A stretch of DNA of 33,760 nucleotides from positions 1-33,760 of the forward strand of contig PSLI01000024.1 in the NCBI GenBank assembly GCA_040289515.1, read 5' to 3'. A program made the translations under genes and the position numbers. Source of the stretch: Candidatus Sysuimicrobiota bacterium. Lineage in GTDB: Bacteria > Sysuimicrobiota > Sysuimicrobiia > Sysuimicrobiales > Sysuimicrobiaceae. Positions 1-33,760 of the stretch are shown one piece after another. The notes under the pieces were generated by a model, which searched no databases, was not told where the DNA came from, and saw nothing but the letters and a program-made list of their open reading frames with translations. Position 1 is the first letter of the stretch, and each line of letters opens with the position of its first letter.

Positions 1-827
1 TGGCGGGCGATGCCGCCGTAGGTGTCGACGATGATCTTGCGTCCCGTCAGGCCGGCGTCGGCCATGGGGCCGCCGAGCACGAAGCGACCCGAGGGGTTGA
101 TCAAGTACCGGGTGCGCTCGTCTACCAGCTCGGCCGGCACCACCGCGCCGATCACCAGCTCCCGCACCGCCTCCGTCAGCTCCTTGGCCGAGACCTCTGG
201 CGCGTGCTGGGTGGAGATCACCACCGTATCCACCCGCTTCGGCCGGCCGTAGGCGTACTCCACCGTGACCTGGCTCTTACCATCCGGCCGTAGCCAGGGC
301 AGGATGCCCTGCTTGCGCACCTCCGCCAGCCGCCGGCATAGCCGGTGCGCCAGATGAATCGGCAGCGGCATGTAGGTGCCTGTCTCCGTGCAGGCGAAAC
401 CGATCATCATCCCTTGGTCGCCCGCGCCCTGCAGATCAAACGGGTCGACCTCGCCGGCACGCTCGCGCGCCTCCAGCGCCCGCGTCACGCCACCGGCGAT
501 GTCCGGGCTCTGCTCCTTAAGCGCCACCGACACGCCGCACGTCGCCCCGTCGAAGCCGAAGGCGGCGTCGGTGTATCCCACCTCCAGCACTGTCTGGCGC
601 ACGATGCGTGGCACGTCGAACACGGCGCGGCTGGTGATCTCCCCCAATACCACAACCAGGCCGGTGGTGACGGCTGTCTCACACGCTACTCGGCCCTCCG
701 GGTCCTGGGCCAGGATGGCGTCCAGCACCGCGTCCGAGATCTGGTCGCAGAGCTTGTCCGGGTGCCCCTCCGTCACCGATTCAGATGTGAGCATGAGGGA
801 GGGCGAGGTCATAAAGGTTGTGCTCAT
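1..827 (-). CDS. metK: S-adenosylmethionine synthetase (3' end runs off the window)
   Basis: Manual translation from ATG at 827 (GAGG upstream): [25 protein letters not shown]..., later GAGDQG and [14 protein letters not shown] motifs; absent from the ORF track. Confidence 0.97.
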
Positions 828-887
828 TGCGACTAACCTCATGGTCATGAATGCCGACGGTTCGGCGTGGTGCGAGCAGTGCCGGGC

Positions 888-2144
888 TCAGGTGCCGCTT
901 TCCCAGGCGGCCAGATACGCCTCCTGCTCCGGCGTGAGCCGGTCGATCTGCACGCCGAGGCTGTGCAGCTTCAGCCGCGCCACCTCCTGGTCCAGCTCCT
1001 CCGGCACCGGATACACCCCCGGCGCCAGCGTGCCGCGCACCTTCACCAGGTACTCGACCGAGAGCGCCTGGTTGGCAAACGACATGTCCATCACGCTCGC
1101 CGGATGCCCCTCCCCTACCGCCAGGTTCACCAGCCGCCCCTCCGCCAGCAGGTACAGCCTCCGGCCGTCGGGAAGAGTGAACTCCTCCACGTGCTCCCGC
1201 ACCCGCCGGCACCCCACGCTCACCTGCCGCAGGGCTGCCAGATCGATCTCCACGTCGAAGTGGCCGGCGTTGGCCAGCACCGCGCCGTCCCGCATCACCT
1301 CAAAGTGCTCCCGCCGGATCACATGGCGGTTGCCCGTGACGGTAACGAACACGTCCCCACGCCGGGCCGCCTCCGCCATGGGGACCACGGGAAAGCCGTC
1401 CATGACCGCCTCCAGGGCCGCCAGGGGATCCACCTCCGTGACCAGCACGTGGGCACCCATGCCGCGGGCGCGGGCAGCCACCCCGCGACCGCAGCTACCG
1501 TAGCCGCACACCACCACGATCCGGCCCGCCAGCAGCAGGTTGGTGGCCCGCAGGATGCCGTCCACGGTGGATTGTCCGGTGCCGTAGCGGTTGTCGAACC
1601 AGTGTTTGGTCTTCGCATCGTTCACCGCCACGATGGGGTACCGCAGGGCGCCCGCCCGGGCCATCGCCCGCAGCCGGATCACACCCGTGGTGGTCTCCTC
1701 CGTGCCGCCCCGCACCCCCGGCAGTACGTCCGTGCGCTGCCGGTGCAGGGTGGTGACCAGGTCCGCCCCGTCGTCCAGCGTGAGGTGTGGGCGGGTGTCC
1801 AGCACCTGTTGAATGTGGCGGTAGTAAGTGTCGCGGTCCTCTCCGCGCACCGCGAAGGTGGGGATGCCGTACTCCACCACCAGGGCGGCGGCCACGTCGT
1901 CCTGGGTCGAGAGGGGGTTGCTGGCGCACAGGGTCACCTGCGCACCCCCCGCGGCCAGGGTGCGGACCAGGTTCGCGGTCTCCGTGGTCACGTGCAGGCA
2001 CGCAGCCACCCGCAGGCCCTCCAGGAGGCGCTCGCGTGTAAACCGCTCCCGGATGCGGCGCAGGACGGGCATCTGCCCGTCCGCCCACTCCACCCGCAGC
2101 ACACCGGTAGCTGCCAGCGCGGTATCCTTCACCTCTGCCCGCAC
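888..2144 (-). CDS. ahcY: adenosylhomocysteinase (SAH hydrolase)
   Basis: [48 protein letters not shown] fold, [17 protein letters not shown]. Confidence 0.97.
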
Positions 2145-2176
2145 GGGTGCCTCCCGGAACCGGGGGTTGCCCAGGT

Positions 2177-3301
2177 TTACTCGATGAAGTCCTTCAGCCG
2201 CTTGCTGCGGGAGGGGTGCCGCAGCTTGCGCAGGGCCTTGGCCTCGATCTGCCGGATGCGCTCCCGGGTGACCCCGAACTCCCGCCCCACCTCCTCCAGG
2301 GTGCGCGGGCGACCGTCCTCCAGGCCGAACCGGAGCTTCAGCACGTTGCGCTCCCGGGCGGTGAGGGTCTCCAGCACTCCCTCCAGCTGCTCCTTCAGCA
2401 TCGTGTAGCTGGCCGCCTCCGCGGGGGCCAGGGCCTCCGCGTCCTCGATGAAGTCCCCCAGGTGGCTGTCCTCCTCCTCCCCGATGGGCGTCTCGAGGGA
2501 GATGGGCTCCTGGGCGATCTTCATGATCTCCCGCACCCGCTCCACGGGCAGCTTCATCTCCTCCGCGATCTCTTCCGGGGTAGGCTCCCGGCCCTTCTGC
2601 TGCAGCAGCTGGCGGGACACCCGCACCAGCTTGTTAATGGTCTCCACCATGTGCACGGGGATGCGAATGGTCCGTGCCTGGTCTGCCAGGGCCCGCGTGA
2701 TGGCCTGCCGGATCCACCAGGTGGCGTAGGTGCTGAACTTGAAGCCCTTCCGCCAGTCGAACTTCTCCACCGCCCGGATCAGGCCCAGGTTGCCCTCCTG
2801 GATCAGGTCCAAAAACAGCATGCCGCGGCCCACGTACTTCTTTGCGATGGCCACCACCAGGCGCAGGTTGGCTTCGATGAGCTTGCGCTTGGCCTCCTCA
2901 TCCCCGCGCTCCATCCGCTTGGCCAGCTCCACCTCCTCCTGGGCCGTGAGCAGAGGGACCCGGCCGATCTCCTTCAGGTACATGCGGACCGGGTCATCGA
3001 TAGAGATGCCCTCCAGGGGCTCCAGCTCCGCGGACTTGTCCTGCTCCTCTTCTTCTTCCTCGCTGTCCTTGACCGCGATGTCCATCTCCTGGAGGAGATT
3101 GAACACGCGCTCGCTCTCCTCCGTGTTCTGCTCCACCGCGGGAATGGCCTTCACGATCTCCTCGTACAGCAGGAACCCCTTCCGGCGGCCCAGCTCGATG
3201 AGCTCCCGCAGTTCCGGCGAGAGGTCCTCACTGAGCGGCCGCACGTCCACCACGGGCTTCTTGCGCGGCGGAACCGCGCGCTGTGCTCTCTCCCGAGCCA
3301 T
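2177..3301 (-). CDS. rpoD: primary RNA polymerase sigma factor RpoD/SigA
   Basis: [55 protein letters not shown]; region 1.1 present; follows dnaG. Confidence 0.98.
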
Positions 3302-3377
3302 GGGACCGACGCTCCTCCGGGCTTCCGATGGGCGCCCGCTTCCGGTTACAACGACCCCCCGGGCCGACTTCCTCCCA

Positions 3378-5090
3378 CTACTCGGCCAGCAGCCTCAGCT
3401 CCTCCTGCATGGCCCGAACCCGGTCCAGCTCACCCGCCTGCTCCGCGCGGGCGATCTCCGTCACCAGCTCCGCCCGCCGGCGGCGGCGCTGCTCCGCGCG
3501 GATCCGGGCCACCCACCCGCCCTCGTCCGGCCGGGGAGGGCGGGGCCCGAACCACAACCGGTGCACCAGCTCCCGGGCGGCCTCCGAGCTGGCCTCCCGA
3601 ATCGCATGAAGGTCTCCCGTCCGTCGCAGGGCCTCAAATAGCTCCCGGTGGACCGGGTCCAGGAAGTCCTCCGCCGCCAGCATCCCGCTCAGCCGCATCC
3701 GCGCCTGCTCGTCGTCCAGCATCCGCTGCAGCAGGTACTGCTCGGCCACGTGCTGCGCGCTGCGCTCGGCCGCGGCCCGCACCGGATCCGGCTCCCGTCC
3801 CGGGCGGAGCTTCTGCCGCGGGAAGGCACGGAGTCGAGCCCGCACCGCATCCTCCGGGATCCCCAGACGCTGGCTCAGCTGGGCGATGTGCTCGGACCGA
3901 GCGACGTCGTGGCGGATGCTGGCGACCAACGGAAGTACTTCGTCCACCACCCTGACCTTTCCTTCCGGGGTTCGGGGGTGCCGGCGTAGGCTGGCTTCCA
4001 GGGCGAACTCGACCAGGGGCAGTGCCTGGTCCAGCCGCCGGCGGAACTCCTCCCGGCCGTGCGCCCGCAAAAAGGCGTCCGGGTCCAACCCCTCTGGCAG
4101 GACGGCCGTGCGGGCTTCCAGGCCAGATGCCTCCAGCACGGGGAGAGCACGCTCCACCGCCCGACGGCCGGCTTCGTCCGAGTCGAACACCAGGACCACC
4201 AGCTGGCAGTGGCGGCGCAGCAGGGCCGCCTGTTCCGGGGTGAGGGCGGTACCGAGGGTCGCCACCGCTTCTGTGATCCCGTACCGGTGGCACGTAAGGA
4301 GGTCCATGTAGCCCTCCACGATCACCGCCCGTCCCGACCGGTGAAGCGCCTCCCGGGCCAGGTGCAGCCCGTACAGCGTCCTGCCTTTGGAAAACAGGGG
4401 GCTGTCGCGGGAGTTCAGGTACTTGGGGTGGTCCAGGTCCCGAAGGGCGCGGCCGCCGAAGGCCACGGGCCGTCCCTGCAGGTCGAAGATGGGGAGCATC
4501 AGGCGGTGGCGGAAGGTGTCGTACCAGCCGCCGTCCTGCCTGGGGTGCACGAGGCCCAGCTTCTCCAGCAGCTGTGGCTCGTAACCCTGCCCACTAAGAT
4601 ACCGAAAGAGGAAGTCCCACCCGTCGGGGGCGTAACCCAGGCGGAATTCCCTGACCGTGGCTGGATCCACCCCCCGACGCTCCAGGTACTCGCGGGCCAG
4701 CCGGCCTGTCTCCGGGTGCGCCAGGGAGCGCTCGAAGAAGGTCGCAGCACCGTCAAGGGCCCGCAGCCACCGCTCCCACTCCTCCCGGCGGTGCTCCGGG
4801 GCCTCCTCCAGGGGAACTCCTGCCCGGCGTGCCAGCTCCCGCAAGGCCTCCGGGAACGAAACCCCTTGCACCCGCATGACGAACTCGAACACGTCTCCCC
4901 CGGCCCCGCAGCCGAAGCAGTAGAACAGGCCCCGTTCCCGGTCCACGCTGAAGCTAGGGGTCTTCTCGGTGTGGAACGGGCAGAGGCCCACGTAGCGACG
5001 GCCCTGCTTGCGCAGGGTGACGTAGGCGGAAACCAGATCCACGATGTCGGTGCGTGCCCGCACCAGCTCCCGGACTGCCTGGCTTACCAT
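3378..5090 (-). CDS. dnaG: DNA primase
   Basis: [11 protein letters not shown]...CFGC zinc finger, KYLNS, VEGYMD and FDSD TOPRIM motifs. Confidence 0.98.
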
Positions 5091-5143
5091 GGCGAATCCA
5101 TGTTCGCATCAAACGCGGCCACCGACAAGCCGCCGAAGGCAGC

Positions 5144-7108
5144 TCAGCGGAACAGGGGCGCGAACACCAGGGCTACCACCGTCATCAGCTTGATGAGGAT
5201 GTTGAGGGAGGGGCCTGCGGTGTCCTTGTACGGATCGCCCACCGTGTCGCCGATCACCGCCGCCTTGTGGGCATCGGAGCCCTTGCCCCCGTAGTGACCC
5301 TCCTCGATGAACTTCTTTGCGTTGTCCCATGCGCCCCCGCTGTTGGCCAAGTACAGGGCCAAGGGTACGCCGGTGACGATGGCCCCGCCCAGCAGCCCTC
5401 CCAGCGCCTCCTTGCCCAGCACGAACCCCACCACCAGGGGGATGGCCACTGCGGCCACGCCCGGAGCGATCATTTCCCGCAGGGCCCCCGCGGTGGCGAT
5501 GTCCACGCAGCGCGCGTACTCCGGCCGCGCCCGGCCCTCCAGCAGGCCGGGAATCTCCCGGAATTGGCGACGCACCTCGCTCACCATGAGCTCCGCGGTG
5601 CGCCCCACCGCCCGCATGGCCAGCGCGGCGAACAAGAAGGGCACGATCCCGCCGATGAACAACCCCGCGGTCACCTCGGGGTCCATGATGTTGATGGCCT
5701 CCAGCCCCACCGCCTGCCGGTAAAAGAAGAACAGCGCCAGGGCCGTCAAGGCCGCGGACCCGATAGCAAACCCCTTGGCGATGGCCGCAGTGGTGTTGCC
5801 CGCCGCGTCCAGCTGATCCGCGATCCCCCGCACCTCCTGCCCCAAGCCGGCCATCTCCGCGATGCCCGCGGAGTTGTCCGCGATGGGTCCGTAGGCGTCC
5901 ACCGACACCGTCATGCCCGTGATGGACAGCATACCGATGGCCGCCAGCGCGATGCCGAAGAACTCCGCCAGCCGGAAGGCGGTAATGGTGGACAGGGCGA
6001 TCACCACCAGGGGCACCACCGTGCTGAGCATCCCCAGGGCGGTGCCCGCGATGATGACCGTGGCGGGCCCGGTCCGGGCTGAGGACGCCAGCCGCTGCAC
6101 CTCCTTCCCGGAGGTGTAGTACTCCGCCACCAGCCCGATGACGATCCCGCTGGCCAGCCCCACCGCGGTAGCCCAGAAGGCCCGAAGGTCGCCGAACACC
6201 GCCCGCGTCACCACGTACGTCCCCACCAGCATGAAAGCCGCAGAGGCGAAGGTACCCGCCCGCAGGGCCGCCTGCGGGTTTCGGCCGCCGCCCGCCCGCA
6301 CGAAGAAAGTGCCGAGGATGGCGGAGACGACCCCCACCGCGGCCAGGGCTAGAGCCAACCCCGCCCCCCGCTCCCCGTGCTGCGCCAGTCCGATGGCCAG
6401 CCCCGCAATCACGGAGCCCACGTACGACTCGAAGAGGTCCGCTCCCATGCCCGCCACGTCCCCCACGTTGTCACCCACGGCATCCGCGATGACGGCGGGG
6501 TTGCGGGGGTCGTCCTCCGGGATGCCCGCCTCCACCTTCCCAACTAGGTCCGCGCCCACGTCCGCACCCTTGGTGTAGATCCCGCCGCCCACGCGGGCGA
6601 ACAAAGCCACGGAGGAGGCGCCCAGGGAAAAGCCGATGACCTGGTTGGGGTCCCGCAGCCACAGGAAAAGCAGTCCCACCCCCAGGATCCCCAGGCCCAC
6701 CACGGTCATCCCCATAACCGCGCCGCCCGGGAAGGCCACCCGCATGGCCTCCGCCAGCCCCTCCCGCGCGCCCTGGGCGGTGCGGGCGTTGGCCCGGGTG
6801 GCGATCTGCATCCCGAAAAACCCCGCCAGGATGGAGCACGCGGCCCCCAGGACAAAGGAGACGGCGGTCTGAGGGGTGATCTGCGGGACCAAGCGCGGAG
6901 CGGCCAGGATCACGAACAGCACGGCCACGAACACCGCGATGGCCCGGTACTCCCGCCGCAGGAAAGCCATGGCGCCCTCGTGGATGGCCTCCATGAGGTC
7001 CCGCATCTGCGGGGTCCCCGCGTCCCGGCGGGTGACGGAAGCCGCCAGGTACCCCGCGTAGGCGAGGCTCACCACTCCCGCCAGGGGGGCCCAGCACATC
7101 ACGTCCAA
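5144..7108 (-). CDS. hppA: membrane-bound ion-translocating pyrophosphatase, probably K+-dependent Na+-pumping type
   Basis: [56 protein letters not shown]; start moved to TTG at 7108 behind GGAGGTG. Confidence 0.95.
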
Positions 7109-7145
7109 CGCGCTCACCTCCCTCACGCGCCAAAAGCGCGCCCTG

Positions 7146-8207
7146 TTAGAGTTCCCAGCTCTTGGGGACAAACAGCTGCTCTGCCTTCCGGACCGCGTAC
7201 CGGTCCGTCATCCCCGCCAGGAAGTCGCACACCACCCGGTGGGGTGGCTCCCCGCGATCCAGCAGCTCCCTGTACTCCTCCGTCACCTCGTCGGGCTGCT
7301 CGAGGTAGTACTCGAACAGCATGCGGAGCAGGCGCTTGGCCCGCGGCTCCTCGCCCTTGGCCTGCGGGTTTAGATACACCCGCTCGAACAGGAAATCCTT
7401 CAGGCGGTTGAGGGCGGACCGCACCGGCTCGCTCATGCGGATGCAGGGCTGATCCTCGCTGTGCACCACCACGTCCCGGACCAGGGTGTCCAGCCACCGG
7501 CCCCGGGTGGGCCCCAGCACGTCCCGCACCTCCGTGGGGATCTCCGCCTCCCGCAGCAGCCCCGCCCGCACCGCGTCGTCCATGTCATGGTGCACGTATG
7601 CGATGCGGTCCGCCAGGCGTGCCACCTGACCCTCTAACGTTTGCGGCAGGCCCGCCTCTTCGTCCGCAAGGTCCGCCTTTCCCTTGCTGTGGGCGCCGAT
7701 GCCGTCCCGCACTTCCCAAGTGAGATTCAGTCCCCACTCCACCGTGCCGTCGGACCGCCGCCGCCGCTCCAGCAGCTGAACCACCCGCAGGCTCTGCTCG
7801 TGATGCCGGAACCCGCCCCACGGGGCCATGGCCTGGTCCAGGGCCTGCTCCCCCGCGTGACCGAAGGGAGGATGGCCCAGGTCGTGGGCCAGGACGATGG
7901 CCTCCGTGAGGTCCTCGTTCAGTCGCAGCGCACGGGCGATGGTGCGGGCGATCTGGGCCACCTCCACCGTGTGGGTGAGCCGGGTGCGGTAGTGGTCTCC
8001 TTCCGGGGACAGGAACACCTGTGTTTTGTGCTTGAGCCGGCGGAAGGCCTTGCTGTGCACAACCCGGTCCCGGTCCCGCTGGAAGCAAGTGCGCAGGTCG
8101 TCCTCCGGTTCGGGGCGTTCGCGGCCGCGGGAGTTCCGCGCCAGGGTGGCCCACCGGGACAGCCTGCGGGTCTCTTCCTCCTCGATGCGCTCCCGGATCC
8201 GGCTCAA
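7146..8207 (-). CDS. dgt: dGTP triphosphohydrolase (HD domain, short form)
   Basis: FQRDRDR, AFRRLKHKTQVF, RTRLTH, HDLGHPPFGHAGE, DFLAGMTD; C-terminal part of track ORF 7146..9371, start set at TTG 8207 just after the glyS stop. Confidence 0.93.
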   Translation of the reverse strand: MSRIRERIEEEETRRLSRWATLARNSRGRERPEPEDDLRTCFQRDRDRVVHSKAFRRLKHKTQVFLSPEGDHYRTRLTHTVEVAQIARTIARALRLNEDLTEAIVLAHDLGHPPFGHAGEQALDQAMAPWGGFRHHEQSLRVVQLLERRRRSDGTVEWGLNLTWEVRDGIGAHSKGKADLADEEAGLPQTLEGQVARLADRIAYVHHDMDDAVRAGLLREAEIPTEVRDVLGPTRGRWLDTLVRDVVVHSEDQPCIRMSEPVRSALNRLKDFLFERVYLNPQAKGEEPRAKRLLRMLFEYYLEQPDEVTEEYRELLDRGEPPHRVVCDFLAGMTDRYAVRKAEQLFVPKSWEL

Positions 8208-8214
8208 AAGTACC

Positions 8215-10284
8215 TCAGGACTCCCCGCCCACCACCAGGTGCTCCACCCGGGCCACCCGCCAGAACAGGTCCACCACCCGCCCCAGCAGGGCGTGGCGCC
8301 GGGCCCGCACTTCCGGGTCCGGGTCGTTGACCAACACCTCGTCGAACAACCGCGCCACGGACGGCCGCAGGCGCGCCAGGGCCAGCAAGGCGTCAAGATA
8401 CCTCCTGCGCCCCACATGCTCCCACACTTGGGCTTCCACCTCCCCCCGCTCCGCCTCCAGCGCCACCTCCGCCGGGTGCTGCAGGGGTGAGAGCGCCGTG
8501 CGGGTCCGCTTGTCCCAGATCCGGTAGGCACGATCGAAGGCTTCGTAGGCGGCCGCGAACTCCGGCCGGGCGCGGAACTCCGACAGCGCCTCCGCACGAT
8601 CGACCCCGTCCAGGAAGTCCGGCACTCCCGCGTACACCCCCAGGACGGCCTCCACCACGTCGTGAGGGAAGCCCCGTTCCACCAGCCACGCCCTGACCCG
8701 GTCTGTGAAAAACTCCCCCAGGTGATGGACGGCTTGGGAGAAGTCCAGGCGCGGGAGGTACCCCTCCACGGCAGCTCGCAGCAGGCTTGGCAGGTGCACA
8801 GAAACTCGCTTGCGGCGGTCGTACAGGACGTCCAGCAGGGCCGAGGCGGCGCGCCGCAGCCCGTAGGGGTCCGCGGAGCCCGTGGGCAGGATTCCCAGAC
8901 CCACGAACCCCGCGAGGGTGTCCGCCCGGTCCACCACCGACAGCAGCGCGCCCAGGTCGGTTTCGGGCATCCGGTCGCCGGAGGTGCGAGGGCGGTAGTG
9001 CTCCTCGATGGCCCGGCACACTTCTTCCGGCTCGCCGTCCAGGCGCGCGTAGATGGCGCCCACGACCCCCTGCAGCTCCGGGAACTCGCCCACCAGGTGC
9101 GTTGCCAGGTCCGCCTTGCACAGCTGCGCGGCGCGCACCAGCATTTCCGCGTCCGGTACGTGCCCTGCCAGCCACCCGCAAAGCCGCTCCAACCGCGCCA
9201 CCTTTTCCTGCAGGGAGCCCAGCTTTTCGTGGAAGGTGACCGACCCCAGGTGCTTCGCCCACTCCGCCAGAGGCCGCTTGCGGTCCTCCCGGTAGAAAAA
9301 GCGCGCATCCACCAGCCTGGCCCGCAGGACCCACTCGTTGCCTTCCCGCACCACCTGCAGGCCCTCCGCATCCCCGTTGCGCACGCCCACGAAGGCGTTC
9401 AGGAGGTGCCCCCGGCGGTCTCGGACGGGGAAGTACCGCTGGTGGTGCCGCATCACGGTTACCAGCACCGGCTCCGGCAGCTCCAGAAACCCCGGGTCGA
9501 ACCGGCCCAGGAAGGCCGTCGGCCACTCCACCAGGTCGGTGACCTCGTCCACCAGCTGGTCTACCAGCTCCGCCTCGCCCCCCGCCTCTCGCGCGCACGC
9601 CTGTACCTGCCGGATTACCTCTTCCCGCCGACGCCGACGGTCCGCCAGCACGTACGCCCGGCGGGCTATCTCCTCGTACGCCTCCGCGTGCGGGACCTCC
9701 TGCGGGCCGGGGTTCAGTTGGCGGTGCCCGTAGGTACACCGTCCGGAGCGCACGCCGGCCAGCTGGAAAGGGATCACCTGTCCATCCAGCAAGGCCACGA
9801 TCCACCGAATGGGTCGCCCGAAACGCAGCTCGTGTTCGCCCCACCGCATGGTCTTCGGAAACGACAGGGACGTCACCACCCGGGCTAACAGCTCCCGCAG
9901 CACCTCCGCCGTGGGTCGACCGGGCACCACCCGGCGGGCGAACACGTACTCCCCCGCGGGGGTGTTCCGGCGTTGGAGGCATTCCACGGGGACCTGCTGG
10001 CTGCGGGCGAACCGGATCGCCGCGGCGGTGGGGCGGCCGTCTGGGTCGTAGGCGGCGTGAACGGCAGGGCCCCGCACCTCCCGCTCCGCGTCCGGCTGCC
10101 GCTCCGGTACGTCCAGGGCCAACGCTGCGAGGCGCCGAGGGGTGGCCCAGGTTCGCACCAAGCGCGCGGCCAGCTGCTCCCGCTCCAGTTCTGCCCGCAG
10201 CACCGCCTCCAGCTGCTGGCGGGCGGGCTCCACGAACCGCGCGGGCAGCTCCTCCGTCCCCACCTCCAGCAGCACGCTAGGCAC
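8215..10284 (-). CDS. glyS: glycine--tRNA ligase beta subunit
   Basis: [47 protein letters not shown]. Confidence 0.97.
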
Positions 10285-11158
10285 GGGCCACCTCCCGCAG
10301 GAGGGGAAAGCCCAGCTGCTCCCGTTGCCGCACGTACGCCTCCGCCACCTGCCGGGCCAGCCGGCGGCACCGCCCGATCAGGGAGGCGCGCTCGCTTACG
10401 CTCAGGGTCCCCCGCGCGTCCAGCAGGTTGAACAGGTGCGAGCACTTCAGCACGTAGTCGTGGGCGGGCAACACCAGGTCCGCCTGCAGCGCCGCCACGG
10501 CTTCCTGCTCGCAGGCCTCAAACAGACTGCGCAGCCGCTCCACGTCCGCTACCTCGAATCCGTACCGGCTCCACTCCACCTCCTCCCGGTGCCGCAGTTC
10601 CCCGTACGTCACCCCAGGTGCCCACTCCAGCTCGAACACGCTGCCCTTGCGCTGCAGGTACATGCACAGCCGTTCCAGACCGTAGGTGATCTCCGCACAC
10701 ACGGGCCGGCAGTCCAGCCCCCCACACTGCTGGAAGTACGTAAACTGCGTGATCTCCATACCGTCCAGCCACACTTCCCAGCCCACGCCCCAGGCCCCGA
10801 GGCTGGCGTCCTCCCAGTCGTCCTCCACGAACCGCACGTCGTGGCGCCGCAGGTCCACGCCCAGGTGCTCCAGGCTGTCCAGGTACACCTCCTGCACGTC
10901 CTCCGGAGACGGCTTCAGGAGGACCTGGTACTGGTAGTACGCGCCCAGGCGGTTGGGGTTATCCCCGTACCGCGCATCCTGGGGCCTGCGGGAGAACTGC
11001 ACGTACGCCACCCGCCAGGGCTCCGGCCCCAGGGCCCGCAGGAAGGTAGCCGGGTGCTTGGTGCCCGCGCCCACCTCCACGTCATAGGGCTGCTGCAGCA
11101 CGCACCCGTAGCGCGACCAGAACTGGTCCAGCGCCAGGATAAGCTCCTGAAACCGCAC
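10277..11158 (-). CDS. glyQ: glycine--tRNA ligase alpha subunit
   Basis: [47 protein letters not shown] start at 11158 behind GGAGG. Confidence 0.97.
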
Positions 11159-11171
11159 GACCCCCCTCCAC

Positions 11172-11207
11172 AACAGAACAGACCCTCCGCGCAGGGACGG
11201 AGGGTCT
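11172..11207 (-). terminator. T-box terminator hairpin
   Basis: Transcript AGACCCTCCGT-ccctgc-GCGGAGGGTCT followed by GTTCTGTT; 5' arm overlaps the antiterminator 3' strand. Confidence 0.8.
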
Positions 11208-11412
11208 CCGCGGTTCCACCCGGGGTCCAGACCGCCGGCCACCCGGCGGCTGGCCCTTTGGCCCCGTCACGGGAGGCTTCCGGGAGGCTCTACGCCCTGG
11301 GCTTGAAGCCTCCAGCTCGGGTGCGCCACACGGCGGCGGCCTGCCGGCCCGCTCCCACCCACGTCGGGCTCGCTGCTCGGAGGAGCCCGCCGTGCCTCAC
11401 CGTCACGGCCTT
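11172..11412 (-). promoter_or_regulatory. glycine T-box riboswitch leader of glyQS
   Basis: Transcript has GGG-TGGAACC-GCGG...CCGT-CCC antiterminator, AGCGAG and GGTGGGAG stem I motifs, and candidate specifier GGC (Gly) at 11325-11327; bulge UGGA suits tRNA-Gly UCCA-3'. Confidence 0.9.
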
Positions 11413-11423
11413 CTCGAAGGAGA

Positions 11424-11452
11424 ACTCTACACCAGCCGGTGCGGACGCGCAA
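11424..11452 (-). promoter_or_regulatory. putative sigma70 promoter for the T-box/glyQS transcript
   Basis: TTGCGC-17 nt-TAGAGT immediately upstream of the T-box. Confidence 0.6.
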
Positions 11453-11458
11453 ACCGCG

Positions 11459-11701
11459 TCAGCCGATGCCCAGGGGCTCCTCCCCCCGGGTCCTGCCCCA
11501 GGGCCAACTGGCCAGCACGGTGGCCACCGCGAACGCCACTAGGCCCGCCGCCGCCCACACCACCGGCAGCTCGATGGTCTTCTCCTCCGTGCGGATCCGG
11601 AGCATCCCGCTGCGGTCGGGCCGCACCACACCCCGGCACTGGCTGAGGGCGTCCGCCACCACCGCGAAGGCCCGCTTTGCCTGTTCCAGATCCACTTCCA
11701 T
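11459..11701 (-). CDS. small hypothetical membrane protein (80 aa)
   Basis: ATG behind AGGAGGT; MEVDLEQAKRAF... with one hydrophobic segment LPVVWAAAGLVAFAVATVLASW; fills the recO to T-box gap. Confidence 0.7.
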   Translation of the reverse strand: MEVDLEQAKRAFAVVADALSQCRGVVRPDRSGMLRIRTEEKTIELPVVWAAAGLVAFAVATVLASWPWGRTRGEEPLGIG

Positions 11702-11753
11702 GGAAGCACCTCCTGCCGGCAGTTTCGACGCGCCTGTGCCGGATTCCTGGACC

Positions 11754-12491
11754 CTACCCGCGAAGGGATCGGAGCACCCGCGCTGACCGCAGGGGCCGGT
11801 CCGCCCGAGCCTCCCCGTACGACACCACCGCGGCCACGAGCTGTGTACCCGCGTGCGGGGAGATCCGCAGCCGTTCTGCTTCCTCGGGGGAAGCGCGCAG
11901 GAGGAACCGGGCCGCTGCTGCCGCCTCCCCGCCCAGCCGGCTCGCCCGCGGATCCGGCTGCGCACACCGAACGCAGCAGAACCCGCCCCCCTGCGGGCTC
12001 CACAGGTCCGGAGAGGGCCTGCCCCCGCAACCCGGGCATCGTTCGACAGCGGGCCCGTAACCCAGCTCACAGAACAGGCGCAGCCCGTACCACGCCGCGG
12101 CCACCGCGGGGTCCTGCAGGTGCAGCAGCCGCAGGGCCTCCACCAGGAGGGCGAAGGCCTCCGGGTGGGGTTCTGCTTCCGGCAGCAACTGTACCGTCAG
12201 CTCCGCCACCAGGCACGCGTGGCCCAGGCGCCCTAGATCTTCCCGCAGGTCCGCGTGCCCTTCTACCACCTCCACCTGCGCCACCACGTCCAGGCTCCGG
12301 CCCCGCGCCAAAAGAAAGCGACCGTGGGTGAAGGGCTCCAGCCGACCCGCCAGGCGGCTGGTGGTCCTACGCACCGCCTTGGCCTTCGCCCGCAGCCGGC
12401 CGAACTCCCGGGTCAGCAGGTCCACCACCCGGTCCGCCTCACCGAGGCCGTGCCGGCCCAGCACCACCCCCTCCGCTTTGTACAGCGGCAC
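11754..12491 (-). CDS. recO: DNA repair protein RecO
   Basis: EGVVL...GEADRVV.LLTREFG, LAGRLEPF, CPGC...CVRC zinc motif; usual position upstream of glyQS. Confidence 0.95.
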   Translation of the reverse strand: MPLYKAEGVVLGRHGLGEADRVVDLLTREFGRLRAKAKAVRRTTSRLAGRLEPFTHGRFLLARGRSLDVVAQVEVVEGHADLREDLGRLGHACLVAELTVQLLPEAEPHPEAFALLVEALRLLHLQDPAVAAAWYGLRLFCELGYGPAVERCPGCGGRPSPDLWSPQGGGFCCVRCAQPDPRASRLGGEAAAAARFLLRASPEEAERLRISPHAGTQLVAAVVSYGEARADRPLRSARVLRSLRG

Positions 12492-12500
12492 GGCACCCTC

Positions 12501-13820
12501 CTACTGCAGGAAGTGCAGCAGGCGCGAGGCCAGCCACAGGAACACCGCGAACCCCACCACGTCCTGAAAAGCCGTCTCAAAGGGGCCCGCGGTGGTGGCA
12601 GGGTCAAACCCCAGCCGCTTGGAGACCAGGGGGAACAGGGTACCCATCAGCCCCGCGGTCAGCATGGCGGCCCCTTGCGCGGCACCAATCACCAGACCGA
12701 AGGAGGCCTTGCCCGACCACACCACCGCGATGCTCGCCAACACCGAACCCACCACGCTGGCCATGAGGGCGGTGGTTGCCAGCTCCTTCCGCACCGCGGC
12801 CCACCACCCCTTCAGGGTCACGTGCCCGGTGTCCAGGCCCCGCACCACGATGGCCGCCGCCTGCAGCCCCACATTCCCCGAGATGGCGGAGATGATGGGC
12901 ATGAAGGAGGCCAGCAGGATCACCTGCTGCAGCACCTGGCCGAACCGGGCGATCACGAGCCCCGCGAACAGCTCCACCCCCAGGGTGATGAGCAGCCACG
13001 GTAGGCGTAGCCGCGCCACCTGCGCGGGAGGTCGGCGGGCCATGGCCTCTGCGTCGGTCCCCACCAGACGCGCGTAGTCCTCGGTGAACTCCTCCTGCAG
13101 GACGTCCAGGACGTCGTCCACGGTGATGATGCCCAGCAACCGGTCCCGGTCGTCCACCACGGGCAGGGACACGAAGTCGTACCGCTGCACCAGGCGCGCG
13201 GCTTCCTCCTGGGGCGCATCCGCACGTACCTTCACCACGTCCCGGGTCATGAGGTCCTGCACGAGGGTGTCCGGGCGGCTGAACACCAGGCGGTACAGGG
13301 ACAGCACCCCCAGCAACCGCTGGGTCTGCGGGTCGGTGACGTACACGTAGTGCACGGTCTCCGCAGTCTCCGCGGCGCGGCGGATGACCGCCAGCGCCTC
13401 CGCGGCGGTCATGTCCGGCCGGACCACGATGCAGTCCGGGGTCATGAGGCTGCCCGCGGTCCCCTCGGGATAGGCCAGCAGCCCCTTGAGGGCTCGGGCG
13501 CGGTCCTTCTCCATCTCCGTAAGGAGGGTCTCGGCTTCCTGCGGTGCCAGCTCCTCCAGCACGTCCGCGGCGTCGTCGGGGGGCATCTCCTCCAGCACGT
13601 CCGCGGCCTGGGTACGGCTCAGCTTCAGCAGCAAGCGCGCGGCGTCGCGGGAGTCCAGCTCCGCCACCAGGTCCGCCACCGCGTCCTGCCCCAGCCGCGC
13701 CACCAGCTGGGCCAGCGTTGGAGGCTCCAGGGCCAGGAGGAAGTCCGCTAGTTCCTGGGCGGACAGGGACCGAAGCCGGTCGACACTGACCGTCTGTGGG
13801 TCGGGAATGGTAGGGACCAC
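12501..13820 (-). CDS. mgtE: magnesium transporter MgtE
   Basis: Helical N-domain, TAGSLMT, tandem CBS (LPVVD..RLLGIITVDD), RLPWL, GNVG, DPA; GTG start behind GGAGG. Confidence 0.95.
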   Translation of the reverse strand: MVPTIPDPQTVSVDRLRSLSAQELADFLLALEPPTLAQLVARLGQDAVADLVAELDSRDAARLLLKLSRTQAADVLEEMPPDDAADVLEELAPQEAETLLTEMEKDRARALKGLLAYPEGTAGSLMTPDCIVVRPDMTAAEALAVIRRAAETAETVHYVYVTDPQTQRLLGVLSLYRLVFSRPDTLVQDLMTRDVVKVRADAPQEEAARLVQRYDFVSLPVVDDRDRLLGIITVDDVLDVLQEEFTEDYARLVGTDAEAMARRPPAQVARLRLPWLLITLGVELFAGLVIARFGQVLQQVILLASFMPIISAISGNVGLQAAAIVVRGLDTGHVTLKGWWAAVRKELATTALMASVVGSVLASIAVVWSGKASFGLVIGAAQGAAMLTAGLMGTLFPLVSKRLGFDPATTAGPFETAFQDVVGFAVFLWLASRLLHFLQ

Positions 13821-13871
13821 GACTCGCCTCCAGGCGCGCCCTCCGCCGAAGGGCGCCGGGGCGGCCGGGTT

Positions 13872-13946
13872 TTAGGTCGCGCCGGGCGACCTCCAGGCGG
13901 GCGAGGGATAGGTTTCTGCCAGCCTGCCTGAACTGCCGCTCGTCAT
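13872..13946 (-). CDS. candidate mgtE leader peptide (24 aa uORF)
   Basis: ATG...TAA encoding MTSGSSGRLAETYPSPAWRSPGAT between the putative promoter and mgtE; no SD, starts about 9 nt after the putative -10. Confidence 0.4.
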   Translation of the reverse strand: MTSGSSGRLAETYPSPAWRSPGAT

Positions 13947-13955
13947 CGCGGCCGT

Positions 13956-13986
13956 ATTATCCTGGATTGGACCGCCCCCCTGTCAA
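13956..13986 (-). promoter_or_regulatory. putative mgtE promoter
   Basis: Perfect TTGACA (13986-13981), 19 nt spacer, GATAAT (13961-13956); spacer is longer than canonical. Confidence 0.45.
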
Positions 13987-14019
13987 GGCGGTAGGCCCGG
14001 CTGGAAGGAGGGAGGTGGC

Positions 14020-14769
14020 ATGCTGCACGCGGTGCGGGTGCTTTTGCCGCACCCCGGGGAGGAGCCCCTAGAGGAGGTGTACACGCAGTTGGACCTTCCC
14101 GAGCTGGCGGAGCGCCCCTTCGTGTATGTGAACATGGTGGCCACCGCGGATGGCGCCGCGCACATAGGCGGCCGGACGGGAGGAATGGGTGGGGTACTGG
14201 ACCGGGCCGCCTTCCGAAGGCTGCGCGAGTACTGCGACGTGGTGCTGGTGGGTGCAGGCACGGTCCGGGCAGAGGGATACGGGCCCGCGCGCCTGCCTCC
14301 GGAGGCGCAAGACCGCCGCAGACAGCTCGGCCTCGCTCCCACGCCTCGTATCGCTGTGGTGTCCACACGGCTGGACTTACAGCCGCAGTCGCGCCTGTTC
14401 TCCCACCCCAGTAGCCGACCCGTGGTGATTACCACGGAGGATGCGGACCCCGACGGGCGCCGTGCCCTGGAGGAGGTGGCGGAGGTGGTGGTGTGCGGGA
14501 AGGGCTTGGTGGACCTGGCCTGCGCCCTGGCCTGGCTTCGGGAACGCGGGGTGCGCTGGGTCCTGTGTGAGGGGGGGCCGCAGCTGTTCGGACACCTCCT
14601 GGCTGCGGGGCTGGTAGACCAACTGTTCCTTACGGTGGCCCCCCTGGTGGTCGGCGGGCAGGCGGGCCGTATCGTGACAGGCTCGCTTCCGGCTCCCGCG
14701 CGTCTGGAGCTGCGGGAGCTGCGCGCGTACGGCAGTGAGCTGCTGGCGCGCTACGCGGTGGTGCGCTAG
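14020..14769 (+). CDS. RibD C-terminal domain (pyrimidine reductase family) protein
   Basis: NMVATADG, DVVLVGAGTVRAEGY, VLCEGGPQL, VDQLFLTVAP; GGAGGT RBS; no deaminase domain. Confidence 0.9.
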   Translation: MLHAVRVLLPHPGEEPLEEVYTQLDLPELAERPFVYVNMVATADGAAHIGGRTGGMGGVLDRAAFRRLREYCDVVLVGAGTVRAEGYGPARLPPEAQDRRRQLGLAPTPRIAVVSTRLDLQPQSRLFSHPSSRPVVITTEDADPDGRRALEEVAEVVVCGKGLVDLACALAWLRERGVRWVLCEGGPQLFGHLLAAGLVDQLFLTVAPLVVGGQAGRIVTGSLPAPARLELRELRAYGSELLARYAVVR

Positions 14770-15066
14770 CCGTCCTGGCCGCACACGTGCACGCCCAGGT
14801 GGCGGGCCCGGTACATCCGGCATTCCGCGGCGGAAACCAGCGCCTGCACCGGGTACCCAAAGCCAAAACAGCCCGGCGCACCGCGCGCGTGGCCTCTCCC
14901 GGCGGGGTGCCCGGGAGCAGGATCGCGAACTCGTCGCCTCCGTACCGGCACACCACGTCGGATCCCCGCATGGTCTCCTTCAGCTGGCCCCCACCTTCCG
15001 CAGCACCTGGCCCCCCGCCGCGTGGCCGAGGCTGTCGAACTGGTCCAGCTCCCGCTTTGTGGACAC
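14766..15066 (-). pseudogene. decayed GGDEF (diguanylate cyclase) gene remnant
   Basis: Frame-switched pieces in order: ELDQFDSLGHAAGGQVLRKV / LKETMRGSDVVCRYGGDEFAILLPGT / ALVSAAECRMYRARHLG; frameshifts and internal deletions, no sensor domain. Confidence 0.8.
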
Positions 15067-15094
15067 TCCCCCGTGTTCCATCTCGCGGATGTTC

Positions 15095-15817
15095 CTAGCA
15101 ACGGGCGTGCCACGCGGCTACCACAGGGATCCTCCGGAGGACCCGCACGTGGGCGGGAGAGACCGAACATGCATACGCCACGAGCCGGACGCCCTGCCGC
15201 CGGGCGCGGAGGGCAGCATCTGCGAACTCCGGGTCCGATTCCCAGTCCACCCGCAGGCAGTGCGCATCGTCCCGCTGCACGAACCACACCACCCCCGCAC
15301 GCCCGCCGCGACGGCTCACCCGCGCCAGCAGCCGCAGGTGTCGGGCTCCCCGAAGGGTTGGAGCATCTGGAAAGAGGGCCACGCCACCTGCCACCCGGTT
15401 GCAGGACTTGGTCTCCACCAGCCACCACCCGTGGCTGGTCTGCACCCGGAAGTCCACACGTTCGCCATCCAGGCGGAACTCCCGCTGCCACGAACGTACC
15501 CCCTGCACCGGGGGCAGCCCGCCTGCGCGCAAAACAAGCTCCCACAGGCGGTTGGGCAGGTGACTATCGACCCCGACCCACCGCCCCGCATGGCGGATCA
15601 ACAGGAGCCTGCCCCGGGTCCTGGCCTCCGGCCGCCGCGCAGGTACCAGCCGCACAGGGGCCCCCGGAACCAGCAGCTCCTCCATGCGGCCGGAGTTGGG
15701 CAGGTGCACCCTCCACACCTCGCCACGCACCCGCACCTCCGCGGCAAAGCGGTTCACCCGGCGGAGGAACTGGCCCGCCACCAGGGGATGGGGCAGGTCA
15801 AGGCGTACCCACAACAC
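15095..15817 (-). CDS. sfsA: SfsA family DNA/RNA nuclease (sugar fermentation stimulation protein)
   Basis: RVNRF, HLPNSGRMEELL, ETKS, FPDAPTLRGARHL, FVQR.D. Confidence 0.93.
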   Translation of the reverse strand: MLWVRLDLPHPLVAGQFLRRVNRFAAEVRVRGEVWRVHLPNSGRMEELLVPGAPVRLVPARRPEARTRGRLLLIRHAGRWVGVDSHLPNRLWELVLRAGGLPPVQGVRSWQREFRLDGERVDFRVQTSHGWWLVETKSCNRVAGGVALFPDAPTLRGARHLRLLARVSRRGGRAGVVWFVQRDDAHCLRVDWESDPEFADAALRARRQGVRLVAYACSVSPAHVRVLRRIPVVAAWHARC

Positions 15818-18463
<2,646 letters not shown>

Positions 18464-18519
18464 GCGTTGCCTCCGCTCGCAGCTTCACGACCAGTGTACG
18501 GGAGGCCCCCTGCCGCGGA

Positions 18520-19224
18520 CTAGGGCGGCCCCTGCCGGTGCAGGTCCAGCAGGGCTTCCCGCAGGCGCGCCAGCAGATCCTGTTCTCCGTGCGGGCCCGG
18601 CTGCAGGGGAGGTCCAAAGCGGACGGCCACCCGTCGGGGGCGCGGAATCACGCTCCCCAGGGGCAGCGCGCGATCCGTGCCGTAGATCCACGCGGGCACC
18701 ACCGGGGCCCCGCCGCGCACACTGAGCAGGGCCACGCCGCGCCGCAGGGATGCCAGGGGCTGCCCGGTGCGGTTCACGCCGCCTTCCGGGAACAGGGCCA
18801 GGACTCCTCCGGAGTCCAGCACCTGCAGGGCCGCGCGCAAGGCAGCCCCGGTGTACGCACCGGGGTCCAGCTCCGTGCGCCGGACCGGAATGAACCCGTA
18901 CCACCGCACCACAGGCGCGATCACGTGTACAAGGCCGGCCCAGGGCAGGAACCCGGGGCTGATGCGCCAGCCCACCAGCTCCTCCGACCCCACGAACACC
19001 GCGCGCCTGGGAAGGGCAGCCGCCAGTGCCACGGGGTCCAGCCACGAACGGTGGTTGGCGGCTACTATGGCCGGGCCGCGGTCCGGGAAGAACTCCTGCC
19101 CCGCACAACGGAAAGCGAACAGAAACCACAGCAAGCAGCGCACCCCACCCGCCACCAGCCGGTAGTCCCACGTGTGCGCGGGGAGCGCTCCCACGGAAAC
19201 TTCCGGGCCTCTCCGGTTATCCAC
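18520..19224 (-). CDS. PlsC-like lysophospholipid acyltransferase
   Basis: ANHRSWLD (HxxxxD), FIPVRR, LFPEG, PVVP. Confidence 0.88.
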   Translation of the reverse strand: MDNRRGPEVSVGALPAHTWDYRLVAGGVRCLLWFLFAFRCAGQEFFPDRGPAIVAANHRSWLDPVALAAALPRRAVFVGSEELVGWRISPGFLPWAGLVHVIAPVVRWYGFIPVRRTELDPGAYTGAALRAALQVLDSGGVLALFPEGGVNRTGQPLASLRRGVALLSVRGGAPVVPAWIYGTDRALPLGSVIPRPRRVAVRFGPPLQPGPHGEQDLLARLREALLDLHRQGPP

Positions 19225-20491
19225 CCCGCGCCAGCTCTAGCACCAGCGGCAGGACCTCCACCCCCCGCAGCTTCCCCAACCGTCCCCGGGCCGCCGCCGA
19301 CTCGCCGAACCCTCCCGCGCCGTCTTGCGGCCCGCCCGGGCGCCACACAAGAAGGGGAACCGGGTCGTCGGTGTGCGCGCCCACCTCGCACACCGTGGCG
19401 TGGTCTGCGGTGACCACCACCACCACATCCCCGCGCCCCCGCAGACCTTCCCGCAGCGGCCCGAAGAAGTGCGCGTCGATCCCCTCGATGACCGCGCGCT
19501 TCGCCTGCCAGTTGCCGTCGTGGGCCGGCTCGTCCGGCCCCTTGAGGTGCACGTACAGCCCGTCCCACCGGTCCAGCTGCCGAAGAGCCTCCTCCGCCCA
19601 CGCCGCATACACCCTCACGTCCCGGCCGCTCGGCGGCACCTCCACCACCCCCATGCCCAGCAGGCGCGCAATCCCCCGCTCCACGGGCATCTCCACGAAG
19701 CAGGCGAACCGGGCACCCATCCTCTCCGCGAAGGGCGGTACGGGCGGGACGTGGTCGCTCGCGTCCCGCAGAAGCACCAAGTTGGCGGGCGACTCACCCC
19801 GCTGTCGGCGGCGCTGGTTGACGGGGTGCGATTCCAGGACCCGGCGGCTGCGCTCGGCGAACTCGTTCACCAGGTCCGCAGCCCGCGCTGCACCCGGGCT
19901 ACCGTCCAGGGGCACACAGGGCTCCACCTCGTCCCTGACCACGGTCCTAGCCACCCCCAGGACGCCGACCCGGCCGTACGCGGGGTCGGTGTTGGAGATC
20001 TGGCTCGACAGCTGCAACGCGGGGTCGTACAGAACCAGCACGCACCGGTGCCCCACACTGGCCTCGAACCGGAAACTGGCCCCAGACAGGTGTACCTGCT
20101 CCTGCACCGCTTGGGCGAGCTCCCGCGCCTCGTCGCTGCGGAGGCTGCGGCCCACCCGGCGGTCCAAGATCCGCCGCCCTTCCCCCGCGGTGGCGAAGTT
20201 CCCCCGCAGAGCCAGGTTGCCGTCCCGGAAGGGGATGCCCATACCCAGGGCCTCCAGCAACCCCCGGCCCGCATGGTACTGGAAGGGGTCGTAGCCCAAA
20301 ATGGCGGTCACCGCTACGTCCGACTCCGGCGCGATGCCCTCCCCCACGGTAAGCACCAGGCCTTGTTGCCCTTCTGCGGCCAGCGCGTCCAGGTGCGGAG
20401 TGCTGGCCGCCTCCAGGGGCGTCCTACCTCCGAGCCCCTCCACCGGCCGGTCTGCCAGCCCGTCCAGAATCACGTACAGGACCTTCCGCAC
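19217..20491 (-). CDS. apgM: 2,3-bisphosphoglycerate-independent phosphoglycerate mutase, ApgM type
   Basis: ILDGLADRP, TPLEAA.TP.LD, PESD, GRGLLEALG, KGPDEPAHDG, TADHAT; GTG start at 20491 behind GGAGGT. Confidence 0.88.
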   Translation of the reverse strand: MRKVLYVILDGLADRPVEGLGGRTPLEAASTPHLDALAAEGQQGLVLTVGEGIAPESDVAVTAILGYDPFQYHAGRGLLEALGMGIPFRDGNLALRGNFATAGEGRRILDRRVGRSLRSDEARELAQAVQEQVHLSGASFRFEASVGHRCVLVLYDPALQLSSQISNTDPAYGRVGVLGVARTVVRDEVEPCVPLDGSPGAARAADLVNEFAERSRRVLESHPVNQRRRQRGESPANLVLLRDASDHVPPVPPFAERMGARFACFVEMPVERGIARLLGMGVVEVPPSGRDVRVYAAWAEEALRQLDRWDGLYVHLKGPDEPAHDGNWQAKRAVIEGIDAHFFGPLREGLRGRGDVVVVVTADHATVCEVGAHTDDPVPLLVWRPGGPQDGAGGFGESAAARGRLGKLRGVEVLPLVLELARGG

Positions 20492-20502
20492 GCGCCACCT
20501 CC

Positions 20503-21288
20503 CTACGGATCGTCCCGCAGGCGCTCCCACAGCTCGGCCAGGTCATCCACTACCAGCTCGGGCCGCACGGGAGCGCGGGCAGCTTCCTCTGCGGAGGTCA
20601 ACCCGGTCAGCACCAGGGCGGTGCGCATCCCCAACCGTGAAGCGCCGAGGATGTCGGTGGCGATCTGGTCGCCCACCATCAGGGTTTCCTGGGGCGCGGT
20701 ACCGAGCCTCCGGAGCGCCATCTCAAAGGGGTACGGCTCGGGTTTGCCCACCGATGTGGGCTCACAGCCCGTGGCGGTCCGAATGGCGGCCACGATGGCA
20801 CCCGCCCCGGGCCACAGCTCGCCTTCCACGGGCAGGTTGGCGTCTAGGTTGGTGGCCACAAACCGGGCACCCCGCCGGATAGCGGAACACGCGGTGCGCA
20901 GCCGGGCGTAGGTGAATTCCACGTCCAGCCCCACGACCACCGCCGCGGCCTCCGGCTCCTCCGTCAGCGGGTAGCCCGCCCGCCGCACAGCCTCCCGCAG
21001 CCCCTGGCCGCCCACCACCACCACGGGGCCCCGAAGGTCCCAGCTGCGCAGCAGCTCCGCCGCGCACAGGGCGGAGGTGATCACCTGCGCCTCCCCCGCG
21101 CGCACCCCCATCCGCTCCAGGTGCTGTACGTACTGCCCCGGGGTGCGGGTGGAGTTGTTGGTGACGAAGGCGAAGGGGATTCCCCGTCGGGCCAGCCAGT
21201 CCACAAACTCCACCGCACCCGGAAGCGCGCGGCTTCCGCGGTACACCACCCCGTCCAGATCCAGGACGACGCCGCGAGGCAGGCTCAC
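20503..21288 (-). CDS. HAD-IIA (NagD-like) phosphatase
   Basis: DLDGVVY, VTNNS, ATNLD, VGKP, MVGDQIATDI, VLTG. Confidence 0.92.
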   Translation of the reverse strand: MSLPRGVVLDLDGVVYRGSRALPGAVEFVDWLARRGIPFAFVTNNSTRTPGQYVQHLERMGVRAGEAQVITSALCAAELLRSWDLRGPVVVVGGQGLREAVRRAGYPLTEEPEAAAVVVGLDVEFTYARLRTACSAIRRGARFVATNLDANLPVEGELWPGAGAIVAAIRTATGCEPTSVGKPEPYPFEMALRRLGTAPQETLMVGDQIATDILGASRLGMRTALVLTGLTSAEEAARAPVRPELVVDDLAELWERLRDDP

Positions 21289-22154
21289 CCTTCACCCGCG
21301 GAGCGTAGGTGCTCCACAAACTCCGGGGCCAGCTGGCCCGTGTACACCTGGGAGGCGGGTCCCGTCAGGCGCAGGTGGAAGTTCCCTTCCACGAGGACCC
21401 GCAGCACCCCGCCGTCCATCTCCACCTGCACCGCCCGGCCCGTGAGGCCCCGCCGCACGCACGCGGCGGCCACCGCGCACGCGCTGGACCCGGAGGCCAG
21501 AGTTTCCCCCGCACCCCGCTCCCAGATCCGCACCCGGACTCGGTCGGGCCCGCGCACCTGGGCGAACTGTACGTTGGTGCGCTGCGGGAAGAAGGGGTGC
21601 CGCTCCAGGGCCGGCCCCAGTCGGTAGAAGTCCACCTGCGCTAGGTCGTCGGTGAACAGCACGCAGTGGGGGTTCCCCACGTTCACCGCGGTGATCCGCA
21701 AAAGCTCCCCCTCTACCTCCAGGGGCTCGTCCACCGCCTCCCGCACGGGCCCCGCCAGGGGGATCCGGTCGCTGCGGAAGGTGGCCTGCCCCATGTCCAC
21801 CGTTACCTGCACCACGCGCCCGGCTTGCAACTCCAACTGGCAGCGCACCACACCGCCCGGCGTTTCCACGGTGAACTGGGGGCTGCGGGCGTATCCGTGG
21901 TCATACAGGTACCTGGCGAAGATCCTCAGCCCGTTGCCGCTTTTCTCCGCCTCGCTGCCGTCGGGGTTGTAGATGCGCAGACCGAAGTCCGCCCGCTCCG
22001 AGGGCACGCGGACCAGCACGCCGTCGGAGCCCACGCCGAAGTGGCGGTCGCAGAGGCGACGGACGACCTGCGGGGTAAGGGGGAAGTCGAGCTCTCCGCC
22101 CTCCAGCACGAGGTAATCGTTGCCCAGGGCGTGGGACTTGACGAAGCGCGTCAT
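21285..22154 (-). CDS. dapF: diaminopimelate epimerase-family protein (Ser/Ser active-site variant)
   Basis: FVKSHALGNDY, CDRHFGVGSDG, IYNPDGSEAEKSGNG, VGNPH, WERGAGETLASGS; ATG overlaps the ddl stop (ATGA). Confidence 0.88.
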   Translation of the reverse strand: MTRFVKSHALGNDYLVLEGGELDFPLTPQVVRRLCDRHFGVGSDGVLVRVPSERADFGLRIYNPDGSEAEKSGNGLRIFARYLYDHGYARSPQFTVETPGGVVRCQLELQAGRVVQVTVDMGQATFRSDRIPLAGPVREAVDEPLEVEGELLRITAVNVGNPHCVLFTDDLAQVDFYRLGPALERHPFFPQRTNVQFAQVRGPDRVRVRIWERGAGETLASGSSACAVAAACVRRGLTGRAVQVEMDGGVLRVLVEGNFHLRLTGPASQVYTGQLAPEFVEHLRSAGEG

Positions 22155-23236
22155 GCCTGCGAGACCTCCATCCGGATCCGAGCACCTCCCTCGTACACCG
22201 TGCACAGGGCGTTGCGGCGGGCCCACCGCGCCAGGGCCAGGTCCACCAGGCGGCTGATGAGCTCCCGGTACGGGATGCCGGAGGCCTCCCACAGCTTCGG
22301 GTACATGCTGATGGGTGTAAACCCCGGGATGGTGTTCACCTCGCTCACGTACACCCGCCCCGCCGGTTCCAGCAGGAAGTCCACCCGGGCCATCCCGGAC
22401 AGCCGCAGGACGCGGTAGGCCTCTCGCGCGAGGACGCGTACTTCTTCCGCCCGTTGGGGGGAGATTTGGGCAGGGATCACCAGCTCCGCCCCCTGCGGAT
22501 CCAGGTACTTGGCCTGGTAGTTGTAAAAAGCGTACTTCGGCCGAGCGGGACGGACCTCCCCGGGCACGGAGGCAATGGGGTCGTCGTTGCCCAGCACGCT
22601 CACCTCCACCTCCACAGGGTCCGGCACCGCGCGCTCCACGATCACCGCGAGGTCGTACCGCAAGGCGTCCTGGACCGCCCCCGGGAGCGCCTCGGGATCC
22701 TCCACGCGGTGCACGCCCACGGAGGAGCCCAGACGCGTGGGTTTCACGAAGCACGGGTAACCCAGGGTCGCCACCCGCTCCCCCACGCCCTGAGGGTCGC
22801 GTTGCCACCGGTAGGCTTCCACCACGACGAAGGGCACCACGGGCAACCCGGCCTCCCGCAGGAGAGCCTTCTGGACCCCCTTGTCCATCCCCACAGCGGA
22901 GCCCAGCACGTCCGCGCCCACGTAGGGCACGTTCACCATCTCCAATAGCCCCTGCACGGTACCGTCCTCCCCGTAGGTGCCGTGCAGAACGGGGAACACC
23001 ACATCGCAAACGATCTCCTGCCCGCCGGCCACCAGCACCGCCTTGCCCACGCGGTCCAGGCGCAGCCAGACGGGCTGCCCGTCCACCCACCACCGGCCAT
23101 CCTGCCCGATGAACACCTCCACCACCGAAAACCGATCCGGGTCCGCGGCACGCACCACGGAGCGCGCGGAGATGCACGAAACCTCGTGCTCCCCGGAACG
23201 ACCTCCGTACAGCACGGCTAGGGTTAAGCGGCTCAC
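22151..23236 (-). CDS. ddl: D-alanine--D-alanine ligase
   Basis: LYGGRSGEHEVS, FPVLHGTYGEDG, GSSVG, FYNYQAKY, ARVDF, EVNTIPGFT..SMYP; GTG start behind GGAGGAGG. Confidence 0.96.
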   Translation of the reverse strand: MSRLTLAVLYGGRSGEHEVSCISARSVVRAADPDRFSVVEVFIGQDGRWWVDGQPVWLRLDRVGKAVLVAGGQEIVCDVVFPVLHGTYGEDGTVQGLLEMVNVPYVGADVLGSAVGMDKGVQKALLREAGLPVVPFVVVEAYRWQRDPQGVGERVATLGYPCFVKPTRLGSSVGVHRVEDPEALPGAVQDALRYDLAVIVERAVPDPVEVEVSVLGNDDPIASVPGEVRPARPKYAFYNYQAKYLDPQGAELVIPAQISPQRAEEVRVLAREAYRVLRLSGMARVDFLLEPAGRVYVSEVNTIPGFTPISMYPKLWEASGIPYRELISRLVDLALARWARRNALCTVYEGGARIRMEVSQA

Positions 23237-23276
23237 GTTCCTCCTCCACGCGGTGCGGCCCTCCGGCCGCAGTGTG

Positions 23277-23305
23277 ACAATAGGAGGGAGCCCCGGCACC
23301 GTCAA
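23277..23305 (-). promoter_or_regulatory. putative sigma70 promoter of the ddl operon
   Basis: TTGACG-17 nt-TATTGT about 40 nt upstream of the ddl start. Confidence 0.7.
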
Positions 23306-23366
23306 GCGCGGGGCGGCGCCCGACGTACGGAGAAGGCCAAGCTGGTGGGCAGCAGCAGGGCGGAAG

Positions 23367-23598
23367 CCGGGCAGTCACCGTCGCCACCGCGCACCGCGAG
23401 CGCTCCTGAATTCTCCGGCACACCCCCACTCGTCGGGGCCCGGGAGCATGAGTGCAACACGACCACGTCCGGCTGCAGCCGTGCGAATTGCCCCTGGGCC
23501 TGGACGCCGTCCGAAGCTACCTCGATTCGGAATTCCTCCGGCTCCAGCTACCTGCGCACGAGCCGCGCGATGTCCGCCTCGTCCTCCACTACCAGAGC
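23367..23598 (-). pseudogene. decayed response-regulator receiver domain (OmpR-like)
   Basis: Manual translation: ALVVEDEADIARLVRR*LEPEEFRIEVASDGVQAQGQFARLQPDVVVLH / MLPGPD / VGVCRRIQERSRCAVATVTAR; in-frame TAG at 23548-23550 and two frameshifts. Confidence 0.85.
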
Positions 23599-23656
23599 GG
23601 TCGGAGGGCAGGAGAGCTGCGGTACACCCGCGCGCCGAATCCTATGGGCCGGGCTG

Positions 23657-24652
23657 TCAAGGCCGCACCCCCAGCACCAGCTCCACCTCCATCACCCGCG
23701 TGAGCCGCACCACGCGCAGCCGCACCCGGTCACCGGGCTCCCGTTCCGCCAGCAACGTCAGAAGATCCTCCATGGTTTCCACGGGCCGCCCATCCAGGGC
23801 CACGATGACGTCCCCGGGGAGCCCGTTCGCGGCGTCGGGCCGCAGTCCTGCCCGGTCCGCGGGCGCATCCGGGAACACCTCCACCACCAGCACACCCCGC
23901 TGCACCGCAAGACCGCGCTCCCGCGCCACCTCCGGTGTCACCGTGGTCCCCAGGATCCCGATCCATGCTCGGTCTACCCGGGCGCCGGCCACGAGGCGGG
24001 GCAGCACCTGCGCCACTGCGGCGCTGCTCACCGCCAGCCCTCCCTCCGCACCCGGCCGCGCGGAGATGGCCACCACCAGTCCCACCACCTCGCCCCGGAC
24101 GTTCAGCACCGGAGCTCCCGAGCTACCGGGCGCCACCTCCGCACTTACCCGGATGAGGATTCCCGGCACCAGGCCCGGGATCGTGAGCCCCACATCCAGA
24201 ACGACCCCGGTGGTGAGCACCTTGGGGCGGCCCTGGGGATTCCCGATGACCGCCACGCGCTCTCCCACGTGCAAGGTGGAAGCGTCCGCCAGCCGCAGGA
24301 AGGGTAGTCCCGCGGCCTCCACCCGCAACAGGGCCACGTCCCGGCGCGCGTCGTAACCCACCAGCCGACCGACAAGCCGACGGTTTGGCTCGAACTCCAA
24401 CCAGATGCGCTCCGCACCCCGCACCACGTGCGCCGCGGTAAGCACCAGGCCGTCCCGCGAGATGGCGAACGCGCTGCCCGTCCCCTGGCGGTCCTCCTGC
24501 ACGGTGCGTACAAGGGCCACCGCGGGGGAGGCACGCTCGTACAGGGCGAGGGGAGAGAAAACCTGCGGGCTGGCCGCTGCGGTCACCACCAGCACGGCCA
24601 CCGCAGCCAGCCACACGGCCCGCATCACAGGTACGCCAGCAACCGCCCGCAT
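23657..24652 (-). CDS. HtrA/DegP-like trypsin serine protease with one PDZ domain
   Basis: Signal-like N-terminus, GTGSAF, LTAAHVV, DVALL, APGSSGAP, PADRAGL..GDVI PDZ; start may be 24625. Confidence 0.9.
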   Translation of the reverse strand: MRAVAGVPVMRAVWLAAVAVLVVTAAASPQVFSPLALYERASPAVALVRTVQEDRQGTGSAFAISRDGLVLTAAHVVRGAERIWLEFEPNRRLVGRLVGYDARRDVALLRVEAAGLPFLRLADASTLHVGERVAVIGNPQGRPKVLTTGVVLDVGLTIPGLVPGILIRVSAEVAPGSSGAPVLNVRGEVVGLVVAISARPGAEGGLAVSSAAVAQVLPRLVAGARVDRAWIGILGTTVTPEVARERGLAVQRGVLVVEVFPDAPADRAGLRPDAANGLPGDVIVALDGRPVETMEDLLTLLAEREPGDRVRLRVVRLTRVMEVELVLGVRP

Positions 24653-24834
24653 GCCACGGCGGCCGCCCACACCGTCCAGGACACCCGACCCAGCAGCCGC
24701 GCCGCCAACCCCATCTTGGCCGGGAAGACGGGGTCCGCTGTCAGGAGCCCGACGGGGGCGCCGCCGGAAGCCCTCCCTTCTCCCTTTTTACAGCGGGGCC
24801 CGAACCGTCAACCTCCTGTGAAGGCGACCGTTGG

Positions 24835-25539
24835 CTAGTGCAGCCCGCTGCGGCGCATCAGCCGCTGGAACTCTCGCTTGCGGCGCCAGCGCCGGTACGC
24901 CTCCACGGGCCCCAAACCACGTAACGGTGCCCGCCCTCCGAACTGGCCGGAAGCGTACGCCCAGCTCAGCGCGCAGCCCGCGAGGGCAAAAACCCCTAGG
25001 GGGAAGGGAAACGAGAAGAACACCACCGCCGCCGCCAGCGGCCCCACCCACCGCCCTTCCACGGGCACCGCCAAGTACAACAACAGGCGCTCGTGGGGGT
25101 TCAGCACCGACCAGGCCACCGAGCACGCCGCCACAGGCAGCCACAGCCCCGAAAGCGCCACCCCCTGGTTCAGCCAGGCCGCCGCCAGCCACAGGGCCAT
25201 CGCGGGTGTCGGCGTGGTGAGCAGCAGGAAACGCACGTAGTCCCGGGGCAGCCAGCTACGCTCCAGGCTGCCTCCGAACACCCACAGCACGTACGCGGAC
25301 AGCACGAGGGAGATCACGGACCCGCTCCCGTCCAGCGCGTACGTGAGCACCGTCCACGGGCGTGCCGCCACGGCGGAGGGGGAAAAGGACAGGGCGAGGT
25401 CGAGCCCCACAAACGAAGCCAGGAAGGTGGCCGTGTTGGCCCCGATCCACGTCCACGTGACCGGGCAGGATCCAGGCAGCGAACTCCACCATTGGGCTCT
25501 CACGGGTCTGTACCTTGCCTTCGCAGCGTCTCTCTCCAT
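24835..25539 (-). CDS. rhomboid-like intramembrane protein, apparently lacking catalytic residues
   Basis: PVT...I.AN, PWTVLTY, LWVFGGSLERSW, NP..RLLLY..VPV..RW pattern, multiple TM helices; start uncertain. Confidence 0.75.
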   Translation of the reverse strand: MERDAAKARYRPVRAQWWSSLPGSCPVTWTWIGANTATFLASFVGLDLALSFSPSAVAARPWTVLTYALDGSGSVISLVLSAYVLWVFGGSLERSWLPRDYVRFLLLTTPTPAMALWLAAAWLNQGVALSGLWLPVAACSVAWSVLNPHERLLLYLAVPVEGRWVGPLAAAVVFFSFPFPLGVFALAGCALSWAYASGQFGGRAPLRGLGPVEAYRRWRRKREFQRLMRRSGLH

Positions 25540-25631
25540 GCTGGCCCCGGGGCCCCGGGGGGTCAAGACGGTCGCCTCCCGGGCGGCGATCCGTAGGACG
25601 CTACCCTGGCGGGGTGGGGTTCCGGCATAGC

Positions 25632-25790
25632 GGAGCGGTAGACCCTGCGGGACTCCTGGTGGTGGCCAGTGCGGGCGCAGACTCCCTGACGCTGTACGCT
25701 CCGGGAGCCGCCGGGAACACCACACCGCTGCGCACTGTGGGAGGACCGCGCACAGGCCTGGGCCTTCCGTGGGGCGTGACGGTGCGGCCG
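25632..25790 (+). pseudogene. isolated NHL/beta-propeller-like repeat remnant
   Basis: GAVDPAGLLVVASAGADSLTLYAPGAAGNTTPLRTVGGPRTGLGLPWGVTV resembles one propeller blade; no credible start, and flanking frame is non-protein-like. Confidence 0.55.
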
Positions 25791-25802
25791 TGGCCGAAAA
25801 AG

Positions 25803-26261
25803 TCACCGAACCAGCCACCGGAGCCCCGCCAGCACGCCAGCGCTGGCCGCGGTCACCGCGGCGCCTGCCAGCACCACACCCATCGCCACCGCGGTCCACG
25901 CCCGTCCCCTCGGCAGGCCCACCAGCCAGCCCAAAAGCGTGCCTGCGTAGGCACCGGTCCCCGGCAGGGGCAGCGCCACGAACAGCACTAGACCCCACGC
26001 GGCGTAGCGCCTCACGTACCCCTCCCCGCGCCGCCGGACCCGCTCCACCTGCCGGGCCACCCACGGCCACCGGGACAGCCAGTGCACATCCAGCCAGTCT
26101 AGGAGGATCCAGCTCACCGGGACGACCAGCAGGTTCGCCGCGGTGCACACCGCGAACGCTACGAAAGGCTCCGTACCCAAAGCCAGCGCCACCGGGATGG
26201 AACCCCGAAGCTCCACCCACGGCACGAGGCTGAGGGCCGCCGCCCACCACAAGGCGCTCAC
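25803..26261 (-). CDS. COG2426 / small multi-drug export family membrane protein
   Basis: PWVELRGSIP and GLVLFVALPLPGTGAY signatures; GTG overlaps upstream TGA (GTGA). Confidence 0.88.
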   Translation of the reverse strand: MSALWWAAALSLVPWVELRGSIPVALALGTEPFVAFAVCTAANLLVVPVSWILLDWLDVHWLSRWPWVARQVERVRRRGEGYVRRYAAWGLVLFVALPLPGTGAYAGTLLGWLVGLPRGRAWTAVAMGVVLAGAAVTAASAGVLAGLRWLVR

Positions 26262-27214
26262 CGCAGGCTCCGGAGGCGTTCCTGCCTCAGCCGGCGCCGT
26301 TGCTCCGCCTGCTGGAACCTCCGGCGCTCCGCCTCGCTTCCTGGTTCGTAGGGCGGCAGGGGCTGCGGGCGGCCCGCTGCGTCCGTGTGCACCAGGGTGA
26401 CGAAGGTGCTGCACGTATGCTGCTCCCGGCCCGAAAAGGGGTCCTCGCTCAGCACCCGAACCCCCACCTCCATGGAACTCCGTCCCACGTAGTTCAGCGC
26501 CGCACGGTAGTGCACGATCTGCCCCACCCGCACCGGGGAAAGAAAGTCCAGGGCATCCACCGAGGCGGTGACCACCGGACCGCGGGCGTAACGTATCGCC
26601 ACCACGGACGCCACTTCGTCCAGGTCCATGAGGAGGCGCCCCGCGAACATGAGGTTGCCCGTAATGGCGTCCTCGGGGAACACCACGCGACAGGTCTCCA
26701 GGTGATGGCGGGGGGGAGGTTCCTCCGCCTCGGGCTGCCGCCGTTGCGCGATCCGCACCAGCCGCCGCGCACGCCGCCACCGGGCCTCTGCCTGCAGCCG
26801 CTCCTCCTCCGGGTCCGCGGCAACCACCTGCACGCCCACGGGCCTGGGCCGGCCACCGGCCTCCACTGCCACGAAGGCCAGAAACGCCCGCGTGGCCGGC
26901 CTCCGCATGCCGCTGGCGGGGTCCTCCGCGTGCACGGTCACCTCCACCTCCATGGAGGACCGACTCACCAACAGGACCGTGGCAGCCAGCTGCACGATCT
27001 CGCCCGCCCGCACCGGCTGCAGGAAGTCCAGCTCGTCCATGGAGCCCAGCACCACCAGCCCGCGCGCCAGCCGGGAGGCCGCCAGGGTTCCCGCGGTGAC
27101 GATCCAGCTCATCATGCGCCCGCCGTACAGAGACCCGCGGGCGTTGGTGTGCTCCGGGAAAACCATCTCCACCACTTCCGCGCGGGTCTGGCCCGGCCGG
27201 ACGGAGAAGGTCAT
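26258..27214 (-). CDS. acyl-CoA thioesterase with tandem hot-dog domains
   Basis: Two repeats: VFPEHTN..GSLYGG...FLQPV..G...SRSSMEV and VFPEDA..GNLMFAG...FLSPV..G...GRSSMEV. Confidence 0.9.
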   Translation of the reverse strand: MTFSVRPGQTRAEVVEMVFPEHTNARGSLYGGRMMSWIVTAGTLAASRLARGLVVLGSMDELDFLQPVRAGEIVQLAATVLLVSRSSMEVEVTVHAEDPASGMRRPATRAFLAFVAVEAGGRPRPVGVQVVAADPEEERLQAEARWRRARRLVRIAQRRQPEAEEPPPRHHLETCRVVFPEDAITGNLMFAGRLLMDLDEVASVVAIRYARGPVVTASVDALDFLSPVRVGQIVHYRAALNYVGRSSMEVGVRVLSEDPFSGREQHTCSTFVTLVHTDAAGRPQPLPPYEPGSEAERRRFQQAEQRRRLRQERLRSLR

Positions 27215-27221
27215 GGCACGG

Positions 27222-28988
27222 TCAGCAGGCGTCGCCGGTGGACACGGGCCCTGCCACCCGCGCCCAGGCCCGGTACCACGAGGTGATGGGCAGCCTGCGG
27301 TCCCGCCCGAAGGCCTTCGGGGTGATTTTCACACCGGGCGGGGCCTGCCGCCGCTTGTACTCGCTCCGGTCCACCATCCGCACCACCCGGGCCACCACCT
27401 CCGGGTCGAACCCGCAGCGTACGATGTCCTCGGGCGGCATGTCCCGCTCCACGTACAGCTCCAGGATGGGGTCCAGCACCTCGTAGGGGGGCAGCGCTTC
27501 CTGATCCGTCTGGCCAGGCCGCAGCTCCGCGGTGGGCGCCCGCGTGAGCACTCCTTCCGGGATCACCGCCTCCCGGCGGTTCCGCCAGCGCGCCAGGGCG
27601 TACACGAGGGTCTTCGGCACGTCCTTCAACACCGCGAACCCGCCCGCCATGTCGCCGTACAGGGTGGCGTAGCCTACGCTGAGCTCGCTCTTGTTCCCCG
27701 TGGTGAGCACGATGCCGCCCCGTTTGTTGGTCAGAGCCATGAGGTAATTACCCCGGATGCGCGCCTGCAGGTTCTCCTCCGTTACGTCCCGAGGAAGCCC
27801 GCCGAAGGCGGGCTCCAGGGCCTCCAGGTACGCCTGGAAGGGACCGTGGATGGGCAGTACCAGCAGGCGGATGTTCAGGTTACGGGCCAGCTCCTCCGCA
27901 TAGCGCACGCTCTCGGGCGAGGTGTACGGGGACGGCATGGAAACTCCCACCACGGACTCGGGGCCGAGGGCGTCTGCCGCCACCGTGGCCACCAGGGAGG
28001 AGTCCACACCGCCCGACAGGCCCACGAACACCTGCCGGAATCCGTTCTTGCGCACGTAGTCCCGCGTGCCCACCACCAGGGCCCGGTACACCTCCTCCAG
28101 ATCCGGCAGGGGGTCTGCCACCGCAGCCTGCGCGGGCACGGAGGGCTCCTGCAAGCGCACATCGACGGGCACGGTGGGGCACAAGGAGAGGTCGCCCACG
28201 GGGAACCGCTCCGCCTCCTCCACCCCGGTGCGCCGGGCCCGGTGCCGCCGGCAGGCGGCCACGTCCACGTCGCACACCAGGAGGGTCTCTTCGAACTGCG
28301 GCGCCCGGGCCAGCACCTGACCCAACTGGTCCACCACCACGCTATCCCCGTCGAACACCAACTCGTCCTGGCCGCCCACCTGGTTCACGTAGCACACCAC
28401 CACCCCGCAGTCCCGGGCCCGGGTGCGCAGCATCTCCTCACGCTCCCGCCACTTGCCGCGGTGGTACGGGGATCCGTTGAGGTTGAACACCACCAGGGCC
28501 CCGGCCCGCGCCTGGAGGGTGCAGGGGCCGTCGGGAAACCAGATATCCTCGCAGATGTTCACCGCCACGGGCAAGTCCCCCAGGAGGAACACGGGCGCCT
28601 GGTGGCCCGGTGCGAAGTAGCGCTTCTCGTCGAACACCCCGTAGTTGGGTAGCAGCCGCTTGTGGTACACGCCCTGCACCCGGCCCCCCGCGCACACCGC
28701 GGCCGCGTTGTACAGGTAGTTCGCCCGGTCCACGAACCCCACCACCGCCACCAGGTCGGTGGCGTGGCAGGCCACTTCCTGCACGGCGGCCAGGTTGGCC
28801 TCCACGAAATCCGGCTTGAGCAGCAGATCCTCCGGTGGGTACCCGGTAACCGCCAGCTCCGGGAACAGCACCACGTGCACGTCCTGCTGCCGGGCCCGGT
28901 GGATCTGCTCCACCATGCGACGCACGTTGCCCTCCAGGTCTCCCACCACGGGGTCGATCTGGGCCAGGGCCACGCGAAGCCGCCGCAT
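27222..28988 (-). CDS. nadE: glutamine-dependent NAD+ synthetase
   Basis: Nitrilase-fold triad (FPEL, YHK, ICED), GLSGGVDS, ENLQARIRG, TGNKSE, YGDMAGG, EYKRRQAPPG. Confidence 0.97.
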   Translation of the reverse strand: MRRLRVALAQIDPVVGDLEGNVRRMVEQIHRARQQDVHVVLFPELAVTGYPPEDLLLKPDFVEANLAAVQEVACHATDLVAVVGFVDRANYLYNAAAVCAGGRVQGVYHKRLLPNYGVFDEKRYFAPGHQAPVFLLGDLPVAVNICEDIWFPDGPCTLQARAGALVVFNLNGSPYHRGKWREREEMLRTRARDCGVVVCYVNQVGGQDELVFDGDSVVVDQLGQVLARAPQFEETLLVCDVDVAACRRHRARRTGVEEAERFPVGDLSLCPTVPVDVRLQEPSVPAQAAVADPLPDLEEVYRALVVGTRDYVRKNGFRQVFVGLSGGVDSSLVATVAADALGPESVVGVSMPSPYTSPESVRYAEELARNLNIRLLVLPIHGPFQAYLEALEPAFGGLPRDVTEENLQARIRGNYLMALTNKRGGIVLTTGNKSELSVGYATLYGDMAGGFAVLKDVPKTLVYALARWRNRREAVIPEGVLTRAPTAELRPGQTDQEALPPYEVLDPILELYVERDMPPEDIVRCGFDPEVVARVVRMVDRSEYKRRQAPPGVKITPKAFGRDRRLPITSWYRAWARVAGPVSTGDAC

Positions 28989-29027
28989 CCCCCAGCAGTA
29001 TCGCGCAAGGCAGGGCCCGTGGGAAGG

Positions 29028-30398
29028 TCACTGCAGGCGCTGGAGTTCGTACAGAAACCGGATCACCGCCTCTACCCCACCCCACAGGAGGGGAAGGTTC
29101 ACCTTCTCGTTGGGCGCGTGCAGGTTGTCGTCGGGCAACCCGAAGCCCGTGACCACCACGGGCTGTTTCAGCACCCGGCTGAAGAGATCCACCACGGGCA
29201 CCGAACCTCCCATGCGCACGAACCGGGCAGGCGCTCCATACGTGGCCGACCAGGCGCGCGCAGCCGCCTGTACCGCGGGTTCGTCGGGGGAGATCACCCA
29301 GGGTCGGCCGGTGTGCAGCTTGCGAACCGAGACCTCGTACGCGGGGTGCGCGTGCCGGAGCAGGTAGCGCTCGAAGGCCCGGTACACGCGGTCGGGGTTC
29401 TGATCGGGCACCAAGCGCATGCTCACCTTCGCCACGCACCGGGCCGGCAGCACCGTCTTGGCTCCGGGGCCGCTGAACCCGCCCCCCATGCCGTGGATCT
29501 CCAGGGTGGGCCGCACCCACAGCCGCTCCAACACGGAGTAGCCTTCCTCCCCCACCACGCCGCGGGCACCGATGCTGCGGGCGAACGTCTCCTTGTCCAT
29601 GGGCAGATCCTTCCACGAGGCCCGCTCCGCCTGCGAGGGCTCCCGCACGGCGCGGTAGAACCCAGGGATGCGGATGCGCCCCCGCCGGTCCCGCAGGGAG
29701 GCCAGCAGCCTCACCATCTCGTGAAACGGGTTGGGTGCAGTTCCGCCGAAGGTGCCAGAGTGCAGATCCGTGGCGGGGCCCCGCACCTCCACCTCGGTGT
29801 ACAGAATGCCCCGCAGCCCCACGGTGACCGAGGGGATGCCCGGCGCCACGAAGCCGGAATCCATCACCAAGGCACAGTCCGCTCGCAGCCGCCGGCGGTG
29901 GCGGGGCACGTAGCGGGCGATCTCCGTCCCGCTGCTCTCCTCCTCCCCCTCCGCCAGCACCTTCACGTTCACCGGAAGCCCCTCGGTGGCCAGCAGGCTC
30001 TCCAACGCCTTCACGGTGGCGAACACGTGCCCCTTGTCGTCGGAGGCGCCGCGCGCGTACAGGTTGTCACCCCGTACCGTGGGCTCGAAGGGGGGACTCT
30101 CCCACAGCTCCAGAGGATCCGCCGGCTGCACGTCGTAGTGGCCATAGATGAGCACCGTAGGCGCTCCCACCCGCTCCACCCACTCCCCGTACACCAGGGG
30201 GTGCTGTCGCTGGGAGGGAACCACCTCCACCCGGCGCAGGCCCGCCCGCCGCATGTGGTCCGCCAGCCACCGGGCGGCACGCTCGCAGTCCGGCCCGTGC
30301 TCCGGAAGGGTGCTCACGCTGGGGATGCTAAGCCACTCCTTCAGTTCCTCCAAAAAGCTCGCGCGACGCTCCCGGGCATACGCGATGGCGTGCTCCAT
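29028..30398 (-). CDS. M20 family metallo-dipeptidase (ArgE/DapE-like)
   Basis: YGHYDVQP, ARGASDDKG, EGEEE, DLHSG, HAPNE; ATG at 30398 behind GGAGG. Confidence 0.92.
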   Translation of the reverse strand: MEHAIAYARERRASFLEELKEWLSIPSVSTLPEHGPDCERAARWLADHMRRAGLRRVEVVPSQRQHPLVYGEWVERVGAPTVLIYGHYDVQPADPLELWESPPFEPTVRGDNLYARGASDDKGHVFATVKALESLLATEGLPVNVKVLAEGEEESSGTEIARYVPRHRRRLRADCALVMDSGFVAPGIPSVTVGLRGILYTEVEVRGPATDLHSGTFGGTAPNPFHEMVRLLASLRDRRGRIRIPGFYRAVREPSQAERASWKDLPMDKETFARSIGARGVVGEEGYSVLERLWVRPTLEIHGMGGGFSGPGAKTVLPARCVAKVSMRLVPDQNPDRVYRAFERYLLRHAHPAYEVSVRKLHTGRPWVISPDEPAVQAAARAWSATYGAPARFVRMGGSVPVVDLFSRVLKQPVVVTGFGLPDDNLHAPNEKVNLPLLWGGVEAVIRFLYELQRLQ

Positions 30399-30574
30399 GA
30401 AGTCCTCCGCAGATGGCCGGTTCCCTTTCGAACTACGACCCGCCCACCGCGGAACCCTCCCGGCTCGCGCTCGGAGCACGGCGCCGCGAGGAGGACCCAC
30501 GGTAAACTGGGAGGCAGCAGCCCGCAGGCCGGGGCGGAACCGTCTTGCTGGCCTGGGGGAAGGGGGGGATCGCC

Positions 30575-31648
30575 ATGACGGACCGGGTGGTGGAGCTGTT
30601 CCGGGAGCTGACGGAGGCGCCCGGGGTTCCGGGGTTTGAGGAGCCGGTGCGCGCGGTGCTGCGCAAGCACCTGAGCCCCCTGGGGGAGATCCTGCAGGAC
30701 CGGCTGGGCAGCCTCGTGGCGCGCAAGCAAGGGACCAGCGCCCAGCCCAAGGTGATGGTGGCGGGCCATATGGACGAGATCGGGTTCCTGGTAACCCGCA
30801 TTACGGAGGAGGGCTACCTCAAGTTCCAGACCCTCGGCGGCTGGTGGTCGCAGGTGATGCTGGCGCAGCGGGTCCGGGTGTGGACGCGCCAGGGACCCGT
30901 GCTGGGCGTGATCGGCAGTAAGCCGCCCCACCTGCTGGACGAGGAGGAACGGAAGAAGCCGGTGGATCCCAAGGACATGTACATCGACGTGGGCGCCACC
31001 AGCCGAGAGGAAGCCGAGCGGTTCGGGATCCGGCCCGGGGATCCCGTGGTTCCCGAGTCTCCCTTTTCGGTGCTCCACAACCCCCGGTTGATGGTGGCCA
31101 AGGCGTGGGACAACCGCTTCGGCTGTGCCGCGGTGGTGGAGATCCTGCGGGCACTGCACGAGGAGCCACACCCCAACACCGTGTACGGGGTGTGCAGCGT
31201 GCAGGAGGAGGTGGGCCTGCGGGGCGCCCAGACGGCCACGCACCTGGTCCAGCCCGACGTGGGCATCGCCCTGGATACGGGGATCGCGGGCGACACGCCG
31301 GCCGTCAAACCAGACGAGGCGCAGGCCAAACTCGGCAAGGGACCTGTCATCCTCCTGTACGACGCCAGCATGATCCCCCACGTGCGCCTTCGGGACCTGG
31401 TGGTGGAGGTGGCGGAGACAGAGGGGATCCCTTACCAGTTTGACCGCGTGGCGCGGGGCGGAACGGACGCGGGACGCATCCACACGTTCGGCGTGGGCGT
31501 GCCCTCCATCGTAATCGGCGCTCCCGTGCGCTACATCCACAGCCACAACGCGGTCCTGCACCGGGACGACTTCGACCACGCGGTGCGGCTGGTCACCGCC
31601 GTGATCCGGCGGCTGGACGCGGCCACGCTGGAGCATTTGGTGAGCTGA
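30575..31648 (+). CDS. M42 family aminopeptidase (TET-like)
   Basis: GHMDEIG, KAWDNR, QEEVGLRGA, GGTDAG, YIHS; ATG at 30575. Confidence 0.94.
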   Translation: MTDRVVELFRELTEAPGVPGFEEPVRAVLRKHLSPLGEILQDRLGSLVARKQGTSAQPKVMVAGHMDEIGFLVTRITEEGYLKFQTLGGWWSQVMLAQRVRVWTRQGPVLGVIGSKPPHLLDEEERKKPVDPKDMYIDVGATSREEAERFGIRPGDPVVPESPFSVLHNPRLMVAKAWDNRFGCAAVVEILRALHEEPHPNTVYGVCSVQEEVGLRGAQTATHLVQPDVGIALDTGIAGDTPAVKPDEAQAKLGKGPVILLYDASMIPHVRLRDLVVEVAETEGIPYQFDRVARGGTDAGRIHTFGVGVPSIVIGAPVRYIHSHNAVLHRDDFDHAVRLVTAVIRRLDAATLEHLVS

Positions 31649-32487
31649 TGCTGCCGCAGAGCCCCACGGCCCTGTGGTTGGCCCGGCTGGCGAACGCGCA
31701 GGGCCGCCGGCGGCTGGGCCGTTATCTGCTGGCCGGCTGCGCGGGAGGCTTTCTGGCGACCTCCGGCGCGCTGGGTTGGGAACGGTGGTTCTTCTGGGCC
31801 ATGCTGTGGGGGGCGGCGGTGTTCGTGCCCCTGCGGCTGGCGGTGGAGCTGGCAGGCGCCCGGGGACAGCATGTGCGGGTTGCCTACCGGCAAGCGTTCC
31901 CCGACCGCGTGACCGCGGGCAACTTGCCCCTGGTGGTGCAGGGGGTGTACGAACGGGAGGTGCTGATGCCCCGCATCGCCACCCCGCCCTACGTGGCAAA
32001 GGTGCAGGAGACGGTGGTGGCGGTGGGGCGGGCGGCCCTGGCCACCTCCCAGCCGGGAGAAGTCCTGCGGCGCGCTGCTTGGCGGCTGGTGGGCGTGGCG
32101 GACGGGTGGATAGTGGAGATGCGAGTGCAGCGGGAGCGGGATCCCGCCTCCACCAACATCCAGGCCCGGTGGCAGGAAGTCCGGTCACTGGCGGTGCTGG
32201 CGGCGGCAGCGCGGGTGCTGGTGGCCCTCTCGGAGGAGCTGGGCGGCCAGCCCTTCCACGTACCCGGCCTGGATGCGGAGCAGGTGCGGGCGTTTTTGGA
32301 CGACGCCTTGGCGTACCTGGATCGCGCCGCCTTGGACCCCGACGTGCCCCCGTGGCACGGGACCCCCCTGGGCGTATGGACCCCGGAGGTGGTGGAGCTG
32401 CGCAGCCGGTGGGAGCACTACCTGGAGGTGGTGGGGCCGGCTCCCTCGCGCCTGGCTGCGGTGGTGGAGGAGCTGGTGGTAGGATGA
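31648..32487 (+). CDS. hypothetical protein with two N-terminal hydrophobic segments
   Basis: Overlaps both neighbours (TGATG and ATGA), GC3-rich codon usage; no family recognised. Confidence 0.75.
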   Translation: MLPQSPTALWLARLANAQGRRRLGRYLLAGCAGGFLATSGALGWERWFFWAMLWGAAVFVPLRLAVELAGARGQHVRVAYRQAFPDRVTAGNLPLVVQGVYEREVLMPRIATPPYVAKVQETVVAVGRAALATSQPGEVLRRAAWRLVGVADGWIVEMRVQRERDPASTNIQARWQEVRSLAVLAAAARVLVALSEELGGQPFHVPGLDAEQVRAFLDDALAYLDRAALDPDVPPWHGTPLGVWTPEVVELRSRWEHYLEVVGPAPSRLAAVVEELVVG

Positions 32488-33446
32488 CCCTGTTCCTCAC
32501 GGAGGCTGAGGTGGCGTCCCTGGTATCCGTGCGAGAGCTGGTGGATGCCCTCGAGCAGGCGTTCCGCGACAAGGCCGCGGGGCGGGCCGCCAACGTCCCG
32601 AGGGGCCGGGCGGTACTGCCCAGTGGCACGGTGCTGCACACCATGTCCGCGTCCTGGGCCGCGGGCGGGGTGCTGGGAGTGAAGGCTTACACCACCTCCC
32701 GCGAGGGGAACCGGTTCGTGGTGCTGCTGTACGACAAGGCGGGCCGCTTGCTGGCCCTCTTGCAGGCGGACACCCTGGGCCAGCGTCGTACCGGGGCGGC
32801 CACCGGCCTAGCTACTCGGCACCTAGCACGGGAGGACGCCGGCACGGTGGCGGTGATCGGTGCGGGGTGGCAGGCACGGTCCCAGCTGGAGGCGGTGTGC
32901 GCGGTGCGGCCCATCCAGCGGGCGTGGGTGTTTAGCCGCACCCCGCAGCGCCGCCAGGCGTTCGCACAGGAAATGAGCCGCACCTTGCAGCTGCCTGTGG
33001 TGGCGGTGGACTCCGCGGAGGAGGCTGTGCGGGGCGCGGACGTGGTGTGCGCCATCACTACCTCCCGCGACCCGGTGCTGCTGGGCCGGTGGCTGGAGCC
33101 GGGGGTGCACGTGAACGCGGCTGGCTCCAACTGGGCTCACCGTCGTGAGCTGGACGCGGAGGCCGTGGCGCGGGCGGACCGGGTGGTGGTGGACGACCTG
33201 GCGCAGGCCCGGGTGGAGTGCGGGGACCTCATCCAGGCCGCGGCGGACGGTGCCTTCCAGTGGGAGCGGGCGGTGGAGCTGGCGGAGGTGGTGGCGGGCA
33301 ACGCGCCGGGGCGCGAGTCCTTCCGAGAGGTCACCCTGTTCTGCTCCCAGGGCATCGCCCTGGAAGACGTGGTGGCGGCGCGCCTCGTGTATCAGCGGGC
33401 CCGGGCCCGCGGGGTTGGCCGGGAGCTGGATCTGGGGCTGGATTGA
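32484..33446 (+). CDS. ornithine cyclodeaminase / mu-crystallin family protein
   Basis: LFLTEAEV, RRTGAA, IGAGWQARSQL, GVHVNAAGS, RRELD, SQGIALED; real start ATG 32484 inside track ORF 31674..33446. Confidence 0.93.
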   Translation: MTLFLTEAEVASLVSVRELVDALEQAFRDKAAGRAANVPRGRAVLPSGTVLHTMSASWAAGGVLGVKAYTTSREGNRFVVLLYDKAGRLLALLQADTLGQRRTGAATGLATRHLAREDAGTVAVIGAGWQARSQLEAVCAVRPIQRAWVFSRTPQRRQAFAQEMSRTLQLPVVAVDSAEEAVRGADVVCAITTSRDPVLLGRWLEPGVHVNAAGSNWAHRRELDAEAVARADRVVVDDLAQARVECGDLIQAAADGAFQWERAVELAEVVAGNAPGRESFREVTLFCSQGIALEDVVAARLVYQRARARGVGRELDLGLD

Positions 33447-33475
33447 AGCCCCTCCAAGCCGAGGAGGCGGCAGTG

Positions 33476-33760
33476 GTGAAGGTGGTGGTTTCCGACCAGC
33501 CGTGGAGCCGACTGCAATGTGACGTGCTGGCCGTTCCGGTACGAGCGGGGCGGCCGCTGGAAGGGTTGGAGGCCTTTGACGAAGCTTTGGGCGGGTGGCT
33601 GCGGGAAGCGGTGGATCTCGACCGGTTCGAGGGTAAGCAAGACGCGCTGCTACAGGTGTTGACCCACGGCCGCCTGCCAGCCCCGCGGGTGCTGCTGGTC
33701 GGCACGGGCTCATCCGGGGACGTCACGGAAGCTGCCCGTCGCGCGGCTGCCGCCGCCGCC
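33476..33760 (+). CDS. pepA: probable M17 leucyl aminopeptidase, N-terminal domain (runs off the window)
   Basis: GAGGAGG RBS then MKVVVSDQPWSRLQCDVLAVPV...FDEALGGWL...RFEGK...THGRLPAPRVLLVGTG, typical M17 N-domain pattern; catalytic domain not visible. Confidence 0.7.
   Translation, partial: MKVVVSDQPWSRLQCDVLAVPVRAGRPLEGLEAFDEALGGWLREAVDLDRFEGKQDALLQVLTHGRLPAPRVLLVGTGSSGDVTEAARRAAAAAA

Follow-up and report, generated by a model that had tools for sequence, protein, structure and literature searches.

The dapF gene of the window, by which is meant the whole 33,760-nucleotide stretch of DNA that was analysed, encodes a diaminopimelate-type (DAP) epimerase homologue of 289 residues, P0001, in which serine occupies both catalytic cysteine positions. 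P0001 is a member of the published Ser/Ser DapF class, as judged by its two serines and its DapF fold, and probably acts as a working housekeeping LL-/meso-DAP epimerase that is the sole member of its family in the host, a reading built on sequence comparison and genome context. The find of a two-serine DapF is real but has been in print since 2025. That an enzyme class characterised by its thiol/thiolate pair can operate with two serines instead is of mechanistic interest, but this too is already published. What is new here is minor and comprises the sole-copy status of the gene across its lineage, a lineage-specific linkage to ddl and a group of residues that track the Ser/Ser class. The context added to the published class includes lineage-wide reliance on the Ser/Ser form alone, its presence in at least 21 named phyla and its fusions to LysA, MurE and Alr. 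meso-DAP is a precursor of both the cell wall and lysine, and annotation rules that require two cysteines would wrongly call such genomes DapF-deficient.

The dapF gene and the fold of P0001

The gene lies on the minus strand between ddl and a hydrolase gene, and the features of the locus are the following.

21285..22154, minus strand: Ser/Ser-type dapF encoding P0001 (289 aa), TGA stop included; stop-free ORF translation
21939..21941, minus strand: codon AGC of Ser72, site of the first catalytic cysteine (H. influenzae Cys73); alignment to solved DapFs
21492..21494, minus strand: codon TCC of Ser221, site of the second catalytic cysteine (H. influenzae Cys217); alignment to solved DapFs
21942..21944, minus strand: codon of Lys71, class-specific, adjoining Ser72; class comparison
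21921..21923, minus strand: codon of Ile78, class-specific; class comparison
21567..21569, minus strand: codon CAG of Gln196 (the Q of TNVQF), class-specific; class comparison
21483..21485, minus strand: codon of Ser224 (in SGSS), class-specific, three positions past Ser221; class comparison
22151..23305, minus strand: ddl (D-alanine--D-alanine ligase), directly upstream of dapF; NF002528, 416.9 bits, cut-off 262
22151..22154, minus strand: ATGA shared by the end of ddl and the beginning of dapF; read from the sequence
20503..21288, minus strand: HAD-IIA family hydrolase gene, downstream of dapF; TIGR01460, 163 bits, cut-off 100

The ATG of dapF (22154-22152) overlaps the TGA of ddl (22153-22151) and is preceded by a GGAGG located 10 nt upstream of the start (22169-22165), while the dapF stop overlaps the GTG start of the hydrolase gene (GTGA, 21288-21285). 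The stop-free frame of 289 residues and the ATGA overlap uphold the initial annotation in its description of an intact dapF translationally coupled to ddl.

P0001 matches the DapF equivalog model TIGR00652 with 255.4 bits (cut-off 114.65) over residues 3-275 of its 289, displays two PF01678 matches (202 bits) and is matched by solved DapFs at E values of 5.6e-66 to 1e-53 over the same residues. Both motifs, AEKSGNG and ETLASGSSAC, occur in the protein, and in HMMER alignments with 9mro, 8qzy and 5ha4 Ser72 (AGC, 21941-21939) falls in the column of the (M/Q)CGNG cysteine and Ser221 (TCC, 21494-21492) in that of the ACGTG cysteine. The replacement of both catalytic cysteines by serine, as originally proposed, was thus borne out by alignment: the thiol/thiolate cysteine pair of DapF is absent from P0001, and serine fills both columns. 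No other cysteine is shifted into either catalytic column in the alignments to these three structures, an outcome that had been named in advance as one that could overturn the proposal.

An AlphaFold2 model of P0001 built from 54 homologues (mean pLDDT 97, pTM 0.93) places Ser72 immediately before helix 73-85 and Ser221 immediately before helix 222-234. The model and its Foldseek matches display the DapF fold of two pseudo-symmetric alpha/beta domains with the catalytic positions at helix N-termini. The top Foldseek match is the cyanobacterial DapF 9mro_A (TM 0.90/0.93, rmsd 1.9 A), followed by other DapFs and then by PhzF and proline racemases at 14-19% identity. Among the solved structures in the Foldseek listing no natural Ser/Ser DapF occurs, the serine forms being the engineered 2q9h and 2q9j. 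In the mechanism envisaged, Ser72 and Ser221 would each cap one of the two central helices at its N-terminus and may act as an acid/base pair, the alpha-proton being taken off one face of the substrate and returned on the other. We infer that P0001 is catalytically active and that the two serines serve as its bases.

Conservation, spread and class-specific residues

The best 120 of 7998 scored proteins (62-84% identity) are all Ser/Ser, like the query. Two genome searches, one returning 41 relatives and the other, a 'phylum' search, 80 genomes, together cover 82 genomes; all 80 genomes of the 'phylum' search belong to the same order, deeper relatives in the phylum lying outside the sample. One strong dapF match is present in 79 of these 82 lineage genomes, and none was found in the remaining three, G053, G060 and G065 (93, 87 and 80% complete). 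Among the 79 genes read, 77 are Ser/Ser and two are truncated at contig ends, their one surviving site coding for Ser. The Ser72 codon is AGC or AGT in 78/78 readable lineage genes, and the Ser221 codon is TCN in 78/78 (TCC 32, TCG 39, TCA 3, TCT 4). Because both serine codons are kept in 78 genes per site while turning over synonymously, the Ser/Ser state is not a matter of chance, in agreement with the earlier proposal that the paired Cys-to-Ser state is under selection. A sequencing or assembly artefact, or recent gene decay in a MAG, would draw on nothing but the draft state of the genome with its 76 contigs; the same state recurs in 77 independent lineage genomes and in 80 loci of the genome scan described below, the frame is intact and the serine codons vary synonymously, so that this explanation has a negligible probability and is already refuted.

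Several side observations concern the same genomes. Many of the 120 best matches are named as Armatimonadota MAG proteins, and the lineage is of high GC and labelled Armatimonadota in NCBI names; no literature linking DapF with Armatimonadetes was found. In G051, a genome with 7% contamination, there is an additional, distant homologue (30% identity) whose first catalytic site is Cys.

In 28 of the 30 lineage loci with flanks, dapF directly follows a ddl-like gene of the same strand; of the other two, one is without a ddl-like gene in its 1.5-kb flank and the other is truncated by the end of its contig. The HAD-IIA hydrolase gene follows dapF in 13 of the 30, in closer relatives only. In contrast, a ddl-like gene stands beside dapF in only 2 of the 80 best loci of the genome scan, both of which resemble the lineage of the window. 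Coupling to ddl thus fails as a mark of the Ser/Ser class and is a trait of this lineage.

Beyond the lineage, a 50%-identity cluster database with 1.84 billion representatives was searched, and the best 150 representatives were classified as Ser/Ser (81), Cys/Cys (57), mixed or other (8) and fragments covering one site (4). The eight mixed or other states comprise three S/C and one each of C/S, T/C, S/T, R/S and S/R. A scan of species-representative genomes with a Ser/Ser alignment as query gave at least 598 confirmed stretches, the best 80 of which were inspected. All 80 are Ser/Ser and come from at least 21 named phyla, figures that describe spread and not frequency since the query was itself Ser/Ser and one of the three search patterns contained SGNG. 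The best 80 include 24 loci from Verrucomicrobiota, 9 from Bacteroidota and 8 from Thermodesulfobacteriota, and further phyla among them are Planctomycetota, Chloroflexota, Deinococcota, Aquificota, Nitrospirota and Actinomycetota. Cultured bacteria that carry the Ser/Ser form include Tangfeifania diversioriginum DSM 27063 and Pseudomonas sp. 21. In the other phyla each of the two serine sites is encoded by AGY in some genes and by TCN in others; switches between AGY and TCN need two base changes, and the serine state is therefore old.

A FastTree phylogeny was computed for 144 representatives after seven rows with less than 85% coverage had been dropped and seven class-marking columns removed. 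The distribution of Ser/Ser and Cys/Cys over this tree, in which support is below 80% on 66 of the 141 inner branches, requires at least three changes. A single group (support 96) holds 56 of the 57 Cys/Cys rows together with two S/C, two S/S and one C/S row. Ser/Ser and Cys/Cys DapFs thus appear to form largely separate lineages.

The two classes were compared column by column using 80 Ser/Ser rows and 57 Cys/Cys rows, the latter being the Cys/Cys sequences closest to the query rather than a cross-section of DapFs. Apart from the catalytic positions themselves, the strongest class markers are positions 78, 224, 71, 196, 246 and 210. Position 78 is Ile in 76/80 Ser/Ser rows and Cys in 50/57 Cys/Cys rows, position 224 is Ser in 75/80 against Gly in 57/57, position 71 is Lys in 66/80 against Met in 52/57, and position 196 is Gln in 73/80 against Glu in 47/57. 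Similarly, position 246 is Met in Ser/Ser and Leu in Cys/Cys, and position 210 is Ile in Ser/Ser and Val in Cys/Cys. The TNVQF motif that had been remarked on in place of the usual NVEF is therefore real, its Gln being the class-specific residue at position 196. The class-tracking changes cluster around the two catalytic bases, and Lys71, Ile78, Gln196 and Ser224 may tune the serines. These few class-specific positions could serve as a guide for mutagenesis.

Other cysteines were considered as possible replacement bases and not adopted. Cys35 (80/80 Ser/Ser against 34/57 Cys/Cys rows) and Cys164 (68/80 against 29/57) are enriched in the Ser/Ser class yet also occur in Cys/Cys rows, and no cysteine exclusive to the Ser/Ser class was found at other positions in the same comparison.

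Substrate pocket, pathway context and domain fusions

Asn11, Asn64, Asn75, Asn157, Asn190, Glu208 and Arg209 are the residues that we take to bind DAP in H. influenzae DapF. Their counterparts Asn12, Asn63, Asn74, Asn161, Asn194, Glu212 and Arg213 are all present in P0001 and, together with Thr218, are at least 85% conserved in Ser/Ser and Cys/Cys rows alike. As the pocket residues are common to both classes, the substrate is most likely unchanged.

The host genome is a draft of 1.99 Mb in 76 contigs with an estimated completeness of 96.66%, about 3% thus being missing. dapF is its only PF01678 match; the check for a canonical Cys/Cys dapF that the initial annotation had called for was run on this draft and gave no second PF01678 gene, although one could lie in the missing part. 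The genome contains lysA (452 bits, above cut-off), two dapA genes, an LL-DAP aminotransferase (NF006756, 579 bits against a cut-off of 507) and murE. The product of murE displays the motif SDNPR, which presumably marks meso-DAP-adding ligases. DAP dehydrogenase was not found in the host genome (best score 22 bits against a cut-off of 180.6). The pathway of the host thus yields LL-DAP and lacks a DAP dehydrogenase, and epimerisation is therefore needed. The only genes of the alanine-racemase type are one alr (TIGR00492, 341.8 bits) and one yggS-type gene (YggS), so that a PLP-type DapF2 backup is not visible in the host. Both backup routes to meso-DAP that were considered, DAP dehydrogenase and a second, DapF2-like Alr, are thus absent from this genome.

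In several of the Ser/Ser cluster representatives the DapF domain is fused to a further domain. Fusions to a LysA-type decarboxylase were found in P0152 and P0185 and, as a partial sequence, in P0165, the LysA-DapF architecture recurring in three different clusters. A MurE-type Mur ligase is joined to the Ser/Ser domain in P0174 (a 90% cluster with 8 members) and an alanine racemase in P0194 and P0236, while fusions to GGACT, methyltransferase and GNAT domains occur once each. Several of the fusion proteins are each represented by one sequence on one contig, and gene calling could have run neighbouring genes together in these cases. LysA- and MurE-type enzymes are both consumers of meso-DAP, and fusion to them would fit a DAP epimerase role.

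These observations bear on whether P0001 could epimerise or racemise some other amino acid, in the manner of HisR/CntK (histidine) or DcsC (O-ureidoserine). In favour of this, the text available of PMC11602996 describes DapF-fold enzymes that have taken on other substrates, the O-ureidoserine racemase 7vdy matches P0001 at 159 bits, and the two catalytic changes together with Lys71 and Gln196 could accompany a changed chemistry. A different substrate is nevertheless highly improbable, given that the residues gripping both ends of DAP are conserved, that DapF scores 226 bits against the 159 of DcsC, and that other families of the fold remain below cut-off, namely the bifunctional DapF/Glu racemases (NF038284, 79.5 against 350) and the proline racemases (PF05544, Pro_racemase, 15.4 against 27). 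In addition, the host needs a DapF and has no other, and Ser/Ser domains are fused to LysA- and MurE-type domains. Of the two functions offered in the initial annotation, racemisation of a different peptidoglycan amino acid accordingly loses to a Ser/Ser epimerase on the conserved DAP pocket, the lack of any other DapF homologue in a genome where LL-DAP must be converted to meso-DAP, and the LysA/MurE fusions, evidence by which the epimerase is favoured as the probable function.

A second question is whether P0001 might have little or no catalytic activity and be retained for a different function, as in the partnership of DapF with RppH in E. coli, with meso-DAP supplied by a promiscuous or unrecognised racemase. 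Canonical Cys-to-Ser mutants are reported to be slowed (PMC11602996; PMC12039745, in the text available), a non-catalytic role of DapF with RppH is described for E. coli in the accessible part of PMC13728532, and from what is available of PMC13759103 E. coli is viable without dapF and Staphylococcus has a PLP-type DapF2. The same source states that the E. coli dapF deletion is without a growth defect, another racemase being thought to supply some meso-DAP. Since that deletion grows normally, being the sole DapF homologue is a weaker proof of activity than it would seem. An inactive P0001 is unlikely all the same: near-invariant substrate-binding residues across 21 phyla are not expected of a dead enzyme, the single alr-type racemase of the host is needed for the D-alanine of Ddl, the LysA/MurE fusions suggest hand-over of substrate, and natural Ser/Ser DapFs are reported to be catalytic in work cited in the available text of PMC13728532. 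An active Ser/Ser epimerase thus remains the preferred reading of P0001.

The single-copy status of the gene suggests that the Ser/Ser form is the primary enzyme and not a stress spare. A broader proposal, to which about an even chance is given, is that the Ser/Ser form is the sole meso-DAP route lineage-wide and probably in many of the at least 21 phyla, again not as a stress spare, with Lys71, Ile78, Gln196 and Ser224 making the serines competent. If this is true, carbon-acid deprotonation by serine is mainstream in cell-wall building, and these four residues are a defined set for swapping between the classes.

Comparison with known enzymes

Canonical Cys/Cys DapF (EC 5.1.1.7), with structures such as 9mro from Anabaena, 1gqz and 2gke from H. 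influenzae, 4ijz from E. coli and 3ejx from A. thaliana, resembles P0001 in length, in its two-domain fold (TM 0.82-0.93) and at 36-40% identity, and shares with it the residues of the DAP pocket and probably the pathway role. In contrast, the canonical enzyme has Cys at both catalytic positions, where P0001 has Ser, and carries Met, Cys, Glu, Gly, Leu and Val at the positions of Lys71, Ile78, Gln196, Ser224, Met246 and Ile210, respectively. The engineered H. influenzae variants C73S and C217S (PDB 2q9h, 2q9j) have one serine and the same fold as P0001, but are single laboratory swaps in a Cys/Cys background, employed for the slowing of catalysis that they bring, whereas the natural class combines both serines with covarying residues. 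Serine alone is not sufficient, because catalysis is hindered in Cys-to-Ser mutants of canonical enzymes of the DapF class, as the available text of PMC11602996 and PMC12039745 has it. The DapF2 of Staphylococcus, from the part seen of PMC13759103, is like P0001 a non-canonical way to the same pathway step, but is PLP-dependent and Alr2-like, with a fold and cofactor unrelated to those of P0001. The GapMind 2026 paper, to the extent of its available text, likewise concerns DapF2 and not Ser/Ser DapF.

The closest known enzymes are the natural DapFs with two catalytic serines published by Lamer, van Belkum, Chen et al. (J Mol Biol 437(21):169375, 2025), a paper represented here by its citation in the accessible part of PMC13728532, which vindicates the caution of the initial annotation that such variants might already be described. 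Like P0001, these enzymes are reported to combine the DapF fold with Ser at both catalytic positions. Their two serines are described there as catalytic, the example being the second DapF of Anabaena sp. YBS01, in which changing the serines to cysteines results in inactivation; oxidation resistance of the Ser/Ser form is raised in the same text as a suggestion. In Anabaena sp. YBS01, on that account, the Ser/Ser enzyme stands beside a Cys/Cys enzyme as a possible aid under oxidative stress, whereas in the host of P0001 and in 79 related genomes the Ser/Ser form is the only DapF.

Further cysteine residues in the Ser/Ser protein

Besides the two catalytic positions, at which the window protein carries serine (Ser/Ser) where others carry cysteine (Cys/Cys), the DapF homologue displays two cysteines elsewhere, whose codons lie within dapF.
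22050-22052, (-): codon of Cys35, cysteine in 80 of 80 Ser/Ser rows vs 34 of 57 Cys/Cys rows
21663-21665, (-): codon of Cys164, in the motif NPHC, cysteine in 68 of 80 Ser/Ser rows vs 29 of 57 Cys/Cys rows
Cys35 is invariant across the Ser/Ser rows compared and less common in the Cys/Cys rows.

Catalytic states among relatives

In the tree of 144 representatives the P0150 cluster, which bears the name Candidatus Solincola (Actinomycetota), as well as P0222 and P0197, all of them Ser/Ser, are placed within or adjoining the Cys/Cys group. The motifs flanking the catalytic serines of P0150 differ (AGVSGNGL and LASAAG), which hints that Cys-to-Ser conversion occurred in independent events. Mixed catalytic pairs, given as first/second position, are also observed among the cluster representatives, comprising S/C (P0212, P0266 and P0135), C/S (P0186), T/C (P0211) and S/T (P0272); these proteins could be intermediate stages, could catalyse some other reaction, or could simply reflect errors. 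In addition, one relative harbours a second, distant DapF-family homologue at 30% identity (locus L103, G051:C218:4900-5800), with a first catalytic site that reads MCGNA. It lies on a contig of 5.8 kb and may be of foreign origin, since genome G051 has a contamination of 7%.

Other genes in the window

One further gene and two ORFs are listed here.
19217-20530, (-): apgM-type phosphoglycerate mutase gene, apgM model 404 bits, above the cut-off of 320
24835-26250, (-): ORF of 471 aa with coding-like composition
31648-32487, (+): ORF of 279 aa with coding-like composition
The PhpG phosphonoformyl-transferase model scores 458.9 bits on the first gene, under its own cut-off of 545 yet exceeding the apgM score, and the product is probably an ordinary ApgM. 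Neither ORF matched an NCBIfam family at E <= 1e-5.

Domain fusions and named carriers

Among metagenome proteins, Ser/Ser DapF domains are joined to a LysA-type decarboxylase (P0152, P0185 and P0165), a MurE-type ligase (P0174) or an alanine racemase (P0194 and P0236), and further partners include GGACT (P0136), methyltransferase (P0246) and GNAT (P0260) domains. Several of these fusions are single sequences, which may originate from run-on gene calls. Within the best 80 of 598 confirmed stretches of the genome scan, Ser/Ser dapF is found in Tangfeifania diversioriginum DSM 27063 (L170) and Pseudomonas sp. 21 (L120), whose records carry no metagenome-assembled-genome label; both would be suitable for bench work.
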